Positions 1 to 64,000 are shown, counted from the first letter of the stretch. The stretch is 64,000 nt of DNA from Oscillospiraceae bacterium (GCA_015066625.1 SVOC01000012.1:3123-67122); one strand, 5' to 3'. Numbers and translations are program-made. Notes: generated by a model not told the origin, from the letters alone.

Positions 1-7
1 AGATGAA

Positions 8-790
8 ATGGAAAAGGATTTTTACGGCACAATCAAAGCCATGAAAGAAATCGGCTATGACGGCGTTGAATTTGCAGGTCTTTTCGGCAAGAATCCCGAA
101 GAAATCAAGGCATTCTGCGAAGAAATCGGCATTGTTCCCATCTCCGCTCACGTGCCCTATTACGATATGCTTGAAAACCCCGAAGCAGTGCTTGCAGACT
201 ATGTTAAAATCGGCTGTAAGTATGTTGTTGTGCCCTATCTTACCGAGGAATGCAGACCCGGCACCGAGGGATTTGCCGCAACGGTTGCAGGCATCCGCAA
301 AATCGGTGAAGCCGCAAAGGCAATGGGTATTCAGCTTCTTTATCATAACCACGATTTTGAATTTGTTAAAATCGACGGCGAATATGCACTTGACGTGCTT
401 TATTCAACAGTGCCCGCTGACCTTCTCAAAACAGAAATCGACACCTGCTGGGTAAACGTTGCAGGCGTTAACCCTGCAGAATACCTTGAAAAATACGAAG
501 GCAGAGCACCCGTTGTTCACCTTAAGGATTTCAAGAAGGTTGAAGGCAAGCAGGGCAAGCTTTATGAGCTTATCGGCATTGAAGACGAAGGCGGCGAGGA
601 AGAGGATGAGGATGCATTCTCATTTATGCCCGTAGGTCACGGTATGCAGGATATGCCCGAAATTCTCAGTGCCTGCGAAAAGGTTGGCGCTGAATGGGTT
701 GTTGTTGAGCAGGATAACCCTGCAAAGGGCGATACACCCGTTAACTCCGTAACTCTCAGCCGCGAGTATCTGAAAACACTCGGCTGGTAA
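8..790 (+). CDS. Sugar phosphate isomerase/epimerase (xylose-isomerase-like TIM barrel)
   Basis: 260-aa ORF with the typical family pattern (GYDGVEF, LLYHNHDFEF, DTCW, VVHLKD). The frame stays open to the window edge, so the true start may lie upstream. Confidence 0.75.
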   Translation: MEKDFYGTIKAMKEIGYDGVEFAGLFGKNPEEIKAFCEEIGIVPISAHVPYYDMLENPEAVLADYVKIGCKYVVVPYLTEECRPGTEGFAATVAGIRKIGEAAKAMGIQLLYHNHDFEFVKIDGEYALDVLYSTVPADLLKTEIDTCWVNVAGVNPAEYLEKYEGRAPVVHLKDFKKVEGKQGKLYELIGIEDEGGEEEDEDAFSFMPVGHGMQDMPEILSACEKVGAEWVVVEQDNPAKGDTPVNSVTLSREYLKTLGW

Positions 791-814
791 AATTTATAAA
801 ATGAGGTAATTGTT

Positions 815-1954
815 ATGGCAGAAAATATTCTTGACAAATTCAAAGATGCCCCCGCTGACGAAAAAGTAAGAGATTACAGCAAAAAGGTTAAGGTCGGTAT
901 TATCGGTACAGGCTGGATTGCAGAAGCTCATGTAAAGGCTTATCAGAAGTGCCCCGATGTTGAAATCGTTGCAGCAGCTGACCTTGTGCCCGGTAAGGCA
1001 GAAGCATTCTGCGAAAGATACGGCGTTGAAAATGTAAAGTTCTACCCCAGCCACAAAGAGCTTATCGATGCAGGCGAATGCGATGCAGTAAGCGTTTGTA
1101 CCTACAATGCAACTCACGCAGAATGTACTATTTATGCACTTGAACATAACGTAAGCGTTCTGCTTGAAAAGCCCATGTGCGTTACTCTTGAAGAGGCAGT
1201 TGCAATCTGCAAGGCTGAAAAGGCAAGCAATGCCGTGCTTTCAATCGGCTTCCAGCCCCGTTTTGACGAAAACATGAAGATGCTCAAGAGAGTTGTTGAA
1301 AGCGGCGAGCTTGGTAAGATTTACTACATCCAGACAGGCGGCGGCAGAAGAAGAGGCATTCCCACACCCTTCGGCACATCTTTCATTGAGAAAGAAACCG
1401 CAGGTATCGGTGCTCTCGGTGATATCGGTTGCTACTCACTTGATATGGTTCTTAACTCAATCGGCTATCCCAAGCCCCTTACCGTTTCAGGTTATAAGTC
1501 AGACTTCTTCGGCAAGAGCCCCGCATACGAACATCACGACGTATTCGGCGTTGACGATTTCGCAGCAGGCTTCATCCGTCTTGAAGGCGGTATCATTCTC
1601 GACTTCAGAATTGCATGGGCAATGAACCTTGACACACCGGGTGATACAATTATCATGGGTACAAAGGGCTCCGTAAGAGTTCCCTCAACCGAGTGCTGGA
1701 ACGGCAGCATCGGCGGTCCTCTTGTAATTTATCACGAAATCGCAGGCGAGCAGATTGAAACATATATCCCCATGAAGCACAACGACGTTGACTGCTTCGA
1801 TATTAAAATCCGCTCGTTCATTGATGCTGTCAAGGAAGACGGCGAAGCACCCGTTCCCTGCAGCCAGATTCTTTACAATCAGGCAATTATCGACGGTATC
1901 TCCCGTTCATCAGAGCTTGGCAGAGAAATTGAAATCGAAATTCCCGAAATCTGA
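815..1954 (+). CDS. Gfo/Idh/MocA family NAD(P)-dependent oxidoreductase
   Basis: N-terminal Rossmann motif VGIIGTGWIA and the EKP motif (LLEKPM). GAGG RBS. Starts 24 nt after the upstream gene. Confidence 0.85.
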   Translation: MAENILDKFKDAPADEKVRDYSKKVKVGIIGTGWIAEAHVKAYQKCPDVEIVAAADLVPGKAEAFCERYGVENVKFYPSHKELIDAGECDAVSVCTYNATHAECTIYALEHNVSVLLEKPMCVTLEEAVAICKAEKASNAVLSIGFQPRFDENMKMLKRVVESGELGKIYYIQTGGGRRRGIPTPFGTSFIEKETAGIGALGDIGCYSLDMVLNSIGYPKPLTVSGYKSDFFGKSPAYEHHDVFGVDDFAAGFIRLEGGIILDFRIAWAMNLDTPGDTIIMGTKGSVRVPSTECWNGSIGGPLVIYHEIAGEQIETYIPMKHNDVDCFDIKIRSFIDAVKEDGEAPVPCSQILYNQAIIDGISRSSELGREIEIEIPEI

Positions 1955-1969
1955 GTTCCAAAAGTATAC

Positions 1970-2001
1970 AGGGCTGTCCCCACGGACAGCCCTTGCTTTT
2001 T
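1970..2001 (+). terminator. Rho-independent terminator
   Basis: Hairpin AGGGCTGTCC-ccac-GGACAGCCCT followed by TGCTTTTT. Confidence 0.8.
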
Positions 2002-2057
2002 ACCCTTTTTTATGGTACAATGTATGTGTATAAATTCAATTTAAGGGGGTTTGCAGA

Positions 2058-3728
2058 ATGTGTGACTGCAACTTTTTCTGCAAAATATTATGCACAACAG
2101 TTCTTGTTGTCGCTTTTCTTTTCAACACTCTCGGCAACTGGATCGGCGTAGGCGATATTATCCCCACGGAATCCTGCCCCTTTGACTGGTGTTACGAAGA
2201 AACAACCGAGGAAGAATCAAGTGAGGATACCTCGCAGGAAGGCACAACCGCAGCTTCAACAACAGAGGTTACGGAGCCCTCAACCGAGGATGAAACAACA
2301 ACCACCACTACAACAACTGCCACAACTACAACTACAACTACTACAACTACCCTGCCTACCACAACCACAACAAGATACACCACCACACAGCCCCCCGAAA
2401 CCGACGGAGGCCCTCAGCTTCAGGATGCGGCGCAGATTGCCCTTACGGTTTTCGGCGGTGCAAGTGAAAATACAGATGAAAACGGCAACGACATCATAAA
2501 CGGCGTTGCTCCCACATCCGACGGCGGCTTTGTTGTGTGCGGTACAACGGAATCCAAAAGCGGCACCTTTGCAAAGGTATATGACAGCTCGTGGAAAAGA
2601 CCCTATTCATTTGTTGCAAAATTCAGCAAAACAGGCACAATGAGCTGGGTCAAGGGCTTCGGCAGCAGCTCCGCACCCGTAACCCTTTCGGATGTTACGG
2701 TTCTCAGCAACGGCACGATAATTGCAGTAGGCTACACAAAAGCAACGGATTACGCCGCAAACAAGGATTCATCGGGCAGTGTTGATGCAATTATTCTCAA
2801 GCTCAACTCCTCAAACGGCTATATGAGTATGAAAAAAAGCTTCGGCGGTAAGAATACGGATATGTTTACCTGCGTTGAGGCAACGGGCACAACCTTCGTT
2901 GCAGGCGGTAAATCCTATTCAACAACCCACGATTTTGCTCACCTTGAAGGCGAAAGTGCAATTCTGATGAGCTTTAACGCAAACCTTGCAAAGCAGTGGC
3001 AGACTCAGCTTCACGGCAGTGCGGCATCAAACATAAGCGACATAGCGGTTGACAGCAACGGCAGTATTTTTGCAACCTGCCTTACCGCCGCAACAGACGG
3101 CGATTTTGCAGGCTATAAGAATTCAGGCGGATACACCGACACTCTGGTATTAAAGTATGACGGCTCGGGCAACAAAATATGGAGCCGTATGATTTCATCA
3201 ACTGGCAGAGATGAATTCGGCAACATTGCTCCCGACGGCAAAGGCGGCTGTGTGGTTGCAGGCTATTACGAGCTTCTCGCAAACCAGACTCCCGACGGAT
3301 CCCTCAAAGGCATTCACCACTGCGGCGGAATTGATGCCCTTGTCTTCCGCCTGAATGACGACGGCACACAGCGCTGGGTTAAAACTCTTTCGGGTCTTGA
3401 GGATGATTTCATTACCGATATCGTAAAAGTTAAAAACGGCTTTGCGGTTACGGGCTACACCGCATCCTCAAATCGCGAATTTGCACAGACGGGCAACGAG
3501 GGTCTGTATGACGGTTTTGTAAGCTTTGTCAACACAAACGGCGTTACGGTCAACACCCTTACTCAGGCAGGCACTCAGGACGATATGGCGGAATGCCTTG
3601 TATACACAGCCCTCGGCGAGGTTTACGGAATGGGTAAAACAAAATCCGTTGATACTGACTTCAAGGATATAAATCCCTATACGGAGCAGACTTATATGGG
3701 ATATATAGCGAAGTTCACAGTAGAATAA
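2058..3728 (+). CDS. Secreted or anchored protein with a Thr-rich linker and beta-propeller-like repeats
   Basis: N-terminal hydrophobic anchor, an acidic and poly-Thr tract (aa ~50-110), then repeated G(Y/T)T...D(A/G)...(L/V)(K/R)(L/Y)...G...W segments resembling SBBP-type propeller repeats. AGGGGG RBS. Confidence 0.6.
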   Translation: MCDCNFFCKILCTTVLVVAFLFNTLGNWIGVGDIIPTESCPFDWCYEETTEEESSEDTSQEGTTAASTTEVTEPSTEDETTTTTTTTATTTTTTTTTTLPTTTTTRYTTTQPPETDGGPQLQDAAQIALTVFGGASENTDENGNDIINGVAPTSDGGFVVCGTTESKSGTFAKVYDSSWKRPYSFVAKFSKTGTMSWVKGFGSSSAPVTLSDVTVLSNGTIIAVGYTKATDYAANKDSSGSVDAIILKLNSSNGYMSMKKSFGGKNTDMFTCVEATGTTFVAGGKSYSTTHDFAHLEGESAILMSFNANLAKQWQTQLHGSAASNISDIAVDSNGSIFATCLTAATDGDFAGYKNSGGYTDTLVLKYDGSGNKIWSRMISSTGRDEFGNIAPDGKGGCVVAGYYELLANQTPDGSLKGIHHCGGIDALVFRLNDDGTQRWVKTLSGLEDDFITDIVKVKNGFAVTGYTASSNREFAQTGNEGLYDGFVSFVNTNGVTVNTLTQAGTQDDMAECLVYTALGEVYGMGKTKSVDTDFKDINPYTEQTYMGYIAKFTVE

Positions 3729-3736
3729 AACAAGGA

Positions 3737-3767
3737 ATCCCCTGACCGGAAGTCAGGGGATTTTTTT
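3737..3767. terminator. Bidirectional terminator between convergent genes
   Basis: Hairpin ATCCCCTGAC-cgga-GTCAGGGGAT followed by T7. It overlaps the stop codon of the minus-strand GH35 gene. Confidence 0.8.
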
Positions 3768-5514
3768 AGCCTAAATCAGGAGTGTCATCGAGTATGCATA
3801 CGGGATTTTCAAAGCCTTCAAGCTCAAATACAACAATTTCATTCTTGCCCTCTCTAAGGAAGGGTGCAGGGATATATGCGGAGCGCTGAGGTCCTACCTC
3901 CCAGTGCCTTGAAAGAACTCTGTTATTAACTATAATAATACCTTTTTTAAATGTGGGAAGCTTGATGAAGGTATCGCATTTTTCGTCAATTTCGATTTCC
4001 GCTTTAAGAAGCACGGGTGTGCCGTCAAAGGGCGCAACGCCTTCTTTGAAATCAACTTTGGATACATCGTCAAGAGGCAGGGGGTAATTCTTCCAGTGGT
4101 AAACAAAATTGTTGCCGAAGCCGATGCCCTGAGTGATACCCTTTGCATCCTTAAGCTTTGCGCCGTAGTTTACTCTGCCCATATTTTCAACAAGCACCGC
4201 AAGCTCCGCACCCTCTGCTTCGATTGAAACCGAATTTACGGGCTCCTTGTCGTTTCTGTACTGAACACCGACAAACTCACCATTTTTGTAGATATAGCCT
4301 CTGTCGTGAACATCCTGAAGTCTTACCTTCTGCTCATCACGGGGGCCTCTTACAAAAGCCTTGTAAAGCACAAAGCCGTAGCCCTGATTCAGCTTTTCCA
4401 TTGTAAGGGGCATAACGGATTCAACGGGAACCGAAAGCACGTCAAGGTTATCGAAGAGCTTTGCACTGTGTGTGAACTTCACTTCGCCGTAGTTCTTTTT
4501 CTTTATGGGGTCAGGAAGCTTCACATCGGGAATGGGTGCATATTTTGAAATGACTTCTCTGAACTTGAAATATTTCTCGGTAAGCTCGCCGTTTTCGTTA
4601 ACGGGAGCATCGTCATCGTAGCTTGAAATTGTGGGCTCGTAGAAATCATAATCGTTTGCACCGTTCATATATCCGAAGTTTGTGCCGCCGTGGAACATAT
4701 ATGCCGAAAGGCTTGCACCCATTGAGAGGATTTCATCCATAGCGTTTGCCGCATCCTGCGGGTCGCGGCTGTGATGCTCTTCCGTCCAGTGGTCAAACCA
4801 GCCGTTCCAGAATTCGGTGCACATAAGAGGTCCGTCGGGCTGATATTCACGGAGCCTTGCAAACTGCTCCGCTGCCCTTGAACCGAAGTTTGCGGTTTTA
4901 TGTATTTCAGGCACCGTGCCTGCGGTAAGCATCTGATATTCCGCACCGTCGGATGTGAAGAGAGGCACGTCAACACCTCTGTCTTTCAGACCCTTGGCAA
5001 GATAACGGATGTATTCGCTGTCGTCACCGTAGCTGCCGTATTCATTCTCAACCTGAACAAGAATAACATTGCCGCCTTTTGTAATCTGACGGCCTGCGAT
5101 ACGGGGAATAAAATCGTCAAAGAAACGGTCAACCGCCGCAAGGTAATCCTTATCCATGCAGCGAAGCGCCATTGAGTCGTTTTTGAGAAGCCACCAGGGC
5201 AGACCGCCGAAATCCCACTCCGAGCAGATGTAGGGGCCGGGACGGACAATGGCATAAAGACCAAGCTCCGCCGCAATATCGAGAAAACGCTCAATATCAA
5301 GCATTCCGCTGTAATCAAACTTACCTTCGTAAGGCTCGTGAAGATTCCAGGCAACATAGGTTTCAACGGTGTTAAAGCCGCAGGCTTTCAGTTTCAGAAG
5401 TCTGTCATACCAATAATCCTCGGGCACTCTGAAATAATGGATTGCGCCTGCAATAACTCTGAAGGGCTTGCCGTCAAGCTTAAAGCCGTCTTTTTCGATA
5501 CTAAAAATACTCAT
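3766..5514 (-). CDS. Beta-galactosidase, glycoside hydrolase family 35
   Basis: GH35 signature region (HYFRVPEDYWYDRLLKLKACGFNTVETYVAWNLHEP, VRPGPYICSEWDFGGLPWWL, QVENEYGSY). Start moved to the internal ATG at 5514 (MSIFSIEKDG), which has an AAGGAG RBS. Confidence 0.9.
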   Translation of the reverse strand: MSIFSIEKDGFKLDGKPFRVIAGAIHYFRVPEDYWYDRLLKLKACGFNTVETYVAWNLHEPYEGKFDYSGMLDIERFLDIAAELGLYAIVRPGPYICSEWDFGGLPWWLLKNDSMALRCMDKDYLAAVDRFFDDFIPRIAGRQITKGGNVILVQVENEYGSYGDDSEYIRYLAKGLKDRGVDVPLFTSDGAEYQMLTAGTVPEIHKTANFGSRAAEQFARLREYQPDGPLMCTEFWNGWFDHWTEEHHSRDPQDAANAMDEILSMGASLSAYMFHGGTNFGYMNGANDYDFYEPTISSYDDDAPVNENGELTEKYFKFREVISKYAPIPDVKLPDPIKKKNYGEVKFTHSAKLFDNLDVLSVPVESVMPLTMEKLNQGYGFVLYKAFVRGPRDEQKVRLQDVHDRGYIYKNGEFVGVQYRNDKEPVNSVSIEAEGAELAVLVENMGRVNYGAKLKDAKGITQGIGFGNNFVYHWKNYPLPLDDVSKVDFKEGVAPFDGTPVLLKAEIEIDEKCDTFIKLPTFKKGIIIVNNRVLSRHWEVGPQRSAYIPAPFLREGKNEIVVFELEGFENPVCILDDTPDLG

Positions 5515-5524
5515 AATATCCTCC

Positions 5525-6157
5525 TTAATCGGGTAATTTTTCTCTTTCGTAGGGATATTCGCTGAAAACTTCAAACTTTTTTGCACGCATCCACAGTGAG
5601 GGATTCACCTTGATTGTGAAGCCGCAGCCGTTGGGTGTGAGCCACTCATGCATGGGGTATTCGGGTATGCCGTAGGCGGCAAGAATTGTCATTATAACAC
5701 CGCCGTGGGTTACGATTGCCGCAGAGGTTGTGCCTGTTTTCATAAGACCCTCCGCAACCTTCTCAAAGGTTTCGCATACTCTTTTTGCAAAATCCTCATT
5801 GCTTTCGCCGTAGGGAGGGCGCACGCCCTTTTCGCCTGCAAGCCAGCGTGAGAATTCCTCGTATTTTTCAAGCTGCTCGGCGGTTTTATTTTCAAACTCG
5901 CCGAAGTTGTATTCGATAAAGCCGTCAATTACGATGGGCTTATTGTCGGGATAAAGTATTTCCGCCGTTTTGGTGCATCTTTTCAGCGGACTTGTGAAAA
6001 GTGCCTCCACGGGAGGGTAGATAAGCTCCTCCTTCATCTGAGCAAGCTGTGCCATGCCGTCTTCGCTGAGTTCAACATTGGTGTGGCCGATGTATCTGCC
6101 CTCCAGTGTTTCGTCGGTAAGACCGTTTCTGATTAAGTGAATGGTATAGGATTTCAT
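5525..6157 (-). CDS. Histidine phosphatase family protein (phosphoglycerate-mutase-like)
   Basis: RHG-type N-terminus (IHLIRNGLT...GRYIGHT) and C-terminal VTHGGVI. Start set at ATG 6157 (MKSYTIHL), which has a GGAGGA RBS. Ends 11 nt upstream of the GH35 start, so probably one operon. Confidence 0.8.
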   Translation of the reverse strand: MKSYTIHLIRNGLTDETLEGRYIGHTNVELSEDGMAQLAQMKEELIYPPVEALFTSPLKRCTKTAEILYPDNKPIVIDGFIEYNFGEFENKTAEQLEKYEEFSRWLAGEKGVRPPYGESNEDFAKRVCETFEKVAEGLMKTGTTSAAIVTHGGVIMTILAAYGIPEYPMHEWLTPNGCGFTIKVNPSLWMRAKKFEVFSEYPYEREKLPD

Positions 6158-6262
6158 TTTTCCTCCAAAAAAGGGATTTGATTTTTGTGAAAATCGGCAA
6201 TATACTTTCTGTATATTCACGTGTATAATATATAATACTTTTTGTTGATGAGAGGTATTTTT

Positions 6263-6910
6263 ATGGATAGAAATTTTTCGGTTGTTCTCAGCGAGCTGAG
6301 AAAAGAAAAGGGGCTCAGCCAGAAGGAAGCTGCCGCAAAGCTGGGCATTTCCCAGGCACTGCTCTCCCATTATGAAAAAGGTATAAGAGAATGCGGCCAC
6401 AGCTTTCTGATGAGAGTTGCGGATTTTTATGATGTATCCTGCGATTACCTTTTGGGCAGAACAACGGAAAGAAGCGATTTCAATGCCGTGGCTTCAAATA
6501 TTCTTATGCTCAACGACGACTATTCGCCCACAAGCAAAACCTGCATCAAGGCGGCAATGATTCTGCGCGATGCTATGAAAAACAGCGATAATCTTGCAGG
6601 CACAAGGTTTGATTTACTTCTTGCCATCGGAATTTACAGATTGCTTCTTATCCAGGCTTACGCAGGCAACATTCCGAAAACCTGGGCAGGCAGAGCATAT
6701 GCAGACGGCAAAATCATGTGCAGCCCCACTTATCTTAACATAATCGACGCCGCTAACTACAATGCGTTCAACATCGCTCAGTCAAAAAACCCCGTTGCAG
6801 ACGAGCCTGTGCCCGAAGCAGTGGAAACCCTTGTTAAAATGGCAGAGGATTTTATCTTTGGTTCCGTGACAAAGGATATTCCGCCCATACCTCTTGAATT
6901 CATAAAGTAA
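6263..6910 (+). CDS. XRE-family helix-turn-helix transcriptional regulator
   Basis: HTH_3 pattern LSELRKEKGLSQKEAAAKLGISQALLSHYEKG plus a ~150-aa C-terminal domain. ATG at 6263 with GAGAGG RBS. Divergent from the phosphatase/GH35 operon. Confidence 0.8.
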   Translation: MDRNFSVVLSELRKEKGLSQKEAAAKLGISQALLSHYEKGIRECGHSFLMRVADFYDVSCDYLLGRTTERSDFNAVASNILMLNDDYSPTSKTCIKAAMILRDAMKNSDNLAGTRFDLLLAIGIYRLLLIQAYAGNIPKTWAGRAYADGKIMCSPTYLNIIDAANYNAFNIAQSKNPVADEPVPEAVETLVKMAEDFIFGSVTKDIPPIPLEFIK

Positions 6911-6928
6911 ATCAGCACAAACCGATTT

Positions 6929-6962
6929 AAGGGACTGTTCGAAAACAGTCCCTTTATTTTTT
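6929..6962. terminator. Bidirectional terminator
   Basis: Hairpin AAGGGACTGTT-cgaa-AACAGTCCCTT followed by a T-run, located between the convergent XRE gene and glgA. Confidence 0.8.
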
Positions 6963-8379
6963 ACATCAGCTCTTCGTAAAGCTTGATATATTCTCTTGCC
7001 GAGCGTCCCCAGCTGTTATCGCATTTGAGCGCTCTCTCAACAAGCTTCTGCCAGCCGTCCTTATCCGCATATGCGGCAAGGGAGCGTCTGATTGCATCCA
7101 GCATATCGTAAGCATCGTAGCTCTTGAAGGTGAAGCCGTTGCCCTTACCGTCGCCGCTGTCGGTGATGGTATCCTTAAGACCGCCTGTTTCTCTTACGAT
7201 AGGCACTGTGCCGTAGCGCAGAGCAACCATCTGAGAAAGACCGCAGGGCTCGCTCTTTGAGGGCATAAGGAACAGGTCGCAGCCTGCATAAATTTTTCTT
7301 GCAAGGTCGGGAATAAAGCCGATGCGCAGACCCACTTTCTCGGGAAATGCTGCTGCAAGTTCCTTGAAGAAGGATTCATATTCCCAATCGCCTGAGCCGA
7401 GAACGGCAAGCTGTAAATCCGTGGTTTCAAGAAGCTCCCACATAATACGCTTCACAAGATCAAGACCCTTGTGGGCAACAAGCCTTGAAACAATACCCAT
7501 AACGGGTGTATCCGCCTTTACGGGCAGACCGAAAAGCTCCTGCAATGCAGCTTTGTTTTTTGCCTTTGCGGAATAATCCTTGGCGTTGTAGTTATAGAAA
7601 ATATCCTTATCGGTTTCGGGGTCATAATTGATAACGTCGATACCGTTGAGGATGCCGCTGAGCTTACCGCTTCTCTCTTTGAGAATGGGGTCAAGACCGT
7701 GGCTGAACCAGGGGTCAAGAATTTCGCCTGCATAGGTGTTGCTTACGGTTGTTACCTTGTTGGCGCACTCAATGCCGCCCTTCATAAGGTTCACGCAGCC
7801 GCCGAAATCAAGCAATGATGCGTGCTCCTCACCAAGACCGAATACGTCGCCCAGAATTTCTCTGCCGTATTTGCCCTGATACTGGATATTGTGAATGGTG
7901 AACACGGTTTTGATGCCTGTGTAGCCTTCTCTGTTTGCAAAATATGTTGAATAGTAAACGGGCACAAGTGCCGTCTGCCAGTCGTTGCAGTGAATGATAT
8001 CGGGCTTGAAATCGATATAGGGCAGAATTTCAAGCACTGCACGGGAGAAGAATGCAAATCTCTCGCCGTCGTCATAGTGACCGTAGAAGGTGTTGCGTTT
8101 GAAATAGTATTCATTATCGATGAGATAATAAATCACGCCGCCTGCCTTTGCTTCGTAGATACCGCAATACTGCCTGCGCCACGAAACCGGCACCATGATA
8201 CTTGTTATGAACTTCATATTTGCACGCACTTCATTGCTGATTGTGCCGTAAAGAGGCATAACAACTCTGCAGGCAACCTTGCGTCTTCTCAGCGCCTGAG
8301 GCAGTGAGCCTGCAACATCTGCAAGTCCGCCGCTGGCGGCAAAGGGAAGTGCTTCGCTTGATGCGTAAAGTACCTTCAT
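6961..8379 (-). CDS. glgA: Glycogen synthase (ADP-glucose type)
   Basis: N-terminal MKVLYASSEALPFAASGGLADV (KxGGL-type motif), 472 aa, and location in a glg operon. Confidence 0.95.
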   Translation of the reverse strand: MKVLYASSEALPFAASGGLADVAGSLPQALRRRKVACRVVMPLYGTISNEVRANMKFITSIMVPVSWRRQYCGIYEAKAGGVIYYLIDNEYYFKRNTFYGHYDDGERFAFFSRAVLEILPYIDFKPDIIHCNDWQTALVPVYYSTYFANREGYTGIKTVFTIHNIQYQGKYGREILGDVFGLGEEHASLLDFGGCVNLMKGGIECANKVTTVSNTYAGEILDPWFSHGLDPILKERSGKLSGILNGIDVINYDPETDKDIFYNYNAKDYSAKAKNKAALQELFGLPVKADTPVMGIVSRLVAHKGLDLVKRIMWELLETTDLQLAVLGSGDWEYESFFKELAAAFPEKVGLRIGFIPDLARKIYAGCDLFLMPSKSEPCGLSQMVALRYGTVPIVRETGGLKDTITDSGDGKGNGFTFKSYDAYDMLDAIRRSLAAYADKDGWQKLVERALKCDNSWGRSAREYIKLYEELM

Positions 8380-8417
8380 ATTCTCAAATCCTTTCTGTCA
8401 AATCCGGGTTATGCCTG

Positions 8418-9335
8418 TTACCCTAAAAGAACCGAAGTGTAGTATTGACCTTCGTATTTTACAACGCCCACACCGATCTGTTTTGTTTCCGCGCTCATTA
8501 ATTTATCTCTGTTTGCGGCGGCTACCTGCTGATAAACAGGATTTCCGCCGTATTTGGTGATGAGGGTATATGCATTTCCGTTGCCCTTGCCGTAAATATC
8601 GGGCAGTGCAAGTGCCATGCTGTTTGTTCTTGCGGAAGCTTTGAGGGTAGTTGTGTGCTGAAGCGGTTCAAGACCCTGCTCCTTACGGTCTGCGTTGATC
8701 TGGTCAACAATTGCCTGAGCAAGAGCATCGTCACGCTTGACCTCCGTCTGGATAAACGGTGCCCTGGTGGTACCCTCCTGAGTATTCTCGCTCCATATAT
8801 CGGGGCCCTTTGTTGTGGTTTCGATATATGTCACAACCTCGGTTACGGGGTTACCGCTTACATCCGTCTGCACGGCACCGTCGGGGTCTGTGACGGCAAC
8901 AGCCGATGTTTTAGGCTCTGCCGTAGTGGGCCGGGTAAGGCTTTCCTCCGCAATGGTATAGGTCATCACCTCGGTAACGGGCGTACCGTCATCGTTGAAA
9001 AGAGGAATACCGTTGGGGTCAGTCAGATGAACATAGCTTGACTGCTCAACATATTTAACCGTGGTTGCTTTGGTTGTGGTGGGTTTTGGTTTTTTGGTGG
9101 GATAGCGGTGATTTGACGACACCTTGGGTCTTGCGTACTTGGTGACCATTGTTATGAATTCGATTTCACCCTGCTCATTGGTTTCACTGACAACGATGAT
9201 TTCGGATTCGATAACGGTCTGGGGCTGGGTCAGCGAACGGGTATCAACAACTCCCGTTTCAATCAGCACCACAAACACTACAAGCACCAACGCAAGTGCC
9301 GCTATTGCACCTGTAATAATGTTTTTCTTGGACAT
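8418..9335 (-). CDS. Membrane-anchored CAP (SCP/PR1-like) domain protein
   Basis: One N-terminal TM helix, a Thr/Pro-rich spacer, and a C-terminal ~100 aa with a YkwD/CAP-like pattern (INADRKEQGLEPL...ARTNSMA...GQYYTSVLLG). Lies between glgD and glgA. Confidence 0.55.
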   Translation of the reverse strand: MSKKNIITGAIAALALVLVVFVVLIETGVVDTRSLTQPQTVIESEIIVVSETNEQGEIEFITMVTKYARPKVSSNHRYPTKKPKPTTTKATTVKYVEQSSYVHLTDPNGIPLFNDDGTPVTEVMTYTIAEESLTRPTTAEPKTSAVAVTDPDGAVQTDVSGNPVTEVVTYIETTTKGPDIWSENTQEGTTRAPFIQTEVKRDDALAQAIVDQINADRKEQGLEPLQHTTTLKASARTNSMALALPDIYGKGNGNAYTLITKYGGNPVYQQVAAANRDKLMSAETKQIGVGVVKYEGQYYTSVLLG

Positions 9336-9351
9336 CAGATTTCACACTTTC

Positions 9352-10464
9352 TCAGATTACGATTCCCTTTCCGATATATACGGGATAATTTTCTGCACCG
9401 CAAAGCATTTTGCCGGGCTTGACCACGGCGGATTTATCAATAATCACGCACTGCAGAGTTGAGTTTTCACCAACAAAACCATTCTGCATAACGATTGAAT
9501 TCTTGATTTTTGCACCCTTCTCAACCGTTACTCCTCGGAAGAGGATTGAATTTTCAACCTCACCCTGAATGTTACAGCCGTCTGCAATAAGTGAATTCTT
9601 CACATTTGCACCGATGCCGTAAACAGAGGGAACTCTGTCGCTTGTCTTGGTGTAAACGGGTCTTTCGGGAGTAAACAGAGCCTTTCTGAAATCGGCTTTG
9701 AGAAGCTCCATGCTGATATCGTAGTAAGCCTGAAGAGAGCTGAGCACTCTTACGAAGCCTGTTTCTTCATAGCCGTAAATTCTCAGATGCTTCACATTCT
9801 TTGAAATAATGGTTTCAAAATCATCAATCTGCGCGCTGTGTGCCTCGTGAAGAAGTCTTTCAAGCAGAGTTCTTCTGATAACCATTATTTTGAGAGAATA
9901 ATTAACGTTTCCGCTGAAGCAGTCGATAACACCTGTTTCAACAACCTTGCCGTTTTCGTCAAGAATAAGCTCCGTGCCGTTTTCGATTGCGGGAGGATTG
10001 CCCTTTGCGTATGCAATGGTAACATCCGCATCCTTTGAAATATGAGCCTTGATAAGCTTTTCATAATCCATATTGCAAACAACATTGCAATCGGTGAGCA
10101 GAACGTGATCCTTGCCTGACTTTGTTATGTAGCTGATCGAACCGTAGAGGGCATCCGCCTTGCCGTGGTTCAGACCTGTTGAAGGTGTATCGAAGGGAGG
10201 AAGAAGGGTCATACCGTCTCTTTTTCTTGAAAGGTCCCAGGGCTTGCCTGTGCCGATATGATCCATAAGTGAACGGTAGTTGCTCTTTGTGATAACGCCT
10301 ACCTGAGGAATACCTGCGTTGACCATATTTGAAAGAGGGAAGTCAATAAGACGGTAGCGTGCGGCAAAGGGTATTGAACCCATTGTTCTCAGAGCCGTAA
10401 GCTCGGGAAGAACTTCATCATAGGCATTTGAAAAGATAATGCCGAGAACATTTTTGGTTGACAT
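9352..10464 (-). CDS. glgD: Glucose-1-phosphate adenylyltransferase, GlgD subunit
   Basis: Nucleotidyl-transferase plus left-handed beta-helix architecture. It lacks the GGxGxRL loop of GlgC (has GIIFSNAYDE). Its start overlaps the glgC stop by 1 nt. Confidence 0.9.
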   Translation of the reverse strand: MSTKNVLGIIFSNAYDEVLPELTALRTMGSIPFAARYRLIDFPLSNMVNAGIPQVGVITKSNYRSLMDHIGTGKPWDLSRKRDGMTLLPPFDTPSTGLNHGKADALYGSISYITKSGKDHVLLTDCNVVCNMDYEKLIKAHISKDADVTIAYAKGNPPAIENGTELILDENGKVVETGVIDCFSGNVNYSLKIMVIRRTLLERLLHEAHSAQIDDFETIISKNVKHLRIYGYEETGFVRVLSSLQAYYDISMELLKADFRKALFTPERPVYTKTSDRVPSVYGIGANVKNSLIADGCNIQGEVENSILFRGVTVEKGAKIKNSIVMQNGFVGENSTLQCVIIDKSAVVKPGKMLCGAENYPVYIGKGIVI

Positions 10465-11678
10465 TATTCCGCACCTCCTACATCGCTGTCTGTCATAGTA
10501 TCGGGAGCAATCTTTGCGCCCTTGCCGATTGTGACACCGTTACCGATAACGGCTACACCCCAATCCTTGATATCTGCCATATTTTCAGGGCTTTCGCCTA
10601 CAACCGCGCCCTCTTCGATAACCGCATTTTCAGCAACTATCGAATACTGAACAACGGCACCCTTTTTGATGACCGTGCCGGGCATAACGATTGAATATTT
10701 GACCTCTGCGCCTTCTTCAACGGTTACGTTTGCAAAAAGAACGGAGAAATCGATTGAGCCTTCAATTTCACAGCCCTCGGTTACCATTGAATTTTCAACC
10801 TTTGCGTTTGCGCCTACATAATGGGGAGGTGCAACGGGTGTGCGTGAATAAATCTTCCAGCCGTCATCGTTAAGGTCAAGGTCAACCTTGGGGTTAAGCA
10901 GGTCAAGGTTTGCATCCCAGAGGCTGCTGATTGTTCCTACATCCTTCCAGTAGCCGTCAAACTGATAGGCAAACATTCTCTCACCTGCGTTGTGCATTGC
11001 AGGGATAACATCGTGACCGAAGTCGTTGCCGCTGCCTTCCTTTGCCTCATCTTCAATGAGGTATTTTCTCAGCTTCTTCCAGTTAAATATGTAAACACCC
11101 ATTGAAGCCTTGTTGCTTCTGGGGTTCTTGGGCTTTTCTTCAAACTCGCTGATTGAGCCGTCGTCATTGACAATCATAAGACCGAAGCGGCTTGCCTCTT
11201 CCCAGGGAACTTCAAGCATTGCGATGGTGCAATCTGCATTCTTCTCCTTGTGGAAATCAAGCATCTTTGAATAATCCATCTTGTAAATATGGTCGCCTGA
11301 AAGAATGAGAACATATTCGGGGTCATATCTTTCGATGAAGTTGATGTTCTGGTAAATTGCGTTTGCGGTGCCTTTATACCATTCAGTGCCCTTAATCTGC
11401 TGATAAGGTGAAAGAATGTGAACGCCGCCGTTGGCACGGTCAAGATCCCAGGGCTGACCGTTGCCGATATAGTCGTTCAGTTCAAGAGGCTGATACTGGG
11501 TAAGCACACCTACCGTATAAATGCCTGAATTGACACAGTTTGAAAGAGGGAAATCGATAATGCGGTATTTGCCGCCGTAGGGTACGGCAGGCTTTGCAAT
11601 GTTTTTGGTCAGAATGCCCAGACGGCTTCCCTGACCGCCTGCAAGAAGCATTGCAATACATTCGGGTTTTACTGCCAT
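10464..11678 (-). CDS. glgC: Glucose-1-phosphate adenylyltransferase
   Basis: LAGGQGSRL motif, [13 protein letters not shown], and C-terminal hexapeptide repeats. GGAGGA RBS. Confidence 0.95.
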
Positions 11679-11829
11679 GAAAGGGTCCTCCTTTTAATTT
11701 AGTCGGGTTGTTACACCCTGAAAATTTGATAAATTCTGTTTGTCACTTTTCTGTGACATCGGGAAATCGTTCAGCGGTTATTGAGAAAGGATGACAGATG
11801 CCGTTTTTCTCACCCGATGGCGTATCGGG

Positions 11830-11877
11830 TATACGTTGAGGGTGAAAAAACGGCAAGTAAACGCAGCCTGCGTTTAC
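11830..11877 (-). terminator. Possible attenuating terminator after glgB
   Basis: On the minus strand, hairpin GTAAACGCAG-gc-CTGCGTTTAC overlaps the glgB stop and is followed by TTGCCGTTTTTT. Confidence 0.45.
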
Positions 11878-13787
11878 GCTCTGTCGCCTTTATCGGCAAC
11901 CGATAACGATTTTTTTCTTGACGTGTTTTTTATAAACATACAGCTGAGACCTTCGATATCGAATTCTATGCTGTAATCATATCCGTGCATGGGTTCTTTT
12001 TTTGCTTTCACCGAACCGACGGTGCTTTCTCCCCTGCCGCCGAACTCGGGCAGTGCGGAGCTGAATACAACTCTGTAAGTGCCTCCCTTGGGCACGCCTA
12101 TGCGGTAGCTCTGCCTTGTGACATTGGTGAAATTGCAGACGGCAATTATTTCGTTACCGGATTTATCCCGTCTGATATACGAAATAACGGAATTTGCACT
12201 GTCATCACCCGATATCCACTTAAAGCTTTCGGGGTCGCAATCTCCTTCCCACAAAGGAGCAGATTTAAGATAAAACGAATTGAGTGCCGCAAAATAATGT
12301 TTGAGCTGACTGTGTTTATCGTAGTCAAGCAGATGCCAGTCAAGAGACTGCTTGAAATTCCATTCGCTGAACTGGCCCATTTCGCTGCCCATAAAAATCA
12401 GCTTTTTGCCGGGGTGTGACATCATGTAGCCCATAAAGGAACGTACCCCCGCAAACTTCTCGTCATATGAACCGGGCATCTTATTGATAAGCGAGCCCTT
12501 GCCGTGAACAACCTCATCGTGAGAAATGGGCAAAACATAATTTTCCGTGAATGCGTAGGAATAGGTATAAGTGAGTTTATCGTGATGAAATTTACGGTAT
12601 ATTCCGTCAAGGTTGAAATATCTGATGCAGTCATTCATCCAGCCCATATTCCACTTGAAGTTGAAGCCCAGACCTCCCATATAGGTAGGCTTTGAAACCA
12701 TTGGCCAGATTGTGCTTTCTTCCGCAATCATAAGCACATCGCCGTGCTCTCTGAAAATGCTTTCGTTAAGCTTTTTGAGGAAGGCAACCGCTTCAAGATT
12801 TTCTTTGCCGCCGTGAATATTGGGTATCCACTGACCGTCATCACGGCAATAATCCAGATAAAGCATTGAGGCAACCGCATCAACACGAAGGCCGTCAATG
12901 TGGTATTTGTCAATCCAGAACATTGCACTTGAAACAAGGAAGCTCTGCACTTCGTTTCTGCCGTAATCAAAAACTCTTGTTCCCCATTCGTAATGCTCGC
13001 CCTTGCGAGGGTCTGCATATTCGTAAAGAGGTCCGCCGTCAAACTCGTAAAGACCAAAAGCATCCTTGGGGAAGTGGGCAGGCACCCAGTCAAGAATAAC
13101 ACCTATGCCTGCGGCGTGAGCCTTGTCTACAAAATAAGCAAAATCCTCGGGAGTGCCGTAGCGTGAAGTGGGTGCGAAATAACCTGTCACCTGGTATCCC
13201 CACGAACCGTCAAAGGGATGCTCCGTAATGGGAAGCAACTCAATATGGGTATAGCCCATCTCTTTGACATAAGGCACAAGCTCTTCTGCAAGACCTTTGT
13301 AGGTCAACGTATAACCGTTGCCGTCTGCCCGCCACGAGCCTGCGTGAACTTCATATATATTGACGGGCGAAGCGTAAATATCCTTCGCCTTTCTCTTTTT
13401 CAGCCAGTTTTTATCCGTCCATTCAAAATCGGGCAAGCCGTAGAATTTGGAGGCGGTATCGGGTCTTGTTTCGGTATGAAAAGCATAAGGGTCGCTCTTA
13501 TAAATCAGCCTGCCGTCACGGGTTTTTATCTGAAACTTATACGAATCATAAACCTTCACGCCGTCAACCGTGCATTCCCATACACCCACACTTATTTTCT
13601 CCATAGGTGCGTTGTGGGGCTGCCAGCCGTTGAAATCGCCGCCGACACCTACCCATTCAGCATTGGGTGCCCATACTCTGAAAGTAACCGAGCCGTCCCC
13701 GTTGCCGTGAGCACCGAGAAATTCATATGCCTTTGCGTTTGTACCCTGATGAAAAAGGTAAAGAGGAACATTATTTTTATCCTGCAT
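11874..13787 (-). CDS. glgB: 1,4-alpha-glucan branching enzyme (GH13)
   Basis: GH13 branching-enzyme motifs (DWVPAHF, GLRVDAVASM, AEESTIWP, LPISHDEVVHGK). Start set at ATG 13787 (MQDKNN), which has a GGAGG RBS. Confidence 0.95.
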   Translation of the reverse strand: MQDKNNVPLYLFHQGTNAKAYEFLGAHGNGDGSVTFRVWAPNAEWVGVGGDFNGWQPHNAPMEKISVGVWECTVDGVKVYDSYKFQIKTRDGRLIYKSDPYAFHTETRPDTASKFYGLPDFEWTDKNWLKKRKAKDIYASPVNIYEVHAGSWRADGNGYTLTYKGLAEELVPYVKEMGYTHIELLPITEHPFDGSWGYQVTGYFAPTSRYGTPEDFAYFVDKAHAAGIGVILDWVPAHFPKDAFGLYEFDGGPLYEYADPRKGEHYEWGTRVFDYGRNEVQSFLVSSAMFWIDKYHIDGLRVDAVASMLYLDYCRDDGQWIPNIHGGKENLEAVAFLKKLNESIFREHGDVLMIAEESTIWPMVSKPTYMGGLGFNFKWNMGWMNDCIRYFNLDGIYRKFHHDKLTYTYSYAFTENYVLPISHDEVVHGKGSLINKMPGSYDEKFAGVRSFMGYMMSHPGKKLIFMGSEMGQFSEWNFKQSLDWHLLDYDKHSQLKHYFAALNSFYLKSAPLWEGDCDPESFKWISGDDSANSVISYIRRDKSGNEIIAVCNFTNVTRQSYRIGVPKGGTYRVVFSSALPEFGGRGESTVGSVKAKKEPMHGYDYSIEFDIEGLSCMFIKNTSRKKSLSVADKGDRA

Positions 13788-13931
13788 ATGCCGAACTCCT
13801 CCATTTTTATATAAACTTATTATAGCAAGTCCTTTTTTTATTTTCAAGTGCATATCAAGAATAATAGTGCCAAAATTTCATACAAAATATACAACAGATT
13901 GCCCATAAAGGTTACAATTCTGTCACTTTCG

Positions 13932-13960
13932 TTGACAAATCTGTATTTCTTTGCTATCAT
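13932..13960 (+). promoter_or_regulatory. Sigma-A-type promoter
   Basis: TTGACA-N17-TATCAT, about 35 nt upstream of the 13996 start codon. Confidence 0.6.
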
Positions 13961-13995
13961 TACTTAGGTTATTTTCAAAAAAGGAGCGTTCTGCA

Positions 13996-15726
13996 ATGAT
14001 TAGTTCAGACAATCTCTGTATGAGTTGTATGAAGGAAATTGGCGAGAAAAAGCAGTGTCCCTATTGCGGATACCATGTTGATTCCGCCCAGATTCCTCCC
14101 TATCTGCCCGTAAGAACGGTTATTTCAAACCGCTACCTCGTGGGCAAAATGCTCGAATACAACGGTGAAGGCGCTACATACATCGGTTGGGACCTCACCG
14201 AGCGCAAAGCCGTTAAAATCAGGGAGTTCATCCCTGATTCCTTCACCACAAGAACAACCTCAAATCTTACCCTGCAGGTTATGAGAGGCAGTGAGAATGT
14301 ATTTCTTGAACTGCGTCAGAGCTTTGTTGAGCTCTGGACAAAGCTTGCAAGGCTCAAGGGTCTTTCGGCTCTCATAAGCGTTACGGATGTTGTGAACGAT
14401 TACGGCACATCCTATGCAATCTATGACCACTTTGAGGGTATTTCGCTGCGTGATTTCCTTCTGCGCAGCAAGACGGGCTATGTTTCGTGGGAAAAAGCAA
14501 GAACTCTGCTTATGCCCATTCTTTCAACTCTGGGCACACTTCATTCCTCGGGCATTATCCACAGAGGAATATCTCCCTCAACTCTCATTATCGGCCCCGA
14601 CGGAAAAATAAAAATCACAGGCTTCTGCACAGGTGCCGCAAGAAATTCAAGAAGCGACCTCAACAGCCAGCTTTATGACGGCTATGCCGCCATTGAACAG
14701 TACGGCTTCGACGGCGGTCAGGGCACATGGACGGATATCTATGCTTTTGCCGCCGTGCTTTACCGCACACTTATCGGCAGCGACCCGATTTCGGCAAAAG
14801 AGAGAATGAGCAACGACAAGCTTATGGTGCCCGGCAAATTTGCGGAGGCACTGCCCGCTTATGTCATAAACGGTCTTATCAATGCATTGCAGATTCTTCC
14901 CGAAGACAGAACAAGAACCGTTGAACAGCTCCGTGCCGAGCTTTCGGCTTCACCTGCGGCGGCTTCCGCATCCGGCGGATATCAGAAGCCCGTGCCCCCT
15001 GCCGCACCCTCGGGCAATGCAAAACCTCAGGCAAAGCCCGCACGCACCTCCGAGCCCAAGGGTGAAGGTGCGGAATCACCCAAAAACGATAACGGCGACG
15101 GCAAAAAGACAATAATTCTTACTGCGGCAATCAGCCTTGCGGTGGGAATGATTATATTTGCGATTCTTATTTTCGGACCTCTGCGTGAACACGTAACCTT
15201 CCTCGGGAACGGCAACACCGACAGCACAATCACCACCACCGAGGGTGAGCTTGTAGAGGTGCCCGGTTTCACGGACAGACTTTTCCTTGACATTTCATCG
15301 AACCCCGTTTTCACAAAGAACTTTGTTTTTGTTGACGAGTATGTTTACGACAGCGAGGTTGATGTGGGATACATCGTTAACCAGAGCATAAAGGCAGGCG
15401 AAATGGTGCCTGCAGGCACAAAAATCACCCTTTATGTAAGCAAGGGCGAAGAGGAAATTATTCTTCCCGATGTTAAGGGCTCCGATTACGAGGAGGCAAA
15501 GCTCCGTCTTGAAGAGCTTGGATTTGTATGCAAAATCAGCGAAAGAAACGACAGTTCATACAGACCCAACGAAGTAATTTCAATGTCGCCCGTTGCTGAA
15601 AAAGCATACGCCAAGGGTTCAACCGTTTTCCTTATTGTCAACATTGTTGAGCCCGAAACCGTTACGGACGAATACGGCAACATCATCGAAACCGAAGAAG
15701 AATCGTCCGAAGAAGAAATTTATTGA
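13996..15726 (+). CDS. Zinc-ribbon / Hanks-type kinase-like (predicted pseudokinase) / TM / 2x PASTA protein
   Basis: CMSC...CPYC zinc ribbon. Kinase fold retained (AVKIREF, WTDIYAFAAVLY), but the catalytic loop reads HRGISPST and the DFG position reads TGF. One TM helix and two PASTA-like C-terminal repeats. AAGGAG RBS. Confidence 0.8.
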   Translation: MISSDNLCMSCMKEIGEKKQCPYCGYHVDSAQIPPYLPVRTVISNRYLVGKMLEYNGEGATYIGWDLTERKAVKIREFIPDSFTTRTTSNLTLQVMRGSENVFLELRQSFVELWTKLARLKGLSALISVTDVVNDYGTSYAIYDHFEGISLRDFLLRSKTGYVSWEKARTLLMPILSTLGTLHSSGIIHRGISPSTLIIGPDGKIKITGFCTGAARNSRSDLNSQLYDGYAAIEQYGFDGGQGTWTDIYAFAAVLYRTLIGSDPISAKERMSNDKLMVPGKFAEALPAYVINGLINALQILPEDRTRTVEQLRAELSASPAAASASGGYQKPVPPAAPSGNAKPQAKPARTSEPKGEGAESPKNDNGDGKKTIILTAAISLAVGMIIFAILIFGPLREHVTFLGNGNTDSTITTTEGELVEVPGFTDRLFLDISSNPVFTKNFVFVDEYVYDSEVDVGYIVNQSIKAGEMVPAGTKITLYVSKGEEEIILPDVKGSDYEEAKLRLEELGFVCKISERNDSSYRPNEVISMSPVAEKAYAKGSTVFLIVNIVEPETVTDEYGNIIETEEESSEEEIY

Positions 15727-15767
15727 TTTGACGGGCGGCCTTACGGGGTCGCCCCGTGTTTTTGAAT

Positions 15768-16829
15768 ATGAAACTTACCTTTCCCGACTACTGCAAAAAA
15801 TTCACCTGCATTGCGGATAAATGCACCGACACCTGCTGCAACGGCTGGGATGTTGTGATTGACGGCGAAAGCCTTGAATACTACCGAAATCTCAGCACAG
15901 ATTACGGCAAAAAAATCCGCAGTCTGATTACCGTTGACGAGGACGGCGACAGCATTTTCGTTTCGGAAAAGGGCAGATGCCCCTTCCTGCTCGATAACGG
16001 TCTGTGCGATATGTATATCAATCTGGGTCACAGCTGTCTTTCACGGACCTGCCGCATTTTCCCCAGATTCACTAACTCCTTCGGTTTCAGGGCCGAAAAA
16101 GGTCTTTTCCTTTCCTGCCCCGAGGCGGCAAGGCTGATTTTTGAAAGCAGGGAGCCCGTTACATTCATAACAGAAGACGCCCAAGACGATATGGTGCCCG
16201 CAGATTTCGATAACGAGCTGTATTTTACACTGCTTGATGTCCGAAAAACGGCGATAAATATACTTCAGAACAGAAAATTTTCCGCAGCAGAAAGACTTTG
16301 TGCATTTCTTCGGCATTCGGAGCTTGTGCAGGAATTCATCAACCTTTTTGAATATGAAGGTGCAGAAAACATCTGCGCCGATATATTTTTTGAGAAAAAA
16401 ACTGAATATTCTTCTGCCCGTGCAAAGCGTGCGCTTAAAGGGATTTTTAAATTTTTCGGGTCGATGGAATTCATAAACAGCGATTATCCGTCCGTTCTTT
16501 CAGCCGCCGAAGCTGCCCATATGCAAGGCTTTACGGCTGACGATATATTAATTGAGCATCTGGCGGTATATTTTGTTCACCGCTATTTTATCACCGCCGC
16601 CTACGACGGCAGATTACTTGAAAAAGCAATTTTCGCCGTTGTGTGCACAATCGTGATTATGAGAATTTCAGCTCTCGGCAACGGTGATTTTCAGACGGCG
16701 GCACAGAAATTTTCAAAAGAGATTGAGCACTCCGCACTGAATATGGAAATTCTGGTGAAAGCAATCGGAAAAAGCCGCTGTTTCAGCACCGAAAATATCA
16801 TAAATATCCTTTCCGAAAAGGAGAAATAA
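15768..16829 (+). CDS. Cys-cluster protein of the YkgJ/FliB (flagellin lysine-N-methylase-like) family
   Basis: CIADKCTDTCCNGW and GRCPFLLDNGLCDMY cysteine motifs. The start is uncertain (GTG 15756 or ATG 15768) and there is no clear RBS. Confidence 0.6.
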   Translation: MKLTFPDYCKKFTCIADKCTDTCCNGWDVVIDGESLEYYRNLSTDYGKKIRSLITVDEDGDSIFVSEKGRCPFLLDNGLCDMYINLGHSCLSRTCRIFPRFTNSFGFRAEKGLFLSCPEAARLIFESREPVTFITEDAQDDMVPADFDNELYFTLLDVRKTAINILQNRKFSAAERLCAFLRHSELVQEFINLFEYEGAENICADIFFEKKTEYSSARAKRALKGIFKFFGSMEFINSDYPSVLSAAEAAHMQGFTADDILIEHLAVYFVHRYFITAAYDGRLLEKAIFAVVCTIVIMRISALGNGDFQTAAQKFSKEIEHSALNMEILVKAIGKSRCFSTENIINILSEKEK

Positions 16830-16832
16830 ATA

Positions 16833-18881
16833 ATGAAATACTGTAATTATGTCAACACAAAGCAGGGCAGCAAATCCGTTCACCGTTACTCAAACGGCAA
16901 CACTCTGCCCCTTGTTCAGCTCCCCTTCGGTATGACCGCATTTGCACCTCAGACCGTTGAAGGCAACATCAGATGGTATTACCATCCCGACAGCCGCAGC
17001 TTTGAGGGCTTAAGGCTTACCCATCAGCCCTCCCCCTGGATTGCGGATTACGGCTCAATGATATTTATGCCTCAGAATAAACTGCTTGGCGGCTTTGACG
17101 GCGAGGACCGCTGGTCGGGCTTCCGCCCCGAGGATGCGGTGCTGACTCCCTATTACCTTAAATACCGCCTTCTGCGTTCAAAGTGCGACCTTGAAGTTAC
17201 TCCCACAGAGAGATGTGCTGTAATAAAAGTTTCCTTCGACGAAGACGGCGACAATTATTTTTCCGTGCTTCCCGTCAAAGGAATGTGCAGCTACCGTTTC
17301 GATAAAAAAACAAACACACTCTATGCATCAACGGATATGCATATGAGCGGTGAAGCGGTAAAATTCAAAAACTATGTTGTGCTTAAATTCCCCGAGGGCA
17401 GTGTCAATGCGGAAAAGACACTTATCAGCAACGACGATAAATTCAGAAACGGCACAAAATGCAGAGGCAAAAAAGCGGGTATACATATTTACCTTAACGA
17501 AAAAGTTACCGAAATCAAGCTTGCCTCATCATACATAAGCTTCGGTCAGGCAATTCTGAATCTTGAAGCAGAGCTTTCGGGCAAAAGCTTCAAGGATGTA
17601 AAAACCTTTGCAGAGGATATTTGGGAAAGCTGCCTTTCGAGAGTCAGAATCGAAACCAAGGATAAGAAGCTTCTCAAAACCTTCTATTCCTGTATGTACC
17701 GTGCATTCCTCTACCCCCACAAGTGCCACGAATACGATAAAAACGGCAACGCAATTCACTATTGCCCCCACGACGGCTCAATTAAAAACGGCGTAAGATA
17801 TACGGATAACGGCTTCTGGGATACTTACCGCACGGTTTACCCCTTCTTTGCCCTTGTTGCAAAGGATGAGCTCCGCGAAATGCTCGTTGCCTTTATCAAC
17901 GAATATAAAGAAAGCGGCTGGCTTCCCAGATGGCTTTCAATCGGCGAATGCGGCTGTATGCCCAGCACCCTTATTGATGCGGTTATCTGCGACGGTGCGG
18001 TAAAGGGCTTCATCGATAACGACCTGCTTGAGGTTGCTCTTGAAGGTATGATAAAGCATTCCGTGACAAATGCGCCTGCACGCCGCTTCGGCAGAAACGG
18101 TGCCGAGGAATACTGCAAGTTGGGTTACGTTTCATACGAAACCGAAAAAGAAAGCGTAAACCTTACCCTTGATGCCGCATACGGCGACTGGTGTATTGCG
18201 GAAATCGCAAAAATTCTGGGCAAAAGCGATATTGAAAAAGAATACAGAAAGCGCGCCCTCAACTACAAAAAACTTTTCGACCCCGAAAGCGGCTTTATGC
18301 GTGCCAAGGATAAGAAAGGCAATTTCAGACCCGGCTTCGTGCCCGAAGGCTGGGGCAGGGATTATACCGAAGGCAGTGCCTGGCAGAATTCATTTGCAGT
18401 GCCTCACGATATCGAGGGCCTTGCAGAGCTTTACGGAGGCAAGGATAAGCTGATTGCAAAAATCGATGAGCTTTTCGCAACTCCTCCCCACTACGATATC
18501 ATCGGCTACGGCTGTGAAATTCACGAAATAACAGAAATGGCTGCAGTTGATTTCGGTCAGTGCGGCATGAACAACCAGCCCTCTTTCCACATTCCCTATA
18601 TTTACTCCGCACTGGGCGAGGTTGAAAAATCCGCATATTGGGTAAAAGAAATCTGCGACAAGCTTTTCTCATACGAAGATGACGGCTTCCCCGGTGACGA
18701 AGACAACGGCACAACCGCAATCTGGTATATTTTCGGCATTCTCGGTCTTTACCCCTTCTGCCCCGGAAAACCAGAATATGTGAAGGGCATAAAGCAGGTT
18801 GACAAAGCATTCATCGGCGATAAAGAGCTTGATGTGAATAAATTCGACGGCAATAAAATTCAGTATAAAGACCTTATTTAA
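16833..18881 (+). CDS. GH92 family alpha-mannosidase-like glycoside hydrolase
   Basis: YVNTKQGS...NGNTLPLVQLPFGM N-terminus, then WDTYRTVYPF, YGDWCIAEIA and YTEGSAWQNSFAVPHD. No signal peptide seen. Confidence 0.85.
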   Translation: MKYCNYVNTKQGSKSVHRYSNGNTLPLVQLPFGMTAFAPQTVEGNIRWYYHPDSRSFEGLRLTHQPSPWIADYGSMIFMPQNKLLGGFDGEDRWSGFRPEDAVLTPYYLKYRLLRSKCDLEVTPTERCAVIKVSFDEDGDNYFSVLPVKGMCSYRFDKKTNTLYASTDMHMSGEAVKFKNYVVLKFPEGSVNAEKTLISNDDKFRNGTKCRGKKAGIHIYLNEKVTEIKLASSYISFGQAILNLEAELSGKSFKDVKTFAEDIWESCLSRVRIETKDKKLLKTFYSCMYRAFLYPHKCHEYDKNGNAIHYCPHDGSIKNGVRYTDNGFWDTYRTVYPFFALVAKDELREMLVAFINEYKESGWLPRWLSIGECGCMPSTLIDAVICDGAVKGFIDNDLLEVALEGMIKHSVTNAPARRFGRNGAEEYCKLGYVSYETEKESVNLTLDAAYGDWCIAEIAKILGKSDIEKEYRKRALNYKKLFDPESGFMRAKDKKGNFRPGFVPEGWGRDYTEGSAWQNSFAVPHDIEGLAELYGGKDKLIAKIDELFATPPHYDIIGYGCEIHEITEMAAVDFGQCGMNNQPSFHIPYIYSALGEVEKSAYWVKEICDKLFSYEDDGFPGDEDNGTTAIWYIFGILGLYPFCPGKPEYVKGIKQVDKAFIGDKELDVNKFDGNKIQYKDLI

Positions 18882-18898
18882 GGAAGGAGAAAACACAA

Positions 18899-19798
18899 AT
18901 GGACAGATATCTTATTATCAACGCAGACGATTTCGGTATGTGCAGAGGTGCAAACCTTGCGGTTATGGACCTTATGAAAGACCCGGGCAGTGCGCTTACC
19001 TCAACAACGGTTATGACCCCCTGTGCCTGGGCACCCGAGGCCTGCCAATTTGCGGCTCAGAATCCTGAGCTTGCAATCGGCGTGCACCTTACATTCACAA
19101 GCGAATGGTCAAAGTACCGCTGGGCACCCGTAAACTCAAAGAACACGGATTCACTCCGTGACGAAGAAGGCTTTATGTGGCACGAAAGCGACCAGGTTGA
19201 ACAGAACGTTGACATTGACGAGGTTGAAGGCGAAATCAGAGCACAGATTGAGCGCTGCAAGAAGCTGGGGCTTGTTACCCCCTCACATCTCGACAACCAT
19301 ATGGGCTCACTTTACGGTATTGAAACAGGCCGCTTCGAGCTTCTTCAGAAAACACTTGAGCTTGCAGGCGAATACGGTCTGCCCTTCCGTCTGCCCGGCC
19401 ACATCACAGACGAAATGATGGGCAACTCAATGCTTGAAATCAATGTTGACAAGAGCATGATTGAAATGGTGTTCGGCAAGATTGTTGAATTTGCAAACGC
19501 TATGGGTGTTGCAATCCCCGATTACCTTATCCCCAACGAATGGGGCGGTCCTCAGGACGAAAGCTACGAGAACTTCAGAGAATATCTCTATGACCTCTAT
19601 GCAAACTTCCCCGAAGGCATAACCGAAACCTACCTGCATCCGTCGCTTGAAACCGATGACCTTAAGGGCACATCAGGCTGCTGGAATCGCAGAGTATGGG
19701 AATACAAGGTTATGAAAGACCCTGCAACAAAGCAGCACATTGAGGCTCACGGCATCAAGCTTATCAACTACCGTGACCTTGCGGCGATGAAGAAATAA
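18899..19798 (+). CDS. ChbG/YdjC/HpnK family carbohydrate deacetylase
   Basis: LIINADDFGM N-terminal motif and HLDNHM motif. AGGAGAA RBS. Confidence 0.85.
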   Translation: MDRYLIINADDFGMCRGANLAVMDLMKDPGSALTSTTVMTPCAWAPEACQFAAQNPELAIGVHLTFTSEWSKYRWAPVNSKNTDSLRDEEGFMWHESDQVEQNVDIDEVEGEIRAQIERCKKLGLVTPSHLDNHMGSLYGIETGRFELLQKTLELAGEYGLPFRLPGHITDEMMGNSMLEINVDKSMIEMVFGKIVEFANAMGVAIPDYLIPNEWGGPQDESYENFREYLYDLYANFPEGITETYLHPSLETDDLKGTSGCWNRRVWEYKVMKDPATKQHIEAHGIKLINYRDLAAMKK

Positions 19799-19883
19799 AA
19801 TCAAATGGCTTGCACAGGTACAGTTGCCTATGCAAGCCATTCTTACTTATATTTGTTTCTCACTTATTGAGGCAGTCCTCACA

Positions 19884-20726
19884 TTACTTAAACGCTACAT
19901 ATCTGTAAGTCGTGCCCAGGTCATTAAGTGACGGATAACAGTTTGAATAACCCTCGGTGGTTGAGCTTTTCACCTTGAAGCCCGAGCTTGTGATTTCAAG
20001 ACCCATTGTTGCACCGTCGTTGAAACCTACCGCACAGTATAAACTGCTTTTACCGGTTTTGGTATCTGTTATCATTAAGGGCATGCCGTTAATCATAACG
20101 ATAACAACACTTGGATTGAACCCCAGATTTATTGACATTGTACCGTTACCCATTCCGAAATACGAACCCGTGACAAAGGGAGTATCAAGAAAATCCTTCT
20201 GAGAAGGCGAAATGTGAATATCCTCATTACGGATGTGTGTGCCGCAAAGCAAATCCTTTGTCAGGAATGAGGGGAAATCAAGGCTCGATGTTGCCGCAGG
20301 GCAGAGGGATGCGTTTACCGTTGCCCACGCCGCAAGCACAAAGGCATCCGTATCTCTGTCGGATACAACGGATTCACAGCCTGAATTGAGAATATCAAGC
20401 CCCGAAGCGAAGGTCATGCAGTCAATGATATCCGTAAACGCACTGTGGCAAGCCTCGCCGCCCCACGAATAGGGAGCGTGAATTGAAAGCCTGAGCCGGA
20501 TTCTTGCCTGCCTGCAATATTCGTTTTCAACAAGCACGCCTTCATCGTTTTCCGTAAAGGAATCAACAATTTCCATTCCTTCAATACCTACCGCAACGGT
20601 GGTGTGCTTCAGAGGAATCGCCTTTTTCACCGCAGGGAATTCCGTAAGAAATCTTATTTCGGAAAGCTCCTCTCTCGTTTTAAGCCAGTCAACGATATTT
20701 GCGGGCAATGCACTTATTTCACTCAT
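19884..20726 (-). CDS. Phage neck/tail-joining-like protein with an extra C-terminal beta-rich domain (hypothetical)
   Basis: Last gene of the module. The N-terminal ~150 aa has the layout of small head-tail joining proteins; this is a positional and pattern inference only. The C-terminal ~120 aa is not recognised. Confidence 0.35.
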   Translation of the reverse strand: MSEISALPANIVDWLKTREELSEIRFLTEFPAVKKAIPLKHTTVAVGIEGMEIVDSFTENDEGVLVENEYCRQARIRLRLSIHAPYSWGGEACHSAFTDIIDCMTFASGLDILNSGCESVVSDRDTDAFVLAAWATVNASLCPAATSSLDFPSFLTKDLLCGTHIRNEDIHISPSQKDFLDTPFVTGSYFGMGNGTMSINLGFNPSVVIVMINGMPLMITDTKTGKSSLYCAVGFNDGATMGLEITSSGFKVKSSTTEGYSNCYPSLNDLGTTYRYVAFK

Positions 20727-20736
20727 AAATCACACC

Positions 20737-21069
20737 TCATTCCGTTTCAACCATAACACGGATAATCGCCCATATGTAAAACGGATTTTCGCCGTTATAA
20801 ACCTTTTCGGCACGGTCAATTCTGTATTTTTCGCCAAGACAATAAATGTATGAACCATCTGCTGCGGCGGTCAGGTCAGGGTCGGGAGGCCCTATATAAA
20901 GATAATGACCCTGTGAATTATAACCGATTTCCGTGTTGACACCGTAAAGGTACATCTTATTCTTGTATCTCAGAGGGCTGATAAAAGCCCTTGTTTCAAC
21001 TTTTTCGCCGTCTTTTGTTACAAAGGCCGCAGGTCTGCCGTAATGCCTGAAAACAGGTTCAATATTCAT
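20737..21069 (-). CDS. Putative head-closure / head-tail adaptor protein
   Basis: 110 aa. Called from position and size after the connector gene. Overlaps the upstream gene by 4 nt. Confidence 0.45.
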   Translation of the reverse strand: MNIEPVFRHYGRPAAFVTKDGEKVETRAFISPLRYKNKMYLYGVNTEIGYNSQGHYLYIGPPDPDLTAAADGSYIYCLGEKYRIDRAEKVYNGENPFYIWAIIRVMVETE

Positions 21070-21431
21070 ACGCTCACCTGCCCGAAGAAAAATCCGTCAT
21101 CTTTAAGCAGTGGCAGTGCCGCAAGCATTGCCGCCGCTTTTTCTTTTTCCGCCTGCTCAATGAGTGCATTGGGCGAAACGCTGACGGTTACGTCGCCTGC
21201 CTTGAAGGAGGTCATACCCTCTGCGGAATGCATATTCTTAATGCAAAGGCGGTGGTTAACCATTGCCGCCGCAAGGTTTATGAGCCTGACATCGGAATGC
21301 TCCGCCGAGGCTTTCACACGGGGCATAAGCTCCCTTGCCGCCGCAGTGCAGAGAGGAGCAAGCTCCTCATCCGTACCTTGGGGTGAATAATATTCCTTCA
21401 GAGCAGAAAGAATGCTCAGACAGTCAATCAA
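21066..21431 (-). CDS. Putative gp6-like head-tail connector protein
   Basis: 121 aa, helical, immediately downstream of the major capsid gene. Confidence 0.45.
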   Translation of the reverse strand: MIDCLSILSALKEYYSPQGTDEELAPLCTAAARELMPRVKASAEHSDVRLINLAAAMVNHRLCIKNMHSAEGMTSFKAGDVTVSVSPNALIEQAEKEKAAAMLAALPLLKDDGFFFGQVSV

Positions 21432-21445
21432 ATCAAATCCCTCCG

Positions 21446-22450
21446 TTAAACGGAAAGCACCTTTGATGCACCGTCAAAAATCTTTGCGAAGCCTGCGGTG
21501 CAGCTGATAACCGCACGCTCAAGCTGACGGTCAATGAGCTTATCATATTCCGTCATAATATCGCCTGCCTTCACCATTTCAAGTGCGGCAGTCTTATCGA
21601 TACCGATAAGCTTACCCTCACCTACGGAAGCGGATTTGAGAAGCTTTGCGCCCAGAGGCGTAATCATATCGCCGCTGCCGTGGAAGTTAAGACCTGCCGC
21701 CGCATCCCTGAACTGCTCCATATTAAGCATCTGTGCGGTAACTGCAGGGTCGGCAATGATTGTGTTAAGCTCATAGGGGTCAAAGCCGTTCCAGAAGTTT
21801 ACGAGGTCGGCATAAGTGAGCGTACCCGACTGTGCACAGCTCACAACCTCTGCCGCATTGCCGCTGCCGTCGCCGTTTTCAATAACACCGATTGCATCCT
21901 TGAGAAGAGTTCTTGCAATGTATGCACCGATCTGTCTGAGAGTTACGGTGAAAAGGTCAAGACGCTGAAAACGGATTGCCTCATATGAAGCGACAAGGCT
22001 TCTGCCTCTCTTTTTAAGGCTTACAAGGTTATCCTTGGTGTGAACCGTGGTTTCGGGAATGAACGCACCCTCCTTCACAACCTTGAGCTCCTTTTCATCC
22101 TCTGTGGGAATCGAAGTGATTGAACGGTAATCCATACCGTCGATAACCGTTGTTGAAGCAACGATATCCGAAAGAATATCTGCCTGTTCAAGGCCCTGTC
22201 TTACGGCTCTTGAAATGTATTCGGGGAAAAGCACCGCACTGTCGGAATTCTTGAAGAACTTGTCAACAACGTCACTTGAAGATCCGCCTACCTTGATACC
22301 GAAGCGTTTGAGCTGGCGCTGATATGCGTCAAGACCTTCCATTGAAGTGCCCTTATAGTTTTCGGTGGGGTCAATGCTTTCAAGCGCCTTTGTGAAGTTG
22401 CCCGATGCATAAAGACCCTTTTCAAGTCTGATATTATCAAAATTAGCCAT
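21446..22450 (-). CDS. Phage major capsid protein (HK97-fold type inferred)
   Basis: 334 aa. Position is after the protease and decoration genes, and size and composition are typical of major capsid proteins. Confidence 0.7.
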   Translation of the reverse strand: MANFDNIRLEKGLYASGNFTKALESIDPTENYKGTSMEGLDAYQRQLKRFGIKVGGSSSDVVDKFFKNSDSAVLFPEYISRAVRQGLEQADILSDIVASTTVIDGMDYRSITSIPTEDEKELKVVKEGAFIPETTVHTKDNLVSLKKRGRSLVASYEAIRFQRLDLFTVTLRQIGAYIARTLLKDAIGVIENGDGSGNAAEVVSCAQSGTLTYADLVNFWNGFDPYELNTIIADPAVTAQMLNMEQFRDAAAGLNFHGSGDMITPLGAKLLKSASVGEGKLIGIDKTAALEMVKAGDIMTEYDKLIDRQLERAVISCTAGFAKIFDGASKVLSV

Positions 22451-22462
22451 TTTAATTCCTCC

Positions 22463-22798
22463 TTACATAATAAATGTTACGGTTGAATTTGCTTCGTTAA
22501 CCGCAACAACAAGGTATTCTCTGCCCTCGGCACCGCTCTTTACGCCTTCACCGCCGCAGACAAGATTTGCAAAGCCTGCTTCCACCGAGCCGCTGAGCTT
22601 TGCAGTCACCGCACCGCTGAGCTGTACGCTTGCATAGCCGCCGCTGCATTCGTTTGCGATACCGCAGAAGGCTTCACCGTCGGCACAGGCGGTAACGGTG
22701 CCTGAACCGTTCATTTTTACGGGTGTGCCCTTTGCAATTTCTTCGTTTGCCTTAAAAGTTGCGGTATTTTCGTTAAAACCGCAGAATGATACTGACAT
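22463..22798 (-). CDS. Putative capsid decoration/cement protein (DUF2190-like)
   Basis: 111 aa, Gly/Ala-rich beta protein located between the protease and the capsid gene. Confidence 0.45.
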   Translation of the reverse strand: MSVSFCGFNENTATFKANEEIAKGTPVKMNGSGTVTACADGEAFCGIANECSGGYASVQLSGAVTAKLSGSVEAGFANLVCGGEGVKSGAEGREYLVVAVNEANSTVTFIM

Positions 22799-22823
22799 AA
22801 TTTATCCTCCTTAAAGTTTCACT

Positions 22824-23684
22824 TTATATTTTGTAGACGGAATTTTCGCCGTCATTTCTGATTTCGCCGCCCTCAAGCTGTCTTATGACGGGCAGGCTTT
22901 TCTGTGCATTTTCTCTGAATGCATTATGCATTTCACGCAGGGATTTAAGTGAAAGGGATTTGCAGATTTCTTCAATCGCCTCGCCCTTCATTTCGGGAAT
23001 AACCCTTGCGGCGCAGCGGATGATACCGTCTTCAAGCTCCTGCCTTATTTCCTTTGCAATTTCTGCAAGGTCTTCACTTTCCCGTGAGGGGTCGAAGCTT
23101 TTGACGATACCCGCATTCTTCTGTGCAGGCACCGCAACAAAGGACCATTCGTAGGCATCCGCAGGGTCGTTAAGAAGGTAACAGCAGAGCTTTCCGCCGT
23201 AAACCTTACCCTTTCTGTGCTCACAGCCCTGTGTTTTGATGTCCTTGCCGCAGATTGAACATTTTATTTCCTTGACACTGCAGCCGACGCTGGTTTCTTT
23301 CTTGATACCTGCATCGATTTCCGCAATAAGATCCTTATTCTTTTCGGTTCTCACCGTATATGCCTTGGCAAGGATATATGTATACACCTCACCGTCGGCA
23401 GTCTTACGGGTTTCATCCGTCATAACCTCTGCCGCATAAATTCTTGCCGTCTGGTCCTTGCTTTTCATATTGTGGTCAAAGATACCTGTTTTGCCCACAA
23501 AAAGCTCTGCCAGCTTATGAAGTGACTCAACAGTGAATTTCTCATTATCCCTGTCAATTTCGTTATCGCAGAGAATAAGCGAAAATGTATAAAGCTCATC
23601 CCTGCTCAGTTTCTTTCTTGCAAACCGTCCGATAAGCTCAAGCTCTTCATCGGGCAGAATGTTATTTTCCTTTTCCGTTTTCAT
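22824..23684 (-). CDS. Putative prohead protease / scaffold protein
   Basis: 286 aa. Follows the portal gene with a 4-nt overlap. Has an HK97-protease-like N-terminal region (GIFDHN, ETSVGCS) and an acidic helical C-terminus. Confidence 0.55.
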   Translation of the reverse strand: MKTEKENNILPDEELELIGRFARKKLSRDELYTFSLILCDNEIDRDNEKFTVESLHKLAELFVGKTGIFDHNMKSKDQTARIYAAEVMTDETRKTADGEVYTYILAKAYTVRTEKNKDLIAEIDAGIKKETSVGCSVKEIKCSICGKDIKTQGCEHRKGKVYGGKLCCYLLNDPADAYEWSFVAVPAQKNAGIVKSFDPSRESEDLAEIAKEIRQELEDGIIRCAARVIPEMKGEAIEEICKSLSLKSLREMHNAFRENAQKSLPVIRQLEGGEIRNDGENSVYKI

Positions 23685-24811
23685 TCACCTCTCCTTATTT
23701 TTTCCGCCTGAGCTCTGTAAAGCTCGGCTCTGCTCAGCTCAACCTCATCCTGCAGGGTGATTTCATCCCACACAACTCTTGCCGTGCAGGAATAGCCTCT
23801 GCTTCTGAGATAAGCGGTGCAGATTTTTCTGATTACCGGCGTAAGAATACGTCTGTATGCTTCAAGCTCGCTTGTAAGCACATCCGCCTGCTGTGAGCTC
23901 ATACGCTCCGTGCTTGACCAGGAAAGCCCCAGCATAAAGGGAGGCAGACCCGTTTTTGCAACAATCTGTTCAAGCATCTGTCTTACAGGCACATTGCTGT
24001 CCAGAATCTGATTATCCGCACCGATAACCTTAATCTGCACATCGCCAACCGCCACAAAATCCCTGACCTCGGAGCCGCTCTGCATCGCCTCGCCCCATTC
24101 CCTTGCAACCTGCATCGCTCTGTCTTTTGCATAAGCTCTGTCCATTGCATCGTTTTTGGGGTTATAGGTAACGGCAAACCTCAGGTTGCCCACTCTCTCC
24201 CAGTTTGCGCCGATGCTCTCAAATATTTTGAGCAGAATTGAGCTGACAAAGGGCAGTCCTTTGAGCATCGAACAGCCCGTCAGTGCGCCGGGCTCGGGAT
24301 TAAGCACGCTGAGAAGGCACATTTCGGGTCGTGTAACCTTCTGAAGTTCTGTGCCGTTACGGACGTAAACATCAACATCAAAGCCGTTTTTATTTCTTTT
24401 AAGCTCAATGCAGTCAAGAGGTGCGTTGAAAAGACCTCTGGGCACACCGTCGGAATCCGTAACGATTTCGCCCAGTGCGGTGCCGCAGGTCAGAAGCTGC
24501 TCAAAATAGCTTTCGATAAACGCACTCATTCCCTGACGGTTGCCGCCTACAGGCACGGAAAGAATAAACTCTTCAAGCTCAGCCTGAGCCGCCTTACTGT
24601 CACATTCAACCGTAAAGCCGCCCGTAAGACGCACAAGCTTGAACACCGCCGCATCAATAACGGGCACCGCCTCGCGAAGTGCGTAATAAAGCTTATTCTG
24701 AGGTGCGGCAAGGGGCACATAGCCGTCAAGAATACCAAAGGGCTTTGAATGAGTATGCTGTGTTACGGGTGCCGAAACTCTTGATGCTTTTCTCTTTCTG
24801 AATACAGCCAT
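23681..24811 (-). CDS. Phage portal protein
   Basis: 376 aa when started at ATG 24811 (AAAGGAGAAG RBS). Lies immediately downstream of terL. Confidence 0.7.
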   Translation of the reverse strand: MAVFRKRKASRVSAPVTQHTHSKPFGILDGYVPLAAPQNKLYYALREAVPVIDAAVFKLVRLTGGFTVECDSKAAQAELEEFILSVPVGGNRQGMSAFIESYFEQLLTCGTALGEIVTDSDGVPRGLFNAPLDCIELKRNKNGFDVDVYVRNGTELQKVTRPEMCLLSVLNPEPGALTGCSMLKGLPFVSSILLKIFESIGANWERVGNLRFAVTYNPKNDAMDRAYAKDRAMQVAREWGEAMQSGSEVRDFVAVGDVQIKVIGADNQILDSNVPVRQMLEQIVAKTGLPPFMLGLSWSSTERMSSQQADVLTSELEAYRRILTPVIRKICTAYLRSRGYSCTARVVWDEITLQDEVELSRAELYRAQAEKIRRGE

Positions 24812-24834
24812 TTTCTTCTCCTTTCTGTGAAAAA

Positions 24835-24900
24835 TATAATCGGTCATAGGCGGAGCCTATCCTCAACTATTCACTTTTCACTATTCATTTTTCACCTATC
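24835..24900. repeat. Repeat unit copy A: hairpin core plus four 7-nt TTCAC repeats
   Basis: Fills the terL-portal gap. The core TCGGTCATAGGCGGAGCCTATCC (24840-24862) is the reverse complement of 39824-39846 with 22/23 identity. TTCAC/TTCAT repeats start at 24870, 24877, 24884 and 24891. Confidence 0.85.
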
Positions 24901-26161
24901 GTCTTTTTGCCGCAATGGCGAAAAATCCGCCGTCATCCTCTTCCGTAAGCACGGTTGAAACGAAATAACGGATATCGTCCATTGCGTGGTCGTTTTCTTT
25001 TCTGACGGAATCCTTTGCGCTGCTTTCCTCCCAGCGGTAAAGCCCGAATTCACGGATTGTATCTTTACATGAGGGAGAAAAAAGAATTTTTCTTTCTTTG
25101 AGGCAGTCCGATACACGGCGGATTCCGTCAATAACATCGTTTCTTGCAGGTATGACCCTGAATCTGCCGCCCCGCCTTATGCATTCCATAAAGCTTGCCG
25201 CAGACGGGTCAACGATAACGGCTTCAACGGGCAGATTTTCCGCAAGCTCACACAAGGCTTCATAATGCTCGCTGTCGGTTTTCTGCCTGCCCTCGGTGCG
25301 GGAATTGAAATAATACTCCCTGATTCTGTACCACCTGCCGCCGTTTTCGCCCCACAGGCCGAAAGAAGAAGGGTTGACCGTACCGTAATCGCAGGAAATG
25401 TAGTATCTGCCGAAGGTGTCGGGCGGCTGAACAACATGGTTTTCCTGCGAAAACATAGGGTAAACACTGCCCTGAGCCGCTACCCATCTGCCGAGAACGA
25501 ATCTTTCGTAGAATGCACCCGAATAAAGCTTTTCGTACCTTCTGATGACCGCAGGTGTCAGTGACGGATTATCGCTCATTGCAAAGTGCAGATAAAAGCA
25601 GTTTTTCTCCTCACGCTTTTTTATCCACTCCTCGTGAAACCAGTGCATAGGGTGCTCGGGGTTGCAGTTGAACCAGAATTTTGACCCCTCTACCGAACAC
25701 CTTGCAAGTGCCTGCTCCACGAAGGAACGGGGCATCAGGGTAACCTCATCAAAAAGCACTCCCGCAAGGGTCATACCCTGAATGAGCGCTGCCGAGCCCT
25801 CATCCTTGCCGCCGAAAAGGTAAAATCTGTTGGTGACACCTTTAAAGGTGATTTCCACAAGATTTCTGGAATACTTTTCCTCACATTCAAAGCCAAGCTC
25901 ACGTAGCACAGGCAGCATAACCGTCACAACATTGCGGCGCAGGGATGCGATTGTTTTGCCGCAAAGGGCAAAGGAACGGTCCGAAAATTCCGAAAAAGCC
26001 CAGGTGACAAACGAAACGGACATACACATTGTTTTTCCCGAGCGCACCGCACCGTCACAGATTATTGCGTCACGGTCCGCATAGGGGCTTTGGGGAAGCC
26101 ACCAGCAGAGAGCTTTCATCTGTTTTTGAGAAAAGGGTGTGAAATCCTGTTTTTTGCTCAC
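24896..26161 (-). CDS. terL: Phage terminase large subunit (PBSX-like)
   Basis: Walker A GAVRSGKT, Walker B VLFDEV, and nuclease-domain acidic motifs (ISCDYG, VIVDPSAASF, DHAMDDIRY). Confidence 0.9.
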   Translation of the reverse strand: MSKKQDFTPFSQKQMKALCWWLPQSPYADRDAIICDGAVRSGKTMCMSVSFVTWAFSEFSDRSFALCGKTIASLRRNVVTVMLPVLRELGFECEEKYSRNLVEITFKGVTNRFYLFGGKDEGSAALIQGMTLAGVLFDEVTLMPRSFVEQALARCSVEGSKFWFNCNPEHPMHWFHEEWIKKREEKNCFYLHFAMSDNPSLTPAVIRRYEKLYSGAFYERFVLGRWVAAQGSVYPMFSQENHVVQPPDTFGRYYISCDYGTVNPSSFGLWGENGGRWYRIREYYFNSRTEGRQKTDSEHYEALCELAENLPVEAVIVDPSAASFMECIRRGGRFRVIPARNDVIDGIRRVSDCLKERKILFSPSCKDTIREFGLYRWEESSAKDSVRKENDHAMDDIRYFVSTVLTEEDDGGFFAIAAKRR

Positions 26162-26637
26162 TCCTCATCCTCCCGTGAAAGCATTTTTGCGCCCTCGGCA
26201 AGTGCCTGCACAAAACTGCTTTGCGTGTTTTCTTCTCCCGTGCCCAGCTTTTCAAGCCGTTCAAGGGCTTTGAGTCTGTCAAAAAATTTGATTTCAAGAC
26301 CTCCGCCCTTGGGCCGTTTGATATCCGATACATTGAAAAGGTCCAGCTTTTCGATTTCTTCCGCAGACATGGTTTCTTCGCAAAGCATAAGCTTCAGCGC
26401 ATCTGCAACGGAACCGAAGGCAAGGCGGCACAGACCCTTTTCAACTGCCGCCGCAGTGGCTTTCTTCTCTTTTTCGAGCCGCGAAATCTCATTGCGGATT
26501 TCTTCTCTGGCAAGAAGCCTTGCGGCGCTTCTTCGGGGCGCAACAACAAAGCCTGCCCTTGCGGCACAGCCTCTCGCATCGCCGTCTTCGGCATAATAAG
26601 AACAGAAAAGCCGTTCTTTGTCGGTCATGGCATTCAT
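26158..26637 (-). CDS. terS: Phage terminase small subunit
   Basis: TDKERLFCSYYAEDGDARGCAARAGF HTH-like N-terminus typical of small terminases. Overlaps terL by 4 nt. The start may be the second ATG at 26628. Confidence 0.8.
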   Translation of the reverse strand: MNAMTDKERLFCSYYAEDGDARGCAARAGFVVAPRRSAARLLAREEIRNEISRLEKEKKATAAAVEKGLCRLAFGSVADALKLMLCEETMSAEEIEKLDLFNVSDIKRPKGGGLEIKFFDRLKALERLEKLGTGEENTQSSFVQALAEGAKMLSREDEE

Positions 26638-26844
26638 CTCCTTTCCGAAAGGGATTGCTCATAATCCCCTTCAACCTAAGCGCAAACTGCCGCTTTTTTT
26701 GACCCGTTCAGGTGAAAAAATCCGAAAATTCATTTCGCATCACCGTGCGAATTCTCCCGTTTTCGCCCGTATTCACCCATATATCGCCGTTTTTCTCTGT
26801 TTTTGCACAATATTTTTATCTTTTGAATTTTTTTGCATTTTTGC

Positions 26845-27065
26845 TTGACTTATTGCGACTTTGGGTATAAGATTAACAGGTAGAAAAAATTTTTTGAAGT
26901 GTGGTGAAAATCATGGCAGGTTCCGATATACCCAACCCCCGAAGTAGATACATAACCTTATATTTTGCCGCACAGTCGGAGCTGCGCCCAAAGTGATTTT
27001 GCCTTGAATCGCTTTTCTTCGGTTGCATCCCCTTTGCGGTAAGCCGCGAAAGGAGATGCTTTTTT
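26845..27065 (+). promoter_or_regulatory. mgtE promoter and ~190-nt structured leader with a terminator/RBS-sequestering hairpin (possible Mg2+ riboswitch)
   Basis: TTGACT at 26845 with TATAAGAT 15-17 nt downstream. Hairpin GCATCCCCTTTGCGG-taa-GCCGCGAAAGGAGATGC (27025-27059) contains the AAAGGAG RBS and is followed by T6 and then the ATG. I could not confirm M-box identity by eye. Confidence 0.5.
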
Positions 27066-28421
27066 ATGGAAAATTTTGAAATCCTTCTTGAACAGATAAT
27101 TGAGCTTGCAGAAAAGGGCGAAATTTCCGCACTGCGTGAAATGCTCAGTGAAATCAACGTTGTTGACGTTGCTCTGCTTATCGAGGAGCTTGAAACCAAA
27201 AACAGACTCAGAACCTTCCGTGTTCTGCCCAAGGATATATCTGCGGAGGTTTTCTCATACCTTGAATCCGAAACCCAGGCGGAGCTTGTGCGCTCAATCA
27301 CGGATGCCGAACTTGAACGTCTGCTCGATGAAATGTTCCTTGATGATACGGTTGACTTTCTTGAAGAAGTGCCTGCAAGCGTTGTAACCCGTGTTCTTGC
27401 ACATTCGGACCCCGAAACACGAAAGCTGATTAACCGTTTCCTCAAATATCCCGAGGACTGCGCAGGCAGCCTTATGACCATCGAAATGGTTCACCTTCGC
27501 ACAACTCTCACAGCGGCTGAGGCTATCGATAAAATAAGAAAAACAGGCGTAGACAAAGAAACCGTCTACACCTGCTATTGCATTGATCGTGAGCATCATC
27601 TTCTGGGAAGCATCCCCCTGCTTTCGCTTCTGCTTTGCGAGCAGGATACCCTCGTGGGCGATATTATGGAGGACGATGCACAGCTTATTTCCGTCAACAC
27701 TCACGACGACCGTGAGTATGTTGCGGATATAGTTAAAAAGTACGACCTTCTCAGCGTACCCGTTGTTGACAACGAAAACCGCCTTGTAGGCATTATCACC
27801 GTTGACGATATCGTTGACGTTATTGAAGAAGAAACCACCGAAGACTTTGAGAAGATGGCTTTGCTTGCCCCTTCGGATGACGAATATCTGAAAACAGGTG
27901 TTTTCAAGCTTGCCAAAAACAGAATTTTATGGCTTCTCATCCTTATGATTTCGGGCACCTTCACGGGCAAAATCATTGAGGGCTACGAAACCCTGCTTGC
28001 AGGCTTTGTTGCACTGACAGCCTCGATGCCTATGCTTATGGGTACGGGCGGTAACGCAGGCAGCCAGGTATCAACCCTTATCATCCGCGGTCTTGCGGTT
28101 GGCGAAATTGAAATAAGCGATTACCTTAAAATCGTTTTCAAGGAACTGAGGGTTGCTTCAATCTGCGGCGCGGTGCTTGCGGCGGCAAACATACTGAGAA
28201 TGTATCTTTTCAGCGAAGGCACGTTTCAGGTATTCCTTGTTGTTTCAATCGCAATGTTCTGCGCAATCGTTGTGGCAAAGCTTATCGGCTGTTCACTGCC
28301 TATTTTCGCTAAAATCATCAAGCTTGACCCTGCACTTATGGCAGGTCCCATGATTGCGACTCTGGTTGACATCGTTACTCTTGCTATCTATTTCGGACTT
28401 GCAAAACTCTTTTTAATATAA
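27066..28421 (+). CDS. mgtE: Magnesium transporter MgtE
   Basis: N-domain, tandem CBS domains and a C-terminal 5-TM domain with GNAGSQ and PMIATLVD motifs. Confidence 0.95.
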   Translation: MENFEILLEQIIELAEKGEISALREMLSEINVVDVALLIEELETKNRLRTFRVLPKDISAEVFSYLESETQAELVRSITDAELERLLDEMFLDDTVDFLEEVPASVVTRVLAHSDPETRKLINRFLKYPEDCAGSLMTIEMVHLRTTLTAAEAIDKIRKTGVDKETVYTCYCIDREHHLLGSIPLLSLLLCEQDTLVGDIMEDDAQLISVNTHDDREYVADIVKKYDLLSVPVVDNENRLVGIITVDDIVDVIEEETTEDFEKMALLAPSDDEYLKTGVFKLAKNRILWLLILMISGTFTGKIIEGYETLLAGFVALTASMPMLMGTGGNAGSQVSTLIIRGLAVGEIEISDYLKIVFKELRVASICGAVLAAANILRMYLFSEGTFQVFLVVSIAMFCAIVVAKLIGCSLPIFAKIIKLDPALMAGPMIATLVDIVTLAIYFGLAKLFLI

Positions 28422-28427
28422 CTTTTC

Positions 28428-28453
28428 AAGGACAGTCACGGCTGTCCTTTTTC
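28428..28453 (+). terminator. Rho-independent terminator of mgtE
   Basis: Hairpin AAGGACAG-tcacgg-CTGTCCTT followed by TTTTC. Confidence 0.8.
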
Positions 28454-28458
28454 ATTTG

Positions 28459-28487
28459 TTGACGGGCAAAAAAAGAAGTGATATTAT
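28459..28487 (+). promoter_or_regulatory. Sigma-A-type promoter (distal)
   Basis: TTGACG-N17-TATTAT. Confidence 0.55.
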
Positions 28488-28578
28488 ATAAACGGATAAA
28501 ATATACTTCAAAAACGGAATGTAAACCCGACTTTACACTGTTTTTTACAGATTTTTGCCAAATGTCCACCAAAGTTGG

Positions 28579-28607
28579 TTGATTAAACCGTCGTTCGGGG
28601 CTATAAT
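28579..28607 (+). promoter_or_regulatory. Sigma-A-type promoter (proximal)
   Basis: TTGATT-N17-TATAAT, 25 nt upstream of the 28633 start. Confidence 0.65.
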
Positions 28608-28632
28608 TCGGGCAAGGAGGACGAAAACAACT

Positions 28633-30225
28633 ATGAATATATCCGAGAAAATACTAAAACTGAGAAAAGAAAAGGGATTGTCGCAGGAAGCCTTTGCAGA
28701 AAAGCTGGGCGTATCAAGACAGTCCGTTTCGAAATGGGAATCAAGCGGGGCTTTGCCCGATATAGATAAAATCATTGCAATGAGTGAGCTTTTCGGCGTT
28801 TCCACAGATTACCTTTTAAAGGATGAGCTGCCCGAATCGGAAGAAGCACCGGTACCCGAAAATGAAGAAGAAATTGAAGCCGTTGAGGTTGAACCTGCCG
28901 AAACGCCCGTTGAAAACGTTTCCGAACCCAAGTCCAGAAACAAGTGGATGAAAACAGCCGCAATAATCCTTGTTATTGCCATTGCATTTACCGCAATAGC
29001 GGTGCCCACCTATTTCGGCGGAATAAAAAATATGTGGTATGAGGCAAACGGCGGCAAGCTGAGCTACCCTTATGTGCTTGTTCACGGTCTGGGCGGCTGG
29101 GGCGAGGGCAACAGCATCAACGATATGGCTCAGTATTGGGGCGGCGGAAGCTCCGACCTGAAAAAGGTGCTGGAGGCAGAAGGGTACGAGGTATATACTC
29201 CCGGTGTCGGCCCCGTTTCAAGCGCCTGGGACAGAGCCTGCGAGCTTTATGCACAGCTTGCGGGTACACGGGTTGACTACGGCGAAGCCCATTCAAAAGA
29301 GCACAACCACAACCGATACGGCAGAACCTATACCGAGCCCCTTATTGCAAACTGGGGCATGAAAATGAACGGCGGTCAGACCGTCAAAATAAACCTTGTG
29401 GGCCATTCCTTCGGCGGTGCAACAGTAAGACTTCTCACCTCTCTGCTTGAATACGGCAGTGAAGCGGAAATGCAGGCAGGCGGAGAAGATACCTCGCCTC
29501 TTTTCACAGGCGGCAAGGGCAATTATGTTCACTCCGTAACCGCACTGTGTGCACCTCACAACGGCTCATCTCTTACCGAGGTGCTCAACACCGTGGGCAG
29601 CACTCTTGGCGTTACAAACACAACAGATATGCTTATGACTCTCTGCTTCGGAGTTGCAGGCATTGCGGCACCGGTTGAAGGCATTTACGATTTCCGTCTT
29701 GACCACTTCGGCATTGATAAAATAGACCCAAAAAGCGCCATTGCGGCAGTTACCGCATCGGGTAATGACCATGCCGCATACGACCTTTCGCCCGACGGTG
29801 CGGCAGAGCTTAACAAAGAAATAAAAACCGTTGAAGGTGTTTATTATTTTTCATACGCTTACAGCACAACCCAGCAGGGCAAAATCCTCGGCAGGCAGGT
29901 GCCTCTGACCTCAACTCTGCCCATACTTTCACCTTTTGCGCTGGCAATGGGTCAATACAAGGGCACAACCGCAGGCGGAATAGAAATTGATGAATCCTGG
30001 CAGGAAAATGACGGCCTTGTGAACGTTGTTTCCGCAAGATATCCCGCAGGCGAGGAATATATGTCACTGCCCGAAAGCCCCGAAGATATCAGCCGCGGCA
30101 TATGGAACGTTGCACCCAAACGCACAGGCGACCACGGCACGGTTATCGGTCTTAACGCCAAAGCAGGCAAGACGAAGGAATTTTATATTGAGCTGTTCAC
30201 TATGATTGACAGCCTTGAAAGGTAG
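28633..30225 (+). CDS. XRE-HTH / transmembrane / alpha-beta-hydrolase lipase fusion protein
   Basis: Start at ATG 28633 (AAGGAGG RBS). HTH_3 region (LRKEKGLSQEAFAEKLGVSRQSVSKWESSG), acidic linker and one TM helix. The lipase-like domain has the VLVHGLGGWGEG oxyanion region and the GHSFGG nucleophile elbow. Confidence 0.8.
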   Translation: MNISEKILKLRKEKGLSQEAFAEKLGVSRQSVSKWESSGALPDIDKIIAMSELFGVSTDYLLKDELPESEEAPVPENEEEIEAVEVEPAETPVENVSEPKSRNKWMKTAAIILVIAIAFTAIAVPTYFGGIKNMWYEANGGKLSYPYVLVHGLGGWGEGNSINDMAQYWGGGSSDLKKVLEAEGYEVYTPGVGPVSSAWDRACELYAQLAGTRVDYGEAHSKEHNHNRYGRTYTEPLIANWGMKMNGGQTVKINLVGHSFGGATVRLLTSLLEYGSEAEMQAGGEDTSPLFTGGKGNYVHSVTALCAPHNGSSLTEVLNTVGSTLGVTNTTDMLMTLCFGVAGIAAPVEGIYDFRLDHFGIDKIDPKSAIAAVTASGNDHAAYDLSPDGAAELNKEIKTVEGVYYFSYAYSTTQQGKILGRQVPLTSTLPILSPFALAMGQYKGTTAGGIEIDESWQENDGLVNVVSARYPAGEEYMSLPESPEDISRGIWNVAPKRTGDHGTVIGLNAKAGKTKEFYIELFTMIDSLER

Positions 30226-30231
30226 GTTTTT

Positions 30232-30444
30232 ATGGGCACATCGGTTCTTTTGGTTTTTCTTGCACCGCTGATGGCACTTTATGCGGCAGTTGAAAATGCT
30301 TTCAGCTTGCTCGGCTTTGATTTTTTTGAAAAGCTGTCACAGTGGACAGCCGAAAATTCCGATAAAATCATTGAATTTCAGATTAAGGGAATGTACGTTC
30401 TTCAGTTTGTATTCGGTACATTCTATTCAATGATTTTTGATTGA
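30232..30444 (+). CDS. Small hydrophobic protein (hypothetical)
   Basis: 70-aa ORF starting 7 nt after the lipase fusion gene, with a purine-rich RBS. A terminator follows it. Confidence 0.45.
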   Translation: MGTSVLLVFLAPLMALYAAVENAFSLLGFDFFEKLSQWTAENSDKIIEFQIKGMYVLQFVFGTFYSMIFD

Positions 30445-30502
30445 TGAAGGAAGATTTATAAAGTCTGGCAGAACTTTTAAGAATCCTTCCGTAGCATTTC
30501 TC

Positions 30503-30534
30503 AGGGCAGCCCTTGCGGCTGTCCTTTTTCTTTT
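30503..30534 (+). terminator. Rho-independent terminator
   Basis: Hairpin GGGCAGCC-cttgc-GGCTGTCC followed by TTTTTCTTTT. Confidence 0.7.
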
Positions 30535-30590
30535 GATTGACTTTCAAAGAAACGGATGTTATGATAAAATCAGAATTTGTAACTGGAAGG

Positions 30591-31181
30591 ATGAAGAAAA
30601 TGAAATGTGATTTTTGCGATTGTAACGTAAAAAAAGATGACGAATTCTGCCCCCATTGCGGCAAACAGCTTATAGAAAAAGACAAGCCGTCAGATAAATC
30701 CGAAAAATTCGGAAAAACTCTTCGCTTTTACGATTACAAGGATGGTCTTGCCCTGCAATCTGTTTCCTTTGTTCTTTTAGGTCTGGTCATTATCGCGGCA
30801 ACCGTGTATTTCATAGCCGACTTCAGTTATTACTCTTTTTATTCCTCTTCACGCATAATGAAGTGGCTCCTTTTTGCGGCTGTCGGCTTTTTGCTTGTCA
30901 TTATGGGAATTGTTTCGTTTTTCAGGATGAAAGGTTGTAGCGTTTCTCTGTGTGAAAACGGAATTTACGGCTATATCCCTGACGGGCTTTTCAAAACGGT
31001 TTATTTTGAGGTGTTATATGAGGACATCGAAAATGTTAAACGAAGCGGCTTCGGAACAGCACGTAACTCTCACCCCAAAATAATCATAAAAACCTCCGAC
31101 GATAAATTCACAATCAGTTTCCCTAAAAAAGAAAACACCGTTGACCTTTCGGAATGTTTTTACCGTATACTGGATATGTAA
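30591..31181 (+). CDS. Zinc-ribbon membrane protein (hypothetical)
   Basis: CDFC...CPHC zinc ribbon, two TM helices and a C-terminal soluble domain. Start chosen at ATG 30591 after a GGAAGG RBS. Confidence 0.55.
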   Translation: MKKMKCDFCDCNVKKDDEFCPHCGKQLIEKDKPSDKSEKFGKTLRFYDYKDGLALQSVSFVLLGLVIIAATVYFIADFSYYSFYSSSRIMKWLLFAAVGFLLVIMGIVSFFRMKGCSVSLCENGIYGYIPDGLFKTVYFEVLYEDIENVKRSGFGTARNSHPKIIIKTSDDKFTISFPKKENTVDLSECFYRILDM

Positions 31182-31245
31182 CCCGCATCTCCGATCCTCC
31201 TCCTTTGCCAAAGGAGCCTGAACCGTCATTTTCATCCCCGCTTCT

Positions 31246-31337
31246 GAAAATCCGACTTCAAGAAGTCGGAAAATCAAACTTCAAGAGTTCTGAAAATCAG
31301 ACTTCTTGAAATCGCAAAATCAAGCCCTAATAAGACT
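31246..31337. repeat. 23-nt tandem repeat, about 4 copies
   Basis: GAAAATC (CAAAATC in the fourth copy) recurs at 31246, 31269, 31292 and 31315, an exact 23-nt period. The unit is approximately GAAAATCMRACTTCWWGARNTYN, and the last copy is degenerate. Confidence 0.85.
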
Positions 31338-31454
31338 GAATATAATAATAACTACTTCATCAAGAACTATCTATCAATCTCACTTGACAGATGGGATTCG
31401 ATAGGTTTGCCGACAGGGTTATCCGTATATTTTATTTATATATTACATTTCACC

Positions 31455-31484
31455 AAAAAAGGCCGCTTTTTGCGGTCTTTTTTA
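31455..31484. terminator. Bidirectional terminator-like hairpin
   Basis: AAAAAAGGCCGC-ttttt-GCGGTCTTTTTT. Confidence 0.6.
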
Positions 31485-31497
31485 GTTGCGGATTGCA

Positions 31498-31526
31498 TTG
31501 ATTTTTTACATATTTTAGGGTATCAT
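31498..31526 (+). promoter_or_regulatory. Sigma-A-type promoter of glyQS
   Basis: TTGATT-N17-TATCAT. This leaves a leader of only about 30 nt. Confidence 0.55.
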
Positions 31527-31562
31527 ATAAAAGTAAAAATTTATAATGCGGGAGTTTTGGAT

Positions 31563-32945
31563 ATGATGAAGAACACAGACAAAACCATGGAAAAAATCGT
31601 TGCTCTCTGCAAGGGCAGAGGCTTCATTTTTGCAGGCAGCGAAATCTACGGCGGCCTTGCAAACACATGGGATTACGGCCCTCTCGGTGCAAGAATGAAA
31701 AACAACGTCAAGGATACCTGGCGCAAGCGTTTCATTCAGGAAAGAAAGAACAGCTACGAGGTTGATGCCGATATTCTCATGCATCCCAGAGTATGGGAAG
31801 CAAGCGGCCACGTTGCCAGCTTCTCAGACCCTCTTCTTGACTGTAAGGAGTGCAAAATGCGTCACAGAGCCGATAACCTTATCGACGACTTTGACCCCGA
31901 AGCACACGCAGACGGCATGACAAAGGAAGAAATGTTTGAGTATATCAAGGCTCATTCAATCCCCTGCCCCAAGTGCGGCAAGCACAACTTCACGGGCATC
32001 AGAGAATTCAACCTGATGTTCCAGACCTTCAGAGGCGTTACAAACGACAGCAAGAGCGTTATCTATCTCCGCCCCGAAAATGCTCAGGGTGAATATGTCA
32101 ACTACCTCAATGTTCAGCGAACAATGAGAGCAAAGCTTCCCTTCAGCATCGGTCAGATCGGTAAGGCTTTCAGAAACGAAATCACACCCGGTAACTTCAC
32201 ATTCAGAACAATCGAGTTTGAGCAGATGGAGTTCCAGACCTTCTGTAAGGAAGGCACAGACACCGAGCTTTACGATTACTTCAAGGAATACGGTATGAAG
32301 TATTATCAGGATCTCGGCATCAAGGCAGAAAACCTTCGTTACCACGACCACGAAAAGCTTGCTCACTACGCAAAGGCAGCCTGCGATATCGAGTTCCTCT
32401 TCCCCTTCGGCTGGGGCGAAATCAACGGCACACATAACAGAACCAACTTCGACCTTACAAGACATCAGGAATACAGCGGTCAGAAGATGGATTATCTCGA
32501 CCCCGAAACCAACGAGAAGTACATCCCCTTCATCATTGAATCAACCTACGGTCTTGACAGAACAGTGCTTGCACTTCTCTGCGAAGCTTATGATGAAGAG
32601 GTTATCGACGCTGAAAAGAACGACACAAGAGTTGTCCTTCACCTCAGCCCCGCAATCGCACCCTTCAAGGCAGCGGTTCTTCCCCTTTCAAAGAAGCTTT
32701 CACCCGATGCACTCAAGGTTTACGAAAAGCTGCAGAAGAAGTTTATGGTTGATTTTGACGAAACAGGCTCAATCGGTAAGCGTTACCGCCGTGAAGACGA
32801 AATCGGTACACCCATCTGCATCACCTTCGACTTTGACTCACTTGAAGACAACTGCGTAACCGTGCGTGACCGTGATACAATGCAGCAGGAGCGTATCTCA
32901 ATCGATGCTCTTGAAGATTACATTGCCGCACGCGTCAATTTTTAA
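31563..32945 (+). CDS. glyQS: Glycine--tRNA ligase (homodimeric class II type)
   Basis: IVALCKGRGFIFAGSEIYGGLANTWDYGPLG N-terminus and class-II motifs. Start set at ATG 31563 after a GGGAG RBS. Confidence 0.95.
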   Translation: MMKNTDKTMEKIVALCKGRGFIFAGSEIYGGLANTWDYGPLGARMKNNVKDTWRKRFIQERKNSYEVDADILMHPRVWEASGHVASFSDPLLDCKECKMRHRADNLIDDFDPEAHADGMTKEEMFEYIKAHSIPCPKCGKHNFTGIREFNLMFQTFRGVTNDSKSVIYLRPENAQGEYVNYLNVQRTMRAKLPFSIGQIGKAFRNEITPGNFTFRTIEFEQMEFQTFCKEGTDTELYDYFKEYGMKYYQDLGIKAENLRYHDHEKLAHYAKAACDIEFLFPFGWGEINGTHNRTNFDLTRHQEYSGQKMDYLDPETNEKYIPFIIESTYGLDRTVLALLCEAYDEEVIDAEKNDTRVVLHLSPAIAPFKAAVLPLSKKLSPDALKVYEKLQKKFMVDFDETGSIGKRYRREDEIGTPICITFDFDSLEDNCVTVRDRDTMQQERISIDALEDYIAARVNF

Positions 32946-32989
32946 TCAGCAGATAATTTCCAAGTTAAAAGAAAGGAATTTGAGTTTTT

Positions 32990-34369
32990 ATGAAAGTTAA
33001 TTTCACGGAAACAGTGCTCAGAGACGCCAACCAGTCACTTATCGCAACCAGAATGCCCTTCAAGGATTTCAAGCCCGTTCTTGAAAAGCTTGATAAGGCA
33101 GGTTACTACTCACTGGAATGCTGGGGCGGTGCAACATTCGACTCCTGCCTCCGCTACCTTGACGAAGATCCCTGGGAGAGACTCAGAAACATCAGGAAGG
33201 CTTGCCCCAACACAAAGCTTCAGATGCTCCTCAGAGGTCAGAACCTTCTCGGCTACAAGCATTACCCCGATGACGTTGTCCGTATGTTCATCAGAAAGAG
33301 CGTTGAAAACGGCATCGACATCATCAGAATTTTTGACGCACTCAACGATGTTCGTAATATCGAAGTAGCAGTTGATGAAACCCTCAAATGCGGTGCACAC
33401 GCATCGGGTACAATCTGCTACACAATCAGCCCCATCCACAATCTTGATAACTATGTTAAGCTCGCAAAGCAGATTGAGGCTCTCGGCGTTCAGTCAATCT
33501 GCATTAAGGATATGGCAGGCATTATGAGCCCCAAGGAAGGCTACGACCTTGTTAAGGCTCTTAAGGCAAACGTAAAGGTTCCCATCGTTGTTCATACACA
33601 CTCAACAACAGGTCTGGGCTTTATGACACTTCTCAAATGCGTTGAAGCAGGTGCAGACGTAATCGACTCCGCAATCTCCTGCTTCTCAGGCGGTACATCA
33701 CAGCCTGCAACAGAAACTCTCGTATACACTCTCAAGCAGTACGGCTACGAGGTTGACGTTGACGAAAACGTATGCAAGGAAATCAACGATTTCTTCAAGC
33801 CCATCCGTGCAAAGGCACTTGAAAGCGGTCTTCTCAACCCCGTTGTTATGGGCACACAGACCGACGCTCTTATCTATCAGATTCCCGGCGGTATGCTTTC
33901 AAACCTTGTTGCTCAGCTCACTGCACAGAAGAAGCTGGACAAGCTTGACGAAGTTCTTCTTGAAACTCCCAGAGTTCGTGAAGACCTGGGCTATCCTCCC
34001 CTTGTTACTCCCATGAGCCAGATGGTAGGCGTTCAGGCAACTGCCAATGTGCTTGCAGGCGAGAGATACAAGAACATCTCCAAGGAAGTAAAGAGCTACA
34101 TCAAGGGCGAATACGGTCAGGCACCCGGTAAGGTAAGCAAAGAACTCCAGAAGCTTGTTCTCGGCGACGAAGAACCCTTCACAGGCAGATTCGCAGATAC
34201 CCTTGCTCCCGGCCTTGACGAAGCAAAGGAATACCTTGGCGATAAGGCAAAGAGCATGGAAGATGTTCTTTCATACATCGCATTCCCTGCTCAGGCAGAA
34301 GCTTTCTTCGAGAAGCGCGAAGCAAAGAAGAACAGCACATTCACCTACACAATCACAAGAATTGACTGA
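32990..34369 (+). CDS. Oxaloacetate decarboxylase alpha subunit-type carboxyltransferase (no biotin domain)
   Basis: RDANQS, ECWGGATFD and LLRGQNLLGY motifs of the 5S/OadA/PycB carboxyltransferase family. Confidence 0.85.
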   Translation: MKVNFTETVLRDANQSLIATRMPFKDFKPVLEKLDKAGYYSLECWGGATFDSCLRYLDEDPWERLRNIRKACPNTKLQMLLRGQNLLGYKHYPDDVVRMFIRKSVENGIDIIRIFDALNDVRNIEVAVDETLKCGAHASGTICYTISPIHNLDNYVKLAKQIEALGVQSICIKDMAGIMSPKEGYDLVKALKANVKVPIVVHTHSTTGLGFMTLLKCVEAGADVIDSAISCFSGGTSQPATETLVYTLKQYGYEVDVDENVCKEINDFFKPIRAKALESGLLNPVVMGTQTDALIYQIPGGMLSNLVAQLTAQKKLDKLDEVLLETPRVREDLGYPPLVTPMSQMVGVQATANVLAGERYKNISKEVKSYIKGEYGQAPGKVSKELQKLVLGDEEPFTGRFADTLAPGLDEAKEYLGDKAKSMEDVLSYIAFPAQAEAFFEKREAKKNSTFTYTITRID

Positions 34370-34380
34370 GGAAGATAAAT

Positions 34381-34872
34381 ATGTTTGCAGATAAATTAGA
34401 ACTGACAATGTCAGAAACAATGCTGGTTGCAGTTGCAGGCATCATCGTAGTTCTTCTTGAACTTGCAATTCTTGCAGTCCTCATTGTTTTACTTTCAAAA
34501 ATATTCAGAGCCATTGAAGGTAAACTCAATTCATCGGCTGACGAAACACCTGCGGCGGCACCTGTTGCAGCTCCGGTTTCACCTGCCGCACCCGTTGCTC
34601 CCGTTGCAGCACCTGCTGTTGCGGCGGCAGGCGGCATTCAGCTTATTGATGTTGACGAGCCCACAGCGGCTGTCCTTATGGCAATCACAAGCGATAAAAC
34701 AGGCATCCCCCTTGAAAAGCTCAGCTTCAGGTCAATCAGACGCATTCCCGGCCCCGAGCTTATTAACGTAGACGAGCCCACAGCGGCAGCCATTATGGCA
34801 ATCATCAGCGATGAAAGCGGTATTCCGCTTGAAAGACTCAGCTTCAAATCAATCAAAAAAGTGGAGGAATAA
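34381..34872 (+). CDS. OadG-family small membrane subunit with a duplicated C-terminal motif
   Basis: N-terminal TM helix, Ala/Pro linker, then two copies of (I/L)(D/N)VDEPTAA..MAI.SD..GIPLE.LSF.SI. Confidence 0.65.
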   Translation: MFADKLELTMSETMLVAVAGIIVVLLELAILAVLIVLLSKIFRAIEGKLNSSADETPAAAPVAAPVSPAAPVAPVAAPAVAAAGGIQLIDVDEPTAAVLMAITSDKTGIPLEKLSFRSIRRIPGPELINVDEPTAAAIMAIISDESGIPLERLSFKSIKKVEE

Positions 34873-34877
34873 TCATT

Positions 34878-35297
34878 ATGAAATACGTTGTAAATCTTAA
34901 CGGTAAAGCATACGAAGTAGAGGTTGAAGAAACCGAAGCAGTTATCACAAACGTAGCAACAGCTACTGTTGCAACAACAGCACCCGTTGCAGCTCCCGCT
35001 CCCGTAGCTGCTCCCGCACCTGCAGCAGCTCCTGCTCCCGAAGCAGCTCCCGCTCCCGCACCCGTTGCAGCTGCTCCCGCAGACGGCACAAAGATTGCTG
35101 CTCCCATGCCCGGCACAATTCTTGCAGTCAACACAGCAGTAGGCTCATCAGTCAACGCAGGCGATGTTATCATCATCCTTGAAGCAATGAAGATGGAAAA
35201 CGAAATCGTTGCTCCCTGCGCAGGCACAGTTAAGCAGATCCTTGTATCAAAGGGCTCAACCGTTGATACAGATGAAGTTCTTGCAGTTATCGGCTGA
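34878..35297 (+). CDS. Biotin carboxyl carrier protein
   Basis: Ala/Pro-rich linker and the biotinylation motif EAMKMENEI. Confidence 0.9.
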   Translation: MKYVVNLNGKAYEVEVEETEAVITNVATATVATTAPVAAPAPVAAPAPAAAPAPEAAPAPAPVAAAPADGTKIAAPMPGTILAVNTAVGSSVNAGDVIIILEAMKMENEIVAPCAGTVKQILVSKGSTVDTDEVLAVIG

Positions 35298-35317
35298 TCT
35301 GAGGAGGATTCTCCGGA

Positions 35318-36511
35318 ATGGAATTTATTAAAGACATTGCTCTCGGAATATGGGAAAACTCAGGCTTTTCCATGCTTTTCACTCAGGAAGGCGGCTGGAA
35401 ATACGCCATAATGATTCTTGTTGCTTTCGTATTCCTTTATCTTGCCATCGCAAAGAAATTCGAGCCTCTTCTTCTTGTGCCCATTGCATTCGGCATTCTG
35501 CTTGCAAATATGCCCGGTGCAGGAATGATGGCAGACCCTACGGGTCTTATGGACACATCAAACATCGTTGAAGGCGCTCGTTGGTATGACTCGGGTGTTC
35601 TCAGGCTGATTTACGCAGGTGTAAAAAGTTCAATCTTCCCCTGCCTTATCTTCCTTGGAATCGGTGCTATGACGGATTTCGGCCCTCTGCTTGCAAACCC
35701 CGTCAGCCTTCTTCTCGGTGCGGCGGCACAGCTTGGTATTTACGTTGCGTTTGTTATTGCAATCCTTCTCGGTTTCACACCTCAGGAAGCCGCATCAATC
35801 GCAATCATCGGCGGTGCAGACGGCCCCACGGCAATTCTTGTTGCCTCAAAGCTGGCAGGTCATCTGCTTGCACCCATTGCACTTGCCGCATACTCTTATA
35901 TGGCACTTATCCCCATCATTCAGCCCCCTCTTATGAAGCTTCTCACCACAAAGAAGGAGAGAGAGGTTGAAATGAAGCAGCTCCGTAAGGTAAGCAAGGT
36001 TGAAAAGATAATTTTCCCCATAGTTGTTTTTGTTATCGTTGCTCTCATCCTTCCCGACGCTGCTCCCCTTATCGGTATGCTTATGTTCGGCAACCTGCTT
36101 AAAGAATGCGGCGTTACCGACAGGCTCAGCGACACCGCACAGAATGCACTTACCAACATCGTTACAATTATGCTTGGTGTTACCGTAGGTGCAACCGCAA
36201 ACGGCGTTGACTTCATTCAGATTAAGACGCTTATGATTGTTGCACTCGGTCTTTGTGCATTTGCATTCTCAACCGTAGGCGGCATACTTCTGGGTAAGGT
36301 TCTTTATGTTGTTACAGGCGGCAAAATCAATCCCCTTATCGGTGCGGCAGGCGTTTCAGCCGTACCCATGGCAGCCCGTGTTGCTCAGACAGAAGGCAGA
36401 AAGTATAATCCCACAAACTTCCTTCTTATGCACGCAATGGGTCCCAACGTTGCAGGTGTTATCGGCTCTGCCGTTGCGGCAGGCTTCCTGCTTCTTATGT
36501 TCCAGAAATAA
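35318..36511 (+). CDS. Na+-translocating decarboxylase beta subunit
   Basis: 397-aa polytopic membrane protein of OadB/GcdB/MmdB type ([20 protein letters not shown]). Last gene of the operon. Confidence 0.9.
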
Positions 36512-36518
36512 AAAATCA

Positions 36519-36549
36519 GCGGTCTGCAACTGATGCAGACCGCTTTTTT
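36519..36549. terminator. Bidirectional terminator
   Basis: Hairpin GCGGTCTGCA-actga-TGCAGACCGC followed by T6 on the plus strand, with a T-run on the minus strand too. Confidence 0.85.
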
Positions 36550-36561
36550 CGATAACCCGGC

Positions 36562-36645
36562 TTATTTGAAAAGATTAAGAATATACTCACCGATAGCGGC
36601 AATGTAAAGGGGAATATCGCTGAGAAAAGCAATTATTGCAAGCAT
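36562..36645 (-). CDS. 27-aa hydrophobic small protein (hypothetical; below the ORF-track cutoff)
   Basis: Encodes MLAIIAFLSDIPLYIAAIGEYILNLFK. GGAGG RBS 8 nt upstream, its own TTGCAA-N17-TATAAT promoter, and a terminator downstream. Confidence 0.5.
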   Translation of the reverse strand: MLAIIAFLSDIPLYIAAIGEYILNLFK

Positions 36646-36674
36646 TGTCTTTGCCTCCTTTTTATTATGCATTC

Positions 36675-36703
36675 ATTATACACTGTTCTTTACATCGTTG
36701 CAA
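36675..36703 (-). promoter_or_regulatory. Sigma-A-type promoter for the 27-aa ORF
   Basis: Read on the minus strand: TTGCAA-N17-TATAAT. Confidence 0.6.
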
Positions 36704-36734
36704 CGGTCAGATTATACTCTGTGCACAATTCTCC

Positions 36735-36763
36735 TTGACTTTTACGATGTAAAGTGATAAAAT
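36735..36763 (+). promoter_or_regulatory. Sigma-A-type promoter
   Basis: TTGACT-N17-TAAAAT with a TGn extended -10. Confidence 0.65.
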
Positions 36764-36786
36764 CTTATTGTTCGGAAGGTGATTTT

Positions 36787-37512
36787 ATGACAGGTACACT
36801 GGTAAATGCCGCTGCGGTTATAATCGGCGGTCTTATAGGTATACTTCTCAAAAAAGGAATAAAAGAAAGCTACACTCTGAGCATCAACAAAGCGTTGGGT
36901 CTTGCGGTGCTGATTATCGGCATAAACGGCGTTGTTGCCAATATGTTCACATATGACGGCGGTAAGCTTTCAAGCAGCGGCGAGCTGCTGCTGGTTGTTT
37001 TTCTTGTAATCGGCACATTCATCGGCGAGCTTTTAAAGCTTGACGAGCGTTTCGGCAAACTCTGCAAAGGAATTGAAAACAAATTCAAATCCGACGGTTT
37101 TGCATCGGGCTTCGTAAACGGCACCGTGCTTTTCTGCGTGGGCGCAATGTCAATAGTCGGCTCAATCAATGACGGTCTTACGGGCGACAGCTCCGTTTTA
37201 CTTGTAAAAAGCGCGCTGGACTTTGTAAATGCGGTTATCTTTGGCGCAACCCTGGGCTACGGAGTTATTTTCACCTTCATTCCCATTCTTATTTATCAGG
37301 GCGGAATTTCACTGCTTGCCGGCTCTCTCAGCGGCATACTTCAGGGTCAGCTTCTTGAACAGATATGTATGGTGGGTTATGCAATCATTATGGCAATCGG
37401 GCTGAATTTTCTGCTTAAGGATAAATTCAAAACCCTGAATATGGTACCTGCCCTGCTGCTGCCCGTTGCTTATCATTATATTATGCTGCTGATAAATTAC
37501 ATAAAGGCATAA
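36787..37512 (+). CDS. DUF554-family membrane protein
   Basis: MTGTLVNAAAVIIGGLIG start typical of the YdfK/YqgA-like family, and polytopic. Start at ATG 36787 after a GGAAGG RBS. Confidence 0.75.
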   Translation: MTGTLVNAAAVIIGGLIGILLKKGIKESYTLSINKALGLAVLIIGINGVVANMFTYDGGKLSSSGELLLVVFLVIGTFIGELLKLDERFGKLCKGIENKFKSDGFASGFVNGTVLFCVGAMSIVGSINDGLTGDSSVLLVKSALDFVNAVIFGATLGYGVIFTFIPILIYQGGISLLAGSLSGILQGQLLEQICMVGYAIIMAIGLNFLLKDKFKTLNMVPALLLPVAYHYIMLLINYIKA

Positions 37513-37517
37513 AAAGT

Positions 37518-37554
37518 GCGGTACCTTTCGTATGAAAGATACCGCTTCATTTTT
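37518..37554. terminator. Bidirectional terminator
   Basis: Hairpin GCGGTACCTTTC-gtat-GAAAGATACCGC with T-rich tracts on both strands. Confidence 0.75.
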
Positions 37555-37684
37555 AGAAGTTTTCGTTGTTCTTCTTCTTGTTCTGAGCGTTGTTCTGGTT
37601 GTTCTTGTTCTGCTGATTGTTCTGCTGGTTGTTCTGTGCGTTGTTATTCTGCTTGTTCTGATTCTGCTGGTTGTTCTTATCCAT
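37553..37684 (-). CDS. 43-aa Asn/Gln-rich small protein (hypothetical; below the ORF-track cutoff)
   Basis: Encodes MDKNNQQNQNKQNNNAQNNQQNNQQNKNNQNNAQNKKKNNENF. AAGGAG RBS 9 nt upstream, and a terminator immediately after the stop. Confidence 0.5.
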   Translation of the reverse strand: MDKNNQQNQNKQNNNAQNNQQNNQQNKNNQNNAQNKKKNNENF

Positions 37685-37758
37685 TTTAAAAGACTCCTTT
37701 TAAATTATATGAACTCTCGGTTCAATCATATTATAACCGTATGTTCGACTAATATTTA

Positions 37759-37787
37759 TTGACAAAAATTTTTACCGATGTTAAAAT
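37759..37787 (+). promoter_or_regulatory. Sigma-A-type promoter with extended -10
   Basis: TTGACA-N17-TAAAAT preceded by TGt. The ~80-nt leader contains a long imperfect hairpin (CGAACTCCATATG...CATATTCAGTTCG). Confidence 0.7.
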
Positions 37788-37869
37788 TTAGAAGTTAAAT
37801 GACTCGAACTCCATATGGTTTTGAAAGGCATATTCAGTTCGAATCATTTCACTCCAGAGAGGTGTTTTT

Positions 37870-38619
37870 ATGATTTATTATTTTTCAGGCACGGGCAATT
37901 CACGCCACGCCGCGCAGCTTATTGCAGAAAAGCTGAATGACACAGCCTTCGATATTGTTGAGGTTATTAAAAACGGCAGCTTCGGCAGTGAGAATGACGA
38001 AGTTACGGGTTTCGTTTTCCCCGTTTATTTCTGGGGTCTGCCCGAAATCGTGAAACGCTTTGCATCCCTGCCTCAGGTTAAAAATTCATTGGCTAAATAT
38101 GTTTTTGCCGTTATCACCTGCGGTGCAAACACAGGAACTGCGGATAAAATGCTTGAAAAAGCTCTGGGCAGAAAGCTTGATTACGTTTTCTCGCTGAAAA
38201 TGCCCGATAACTATGTGGTTATGTATGACCCCTGCACCAAAGAAAAGGCGCAGAAATATCTTCGCCACGCAGACCGTGAGCTTGAAGCAATCTGCACCGA
38301 TACAGGTGCAAGAAAGAGGGGCACCTACGGCGCAAGCGGCGGCAAGCTTAACAGTGCTTTTGTTTCACTGCTTTATAATCCGTTCAGAAACACCAAAAAA
38401 TTCTATGCAGACGAAAAATGCATTTCCTGCGGACTCTGCGAAAAGCTCTGCCCTGAAAATGCAATAAAAATCACCGACGGCAAGCCTGTATGGACAAAGA
38501 AAAAATGTCAGCACTGCACCGCCTGCATCAACCGCTGTCCCGCCAAGGCAATCCAATACGGCAAGGCAACGGAAACAAGGGGCAGGTATAATTATTATAC
38601 CGCCGTTGACGGCGAATAA
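37870..38619 (+). CDS. EFR1-family flavodoxin-like / 2x[4Fe-4S] ferredoxin protein
   Basis: MIYYFSGTGNSRH N-terminus and two CxxCxxCxxxCP motifs at the C-terminus. Confidence 0.8.
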   Translation: MIYYFSGTGNSRHAAQLIAEKLNDTAFDIVEVIKNGSFGSENDEVTGFVFPVYFWGLPEIVKRFASLPQVKNSLAKYVFAVITCGANTGTADKMLEKALGRKLDYVFSLKMPDNYVVMYDPCTKEKAQKYLRHADRELEAICTDTGARKRGTYGASGGKLNSAFVSLLYNPFRNTKKFYADEKCISCGLCEKLCPENAIKITDGKPVWTKKKCQHCTACINRCPAKAIQYGKATETRGRYNYYTAVDGE

Positions 38620-38656
38620 AAAACGATATATAATGTAATTAATTGGAGGGTTTATA

Positions 38657-39688
38657 ATGATAGTTAAAAATTTATTCGGAAATACAGCCGACGGCAGGCA
38701 GGTTGACTGCTACACAATAAGAAATTCAAGCGAAACCGCCGTTGATATCATCACCTACGGCGCAACGGTAAACAGCATTTATGTTGCAGATAAAAACGGA
38801 ATTTTTGCCGATGTGCTTGCAGGCTTTGATAATATTGACGGCCACGAAAACCATTCCGATTACGAAGGTATGACCGTAGGCAGATACGCCAACAGAATCG
38901 CAGAAGGCAAATTCACCATTGACGGCGTTGAATACAATGTTGAGAAAAACGAAAAAGGAATTACATGCCTTCACGGCGGCGGCGAGCTTTCAACCGCAAT
39001 CTGGAAGGCAATGATTGTTGACGATAACTCCCTTGAAATGACCTATACAAGCCCCGACGGTGCAATGGGCTTCCCAGGTAGGGTGGATTTCAGAGTAGTG
39101 TTCACCCTTCACGAGGATAACGCACTTAAAATCGAATATCACGCCGTCAGCGATAAAAAGACGGTTATCAATATGACAAACCACGCATATTTCAACCTTG
39201 CAGGCAAGGGCAATGTGCTTGACCATATTCTGCAGATTAATGCGGACGCGTACACTCCCATTGACGAAAACAGCATTCCCACAGGCGAAATCAGACCCGT
39301 CGAGGGCACTCCCTTTGATTTCAGAGAGCCCAAGGCTATCGGCAGGGATATCGGTGCAGAGGATGACCAGCTTGCAATCGGCAAGGGCTATGACCACAAC
39401 TTCTGCCTTAACGACGGTGACGGTCCCGCAGCAACGGCTTACGACCCCGAAAGCGGCAGAATGCTTGAAGTATTCACAGACCTTTGCGGCGTTCAGCTTT
39501 ACACGGGCAACTTCCTTGACGGCACAATCATCGGCAAGGGCGGCAAGCCCCTTGTTCAGCACGCAGGCTTCTGCCTTGAAACTCAGTATTACCCCAACAC
39601 TCCCAATATGCCCGAATTTCCTCAGTGCACCTTTGATGCAGGTCAGAAATTCTGTTCCTGCACCGTTTTCAGATTTTCTGTTAAATAA
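38657..39688 (+). CDS. galM: Aldose 1-epimerase (galactose mutarotase)
   Basis: GRYANRI, LHGG, TNHAYFNL and CLETQ motifs. Confidence 0.9.
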   Translation: MIVKNLFGNTADGRQVDCYTIRNSSETAVDIITYGATVNSIYVADKNGIFADVLAGFDNIDGHENHSDYEGMTVGRYANRIAEGKFTIDGVEYNVEKNEKGITCLHGGGELSTAIWKAMIVDDNSLEMTYTSPDGAMGFPGRVDFRVVFTLHEDNALKIEYHAVSDKKTVINMTNHAYFNLAGKGNVLDHILQINADAYTPIDENSIPTGEIRPVEGTPFDFREPKAIGRDIGAEDDQLAIGKGYDHNFCLNDGDGPAATAYDPESGRMLEVFTDLCGVQLYTGNFLDGTIIGKGGKPLVQHAGFCLETQYYPNTPNMPEFPQCTFDAGQKFCSCTVFRFSVK

Positions 39689-39780
39689 TTGTTCATTATT
39701 TGCGGCATAATGTAACAGTTTATTTCACGGCAATTCATAAATTTGTTAAAAATCGGTGTATAATTATAATTGTAGACTGA

Positions 39781-39912
39781 TAAAAATGAGTGAAAAAAGG
39801 AAAAGTTAAGAGTGAAAAGTTTCGGATAGGCTCTGCCTATGACCGAATATAACGGGTAAGGGCGAAGCCCTTCCATAACTATTCACTATTACCTGTTCAC
39901 TATTCACTTGAT
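39781..39912. repeat. Repeat unit copy B: ~130-nt imperfect palindrome (two units tail-to-tail)
   Basis: GTGAA-rich left arm, two central hairpins (ATAGGC-tct-GCCTAT and AAGGGC-gaa-GCCCTT), and a right arm with TTCAC/TTACC repeats at 39882, 39889, 39896 and 39903. The core at 39824-39846 matches copy A. Confidence 0.85.
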
Positions 39913-39930
39913 AATATGGAGGGGACTATT

Positions 39931-40620
39931 ATGGCAGCAGAAAGAATTCTTGTTGTTGATGACGACAATAACATTTGCGAGCTTTTAAGACTTTACCTTG
40001 AAAAGGAAGGCTATGACGTTATCCTTGCCCATAACGGCGGCGAGGCGGTCAAAATGTTTCAGGAGCTTTCACCCGACCTTATGATTCTCGATATTATGCT
40101 TCCCGTTCTTGACGGCTGGCAGGTATGCCGTGAGGTCAGAAAATTCTCGGACAAGCCCATCATCATGCTCACTGCAAAGGGCGAAACCTTTGATAAGGTG
40201 CTGGGCTTCGAGCTTGGTGCAGACGACTATGTTGTAAAGCCCTTTGAGGCAAAAGAGGTTATGGCAAGAGTGAAGGCGGTGCTCCGCAGAAGCGGTTCGG
40301 CTGAAAAGACAGATATCAAGGAAGTGCGCTACGACAAGCTCGTTATCAACCTTACAAACTATGAGCTTCAGGTTGACGGCAAAAAGATTGACACTCCTCC
40401 CAAGGAGCTTGAGCTCATTTATCACCTTGCAAGCAATCCCAACAGAGTTTTCACCAGAGACCAGCTTCTTGACGAGGTATGGGGCTTTGATTACTACGGC
40501 GATTCAAGAACGGTTGACGTTCACGTAAAGCGTCTTCGTGAAAAGCTTGAAGGCGTTTCCGACAAGTGGGAGCTCAAAACCGTATGGAGCGTAGGCTACA
40601 AATTCGGTACTATGGATTGA
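39931..40620 (+). CDS. OmpR/PhoB-family response regulator
   Basis: Receiver domain (ILVVDDD, LMILDIMLP, MLTAKG) plus a winged-helix C-terminus. ATG 39931 after a GGAGGGG RBS. Confidence 0.9.
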   Translation: MAAERILVVDDDNNICELLRLYLEKEGYDVILAHNGGEAVKMFQELSPDLMILDIMLPVLDGWQVCREVRKFSDKPIIMLTAKGETFDKVLGFELGADDYVVKPFEAKEVMARVKAVLRRSGSAEKTDIKEVRYDKLVINLTNYELQVDGKKIDTPPKELELIYHLASNPNRVFTRDQLLDEVWGFDYYGDSRTVDVHVKRLREKLEGVSDKWELKTVWSVGYKFGTMD

Positions 40621-40633
40621 TAAGGTGTTTGAA

Positions 40634-42124
40634 ATGAAAAAAAGAAAAGCCTCAGGACTTTTCCGCAAATATTTTCTTGTTACAATTTCAATAATCCTTG
40701 CAAGCTTCGTCTTTTTAGGCGGAGCTCTCTTGCTTTTTGTTTCAAAGCTGTGGATGGACGAAAAAACCTCTCTTCTTGAAGAAAACACTCTCAGCGTCGC
40801 ACAAAATACTGCGGCGGTGCTGGGCTCAGATTATCTGGGTGAAAGCGGCAGAGGCTCGGTAATAGTTATCTGTAACACGCTTCACCAGATTTCAAATGCC
40901 ATTGACGCCGATGTTTTTATCACCAACACCGACGGTCAGGTTGTTTACTGCAAAGAAATCCTGCAGTCGAACATGGCGCTTTATACGGGCAACTGTATGG
41001 TGCACAATGCATATTCCGTGCCTGCGGATATAATGGCAGACACGCTGAAAACAACGGTTTCAACAACGGGCACTCTGGGCGGTGCGTTAAACGATGTCCA
41101 CTTTGTTGTCAGCTCCCCCGTTGTGGTCAACGGCAAAACCGTTGCGGTTGTTTTCTCAACCCAGGATGTTATCGGCGGTCTGACACCCTATGTTGCCGGT
41201 ATTCTGCGTGTATTCTCGGCAGCAACTCTTTTCGCCTTTGCAATGGCATTCATACTTGTTTACCTTGTATCTCTCAGGCTTACAAAGCCTCTGCGTGAAA
41301 TGAGTGCGGCGGCAAGGCAATATGCAACAGGTGATTTTTCAAAGCGAATCCCCATACGCTCCGGAATTCACATACTGGGTCACGATGAAACCGACGAGCT
41401 TATTACGGCATTCAACTCGATGGCACAGGCGCTTGCAACCCTTGAAATGAGCCGCAGAAGCTTTGTTGCCAATGTTTCGCACGAGCTTAAAACTCCCATG
41501 ACTACCATTGGCGGCTTTATTGACGGTATTCTTGACGGCACCATCGAGCCAGAAAAAGAAACACAATACTTAAAAATAGTTTCCGATGAGGTCAAGCGTC
41601 TTGCAAGGCTTGTTACGGGAATGCTCAATATGAGCAAAATCGAAGCAGGCGAGCTTGAGCTGAAGCCCGTGAAATTTGATATTTCAGAAATGATTTTCCG
41701 CACACTTCTCAGCTTCGAGCAGATTATCGATAAAAAGCATATCGAAATCAAGGGTCTTGATTCCTTTGAAAGCAACAGCATCGTTGCGGATAAGGATATG
41801 ATAAATCAGGTTGTATATAATCTTATTGATAACGCGGTCAAATTCACTCCCGAGGGCGGATACATTGAGGTTTCTTCAAAAGCAGATTCCGAAAAGGTTA
41901 TAGTGCGCATACGCAACAGCGGTATGGGTATACCCGGCGATGAAATTGACAAAATATTTGAGAGATTCTATAAGATAGATAAATCCCGAAGCTATGATGT
42001 AAAGGGCGCCGGTATGGGGCTTTACATCGTAAAAACCATTATCGAGCTTCATGGCGGCAACATTGTTGCACGCAGTGAACCCGGTCAGTATACGGAATTC
42101 ATATTCCAGCTTCCCTTGATTTAA
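40634..42124 (+). CDS. Sensor histidine kinase (2 TM, HAMP, HisKA, HATPase_c)
   Basis: H-box SHELKTP, N-box DNAVKFT and G-box GAGMGL. Confidence 0.9.
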   Translation: MKKRKASGLFRKYFLVTISIILASFVFLGGALLLFVSKLWMDEKTSLLEENTLSVAQNTAAVLGSDYLGESGRGSVIVICNTLHQISNAIDADVFITNTDGQVVYCKEILQSNMALYTGNCMVHNAYSVPADIMADTLKTTVSTTGTLGGALNDVHFVVSSPVVVNGKTVAVVFSTQDVIGGLTPYVAGILRVFSAATLFAFAMAFILVYLVSLRLTKPLREMSAAARQYATGDFSKRIPIRSGIHILGHDETDELITAFNSMAQALATLEMSRRSFVANVSHELKTPMTTIGGFIDGILDGTIEPEKETQYLKIVSDEVKRLARLVTGMLNMSKIEAGELELKPVKFDISEMIFRTLLSFEQIIDKKHIEIKGLDSFESNSIVADKDMINQVVYNLIDNAVKFTPEGGYIEVSSKADSEKVIVRIRNSGMGIPGDEIDKIFERFYKIDKSRSYDVKGAGMGLYIVKTIIELHGGNIVARSEPGQYTEFIFQLPLI

Positions 42125-42208
42125 CAAATATTTACCCCAAGTTCAAAATATATTAAAATTCTTTATCTAAAATAAAGATACAGACACTACACATCGGAGG
42201 TCATCCCC

Positions 42209-43783
42209 ATGAATGACGAAAACATGAAAAACAATCTGCCCGAGGAAGAGCTTCCCGTAACCGAAGCGGAAGAAATCTCTCCTGCCGAAGAAATTGAAGT
42301 TGCCGAGGAACAGCCTGCTGAGGGAGCTGTTTCGGAAGAGGCAGTTGAAGAAGTATCGGTTGAAGCGGCTGAAATTGAAGAAATTCCTGCCGTTCAGACA
42401 GAGGAACAGGCAGCACCCGAAAACCCTGTTTACACTCAGCAGCCCTACACAAATACACCCAATTACGGCTATAATCAGAGCAGCTATCCTCCCCCGTCAT
42501 ACGGCAGAACAACGGTTAATCAGAGTGCCGTATACGCGCCTGCACCTCAGCCCGTGAAAAAGGAGAGAAAGGGTCTTAAGGTTTTTGCAGCCTGCCTTGC
42601 ACTTGTTCTCGTGTTTGCACTGGGCTTCGGCGTTGCATCAATCAGAAAAGATAACAACGGCAGCAACATTTCCGCATCAAACAAGAATACAGACGGCCCT
42701 CAGCTTAACATCAACGAATCACCCGTTACACCTACGGCGGCAAGCGTTGACGGTGCACTGACCACCGCACAGATTGCAGAAAAAGTTAAGCCTTCAATAG
42801 TCGGCATCGTTGTATATACTCAGCGTTCAAACTCTTCCGCAGGCGAAGGCACGGGCGTTATTATGGGCGAGGATAAATCCGGCGAATACACTTATATTGT
42901 TACCTGTGCCCACGTTATCAGCGATGCAGGTATTCAGGTAAGAGTCCAGACCGAGGACGGCACGGCATACGATGCTGAAATCGTGGGTATAGATACAAGA
43001 ACAGACCTTGGCGTGCTTAAAATCAAGGCAAAGGGTCTGCCTGCCGCAGAATTCGGCGATTCAAATGCACTGAAAGTCGGCGACAGTGTTTATGCAATCG
43101 GCAACCCCGGCGGCGTGGAATTTTTCGGTTCATTCACAGGCGGCTTTGTTTCCGCTATTGACAGACCCGTAAGCAGTGAAATCGGCTACACAATGAAGTG
43201 TATCCAGCACGATGCGGCTATCAACCCCGGTAACTCAGGCGGTGCACTTGTAAATGTTTACGGTCAGGTTATCGGCATCAACTCACAGAAGATTGCGGCA
43301 ACCGATTATGAAGGTATGGGCTTTGCAATTCCCACAACCGCCGCAAAATCAATTATCGATGACCTTATTGCCTATAGCTATGTACCCAACAGACCCAAGC
43401 TCGGTATCACATACTATCCCGTAAGCTCAAGCGCACAGTACAGCATGATTGCACAAATCAAGGGTCTGCCCGCAGGCACGCTTATCATCAATGAAATCAG
43501 CCCCGACAGCTCACTTGCAAACACCGAGGTCAGACAGTACGATATGATCACCGCCGTCAACGGCAAGGCGCTGACCACCGCCGATGTTCTTCTTGAAAAG
43601 ATTGATAACGGCAAGGTTGGCGACAAAATGACTCTCTCAATCTGCAGAGTCAACGGCGATTATTCCATTGAAGAATTTGATGTTGAAATTACCCTTGTTG
43701 AGGATAAAGGCGGCTCCGAGCCTGTAACCACAACTCAGTATTATATCGACCCCTTTGAATATTTCAATCAGTTCGGTTATTAA
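42209..43783 (+). CDS. htrA: HtrA/DegP-family serine protease with PDZ domain
   Basis: Catalytic triad context TCAHV, TDLGVLKI and GNSGGAL. Acidic/Pro-rich N-terminus, a TM anchor and a C-terminal PDZ domain. Confidence 0.9.
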   Translation: MNDENMKNNLPEEELPVTEAEEISPAEEIEVAEEQPAEGAVSEEAVEEVSVEAAEIEEIPAVQTEEQAAPENPVYTQQPYTNTPNYGYNQSSYPPPSYGRTTVNQSAVYAPAPQPVKKERKGLKVFAACLALVLVFALGFGVASIRKDNNGSNISASNKNTDGPQLNINESPVTPTAASVDGALTTAQIAEKVKPSIVGIVVYTQRSNSSAGEGTGVIMGEDKSGEYTYIVTCAHVISDAGIQVRVQTEDGTAYDAEIVGIDTRTDLGVLKIKAKGLPAAEFGDSNALKVGDSVYAIGNPGGVEFFGSFTGGFVSAIDRPVSSEIGYTMKCIQHDAAINPGNSGGALVNVYGQVIGINSQKIAATDYEGMGFAIPTTAAKSIIDDLIAYSYVPNRPKLGITYYPVSSSAQYSMIAQIKGLPAGTLIINEISPDSSLANTEVRQYDMITAVNGKALTTADVLLEKIDNGKVGDKMTLSICRVNGDYSIEEFDVEITLVEDKGGSEPVTTTQYYIDPFEYFNQFGY

Positions 43784-43789
43784 ATGACG

Positions 43790-43821
43790 AATCCCCGTAC
43801 CAAGCGGTACGGGGATTTTTT
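43790..43821. terminator. Bidirectional terminator
   Basis: Hairpin AATCCCCGTACC-aagc-GGTACGGGGATT followed by a T-run. Located between the convergent htrA and TIR genes. Confidence 0.85.
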
Positions 43822-43822
43822 G

Positions 43823-44824
43823 TTATTCATTTTCAAAAACTTCGCCGTTGTTAACCTCTTCTATTTCCTGAGAGGTATATATTTTAAGGTAGGTTCTGTC
43901 TTCTGCATCCCAAACATTAACGGCAACATCGTGGCTGCCCATCTTTGTTCCGTCCTGAAAAGCTCCGGTACGGTCGGTCACAAATTCTGCTCCCGTATAT
44001 TCAAACCAATACCATTCCGATTTCATATCACCGTCGAAGAATTTTTCGCCCAGATATCTGTAATTGTATTCCTTGGTAAGCAAATTAATATATTCATCAA
44101 CAAGAGCCTTTGTTTCTGCCGATTCCACACCGTTATCTAACGTATAAAGATATGTAATTTCTTCGCCTTTATTCTTTTTCTCACGGGAATCAACACCTGC
44201 AAAATCCGAAAAGCTTGGTATTACCGCACCTGTTCTGTTAACGGCAGGAACGTCATCGGATGAATCTGAAAAAAGAGTTACCATTGCCAGAGCAACAACC
44301 ATAACAGCTAATGCTTTGCCGAGAAACTTTAAGATTTTTCGAAGTTTCTTCAAAAATCTGAACATCAAAAGACTCGTACGGTGCCTTTTGCCGTTACGAA
44401 CATCTTCCGTCAGTGAATCTATCAGTTTCTGCTCATAGTTTTTACTGTCGTCTATTCTTTGGGTAGAACCCGTCATAATTTCAATATCTATGGGAATATC
44501 AAAATTTTTAATTTTCAAAGCGTGTACGGGTATATTATGTGCTATGGCAAAGCTGAGTTCGTTTTTGACATATACCGATTTAACAGACGCAGGCGATAAC
44601 AGAACAACACACGCTGATGATTTGAACAAACGGTCTGCAATAACCCTGTTCCAATCGTCACCCGAATGCAAGCCCTTATCGTACCAATAACGGATACCGA
44701 AGTTTTCAAACAGACTTTTTATATCTTTCATTGCCTGTTCGTCTTCGTGAGCATAGCTTATGAAGACATAAGGTTCATTGCCCTCATATATGCCTTTGCC
44801 GTTATACTGATTGCCTTTTTTCAT
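43823..44824 (-). CDS. TIR-domain protein with a central TM helix and an unknown C-terminal domain
   Basis: TIR_2-like N-terminus (PYVFISYAHEDE, WYDKGLHSGDDW, CVVLLSPASVKSVYVKNELSFA), a TM helix (ALAVMVVALAMVTLF), and about 150 aa C-terminal region. Confidence 0.75.
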   Translation of the reverse strand: MKKGNQYNGKGIYEGNEPYVFISYAHEDEQAMKDIKSLFENFGIRYWYDKGLHSGDDWNRVIADRLFKSSACVVLLSPASVKSVYVKNELSFAIAHNIPVHALKIKNFDIPIDIEIMTGSTQRIDDSKNYEQKLIDSLTEDVRNGKRHRTSLLMFRFLKKLRKILKFLGKALAVMVVALAMVTLFSDSSDDVPAVNRTGAVIPSFSDFAGVDSREKKNKGEEITYLYTLDNGVESAETKALVDEYINLLTKEYNYRYLGEKFFDGDMKSEWYWFEYTGAEFVTDRTGAFQDGTKMGSHDVAVNVWDAEDRTYLKIYTSQEIEEVNNGEVFENE

Positions 44825-44851
44825 TCAATTCACCCCAATTTCCGCTTCTTG

Positions 44852-44880
44852 ATTATAACACCATTTTCCCGATAATTCAA
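44852..44880 (-). promoter_or_regulatory. Sigma-A-type promoter of the TIR gene
   Basis: Read on the minus strand: TTGAAT-N17-TATAAT with a TGt extended -10. Confidence 0.65.
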
Positions 44881-44921
44881 TATATTAATCAAAATTTCCG
44901 AATCAGCATTATAAATCAGAG

Positions 44922-44962
44922 TTTATTATACAAAAAACGGCGCTGTGCTCATTACGAACACA
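44922..44962 (-). terminator. Terminator of the hydrogenase operon
   Basis: Read on the minus strand: AACGGCGTTGTG-loop-CACAGCGCCGTT followed by T6. Confidence 0.8.
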
Positions 44963-44980
44963 ACGCCGTTGGCTTATTGC

Positions 44981-46726
44981 TTATTTGCTGTACTTGCCTC
45001 TCTTCACATAGTGAGTGTGAAGAACTTCATGTGCAACGTGGCTGCCGGGCTTCTCGAAATACTCGGCATAAACCGCCTTAACAGCTTCGTTTTCGTGTGA
45101 CTTTCTTACGGGGAGATTTGCATCTGCCTCATAAAGAGCCTTACCTCTGATGCCTTTAAGGTCAACAAAGTTGCGGACGCTTGCGGGCTGTACGGGCTGA
45201 CCGCCGCCGTTTACGCAGCCGCCGGGGCAAGCCATAATTTCAACAAACTGATAGTCTGCTGTGCCTGCCTTGATTTTTTCCATAACAGTCTGAGCATTCT
45301 TCAGACCGCTTGCAGCGCAAACCTTGATTTCCTTGCCTGCGATGGTGTAGGTTGCTTCTTTAAGACCGTCGGTACCTCTTACCTCGGTGAATTCAAGAGC
45401 CTTGAGCTCTTCACCTGTAAGAACTTCGTAAGCAGTTCTGAGAGCTGCTTCCATAACGCCGCCGGTTGCGCCGAAGATAACGCCTGCACCTGAGCCTTCG
45501 CCGAGAGGATTATCGAATTCTTCGTCGGGAAGATTGTTGAAGGTGATGCCTGCGGTTTCAATCATTCTTGCAAGCTCACGGGTTGTGAGAGCGTAGTCAA
45601 CATCTGCATAGCCGCTTGCTGACTGGTCTGCTCTGCCTGCCTCAAATTTCTTTGCGGTACAGGGCATAATGCTTACAACAACGATATCCTTGGGGTCAAG
45701 GTTCATCTTCTTTGCATACCAGGTCTTGATAACTGCGCCGAACATCTGCTGAGGTGACTTACAGCTTGAAAGGTGGTCAATCTGCTCGGGGAAGTAATGC
45801 TCGCAATACTTAACCCAGCCGGGTGAGCAGGATGTGATAAGGGGCAGAACGCCGCCGTTGTTGATTCTGTCAAGAAGCTCGGTTGCTTCTTCCATGATTG
45901 TAAGGTCGGCTGAGAAATCGGTATCGAATACCTTGCTGAAGCCGAGTCTGCGGAGTGCAGCAACCATCTTGCCTGTTACGTTTGTGCCGATAGCGTTGCC
46001 AAAGCATTCGCCGAGAGTAACTCTGATTGAAGGAGCAGTGTTGACAACAACAAACTTGTCGGGGTCAGCAATTGCTTCAAATACCTTTGCGGTATCATCC
46101 TTCTCATAAAGTGCGCCAACGGGGCAGTTAACAATACACTGACCGCAGGATACACATGAGAAATCGTTAAGGGGAAGCTCGAAGGGTGAGCCGATATGAG
46201 TATCGAAGCCTCTTGCGCTTGCACCGATAACGCTGATTGCCTGATTGTCACAAGCAGCTACACAGCGGCGGCAAAGCACGCACTTGCTGTTATCTCTGAT
46301 CATGTGAGCAGCCGAATCGTCATACTGGAATTCGGGATATACACCTTCAAAGGTGTCAAGCTTGTCCACGCCGTAATCCTTGCAAAGCTTCTGAAGCTCG
46401 CAGTTACCGCTTCTTACACATGAAAGGCAATCCTTTCTGTGAGTTGAAAGAACAAGCTCAAGGTTCATCTTGCGGCTCTTTCTTACCTTCTCTGTGTTTG
46501 TGAAGATTTCCATACCCTCGTTTACGGGGAATACGCAGGATGCAACGAGTGAGCGTGCGCCCTTAACTTCAACCATACACATACGGCAAGCGCCGATTTC
46601 GTTCATTTCTTTGAGGTAGCAGAGAGTGGGGATTTCGATACCCGCATATCTTGCAGCCTCAAGGATTGTAATGCCCTTGGGAACACTCAGGGGCATATTG
46701 TTTATTTTAATGTTTACCATTTCCAT
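44981..46726 (-). CDS. hydA: [FeFe] hydrogenase large subunit (HydA of a HydABC-type complex)
   Basis: N-terminal 2Fe-2S and multiple 4Fe-4S motifs. H-cluster motifs are L2 MPCTAKKFE and L3 EIMACPGGCVNGGGQP, while L1 reads TSCSPGW. Confidence 0.9.
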   Translation of the reverse strand: MEMVNIKINNMPLSVPKGITILEAARYAGIEIPTLCYLKEMNEIGACRMCMVEVKGARSLVASCVFPVNEGMEIFTNTEKVRKSRKMNLELVLSTHRKDCLSCVRSGNCELQKLCKDYGVDKLDTFEGVYPEFQYDDSAAHMIRDNSKCVLCRRCVAACDNQAISVIGASARGFDTHIGSPFELPLNDFSCVSCGQCIVNCPVGALYEKDDTAKVFEAIADPDKFVVVNTAPSIRVTLGECFGNAIGTNVTGKMVAALRRLGFSKVFDTDFSADLTIMEEATELLDRINNGGVLPLITSCSPGWVKYCEHYFPEQIDHLSSCKSPQQMFGAVIKTWYAKKMNLDPKDIVVVSIMPCTAKKFEAGRADQSASGYADVDYALTTRELARMIETAGITFNNLPDEEFDNPLGEGSGAGVIFGATGGVMEAALRTAYEVLTGEELKALEFTEVRGTDGLKEATYTIAGKEIKVCAASGLKNAQTVMEKIKAGTADYQFVEIMACPGGCVNGGGQPVQPASVRNFVDLKGIRGKALYEADANLPVRKSHENEAVKAVYAEYFEKPGSHVAHEVLHTHYVKRGKYSK

Positions 46727-46744
46727 TATATTATGCCTCCTCTG

Positions 46745-48547
46745 TTAAGCTTTGCTGATAGCGCCGAACTTACATGAATCCATACAAGCACCGCACTTGA
46801 TACACTTGGTTGTATCGATGGTGTGGGGGTTCTTGACTGTGCCGCTGATTGCGCCGACGGGGCACTTTCTTGCACAAAGAGTACAGCCCTTACACTTATC
46901 TGCATCGATTACATAGTTAAGAAGCTTCTTACATACGCCTGCGGGGCACTTCTTATCAACAACGTGAGCAATGTATTCCTCACGGAAGAACTTAAGTGTT
47001 GCAAGAACGGGGTTGGGAGCTGTCTGGCCAAGACCGCAGAGTGAGTTTTCCTTGATGTAATATGCAAGCTCTTCAAGCTTATCGATATCTTCAAGAGTAC
47101 CGTTACCGTCGGTAATCTTCTCAAGAATTTCCATCATACGCTTTGTACCGATACGGCAGGGAGCACACTTACCGCAGGATTCGTCAACTGTGAAGTCAAG
47201 GAAGAACTTTGCAATGTCAACCATACAGTTGTCTTCGTCCATAACGATAAGACCGCCTGAACCCATCATACAGCCGATAGCTGTAAGGTTATCGTAGTCA
47301 ATGGGAGTATCGATAAGGCTTACGGGGATACATCCGCCTGAAGGACCGCCTGTCTGAGCAGCCTTGAACTTCTTGCCGTTGGGGATGCCGCCGCCGATAT
47401 CATAAATGATTTCACGGAGAGTTGTACCCATGGGAATTTCAACAAGACCTGTGTTTTCAATCTTGCCGCCGAGAGCGAACACCTTTGTACCCTTTGACTT
47501 CTCGGTACCCATTGATGCAAACCAATCAGCACCTTTAAGAATAATCTGAGGAATGTTTGCAAAGGTTTCAACGTTATTTTCTGTTGTGGGCTTGCCGAAA
47601 AGACCCTTTACTGCGGGATAGGGAGGACGGGGTCTGGGCTCACCTCTGTTGCCTTCGATTGAGGTCATGAGAGCAGTTTCTTCACCGCAAACGAATGCGC
47701 CTGCACCGAGACGGATGAACAGGTCAAAATCAAAGCCGCTGTCAAATATGTTCTTGCCGAGAAGACCGTATTCTCTTGCCTGGTCGATAGCAAGCTGAAG
47801 ACGCTTAACAGCGATGGGGTACTCTGCACGGACGTATACATAACCTTCGGTAGCGCCTGTTGCGTAACCGCAGATAGCCATAGCTTCGATAAGGCAATGG
47901 GGGTCACCTTCAAGAACGGAACGGTCCATGAATGCACCGGGGTCGCCTTCGTCAGCGTTACATACAACATACTTCTGGTCTGCTGCGTTTGCTGCAGTGA
48001 AGCTCCACTTAAGACCGGTGGGGAAGCCGCCGCCGCCTCTGCCGCGGAGACCTGAATCCTTAACAACCTGAACAACCTCTTCGGGCTTCATTTCGGTAAG
48101 AACCTTACCGAGGGCTGCGTAACCGTCCATTGCGATGTATTCGTCAATGTTTTCGGGGTCGATAAGACCGCAGTTACGAAGAGCAACTCTCTTCTGGGTC
48201 TTATAGAAGTTTGTGTCATTAAGTGAAATTGTTTTGCCTGCTTCTTCAATAACACTCTCGTCTGCATCCTTGTAAACAAGTCTGTCTACAGGACGGCCCT
48301 TGAGAAGGTGTTCCGAAACGATTTCGGCAACGTCACTTTCCTGAACACGGCTGTAGAATGTGCCTTCGGGGTAGATGATAACAACGGGGCCCAAAGCGCA
48401 AAGACCGAAACAGCCGGTCTGAACAACCTTTACTTCGTCTGCGAGACCGTTCTTTTCGATTTCGCTTTCGAAGGTTGAAATGAGTACCTTACTGCCCGAT
48501 GAAGTACAGCCGGTACCGCCGCAAATCAATACGTGAGAACGAATCAT
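46745..48547 (-). CDS. hydB: NuoF-like NAD(P)H-binding flavoprotein subunit (HydB)
   Basis: GRGGGGFPTG FMN/NADH motifs, an N-terminal thioredoxin-like 2Fe-2S domain and C-terminal 2x[4Fe-4S]. Confidence 0.9.
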   Translation of the reverse strand: MIRSHVLICGGTGCTSSGSKVLISTFESEIEKNGLADEVKVVQTGCFGLCALGPVVIIYPEGTFYSRVQESDVAEIVSEHLLKGRPVDRLVYKDADESVIEEAGKTISLNDTNFYKTQKRVALRNCGLIDPENIDEYIAMDGYAALGKVLTEMKPEEVVQVVKDSGLRGRGGGGFPTGLKWSFTAANAADQKYVVCNADEGDPGAFMDRSVLEGDPHCLIEAMAICGYATGATEGYVYVRAEYPIAVKRLQLAIDQAREYGLLGKNIFDSGFDFDLFIRLGAGAFVCGEETALMTSIEGNRGEPRPRPPYPAVKGLFGKPTTENNVETFANIPQIILKGADWFASMGTEKSKGTKVFALGGKIENTGLVEIPMGTTLREIIYDIGGGIPNGKKFKAAQTGGPSGGCIPVSLIDTPIDYDNLTAIGCMMGSGGLIVMDEDNCMVDIAKFFLDFTVDESCGKCAPCRIGTKRMMEILEKITDGNGTLEDIDKLEELAYYIKENSLCGLGQTAPNPVLATLKFFREEYIAHVVDKKCPAGVCKKLLNYVIDADKCKGCTLCARKCPVGAISGTVKNPHTIDTTKCIKCGACMDSCKFGAISKA

Positions 48548-48563
48548 ATTTCTTTAACCTCCA

Positions 48564-48935
48564 TTATGAGATAGCGTTGCTGATTGTGTATTCCTGAATA
48601 ACCTTGCCGCCTTTAAGGTGCTTTTCGATAACTTCAGCAGCCTTTTCGGGGGTCATTTTGATGTAGGTAACCTTTTCTTTGTCTGCCTCAAAGATTTCAA
48701 CAACGGGCTCGTACTGGCAAACGCCGATACAGCCTGTCTGTGAAACAGTAACCTTTTCTGCAAGACCTGCGTTGCTTACGCCTTCAACGAATGCGTTGAG
48801 AACGGGTCTTGCGCCTGCTGCGATACCGCAGGTTGCCATACCGACAACTACTCTGATTTCGCCGCTGCCTTCGCGAAGAACAACCTTGTCCTTCATCTTT
48901 TCTCTGATTGCTGCAAGCTCAGCCAATGATTTCAT
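48564..48935 (-). CDS. Thioredoxin-like [2Fe-2S] ferredoxin
   Basis: 123 aa with MATCGIAAG...CIGVC pattern. Confidence 0.8.
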   Translation of the reverse strand: MKSLAELAAIREKMKDKVVLREGSGEIRVVVGMATCGIAAGARPVLNAFVEGVSNAGLAEKVTVSQTGCIGVCQYEPVVEIFEADKEKVTYIKMTPEKAAEVIEKHLKGGKVIQEYTISNAIS

Positions 48936-48971
48936 AGTATCTATCCTCTCTTTAAATATTAAACATTATTA

Positions 48972-49520
48972 TCAAACGGATTCATAGCCCTCTCTGAGGT
49001 AGCCTTCAATCCATTTTATAACTTCGTAATTATCAAGCGGAACATCCCCCAGAATTTCACGCAGCTCTCTTGTATCAAGCTCAACGGAGCCGTTTTCTTT
49101 GATATGCTCAAACCGCCACTCAATATAGGGCGAGCCCTGAATAAGTGTTGTCACGGTTGAAACCATATCCCCTACAGGAGTGAAATCAAGGTGATTCATA
49201 TAAAATTCCGCCGTCACCGTTGTTCCGTGCTTTTGGGGATTATCCTCTTGGCTGACGGAAGCAATTGTTATTCCTCCCCCCGTCTGCTCAGCCGCAAGCT
49301 TCAGCAGAGGTACACCCATACCGACGCTCCGTGTGGTGCGTGTGGTGTAGAAAGGATTCATAACGTTTTTTACGGTTTCTTCGCTCATTCCGCAGCCGTC
49401 GTCCTCAATAATGAGTGTTAACTTTCCGTCTGCTTCAACAAGCTTTATAAGAATGTTCTCAGCCCTTGCCTTGACGGAATTCATTGCAATGTCAAGAACA
49501 TTCAGTGATAACTCTTTCAT
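48972..49520 (-). CDS. GHKL-type ATP-binding protein (histidine-kinase-like ATPase only)
   Basis: LNVLDIAMNS (N-box), DDGCGM (G1) and GMGVPLL (G2). Confidence 0.7.
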   Translation of the reverse strand: MKELSLNVLDIAMNSVKARAENILIKLVEADGKLTLIIEDDGCGMSEETVKNVMNPFYTTRTTRSVGMGVPLLKLAAEQTGGGITIASVSQEDNPQKHGTTVTAEFYMNHLDFTPVGDMVSTVTTLIQGSPYIEWRFEHIKENGSVELDTRELREILGDVPLDNYEVIKWIEGYLREGYESV

Positions 49521-49527
49521 AAGCCTT

Positions 49528-50262
49528 TCACAAACCTCTCAGCCTTTCAAAAAGCTTTTTGCGGATATTTTCGGGAGTTTCTTCCTCAACATCAAGCTCA
49601 AAGCAGTTGAGCCTTCCGCTGATATCCCAGAGATAATGGGCATCTGACGAAACAACAAGGGGCTTGTCTGCAATAATCGGGAATTTTTCTTTATATTCTC
49701 CGATTTTGTCGCTGTCGTGAAGCTCGGCACAAGGGAAATACGGCATTTCGGGGAAGATACCCAGAGTTGCGATAATTCCGTTTGCCTCTCTGTCGATATG
49801 TGCAGGGTAGCATATTCCGCCAAACCGCTCAACAAGGCTCGGTGCTTCGTCAACGGTAATCAGGGTTGCATTTGAAAGCAGATAATCGTCAACTCCGATA
49901 ACCTCATCATTTTCATCCATTATCATCTGCCTGCCGAAAATATCAACACGGTTTTTGAACGGTATTCTGCGTGTATTCACTTCCTCGCTGAATTTCAGCG
50001 CATCGGAAAGCTGCTCAAAAAGGCAGACAAGGTGAATATCCTCCGCAGTTGTAAGCTCCATGCCTGCAACGGGCACAATGCCGTTTGCCTCAGCAGTTTT
50101 GAAAAACGCAGGGCAGTTAAGGCAGGTGTTGTGGTCCGTCAATGCCATAATATCCAGCTTAGCCACAACGCCCATACCTGCGATGTTGTTGGGCGTCATA
50201 TCGTCGTCACCGCAGGGCGAAAGGCAGGAATGCATATGCAGGTCGTAATAATACTTTTTCAT
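49528..50262 (-). CDS. PHP-domain phosphoesterase
   Basis: DLHMHSCLSPCGD and ALTDHN motifs. Start at ATG 50262, adjacent to the stop of the upstream gene. Confidence 0.75.
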   Translation of the reverse strand: MKKYYYDLHMHSCLSPCGDDDMTPNNIAGMGVVAKLDIMALTDHNTCLNCPAFFKTAEANGIVPVAGMELTTAEDIHLVCLFEQLSDALKFSEEVNTRRIPFKNRVDIFGRQMIMDENDEVIGVDDYLLSNATLITVDEAPSLVERFGGICYPAHIDREANGIIATLGIFPEMPYFPCAELHDSDKIGEYKEKFPIIADKPLVVSSDAHYLWDISGRLNCFELDVEEETPENIRKKLFERLRGL

Positions 50263-50263
50263 A

Positions 50264-50599
50264 TCAGAGCCTTGATGCCAGTGCCATTGCCGTTTCATAG
50301 GCAGGCATACCGGCTGTGAGAATGTTGATGCCCTTTGCATTTGCGGTTTCTTTCACCGCCGTGTCAAGCTCAACACCCTCGGCAAGAATAACGCAGGCAA
50401 CATCCGCAAGAGCTGCAACGGCGGCAATATTGATGTTGGACATTATTGTTATCCACGCATCGTCCGCCTTGGCTCTGCCCATTACCCAGCTCAGAAGGTC
50501 GCCGATGTAAACGCCGTTTATCTTTCTCTCTCCGTCAGGCAGGGTCACTGCTTTGAAGCCCTGCACTGCGGCAAGCTCACTGACCGTCAACCGGCTCAC
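50264..50599 (-). CDS. DRTGG-domain protein
   Basis: 111 aa, pattern VYIGDLLSWVM...ILAEG. GTG start that overlaps the upstream gene. Confidence 0.65.
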   Translation of the reverse strand: MSRLTVSELAAVQGFKAVTLPDGERKINGVYIGDLLSWVMGRAKADDAWITIMSNINIAAVAALADVACVILAEGVELDTAVKETANAKGINILTAGMPAYETAMALASRL

Positions 50600-51875
50600 C
50601 TCCGTCGTATTCTTTGATATACTTTTTAATGAATTCCTTATAGGCGATTATGCACTCGTTTCTGTCCGCATTACCCATAACAATATCCTCTGCAAAAGCA
50701 CGGCAGTTGGGAGCGCCGCAGGAACCGCAGTCAATACCCGGCAATTCCTTGCGTAATGCCTGAATCTTTGCCATAAGCCTCATTGACTCGCCTATACTGT
50801 CGCTGAGTCTGTTAAGAGGCTTGTAGCTGGGCATATCGGGAAGGAATTTTTCACCCGGAATGTAGCTTTCATCCTCCGGTACGGAATTGAGAGCAACGGG
50901 CATATAACGCCTTAAGGTGTGAAGTCTGTTTTTTGCAACATAGGGATTTTCAATGGTAAGAACTCCGCCTACGCAGCCGCCGGGGCAAGCGTTAAGCTCA
51001 ACAAAATCAATGGGCGGTATGTTGCCGTCCTCAATCTGGTCAAGCACGGAGATAACATTGTTGATGCCGTCTGCCGCAAGAATCTTATCGTTGAGAAGCG
51101 CAGAGCCTTCGCCGCCGCAGATAGCCCAGCTTATGCCGATTCTGCCTGACTGTGACGATGCATCGCACTCCTTTTCACGATTCATAACATTTATGAGCCT
51201 GAGATAAATCTCGCTCATCGATACAACAAGGTCAACCTCGCTTTTGTAGCTGCCGAAGCCGTTGCGCGCATAGCTCACCTTTGCAGGGCAGGGCGAAATA
51301 AAGCAGGTGCATATTTCTTCCCTCTTAAGCTCGGGGTGAGCCTTCAGCGCCTCCTCTTTTGCCGTTGCGGCGGCAACCTCCATGGGAGGAAGCAGAGGCA
51401 GAAGATTATCCTTCAGAAACGGGAAACGCAGAGCAATAAGCCTTGCAACAACGGGACACGCCGTGCTGATAACGGGCTTTTTGATGCCTTCGGTCTGCAG
51501 ATAAACCCTTGTGTAATCAGATACAATTTCCGCCGCCCTGGCAACCTCAAAAACTTCATCAAAGCCGATGTCAAGCAAACCCTGAAGCACATAGCTGATG
51601 TTGTCAAGATTGTCAAACTGCGCCATAAGTGCAGGTGCAGGCAACGCAATCCTGTATTTGTAATTTTTGATTTCGTCAAAAGAGTTGCATATGCTCTTTT
51701 TGGCGTTGTTGGGGCAGTTCCTTATGCACTCGCCGCAGTCAATGCATCTTTCGGAATCAATTACCGCGCAGCCGTTACGCACACGGATTGCCTCTGTGGG
51801 GCAATGCTTCATGCAGGTTGTGCATCCCGTACATTTTGATGCGTCAAGTGACACGGAATGGATGTATGTATTCAT
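50577..51875 (-). CDS. [FeFe]-hydrogenase-like putative sensory protein (HydS/HfsB-like, no PAS domain)
   Basis: N-terminal 2x[4Fe-4S]. H-domain motifs STACPVV (L1 with Ala-Cys), SPCPAK (L2) and ACPGGCVGG (L3). C-terminal CGSCGAPNC Fe-S motif. Confidence 0.75.
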   Translation of the reverse strand: MNTYIHSVSLDASKCTGCTTCMKHCPTEAIRVRNGCAVIDSERCIDCGECIRNCPNNAKKSICNSFDEIKNYKYRIALPAPALMAQFDNLDNISYVLQGLLDIGFDEVFEVARAAEIVSDYTRVYLQTEGIKKPVISTACPVVARLIALRFPFLKDNLLPLLPPMEVAAATAKEEALKAHPELKREEICTCFISPCPAKVSYARNGFGSYKSEVDLVVSMSEIYLRLINVMNREKECDASSQSGRIGISWAICGGEGSALLNDKILAADGINNVISVLDQIEDGNIPPIDFVELNACPGGCVGGVLTIENPYVAKNRLHTLRRYMPVALNSVPEDESYIPGEKFLPDMPSYKPLNRLSDSIGESMRLMAKIQALRKELPGIDCGSCGAPNCRAFAEDIVMGNADRNECIIAYKEFIKKYIKEYDGGEPVDGQ

Positions 51876-51894
51876 CCGAAAACCAACCTCCGAA

Positions 51895-52317
51895 TCAGTA
51901 ATTGACCTTCATCGTGATGGTCGTTCCTTCGCCTACAACCGAATCAATGTGCATATAGTCGGTGTAGCGTTTCATATTCGGCAGACCCATACCTGCGCCG
52001 AAGCCCAGTGAACGCACATTATCGGGGGCAGTTGAGAAGCCCTCCTGCATAGCCTGTTCGATATTGGGAATGCCGGGACCTGTGTCTTTAAGAATAATTT
52101 CCACACTTTCGTCGCTGACGATAACATCCGCAACTCCGCCCTGTGCGTGGATAACCATATTGATTTCGCCCTCGTACATTGCGATTGAAACCCTGCGGAT
52201 TGTTTCGGGGTCAACGCCAAGCTCGCGCAGATTCTTTTTAACCTGAACGGAAGCCTGACCTGCCGATGTGAAATTATCGCCGTCAACTTCAAAGTGAAAA
52301 ACCAAGGGTTCAGCCAT
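51895..52317 (-). CDS. Anti-sigma-regulatory-factor-like Ser/Thr kinase (HATPase_c)
   Basis: YEGEINMVIH, DTGPGI and GFGAGMGLPN motifs. Start at ATG 52317 overlaps the upstream gene by 8 nt. Confidence 0.7.
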   Translation of the reverse strand: MAEPLVFHFEVDGDNFTSAGQASVQVKKNLRELGVDPETIRRVSIAMYEGEINMVIHAQGGVADVIVSDESVEIILKDTGPGIPNIEQAMQEGFSTAPDNVRSLGFGAGMGLPNMKRYTDYMHIDSVVGEGTTITMKVNY

Positions 52318-52666
52318 GTAATTCACCATTTCCTTTAAGTCCGTTTGAATAGAGTATGCCGCAGGCTTCGTACATACGCCTGGGCGTTGTAAGAATAACC
52401 ATTCCGCTTTCCTTCGCAAGGTCAATCATATCCTGCGACGGCTGTTTGGAACGGACAAACACTATGCAGAGCATATCCATCATTTCAGCGGTTCTGATAA
52501 CCTGAGCGTTGACAAGGCCTGTCATAAGCACTGCCTGGTCTTTAACATATGCGAGAACATCGCTCATCATGTCGCTGCCGCAGGCTGAGTGAATTTCTTT
52601 TCCCAGGTTTTCGCTGCCGCAAAGCACCTGAGCGCCCAGTAAATCTTTAATGTCATTGATTGTCAT
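52310..52666 (-). CDS. DRTGG-domain protein
   Basis: Pattern ACGSDMMSDVL...LMTGL...VILT. Start at ATG 52666. Confidence 0.65.
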   Translation of the reverse strand: MTINDIKDLLGAQVLCGSENLGKEIHSACGSDMMSDVLAYVKDQAVLMTGLVNAQVIRTAEMMDMLCIVFVRSKQPSQDMIDLAKESGMVILTTPRRMYEACGILYSNGLKGNGELHG

Positions 52667-52692
52667 TGCCGAATCCCTCATTTTCAAGTGGA

Positions 52693-53190
52693 TTAGTTCT
52701 GATATTTTGCGATGATATCGGGAATCTCGTCGGGAGTTACTCTGCCGTAAACATCATCATTGATTGTGAAAACGGGAGCAAGACCGCAGGCACCGATGCA
52801 GCGGCAAGCCTCAACCGAGAATTTAAGGTCGGCTGTGCATTCGCCGGGAGCTACGCCGAGAACTTCACAGATTTTATCAAGAATTTCCTGTGAGCCCTTA
52901 ACATAGCAGGCTGTACCGAGGCAAACCGAGATGTTGTATTTGCCCTTGGGAGTGAGTGAGAAAAGTGCATAGAAGCTTGCTACGCCGTAAACCTTCTGAA
53001 GGGGAACATCCATACCGTCAGCAATCATTTTCTGAACCTCGATGGGCAGATAGCCGTAAATGTTCTGTGCCTCCTGCATAACGTGCATAAGCATGCTCTT
53101 GTCACCGGTGCACTCTGCAATGATTGCTTTGAGCTGAGCTTCCTGCTCAGGTGTGCCGGTGAAGGGTAAGTTGCTAATCTTTTTCAGCAT
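52693..53190 (-). CDS. hydC: NuoE-like [2Fe-2S] subunit (HydC)
   Basis: Four-Cys pattern CLGTAC...C...CIGAC and 165 aa. First gene of the operon. Confidence 0.9.
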   Translation of the reverse strand: MLKKISNLPFTGTPEQEAQLKAIIAECTGDKSMLMHVMQEAQNIYGYLPIEVQKMIADGMDVPLQKVYGVASFYALFSLTPKGKYNISVCLGTACYVKGSQEILDKICEVLGVAPGECTADLKFSVEACRCIGACGLAPVFTINDDVYGRVTPDEIPDIIAKYQN

Positions 53191-53426
53191 TAAGCCATTC
53201 CTCCTGAATGAAATATTTTTGCTGTTTAATAAAACATAAATTCATGATGCAGACTGTCATAAAACCACAACCCTGCATTCTAAGCCATTATAACATACAA
53301 TTATAGAAAATGCTACTTTTTTATCGGTATTTTTTGCACGAATACACACAAATTTTTCTGGATTTTTTGTATAAATATTCTCTTTTGCAAGTTTAATTAT
53401 TCAATCCTGCATTTTCGGAGCTCTGA

Positions 53427-53456
53427 TTGACAACATATGCCGTTTCGTGGTATATT
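53427..53456 (+). promoter_or_regulatory. Sigma-A-type promoter
   Basis: TTGACA-N18-TATATT with a TGg extended -10. Confidence 0.6.
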
Positions 53457-53484
53457 GATAAAAAAATCAGAAGTGGTAGAATTT

Positions 53485-54708
53485 ATGAAGAATAAACGCA
53501 ATTTTCCTTTTGTAACCGTAACCAAAAAAGCGGAAGCATCAATCAAAAGAGGTCATCCCTGGGTGTACGATGCGGAAATCACACAGTCCGCAGGCGAATT
53601 CGAAAACGGCTGTCTTGTTGACGTGCTTTCACTCAAAGGCTCTTATCTGGGCACGGGTTTTCTCAGCGAAAACAGTAAAATCAGAATAAGAATTCTTTCC
53701 TCAAACGCAAACGAAGCCTTCACCGCCGCATTCTGGGAAAGAAGGCTCCGCTATGCCGTGGATTACAGAAAAACCGTTATGGGCGATGACTTCAGCAACT
53801 GCCGTCTGATATTCGGTGAAGCCGACGGTCTGCCCGGTCTGACGGTTGACAGATTCTCCGATATTCTTGTGGCACAGGTGCTTTCCTACGGTATGGATAA
53901 AATCAAGGATATGATTTACAAAACCCTTGTAAAAATTCTCCGTGAAAACGGCGAAGAAATCAGCGGTGTTTTTGAGCGTAACGATGTTGCAATCCGAGAG
54001 CTCGAAGGTCTTTCGCAGTACAAGGGCTGGTATGAAGCAATACCCCATCCCGATTCTCCCGTAACCGAAATATGCGAAAACGGAATAAAATATTTTGTGG
54101 ATGTTGAAAACGGTCAGAAAACAGGCTTTTTCCTTGACCAGAAATACAACCGCCTTGCGGTTTCAAAAATCGCCAAAGGCAAAAAAGTCCTTGACTGCTT
54201 TACCCATACGGGCTCCTTTGCACTCAACGCCGCAATGGGCGGTGCAGAAAGAGTAACCGCCGTTGACATCTCCGAAACCGCAGTTAAAATGGCACAGGCA
54301 AATGCCGAAAGAAACGGTCTTGACGGCAGAATGGATTTCCTTGCCGCCGATGTTTTTGACCTTCTGCCTCAGCTTGAAGCAAAGGGCGGAAAGCCCTATG
54401 ATTTCATTATTCTCGACCCTCCCGCATTCACAAAAAGCCGTAAAACAGTAAAGAATGCAGAAAAGGGCTACAAGGAAATCAATTACAGAGCAATGAAGCT
54501 TCTCCCCAGAGGCGGTTACCTTGCAACCTGCTCCTGCTCACACTTTATGCGCAACGATTTATTTGTTAAAATGCTTCACGATGCCGCCGCCGATGCAGGT
54601 GTACAGCTCAAACAGATTGAAGCCCGTCAGCAGTGCTGCGACCATCCCGTTTTGTGGAATGTGCCCGAAACGGATTACCTTAAATTCTATATTTTTCAGG
54701 TGGTGTAA
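53485..54708 (+). CDS. Class I SAM-dependent rRNA methyltransferase (RlmI/PUA type)
   Basis: HPWVYD PUA-like N-terminus, SAM motif VLDCFTHTGSFAL, and ILDPPAF. Confidence 0.85.
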   Translation: MKNKRNFPFVTVTKKAEASIKRGHPWVYDAEITQSAGEFENGCLVDVLSLKGSYLGTGFLSENSKIRIRILSSNANEAFTAAFWERRLRYAVDYRKTVMGDDFSNCRLIFGEADGLPGLTVDRFSDILVAQVLSYGMDKIKDMIYKTLVKILRENGEEISGVFERNDVAIRELEGLSQYKGWYEAIPHPDSPVTEICENGIKYFVDVENGQKTGFFLDQKYNRLAVSKIAKGKKVLDCFTHTGSFALNAAMGGAERVTAVDISETAVKMAQANAERNGLDGRMDFLAADVFDLLPQLEAKGGKPYDFIILDPPAFTKSRKTVKNAEKGYKEINYRAMKLLPRGGYLATCSCSHFMRNDLFVKMLHDAAADAGVQLKQIEARQQCCDHPVLWNVPETDYLKFYIFQVV

Positions 54709-54710
54709 GT

Positions 54711-55604
54711 ATGTTTTATTCAAACTGGATGTCATATATCAAAGATGATGCAAAAATTACAAAAATCGCAATGCCCGGCTCCCACAACGCCGCAACAATG
54801 GGTATGAACAAGCTTGCAAGATGTCAGGGAGGCTCTCTCTATGCTCAGGCAATGCACGGCGTGCGTATGTTTGATTTAAGGTTCAAAGCCACGAAAAAGG
54901 GAGAACTTATTGCCGCGCACGGCGTTATGAACGGTATGCCCGCAGAGCAGATTTTTGAAAATCTTCAAAGACTTCTGGACAGCACAAACGAATTTTTTGT
55001 TATCGGAATAAGAACATATATGAACCAGGGCTTCGGCCCCATAAAGCTGCATTACAACAGCAACAACAGCGAAACCAGCAGACTTATCCGCAAGTATCTC
55101 AGCCCCGAAAAATATGCACTGACCGACGTTGAAAATATCGGCGGGCTGACTATGGGCGATATCCGCAAATCGGGCAAGAAATACATACTTCTCAACAAAA
55201 ATAAAGAGTATGATTTCACCAGTGACGTGCCTATGCCCGACCCCTGGGATTCCGTTGTTTACGGCTATAAGCCTGAAAAATTTATCAAAGAAATCCAAAA
55301 ATATCTTCGCGAGCCTATGGTTGAGGGCTTTCACTGGTTCCAGACTCAGCAAACACCGAATCTGAACACGGAAAACGGATGGACAAAATGGCCCGACGAC
55401 CTTGACGAACCCGTAAGAGCACTTTTCCCTCAGCTTATTTCGGATATTGCCGCAGACCCGTATATGCTTGAAAAGGTTAACATTGTTGCAGGCGATTTCA
55501 TGAGCCGTGACTACCTTAAAGCAAATCTTATTCTCCGCCTGAATCTTCTCAAAGGCGTTGTAAAAGATGAGCTTGTTGAGGAATATACAAACTTCATAAA
55601 ATGA
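54711..55604 (+). CDS. PI-PLC X-domain-like phosphodiesterase
   Basis: MPGSHNA and MFDLRF motifs. Confidence 0.65.
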   Translation: MFYSNWMSYIKDDAKITKIAMPGSHNAATMGMNKLARCQGGSLYAQAMHGVRMFDLRFKATKKGELIAAHGVMNGMPAEQIFENLQRLLDSTNEFFVIGIRTYMNQGFGPIKLHYNSNNSETSRLIRKYLSPEKYALTDVENIGGLTMGDIRKSGKKYILLNKNKEYDFTSDVPMPDPWDSVVYGYKPEKFIKEIQKYLREPMVEGFHWFQTQQTPNLNTENGWTKWPDDLDEPVRALFPQLISDIAADPYMLEKVNIVAGDFMSRDYLKANLILRLNLLKGVVKDELVEEYTNFIK

Positions 55605-55606
55605 GC

Positions 55607-55634
55607 AAAAGGCGGTCAGCAGACCGCCTTTTCA
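55607..55634 (+). terminator. Rho-independent terminator
   Basis: Hairpin AAAAGGCGGTC-agca-GACCGCCTTTT. Confidence 0.8.
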
Positions 55635-55694
55635 AAATTCACAAAATATCCTATGACAGTTAAAATTAAATTCACACGGAATTAATATTTTGGG

Positions 55695-55812
55695 GGTACG
55701 ATTTAAGCGTACCAAGCAGGAGCCGCAACCTGCAGGGTACATACGCAATACCCCTCCTCAATTCAACCCCATGCAGAAGACGGTGTCCTCGGACACCGTC
55801 TTCTTGCGTTTT
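55695..55812 (+). ncRNA. Candidate orphan small RNA (unclassified)
   Basis: Promoter-like TTAAAA-N17-TAATAT (55660-55688), then a GC-rich ~100-nt segment with several possible stems. It ends in a 13-bp hairpin GAAGACGGTGTCC-tc-GGACACCGTCTTC followed by TTGCGTTTT. No plus-strand ORF with an RBS. Confidence 0.3.
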
Positions 55813-56827
55813 ATCTGAAATCCACATACTGCGAAGTAATATACAGCATCATTATAAATCCGATTATCATTGGAATTGTGAGCACAAATGCTTTCATTTT
55901 TTTGCCCTCGCTGAGTGCGGTAAACGAAGGCATAAGCCTGCGTTTCTTTTTAAGCACAACAAACGCCGCACTGCCTGCAATCGTTACCGCATAAAGTGCC
56001 GCCATTGTTGCATAGTAGACTATATTCAGTGTTTTTTCGTCGGTTATATCCGCAATCATAAACTCCGTTGCAACAGCGTAAAAATTGTTGCAGAAATGAA
56101 TGAGAATGCCCGTCCATATGCTGTTTGTTATGCACACCGCATAGCCGATTCCCACACCTGCAATCAGAGCAAAGGGAGCCTGAATAAGATTGCCGTGAAG
56201 CACTGCAAAAACAAGTGCCGAAGCGAGGATTGCAAACCTGTCGCCGTATCTTCTCAAGGGCTGAAGCACAGCACCTCTGATTGCAAATTCTTCAACCAGT
56301 GCAGGCACAACCGCAACGGAAATCACATATACTAATCTGCCGCCCAAATCCCCGGGCACCGAGTATTCGGGTGAAGAAAGAGTAACTCCTGCAGAATCCA
56401 TCACATTCACAAATACACTTGTAATGTAATTCCCCGCAAGGCACACAAAAAAGCCCAGTGCGGCTGCGGTAATCATCAGCGGAGTGCTTACGGGTTTATT
56501 GAATTTAAAAACATCCGTGCCCGTCTTTTTTTCAAGGTAAAATCCCGCTATGCCAAAAGGTATAAGCAGGCTCAGCACGGAGTAAAATATGGTTATGACG
56601 CTCTGCACCGAAGGGCTTGTGTTATAAAGCTCGCCCAGAGGAGTGAGCAAAATAATGACGGAAATAATATTCTGTATAAGAACATACCCCATAACGCAAA
56701 GCCCCGCCGCATTGCTCAGCAGACGGATATTCTTTTTTTCGTTTTGCTGACGGATGTATAAGTCATATTGAGGATTGTCGTAGCCGTACAAATTCATCAC
56801 CGTTATTTCTTTTTGCAATTCTGCCAA
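55811..56827 (-). CDS. CPBP-family intramembrane glutamic endopeptidase
   Basis: EEFAIRG, FAVLHGN and HFCNN motifs, and polytopic. The start is uncertain (TTG 56827 or ATG 56797). Confidence 0.8.
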   Translation of the reverse strand: MAELQKEITVMNLYGYDNPQYDLYIRQQNEKKNIRLLSNAAGLCVMGYVLIQNIISVIILLTPLGELYNTSPSVQSVITIFYSVLSLLIPFGIAGFYLEKKTGTDVFKFNKPVSTPLMITAAALGFFVCLAGNYITSVFVNVMDSAGVTLSSPEYSVPGDLGGRLVYVISVAVVPALVEEFAIRGAVLQPLRRYGDRFAILASALVFAVLHGNLIQAPFALIAGVGIGYAVCITNSIWTGILIHFCNNFYAVATEFMIADITDEKTLNIVYYATMAALYAVTIAGSAAFVVLKKKRRLMPSFTALSEGKKMKAFVLTIPMIIGFIMMLYITSQYVDFR

Positions 56828-56953
56828 TTTTTTTATTATTATACCGCAATTTTCTATGACTTACAAGGTAAAAAAGTAAACTAACTGTTAAAAAGTTGTT
56901 GTAATATGCTCATTTATAGTGTAAAATGTAAAGATATACAGGAGGATGAATAC

Positions 56954-59359
56954 ATGGCAATTACCAAAACTCAGCTTGAAGAAATGATTTCTTCAAAGCT
57001 TTCACACTTTTTCGGCGTTTCACCCAAGGACGCTACCAACGAGCAGTTTTACCGTGCTCTTTCAATAATCGTGAGGGATATGGTAAGGGATTCACGCAGA
57101 GAGTTTGACAAGGCTTCAAACGAAAAGGGTCAGAAGAAGGTTTATTACCTCTGCATGGAATTTCTTATGGGCAGGGCCCTCAAAAACACCCTTTATAACC
57201 TTAATCTTACCGAAACCGCAAGAGAAGCCCTTGCCTCATTCGGCGTAAAGCTTGACAAACTCTATGACTGCGAGCCCGACGCAGGTCTGGGCAACGGCGG
57301 TCTTGGCAGACTTGCCGCCTGCTATCTCGATGCCCTTGCAAATCAGGGCTACTGCGGTATGGGCTACTCAATTCTTTACGAATACGGTATTTTCAGACAG
57401 AAAATCATTGAAGGCTGGCAGACCGAAATGCCCGATTTCTGGCTTCCCGGCGGCGAAGTATGGCTTGTACCCAGAGAAGACAAAATCGTTGAAGTCAAGT
57501 TTGAAGGCGAAGTTATTGACAGCTGGGAAGGTCCCTTCCATCAGGTTGAGCTCGTAAACTGCAAAACCGTAAAGGCTGTGCCCTACGATATGATGGTTGC
57601 AGGCAAGGACGGTAAAGGTGCCGCAGTGCTCCGCCTCTGGAGTGCAAAGGTTGACGGCATTGATATGGCAATGTTCAATCAGGGCGATTATATGCGTGCC
57701 ATGGAAGAAAAGGCAATGGCAGAGGTTATCAGCAAGGTGCTTTACCCTGCGGATAATCATCAGGAAGGCAAAAGTCTGCGCCTTCGTCAGCAGTATTTCC
57801 TTGTTTCCGCTTCGGTGCAGGATATCGTTGCACGCCATCTCAGGCACTACGGTTCACTTGAAAACTTTGCAGAAAAGAACGCAATTCACATCAACGATAC
57901 ACACCCCACAATGGCAATCCCCGAGCTTATGAGAATTCTGCTTGACGAATGCGGCTACGGCTGGGACGATGCATTCAGAATTGTTGAAGAATGCTGTGCA
58001 TACACCAACCACACCGTTATGGCGGAAGCTCTCGAATGCTGGGGCGAGGACCTCTTTAAGCGCCTTCTTCCCCGTATTTATCAGATTGTCAAGGAAATTG
58101 ACAACAGATTCAGAAAGAAAATCTGGGATGCAACAGGCGATGCGGGCAGAGTTGAAAGAATGGCTGTTATTTCGGGCGGTGCCGTCAGAATGGCTAACCT
58201 CTGCGTTGCCGTATGTCACAAGGTAAACGGTGTTTCAGCCCTTCACAGTCAGATTCTCAAGGATACCGTATTCAACGAATTCTATACCCTTGAGCCCGAT
58301 AAATTCACAAATGTCACCAACGGCATCGCACACCGCCGCTGGCTTTGTCAGGCTAATCCCCGTCTTGCTTCAATGCTTACCGACCTTATCGGCGACGGCT
58401 TTGTTTATGACGCAAGCGAGCTTGAAAAACTTAAAGCATATTCGGGCGATGTAGGTGTACTTTCCGAACTCCGCAGAATCAAAACCGCAAACAAAGAGGA
58501 TTTTGCAAAGCTTGTTATGAAGAAAACAGGCATCAGCCTTGACCCCTCATCCATTTTTGATGTTCAGGTAAAACGTCTGCACGAATACAAGCGTCAGAAT
58601 CTCAACGCTCTCAACATTCTTGCAAAATACCTTGAAATAAAAGCTGACCCCAACGGTAACCATACTCCTCACACCTACATTTTCGGTGCGAAGGCAGCCC
58701 CCGGTTACTATATGGCAAAGAAAATCATTGAGTTCATCTGCACTCTTGCGGATGTTATCAACAACGACCCCGGTGTAAATAACCTTCTCAAAGTTGTCTA
58801 CATGGAGGATTACAACGTTACAATGGCAGAGGCACTTATGCCTGCCGCCGATATCAGCGAGCAGATTTCCCTTGCAGGCACGGAAGCCAGCGGCACGGGC
58901 AATATGAAGCTTATGATTAACGGCGCAATCACTCTGGGCACAATGGACGGCGCAAACGTTGAAATTTACGATGCCGTCGGTGCCGAGAACATTCTTATTT
59001 TCGGCATGAGCACACCCGAGGTGAACGAGCTTAAAAAATCAGGCTACCATCCTCAGAATTATTACAATAACAGCGCGGAAATCAGCAACATTATCAACTT
59101 CATCAACAAGGGCTTCGGCGGCAAGAATTTCAGCGAAATCGGCAATGTAATCGCAAACCACGACCCCTATATGGTGCTTGCTGACTTTGCGGATTACAGA
59201 AATATTCAGAGGCTTGCGGAAGAGATATGGCACGACACAGCCCGTTGGAACACAATGTCACTTATGAACATTGCAGGTGCAGGCGTGTTTGCGGCTGACC
59301 GTTCAATCAACGATTATGCAAGAGATATCTGGCACGTTGAAAAGCTTAATTTAAGATAA
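56954..59359 (+). CDS. glgP: Glycogen/alpha-glucan phosphorylase
   Basis: GLGNGGLGRLAAC and the PLP-lysine motif EASGTGNMK. Start at ATG 56954 after an AGGAGG RBS. Confidence 0.95.
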   Translation: MAITKTQLEEMISSKLSHFFGVSPKDATNEQFYRALSIIVRDMVRDSRREFDKASNEKGQKKVYYLCMEFLMGRALKNTLYNLNLTETAREALASFGVKLDKLYDCEPDAGLGNGGLGRLAACYLDALANQGYCGMGYSILYEYGIFRQKIIEGWQTEMPDFWLPGGEVWLVPREDKIVEVKFEGEVIDSWEGPFHQVELVNCKTVKAVPYDMMVAGKDGKGAAVLRLWSAKVDGIDMAMFNQGDYMRAMEEKAMAEVISKVLYPADNHQEGKSLRLRQQYFLVSASVQDIVARHLRHYGSLENFAEKNAIHINDTHPTMAIPELMRILLDECGYGWDDAFRIVEECCAYTNHTVMAEALECWGEDLFKRLLPRIYQIVKEIDNRFRKKIWDATGDAGRVERMAVISGGAVRMANLCVAVCHKVNGVSALHSQILKDTVFNEFYTLEPDKFTNVTNGIAHRRWLCQANPRLASMLTDLIGDGFVYDASELEKLKAYSGDVGVLSELRRIKTANKEDFAKLVMKKTGISLDPSSIFDVQVKRLHEYKRQNLNALNILAKYLEIKADPNGNHTPHTYIFGAKAAPGYYMAKKIIEFICTLADVINNDPGVNNLLKVVYMEDYNVTMAEALMPAADISEQISLAGTEASGTGNMKLMINGAITLGTMDGANVEIYDAVGAENILIFGMSTPEVNELKKSGYHPQNYYNNSAEISNIINFINKGFGGKNFSEIGNVIANHDPYMVLADFADYRNIQRLAEEIWHDTARWNTMSLMNIAGAGVFAADRSINDYARDIWHVEKLNLR

Positions 59360-59407
59360 TAATTTTGCAAAGGGCGGCTTTTCAAGTCGCCCTTTTGGGA
59401 TGATGTT

Positions 59408-59869
59408 ATGACCGACAAAGATTTTATGACGATTGCAATTGAACAGGCAAAGCTTGCCGCCGACGAGCTTGAAGTGCCCGTGGGTGCGGTTATCGTGCGT
59501 AACGGCGAGGTTGTTTCCGTAGGAAGAAACCGCCGTGAAAACGGCAAAAACGCCCTTGCCCACGCCGAAATCGAGGCAATCGACCTTGCCTGTAAAAAGC
59601 TTGGCGGCTGGCGGCTGTGGGAATGCGAAATGTATGTTACCCTTGAACCCTGCCCTATGTGCACGGGCGCAATCATCAATTCCCGTCTGCGCCGTGTGGT
59701 ATACGGTGCATCGGATTACAAGGCAGGCTCCTGCGGTTCGGTCGTGAATCTTTTTGATCTGCCCTATAACCATAAGCCTGAGCTGGTAAGCGGCTTTATG
59801 GCGGATGAATGTGCCGCACTGCTTTCGGAATTCTTTGCAAATCTGAGGAAGCGTAAAAATGAAAAATAA
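59408..59869 (+). CDS. tadA: tRNA adenosine(34) deaminase
   Basis: HAEIEAI and PCPMCTGAI zinc motifs. 153 aa. Confidence 0.9.
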   Translation: MTDKDFMTIAIEQAKLAADELEVPVGAVIVRNGEVVSVGRNRRENGKNALAHAEIEAIDLACKKLGGWRLWECEMYVTLEPCPMCTGAIINSRLRRVVYGASDYKAGSCGSVVNLFDLPYNHKPELVSGFMADECAALLSEFFANLRKRKNEK

Positions 59870-60242
59870 GCTGAGAATTACATATATAATCATCTTCATT
59901 CTGCTTCTTGCGGCAGAAATTTTCATCGGTGCATTTGTTGACGATTCATTTATCCGACCCTATATGGGCGATGTGCTGGCGGTAATGCTCATATGTGCTT
60001 CCTTACGCATTTTCTTTACGGAAAAGCCGAAGCTTCTGCCGCTTTACACTACCCTTTTTGCGGTTGCTGTTGAAGTTTTGCAGTATTTTGATTTTGTGAA
60101 GCTTCTCGGTCTTGAAGGAAACAAAATCATAAGCATTGCCCTGGGCAGAACCTTTGACGTTAAAGATATTATCTGTTACGTTGCAGGCGGAATTATATTT
60201 TTTGCCGCAGAACAAATAAGGAGGAAAGGAAATGACCGCTGA
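59859..60242 (+). CDS. DUF2809-like small membrane protein
   Basis: 127 aa with four hydrophobic segments. Overlaps both neighbouring genes by 11 nt. Confidence 0.55.
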   Translation: MKNKLRITYIIIFILLLAAEIFIGAFVDDSFIRPYMGDVLAVMLICASLRIFFTEKPKLLPLYTTLFAVAVEVLQYFDFVKLLGLEGNKIISIALGRTFDVKDIICYVAGGIIFFAAEQIRRKGNDR

Positions 60243-60888
60243 AAACATACTTTTTGCCATTGAAATAATCGGTACGGTTGCTTTTGCAATAACCGGTGTT
60301 ATCACCGCACTTGAAAAGAAATTTGATATTTTCGGTGCACTTGTGCTTGGCACGGTAACTGCTGTGGGCGGCGGTATAGTCCGTGACCTTATTCTGGGAT
60401 ACACTCCCCCTATGGCATTCCGCAAATCCGTTTATGCCATAACCGCGGTTATAACCTCTCTTGGGGTTTTTGTCATTGCATATTTCTTCGGCAGAAAAAT
60501 CAAAAAACACTACAATGTTTATTCTCAGGTAATCAACGTTTTCGATTCAATCGGTCTTTCCGTTTTTGTTGTTGGCGGTGTCAACAGTGCGATTGCCTGC
60601 GGATTCGGCGAGAATATGTTCCTTTCTGTTTTTGTTGCCGCTCTCACAGGTGTTGGCGGCGGCGTTATGCGCGACATAATGGCAGGCAGAGTACCCAAAA
60701 TTCTCCGCAAAAGGGTTTACGCCCTTGCCGCCATAATCGGTGCGGTTATCTATTATCTGTTGTATTATTATGAAATCTGCTCCCCTGCTGTTTCGGTTGT
60801 TATCGGTGCAGGGTCAGTGCTCATAATCCGTATTCTGGCAACAATATTCCGGTGGAATTTACCCACTGTCAATAATCTTGATGAATAA
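60232..60888 (+). CDS. TRIC/UPF0126-family cation channel protein
   Basis: Internal duplication with two GGG(I/V)(V/M)RD motifs (GGGIVRDL, GGGVMRDI). Confidence 0.8.
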   Translation: MTAENILFAIEIIGTVAFAITGVITALEKKFDIFGALVLGTVTAVGGGIVRDLILGYTPPMAFRKSVYAITAVITSLGVFVIAYFFGRKIKKHYNVYSQVINVFDSIGLSVFVVGGVNSAIACGFGENMFLSVFVAALTGVGGGVMRDIMAGRVPKILRKRVYALAAIIGAVIYYLLYYYEICSPAVSVVIGAGSVLIIRILATIFRWNLPTVNNLDE

Positions 60889-60895
60889 AAAAATA

Positions 60896-60937
60896 ACGGA
60901 TTGCATCGGAACTCTCCTTTGCAATCCGTATTTTTTA
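60896..60937. terminator. Bidirectional terminator
   Basis: Hairpin ACGGATTGCA-loop-TGCAATCCGT flanked by an A-run and a T-run. Located between convergent genes. Confidence 0.75.
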
Positions 60938-62689
60938 TGCCTTGATTTTATAAATATTTCCGTATTCCTTGTAGAGGTTTTCGAATTCCTTGTTGTGCAC
61001 ATCCTTGACGGTTTCAAGGTATTCGTGAGCCCCAAATGTACCGTGACCCGATTCGATAACCGCAACGGCAACGTTTGAACAGTGGTCCGAAACTCTTTCG
61101 TAGTTGGTCAGCAGATCGCTGAGCACAAAGCCGAGCTGAATGGTGCAGTTGCCGCCTCTGAGCCTTGTGATGTGGTTGCGCTTGACATCCATAATAAGGT
61201 CGTCGATAACCTGCTCAAGAGGTTCAACCCTTTTGGCAAGCTCAACATTGTTGCCCCTGAATGCCTCCGAGGTGATTTTCATAATCTCGGCAATGGCCTG
61301 CGTGAGCACTGCAATCTCCGCATTTGCTTCGTTGGAGAATACGATTTCTTTTTCGTGCATTTCCTTTGCAACGCCCAGAAGGTTAACAGCGTGGTCGCCG
61401 ATACGCTCAAAATCGTCAATGGTGTGCAGGATTTTCGCTATGCTTCTTGAATCGCTTTCCGAAACGCCGATTTTTGAAAGTCGCATCATATATGTGCCAA
61501 GCTTATCCTCAAATCTGTCAATTTCATTTTCCGCTTCAAGAATTTCATCGGCGGTTTTGCCGTCGTATTTTCCAAGCAGAACCATAGCCTTTCCGAAAGC
61601 ATCTTCCGAAAGAACACACATATCCCTGACAACATCAAGTGATTTTTCAACCGCAACGGTAGGAACTGCAAGCAAACGCTCATCAAGAACAACATCAAGC
61701 TGATGCTTTTCTTCCTTATCGGGAATAATTTTATTTGCAAGCTTTTCAAGCTGCTTTGAGAAGGGCAGAAGAATTGCGGTTGTTACAACATTGAATATTG
61801 TATGCACAATAGCAATCATAAAAGGAGTTATCGCCGTATCAATAAAAGCCCACTTGAATATCATATTGCCCACTGCGAAAGGAATAAGGCAGATAAGTGT
61901 GCCGAATATATTGAATGAGAGATGCACAACGGCAACCTTTTTTGCATTGCGGCTGACGCCTATGCTTGAAATAACCGCAGTAACGCAGGTGCCGATATTC
62001 TGACCCATAATTATGGGAATTGCGATGCCGTATGTGATTCCGCCCGTCATTGAAAGTGCCTGCAAAATGGCAACGGATGCGGCGGAGCTCTGAATAACAC
62101 CCGTAAACACGGCACCGACTGCAACGGAAAGCAGAGGATTCTTAAATGCGGTAAGAATGCTTGCAAATTCAGGCATTTCGCCCAGAGGCTCCATAGCACC
62201 CGACATAAGATTCATACCGAACATCAGCACAGAAAAGCCTACAAGCACACTGCCTATATCCTTGCGTTTTTCCTTTTTGCCCACCATAATCATAAGTATG
62301 CCGATAAACGCAAGAACGGGCGAGAAATTGGAGGGCTTCAGCAGATTGACCCATACGATGTCGCTGTCGATACCCGCAAGGCTGAGAATCCAAGCGGTGA
62401 GAGTTGTTCCTATATTTGAACCCATAAGCACGCCGATGGTCTGACCGAATTCAAGTATGCCTGAGTTTACAAGACCCACAAGCATAACCGTAACTGCCGA
62501 TGACGACTGCACGGCAATGGTCATTCCCGCACCGAAAAGCATTGCAATAAATCGGTTTTGAGTAACTTTTTTAAGGTTTTTATTAAGACTTCCGCCTGAG
62601 GATTTTTCAAGCCCGTCGGACATAACCTTCATTCCGTAAAGAAAAAAGGCAAGTCCGCCGAAAAGCGTTATGATTGAAAAAACATCCAT
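60935..62689 (-). CDS. Na/Pi cotransporter family protein with PhoU-like C-terminal domains
   Basis: NptA-type N-terminal membrane domain (FLYGMKVMSDGL) and a soluble PhoU-like repeat region. Start at ATG 62689 after an AAGGAG RBS. Confidence 0.85.
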   Translation of the reverse strand: MDVFSIITLFGGLAFFLYGMKVMSDGLEKSSGGSLNKNLKKVTQNRFIAMLFGAGMTIAVQSSSAVTVMLVGLVNSGILEFGQTIGVLMGSNIGTTLTAWILSLAGIDSDIVWVNLLKPSNFSPVLAFIGILMIMVGKKEKRKDIGSVLVGFSVLMFGMNLMSGAMEPLGEMPEFASILTAFKNPLLSVAVGAVFTGVIQSSAASVAILQALSMTGGITYGIAIPIIMGQNIGTCVTAVISSIGVSRNAKKVAVVHLSFNIFGTLICLIPFAVGNMIFKWAFIDTAITPFMIAIVHTIFNVVTTAILLPFSKQLEKLANKIIPDKEEKHQLDVVLDERLLAVPTVAVEKSLDVVRDMCVLSEDAFGKAMVLLGKYDGKTADEILEAENEIDRFEDKLGTYMMRLSKIGVSESDSRSIAKILHTIDDFERIGDHAVNLLGVAKEMHEKEIVFSNEANAEIAVLTQAIAEIMKITSEAFRGNNVELAKRVEPLEQVIDDLIMDVKRNHITRLRGGNCTIQLGFVLSDLLTNYERVSDHCSNVAVAVIESGHGTFGAHEYLETVKDVHNKEFENLYKEYGNIYKIKA

Positions 62690-62780
62690 AGAAACTTCTC
62701 CTTTCGTCAAATTGCAACGGAGTACGTTTCATTATAACACATACTGATAAAAAATACAGTGTTTTTTGAAAAAATATGCA

Positions 62781-62812
62781 AAAAGCTCCGAAGCCTGAGC
62801 CTCGGAGCTTTT
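62781..62812 (-). terminator. Rho-independent terminator
   Basis: Hairpin AAAAGCTCCGAGGC-tcag-GCTTCGGAGCTTTT followed by a T-run on the minus strand. Confidence 0.8.
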
Positions 62813-62822
62813 GTCTTTTGAT

Positions 62823-63629
62823 TTATCTTGCGTAGTCGCCGACCTTCATCATATAGTCGCCGATCTGTGCGCCGAATTCGGGTGCACCGTCCATGATAAG
62901 CTTGCTGTCCTTAGTGAATTCAAGCATATCTGCTGTGCCCATAAGAATACCGAGTGCACTGTCAAGGCAGTCAAATCTCATTGTGAAGAAGGGAAGAGCA
63001 CGCTTGTAAACGCCTCTGCCTGCCTTTGACTTACCTGCCTTGATGCGGATGTAAGCGGAGATATCGGGATATCCGTCAACTGCCCAGGCATAAACTCTGT
63101 CGGGGCTTGAAAGAGTCCATCTGTGAATCTCCTCGTGACCGTTCTTGTTGAGTGTGCTGATACCGCTTGAAAGCAGGTAGAAATAGCACTTGACAAGAAG
63201 CTTTTTATCTTCTTCCGCCTCGGGAGCCACTGTTGCGGTAAGCATTGATGACATTTTGAGAAGAGTCATCATAAACGCCGCAAAAACAGCAGGCTTCTTT
63301 GTAACGCCCTTCATTTTGGGAAGGGTTGATGGTCCTATTTTTCCTTTGAAGAATGCGTTCATCTGCTCAATGCTCTTGAATTCAAGCTCAATGTGAGCAT
63401 TATCCGCAACCTTGTCTGTATGGCAAAGCCACTCGCCGCTGTTAACAACATAGTGTGTTGCAAACTTACCTTCGGGAGCGTCGGGGTCTTTTGCACTTAC
63501 CTGAATAACCGCATGAGCGTGCTCAAACTTTTTGGCAAGCTTGGGGTCATCCATAGCAATGGTCTTGACAAGGGGAAGAACGGCACAAAGGAAAATTTTA
63601 TTGGTTAAAATGTCTTCTCTTGAAGCCAT
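62823..63629 (-). CDS. Hypothetical protein
   Basis: 268 aa when started at ATG 63629. No family recognised with confidence. Confidence 0.5.
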   Translation of the reverse strand: MASREDILTNKIFLCAVLPLVKTIAMDDPKLAKKFEHAHAVIQVSAKDPDAPEGKFATHYVVNSGEWLCHTDKVADNAHIELEFKSIEQMNAFFKGKIGPSTLPKMKGVTKKPAVFAAFMMTLLKMSSMLTATVAPEAEEDKKLLVKCYFYLLSSGISTLNKNGHEEIHRWTLSSPDRVYAWAVDGYPDISAYIRIKAGKSKAGRGVYKRALPFFTMRFDCLDSALGILMGTADMLEFTKDSKLIMDGAPEFGAQIGDYMMKVGDYAR

Positions 63630-63673
63630 ATAAATCATTCCTTTCAAAACTGATAGTGCGGATTCTATGTGGG

Positions 63674-63844
63674 TCAGAACGCTGCAAAAACTTGCTCCAA
63701 CAAGCCTGAAATACCTTCAATAGCCTGCGGAATAACATCCAGATACATTTTTATGAATTGTGAAAGGGTTTCAAAATCACCAATCATAATGAGTTCAAAT
63801 ATCTGCAAAATTGTTGCCAAGGTCAGCATCGTTGTAAATCCCAT
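63674..63844 (-). CDS. 56-aa small protein (hypothetical; below the ORF-track cutoff)
   Basis: Encodes MGFTTMLTLATILQIFELIMIGDFETLSQFIKMYLDVIPQAIEGISGLLEQVFAAF. GGAGG RBS 7 nt upstream. Ends 44 nt upstream of the next gene. Confidence 0.45.
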   Translation of the reverse strand: MGFTTMLTLATILQIFELIMIGDFETLSQFIKMYLDVIPQAIEGISGLLEQVFAAF

Positions 63845-63867
63845 AATTGTACCTCCATTTCAGAAAG

Positions 63868-64000
63868 AACAAAATCCGTTTTTTGATTTGAGATTAGTTT
63901 CGCTTTCGCACTGAGGGAAGTGTATGCGATACACGACCGAAGGAAAGTAAAATAAATCCAATTTCAGATTTGAGATTAGTTTCGCTTTCGCAGCGAGGGA
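63868..64000. repeat. Direct repeat with 82-nt period, truncated by the window edge
   Basis: GATTTGAGATTAGTTTCGCTTTCGCA at 63885 and again at 63967, each followed by NNGAGGGA and preceded by a related AAATCC...TTT segment. Confidence 0.8.

Follow-up and report, generated by a model that had tools for sequence, protein, structure and literature searches.

A conserved phage head-and-neck operon in Acutalibacteraceae and its reading as a candidate domesticated, GTA-like particle system

Which purpose is served by a set of phage head genes that lies between two host genes and is followed by no tail? This question is raised by a stretch of 64 kb (the window, i.e., the whole DNA analysed) from an uncultured Acutalibacteraceae bacterium (Oscillospirales), which carries a chromosomal phage head-and-neck operon of 6.75 kb at positions 19884-26637. 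The remainder of the window holds host genes only, and the G+C content of the module equals that of the surrounding sequence. The reading preferred here, to which a probability of about 0.5 is assigned, is that of a domesticated, vertically inherited GTA-like maker of tail-less capsids which would be filled with DNA and crowned by fibre-tip domains.

Layout of the locus and its packaging and head genes

Nine tightly packed ORFs, all on the minus strand, were recovered at coordinates identical to those of the initial annotation (Table 1), and its description of a head module without tail, inserted between host genes, was borne out, the genes being those of head and neck only. The 4-nt overlaps it had listed are found at terS/terL, portal/g4 and g7/g8; the remaining intergenic gaps were measured as 10-48 nt, not 12-48 nt. 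The gene mgtE is separated from terS by 428 nt, of which ~200 nt remain for the operon's own control region once the mgtE promoter-like site is considered, in agreement with the earlier estimate of the distance between terS and that promoter. This segment contains four GAAAAACGG-like repeats spaced ~10 nt apart, the motif CTTAGGTTGAAGGGGA and the ribosome binding site GGAAAGGAG, and 43 syntenic loci share these conserved blocks. AAACGG occurs upstream of terS 2.0 times per 320 nt in loci with a long g9, as compared to a background of 0.29, and a related motif, GTGA(G/A)(G/A)GG, is located upstream of terS in other clades. Judged from these elements, the segment presumably serves as the control region of the operon.

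Table 1. Features of the locus, in the order of transcription from the upstream flank, with best matches (E-values) and median dN/dS, the latter obtained with dS near saturation (~1)
Feature	Position	Strand	Assignment and evidence	Median dN/dS
mgtE	27066-28421		host gene	
mgtE promoter-like site	26845-26873			
Upstream control region (presumed)	26638-26844	-	between terS start and divergent mgtE promoter	
GAAAAACGG-like repeats	~26750-26808		four copies	
CTTAGGTTGAAGGGGA motif	26665-26680			
GGAAAGGAG (RBS)	26638-26646			
g1	26158-26637	-	TerS; PF03592 Terminase_2 6e-16 (profile positions 1-127 of 141), phrog_51 6e-16	0.13
g2	24896-26161	-	TerL, PBSX family; TIGR01547 2.4e-56, phrog_2 2e-51, PF03237 3e-16	0.08
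g3	23681-24847	-	portal; phrog_30703 3e-131, PF04860 1.6e-9 (37.9 bits, slightly below the Pfam cutoff of 39.1)	0.12
g4	22824-23684	-	286-aa conserved head-module protein; phrog_16951 (functionally unannotated) 1.4e-96	
g5	22463-22798	-	111-aa small virion protein; phrog_4588 'virion structural protein' 1e-17, phrog_673 'head scaffolding protein' 7e-6	0.30
g6	21446-22450	-	major capsid protein, HK97-type, Pfam Phage_capsid_4; phrog_3922 8e-98, PF25209 4.6e-17	0.10
g7	21066-21431	-	head-tail adaptor, 121 aa, directly after the capsid gene; phrog_541 (via family members)	0.16
g8	20737-21069	-	110 aa; presumed head-closure/stopper, by position only	0.14
g9	19884-20726	-	280 aa, terminator and fibre-tip parts (next two lines)	
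g9 N-terminal domain	20304-20726	-	residues 1-141, predicted tail-terminator fold	
g9 C-terminal part	19887-20255	-	residues ~158-280, predicted fibre-tip (DUF7483-like) beta domain	
Intrinsic terminator	19803-19842	-	16-bp stem (7 G-C pairs) and T-rich tail, closing the operon 41 nt past the g9 stop codon	
YdjC/ChbG-type gene	18899-19798		host gene, 85 nt past g9	

The identities of TerS, TerL, portal and capsid protein were established, whereby the profile searches support the terminase, portal and capsid assignments made initially. For TerS, the true start is most likely the second ATG (26628, giving 156 aa), since GGAAAGGAG abuts the first ATG and gene callers chose the 156-aa form. TerL scored 191.8 bits against TIGR01547, hence above the curated cutoff of 105, which identifies it as a PBSX-family large terminase, and the Walker A motif GAVRSGKT reported for it is present in the translation. 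The capsid protein matched the HK97 profile TIGR01554 weakly (8e-5) and gave no match to the N4-gp56 family in the NCBIfam scan.

For the two remaining head genes, the labels 'protease/scaffold' (g4) and 'decoration-like' (g5) were not established by profile and PDB searches. No sequence match to g4 was found in Pfam, NCBIfam or PDB; in its alignment, certain His, Ser and Cys positions never vary and the C-terminal third is helical, and considering these motifs and the gene position, the protein possibly combines a prohead protease with a scaffold. The g5 product is a candidate scaffold or capsid cement, the sole PDB match being a capsid stabilisation protein at a non-significant E of 0.17; g5 is the fastest-evolving of the nine genes and is missing in some relatives.

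Neither tail, lysis, integrase, repressor nor replication genes were identified in the window or in the ~5 kb past its high-coordinate end, and no tRNA gene and no flanking direct repeats of at least 14 nt beyond chance matches were found, so that the absences listed initially, including that of an att-like repeat, hold for the window. Lysis, regulatory and delivery functions are likewise absent from the 64 kb and, in the other species genomes examined, from within 10 kb of the module.

The neck genes and the terminator-fibre protein g9

Downstream of the capsid gene, the assignment of g7 as adaptor derives from its family, of which 6 of 22 members matched phrog_541 'head-tail adaptor' (best E 7e-5), the window's own protein giving no family match. 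The protein g8 had no match in Pfam, PHROGs, NCBIfam or PDB; its core PLRYKNKMY is strongly conserved, and in all relatives, without exception, its gene is located between those of the adaptor and the terminator, which is why it is presumed to be the head-closure or stopper protein.

The last gene had been annotated as a '280-aa neck-like protein', a description that can now be made more specific, as the protein combines a tail-terminator fold with a fibre-tip domain. An AlphaFold model of the N-terminal domain, compared with the PDB using Foldseek, matched lambda gpU, the T1 and T5 terminators, the pyocin R2 and diffocin collars and the SaPI1 neck (probability 1.0, E 2e-5 to 5e-3), and by sequence this domain is homologous to a stand-alone gene of 143-190 aa which tailed relatives carry ahead of the tube gene (34% identity, 4e-22, in L096). 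The C-terminal part was modelled with a pLDDT of 90 and is homologous to a fibre-like protein (155 aa; range 153-177 aa) whose gene comes next to the baseplate genes, on their downstream side, in the tailed relatives (L096, 35% identity, 7e-27; L124, 1e-13; L102, 6e-14). Foldseek gave no significant PDB fold match for it; in BFVD it was found to match 'Tail fiber protein' entries, a DUF7483 protein and regions of phage proteins of 800-1450 aa, and the same domain also ends other proteins of up to 946 aa. A phmmer search with g9 returned three classes of proteins, namely full-length, N-only and C-only, and the junction region can be aligned across both clades that carry the module (see below). 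Taken together, sequence homology and structural models identify g9 as a fusion of a terminator and a fibre protein once encoded by separate genes.

In tailed relatives the gene order is head, terminator, XkdM-like tube, a baseplate of LysM, hub, gp25, J and I proteins, and fibre, with a sheath in some, whereby sheath, tube or baseplate are confined to distant relatives; homologues of their tube and baseplate genes were not found in the window. This order, and the fact that the halves of g9 match two separate genes, point to an old in-frame deletion by which the tail was lost and which has been maintained since. The ancestor would thus have been a PBSX-like element with a contractile tail, from which the tube and baseplate genes were lost in frame, the same event fusing the terminator gene to the fibre gene downstream of the baseplate. 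The initial annotation had considered that a recent deletion could not be excluded; a deletion did take place, albeit an ancient one, and the resulting fusion is conserved in at least 69 species. The long form of g9 is found in 69 of 80 species loci, and in none of the 80 is the module accompanied by a tube or baseplate gene or by any tail gene within 10 kb; the full prophage that relatives might have carried at this junction was hence not encountered.

These data bear on the idea that the nine genes constitute merely the head operon of a split-locus gene transfer agent, a distant operon of which, as in FpGTA I/II and RcGTA, provides tube, baseplate, fibres and lysis, so that the finished particle is short-tailed. 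Precisely this two-operon layout, with 125 kb between the operons, is realized in FpGTA, a source of lysis genes elsewhere is required for a module without any, the terminator fold normally contacts a tube, and even with its C-terminal extension the terminator might accept a tube from another locus. However, the fusion looks like what is left after tube and baseplate were deleted, not relocated, no tail gene accompanies the module within 10 kb in the 80 species, and a subgroup with long g9 (L089-L094) has holin and endolysin genes directly after g9 and is likewise devoid of tube, baseplate and tape measure there. Judged from these stretches of up to 10 kb around the module, a split-locus arrangement is regarded as unlikely. 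The subgroup also documents at least one lineage in which the tail-less design is coupled to lysis genes.

Inheritance and selection

All nine genes are located at the same mgtE/ydjC junction in ~47 Acutalibacteraceae species, across which the identity of the capsid protein amounts to 81-99%, and 23 metagenome contigs encode, in the same surroundings, a capsid protein identical to that of the window; all genomes compared are MAGs. The mean identities of module and flanks are closely correlated (Spearman 0.95, n=30). In a second clade the same nine genes are found at another site, among genes for MscS, a DapA-family aldolase, DivIVA, TrmB and other host genes. With dS near saturation, median dN/dS of g1-g9 was 0.08-0.30, as compared to 0.055-0.21 for the host neighbours, so that selection is not relaxed, a point on which the initial annotation had asked for dN/dS. 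No genuine internal stop was identified across 43-48 orthologous copies per gene, the seeming 'stops' in 10 portal orthologues being located upstream of the real start MGIFK. By these comparative measures the module is vertically inherited and under purifying selection.

An inert prophage remnant that hitch-hikes at a stable chromosomal site would be consistent with an origin by deletion of tail genes and with the loss of everything needed for phage propagation. Yet all nine frames are intact, the dN/dS values contradict the assumption, and the module is conserved at the second site in another clade too; neither relaxed selection nor frameshifts or stops nor strain-specific presence, as expected for decay, was observed, and a remnant of this kind is considered hardly credible. 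As at least 69 related species kept the genes intact, the module is no dead virus; it has been retained by its hosts, presumably for the making of particles, and its purpose is probably the moving of DNA. Two hallmarks of gene transfer agents were found, i.e., a chromosomal cluster of structural and packaging genes without replication, integration and lysogeny genes, and vertical inheritance under purifying selection across species, and the domesticated GTA-like interpretation offered at the outset fits with the latter. The capsid-protein tree counts against the preferred reading, in that the elements with long g9 do not all fall into one clade, and so does the lack of lysis, regulatory and delivery genes in the window and, in the other species genomes examined, within 10 kb of the module.

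That all nine genes are under strong selection where no delivery device is visible could also reflect a function other than gene transfer. Conceivable roles are the disturbance of assembly or packaging in related infecting phages, decoy particles whose fibre-tip ring occupies phage receptors, or a release of DNA or capsids that acts at the level of the community; related tailed elements and prophages do circulate in the same bacterial order. However, dN/dS values of 0.08-0.13 (at dS of ~1) place TerS, TerL and portal with the best-conserved proteins of the set, which argues that DNA packaging itself is the selected activity. Moreover, the module has no linked defence-system gene, and the idea, being purely speculative, is given a low probability.

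Known particle-forming systems and a proposed mechanism

Capsid-forming satellites (cf-PICIs, e.g., EcCIEDL933) produce tail-less, DNA-filled capsids which are joined later to free tails, and the gene set described here equals their morphogenesis half, comprising terS, terL, portal, capsid, adaptor and connector without tail and holin; this also agrees with the head-gene part of the SatelliteFinder model, whereby the protease is putative. An immobilised satellite, the capsids of which are filled and released only upon phage infection or induction and which borrows tails and lysis for transduction, phage interference or both to the benefit of its host, would account for the missing lysis and regulation by means of a helper. 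In contrast, cf-PICIs are mobile and self-packaging elements that carry an integrase, an AlpA/MerR/Stl-type regulator and a primase-replicase and complete their particles with helper-phage tails, whereas the window has none of these left-half genes, its module being flanked by mgtE and ydjC. Instead of a mobile island with att repeats and patchy spread, an element without flanking repeats was found, at one fixed site in ~47 species and co-diverging with its host. Of the 11 core components of a cf-PICI, SatelliteFinder requires at least 9, and the element has no more than 6-7. In lambda-type assembly the terminator already sits on the finished tail. From this it follows that a capsid with its own terminator, here fused to a fibre tip, would be a poor acceptor for helper tails, which makes docking unlikely. 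The satellite logic put forward initially thus fails on membership, and an immobilised satellite is judged to be distinctly improbable.

A parallel among the Oscillospirales is FpGTA of Faecalibacterium prausnitzii, for which capsids of ~40 nm without visible tail, containing 8.4-8.9 kb of random host DNA, and a head operon apart from the tail/lysis operon were reported (Borodovich et al., Nat Commun 2026; PMC12946183). The same work described GTA-type packaging of 4-10 kb in several Oscillospirales without an identified gene cluster (PMC12946183). Both elements are chromosomal head/packaging operons of gut Oscillospirales without integrase or replication genes, with tail and lysis functions outside the head operon, and the near-ubiquity of FpGTA in its genus is counted as a further common trait. 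The tail-less appearance and the host DNA of FpGTA particles were observed experimentally; for the window element they are predicted. Membership in the FpGTA family was dismissed on the basis of the FpGTA annotation (Supplementary Data 2): FpGTA has an N4-gp56 family capsid protein, encoded beside a Prp-like protease, whereas the window has the PF25209/phrog_3922 capsid, with its weak HK97 match, a PBSX-family TerL, and g4 and g5 without NCBIfam match. Furthermore, FpGTA I spans 10.5 kb with some tail components, its second operon providing baseplate, fibre and lysis, and differs in this from the shorter operon ending in the terminator-fibre fusion.

With PBSX of Bacillus subtilis, a defective prophage and GTA-like particle, the element shares the TerL family, the chromosomal location and the presumed packaging of host DNA, and its tailed relatives share the XkdM-like tube and a baseplate in XkdP-XkdU order (LysM protein, hub, gp25-like, J-like, I-like). 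PBSX, however, possesses its own regulators, a lysis cassette, a tape measure and a full contractile tail, and sheath, tube, tape measure, baseplate and lysis cassette are absent from the window, leaving head and neck only. RcGTA of Alphaproteobacteria is similar in its vertical inheritance, in purifying selection on a structural cluster without replication and integration genes and in the placement of auxiliary functions away from the main cluster; it differs by a cluster that includes tail, tape measure and hub, by a TerS without DNA-binding domain and by an unrelated lineage and host phylum.

Returning to the domesticated, GTA-like maker of tail-less capsids, we infer particle assembly, packaged DNA, ring geometry, release and delivery as follows. 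The operon would be expressed as a single transcription unit, reaching from the control region beside the mgtE promoter to the terminator that follows the last gene. A procapsid would be assembled from portal, capsid protein, g4 and g5, and TerS and TerL would then pack DNA into it by a headful mechanism; as there are no excision or replication genes, this DNA would have to be host chromosome, as in gene transfer agents. Next, adaptor g7 and stopper g8 would close the portal, and a ring of g9 would cap the neck, displaying its fibre-tip domains where otherwise a tail would be. Release would depend on lysis functions encoded elsewhere or on autolysis, and delivery may begin with binding via the fibre-tip ring. 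Known GTAs tend toward a TerS without DNA-binding domain (PMC12946183), whereas the TerS described here contains a full-length Terminase_2 domain, so that packaging may be site-initiated and not random.

Gene transfer agents are further defined by particles with pieces of host DNA that are too short for the whole cluster and do not favour it. The sole and indirect hint in this direction is GenBank entry MT835508, which is labelled 'Bacteriophage sp.', originates from Mexican faecal samples and contains host DNA on the sides of a related module. The entry is presumably the product of a VLP-derived study.

Gene content and control region of the head module

A head-only phage module of nine ORFs, wedged between host genes, had been proposed in the initial annotation, and ORF calls, profile searches and annotation of the flanks found it present as described: nine minus-strand genes (g1 to g9) follow each other head to tail, with 4-nt overlaps in three pairs and gaps of 10-48 nt in the others. 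The terminase, portal and capsid calls were borne out by searches with Pfam, PHROGs and NCBIfam profiles, which were secure for four genes, namely TerS (PF03592, 6e-16), TerL (phrog_2, 2e-51; TIGR01547 'PBSX family', 2.4e-56, above the curated cutoff; Walker A motif GAVRSGKT confirmed in the translation), portal (phrog_30703, 3e-131) and major capsid protein (phrog_3922, 8e-98; PF25209, 5e-17). The 286-aa g4 protein matched solely a PHROG of unknown function, the 111-aa g5 protein matched 'virion structural protein' and, weakly, 'head scaffolding protein' PHROGs, and g7, g8 and g9 of the window gave no match at E<=0.01 in the three collections, g9 showing one marginal PHROG match (0.017) of unknown function. 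Sequence-profile searches of the PDB returned nothing significant for g4, g5, g7, g8 and g9. As 6 of the 22 g7 family members match phrog_541, g7 was assigned as the adaptor; PHROG scans of the g8 family were empty, and g8 is taken to be the stopper by its position. As far as can be read from the sequence, the set of head, packaging and neck genes is complete.

Likewise, the layout shows the nine genes as a single predicted transcription unit, bounded by an intrinsic terminator. Because the RBS of terS abuts its first ATG, the true start is probably the ATG at 26628. The operon control region contains conserved GAAAACGG-type repeats, and upstream of terS both the GAAAAACGG-like repeats and the TTAGGTTGAAGGGG motif are kept in 43 syntenic loci; for the latter, related sequences precede terS in other clades, where the element is accompanied by a motif of GTGA(G/A)(G/A)GG type. 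Repeats and motif may point to dedicated regulation in trans, with a regulator or a specific sigma factor as the candidate binding partner. Close to the module, a fusion of an XRE-type HTH with a lipase-like C-terminal domain is encoded, which was found near the module in two unrelated chromosomal contexts (63-91% identity in the syntenic clade, 39% in the clade at another host site; loci L067, L073, L077 and L082 besides the window); this proximity may be a coincidence or may reflect a linked regulator.

Coordinates of the module and of features in its surroundings
Feature	Position	Strand	Remark
Intrinsic terminator	19803-19842	-	16-bp stem; 3' of g9
Head module, g1-g9	19884-26637	-	nine ORFs
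terS start (probable)	26628	-	
TTAGGTTGAAGGGG motif	26665-26680	-	upstream of terS
GAAAAACGG-like repeats	26750-26808	-	four, ~10 nt spacing
mgtE leader	26845-27065	+	
HTH-lipase fusion	28555-30225	+	
TIR_2/ThsB_TIR-domain protein	43823-44824	-	333 aa, solitary

Conservation and host surroundings

With one genome scanned for each GTDB species, 80 loci were obtained, every one of them in a MAG that is labelled Acutalibacteraceae, Oscillospiraceae, Ruminococcaceae, Clostridiales or Clostridia and comes from ruminants, horse, rabbit and other sources; all data on the module family come from MAGs and metagenome contigs. In about 47 of these loci all nine genes reside between mgtE and ydjC, with identities of 81-99% for the capsid protein, 81-99% for mgtE and 57-96% for the PASTA kinase, and mean module identity follows mean flank identity closely (Spearman 0.95, n=30). 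An identical capsid protein is found on 23 metagenome contigs in unchanged context. Median Nei-Gojobori dN/dS values, obtained at a dS near 1 and hence close to saturation, range from 0.08 (terL) to 0.30 (g5) for the module, with 0.14 for g9, and from 0.055 to 0.21 for the host neighbours; selection acts on every module gene, most strongly on TerL, capsid protein, portal and TerS. A second clade, whose capsid protein is 64-73% identical, possesses the same nine genes among different host neighbours, which include an MscS channel, a DapA-family aldolase, DivIVA, TrmB, thiamine pyrophosphokinase and a HAD hydrolase. The recent, strain-specific deletion that had earlier been kept as an alternative is excluded by the synteny across about 47 species, the co-divergence with the flanks, the dN/dS values and the second clade, and a decaying remnant is excluded by dN/dS, by the absence of real stop codons and by conservation in two clades. 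A portal pseudogene suspected in 10 species was rejected, as the apparent stops, the sole ones found, lie upstream of the true start. Insertions of 0.75-7 kb between g9 and ydjC in some species (nitroreductase, phosphoglucomutase, DUF proteins) were considered as a hiding place for tail or lysis genes, which was rejected as they hold host genes on mixed strands.

On the low-coordinate side the module is flanked by host genes for a YdjC/ChbG-type deacetylase, GH92, FliB, the PASTA kinase and GlgB, on the other by MgtE, the HTH-lipase fusion and GlyRS, and the remaining window together with about 5 kb past its high-coordinate end carries ordinary metabolism genes. There is no tRNA gene within the 64-kb window, and around the module neither an att-like repeat nor a marked G+C anomaly was found. 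Within a patch of 38% G+C (window about 47%) lies a TIR_2/ThsB_TIR gene, which looks like an acquired defence-type gene. The mgtE leader comprises a promoter-like site (TTGACT-17-TAAGAT), a conserved core of about 60 nt and a terminator hairpin abutting the start codon, with compensatory base changes across 14 species; a search with Rfam matched no family, either across the whole window or, at E<=1, within the terS-mgtE spacer, so the conserved leader is not a recognised M-box, and it may be a Mg2+-responsive attenuator missed by current M-box models.

Tailed relatives and the composition of g9

A megablast search with the module found no counterpart among GenBank phages, and as a single-protein scan of IMG/VR returned nothing, an alignment-based scan was needed, by which 549 relatives were found and 80 of them retrieved. 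The retrieved loci reveal the ancestral layout, in which g1-g8 are followed by a 143-190-aa terminator, a 121-aa tube protein, a baseplate set and a 153-177-aa protein. The tube profile matches tail tubes in the PDB, including an XkdM-related protein (best E 1.7e-7), and after the tube come a LysM protein, hub, gp25-like, J-like and I-like baseplate proteins in this order; a minority of relatives also keeps a sheath (PF04984/PF17482). Compact modules of 10-13 kb, seen in L096, L107, L122, L132, L138, L152 and some 35 further loci of IMG/VR, combine genes for head, adaptor, stopper, terminator and XkdM-like tube with a full baseplate set and a 155-aa fibre, but have no sheath and no room for a tape measure. 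Some of them are bounded by a gene that was read by eye as a large serine recombinase; such modules may represent 'mini-tail' particles or else satellites.

The last gene of the module had been described as a 280-aa neck-like protein; more specifically it is a fusion, with a tail-terminator fold in the N-terminal part and a fibre-like C-terminal half. The AlphaFold model of g9 shows two domains joined by a low-confidence linker, of which the first (residues 1-141) matches tail terminators and contractile-system collars (lambda gpU, T1, T5 p142, pyocin R2, diffocin and SaPI1 neck) with probability 1.0 and E values of 2e-5 to 5e-3. The C-terminal domain, modelled alone with a pLDDT of 90, had no significant fold match in the PDB and resembles 'Tail fiber protein' entries of BFVD, a DUF7483 protein and parts of 800-1450-aa phage proteins; that it is a fused copy of the tube protein was rejected (hhalign probability 0.1%). 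Both halves are found as separate proteins in the relatives, residues 1-134 aligning with the terminator of L096 (34% identity, 4e-22) and residues 114/158-280 with the last 153-177-aa protein (L096, 35%, 7e-27; L124, 1e-13; L102, 6e-14), the N-termini of which are similar to the opening 40 residues of a family of 998-aa phage proteins. Matching the IMG/VR picture, phmmer against 1.84 billion cluster representatives identified three g9 classes: full-length fusions (about 25 clusters), N-only proteins of 140-165 aa, and C-only proteins of about 155 aa together with C-termini of proteins of up to 946 aa.

The simplest history of these sequences would be one in-frame deletion that reached from the terminator gene, at its 3' end, into the fibre gene, at its 5' end, and removed tube and baseplate, the fused gene then being retained under selection. 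The long, fused g9 occurs in 69 of the 80 species loci and a short terminator with nothing after it in five, six being cut by contig ends. The junction is alignable across both long-g9 clades, which in a neighbour-joining tree of the capsid protein are separated by the nearest tailed and short-g9 loci; on account of this placement, the fusion probably, though not certainly, arose once.

In one long-g9 subgroup, L089-L094 from human gut in IMG/VR (about 6.5-11.5 kb in each locus), further genes in the same orientation come directly after g9: a sigma70-r4/XRE regulator, two unknown proteins, a holin and an endolysin. Tube, baseplate and tape measure are absent here too, so that a lysis-coupled form of the tail-less design does exist. 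In the window lineage, lysis and regulatory functions are not linked to the module. In L089, an ArdA-like gene, identified by eye, comes after the endolysin.

The proposed particle and its comparison with known systems

The proposed mechanism assumes that procapsids assemble on the portal and would be filled by TerS and TerL through headful packaging, whereupon g7 would close the portal, g8 serve as stopper and a ring of g9, displaying fibre-tip domains, cap the neck. As neither the element nor its surroundings encode functions for its excision or replication, the packaged substrate would have to be the host chromosome, and since TerS retains a full Terminase_2 domain, packaging could begin at a pac site and extend into the adjoining host DNA rather than being random. 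This tail-less, GTA-like reading of the genes is given roughly even odds (about 0.5). Its main rival is a tailed GTA with a split locus, its tail genes lying elsewhere, as in FpGTA of Faecalibacterium, where a head operon devoid of integrase and replication genes is accompanied by a second operon for baseplate, fibre and lysis functions (PMC12946183). Near the module, no tube or baseplate genes were found in any of the 80 species loci. Carrying the tail-less reading further, it was tentatively suggested, as a rather unlikely extension, that the particle is a self-sufficient vehicle of gene transfer, in which the g9 ring under the head-closure protein replaces the whole tail for adsorption, this crown binding the recipient wall and releasing host DNA that enters via the cell's own uptake machinery, and that the family also records stepwise tail loss. 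Such a loss would be preserved in living lineages, from sheath, tube and baseplate over tube and baseplate to the terminator::fibre fusion.

Closest in behaviour is FpGTA, whose capsids of 40 nm without visible tail contain 8.4-8.9 kb of host DNA (PMC12946183). The FpGTA capsid protein belongs to the N4-gp56 family and is encoded beside a Prp-like protease, and as capsid protein and TerL of the window belong to other families, membership fails. With cf-PICIs, which release tail-less capsids, the element has the morphogenesis gene set in common, whereas their integrase, regulator and replication half, att sites and mobility are all absent from it; reasoning from lambda-type assembly, the capsid-borne terminator would argue against a docking of helper tails. 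PBSX shares its terminase family with the element and its tail gene order with the tailed relatives, yet keeps a full tail. On these comparisons the element is classed with the GTA-like, domesticated phage particles, as a member of no named family.

The module is a widely conserved tail-less capsid operon, more than a prophage scar, whose last gene preserves the tail-removing deletion. At least 69 species carry it, and their family is abundant in ruminant and human guts. In gut Oscillospirales, host DNA of 4-10 kb packaged in capsids was recently found to be common, and GTA-type packaging was reported there also beyond Faecalibacterium, whose gene cluster is so far the sole one identified (PMC12946183); the module is a second candidate cluster, unrelated to FpGTA and much more reduced. 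The terminator::fibre fusion is an unusual scar of tail loss with its product still under selection, and raises the structural question of whether a capsid with only a neck and a fibre-tip ring can deliver DNA.

MT835508.1 (L001), deposited as 'Bacteriophage sp.', holds a head-only module with short terminator and was rejected as a real phage, as ABC exporter and MarR genes of a bacterial chromosome flank it; if it stems from DNase-treated VLPs, its suspected origin, it hints at packaged host DNA. A literature search on the MT835 accession series returned nothing relevant; MT835769 and MT835952 carry relatives with tube and hub genes. In practice, caution is advisable with phage labels on loci of this kind, which are already assigned by virus-detection pipelines and in GenBank (IMG/VR UViGs, MT835508).
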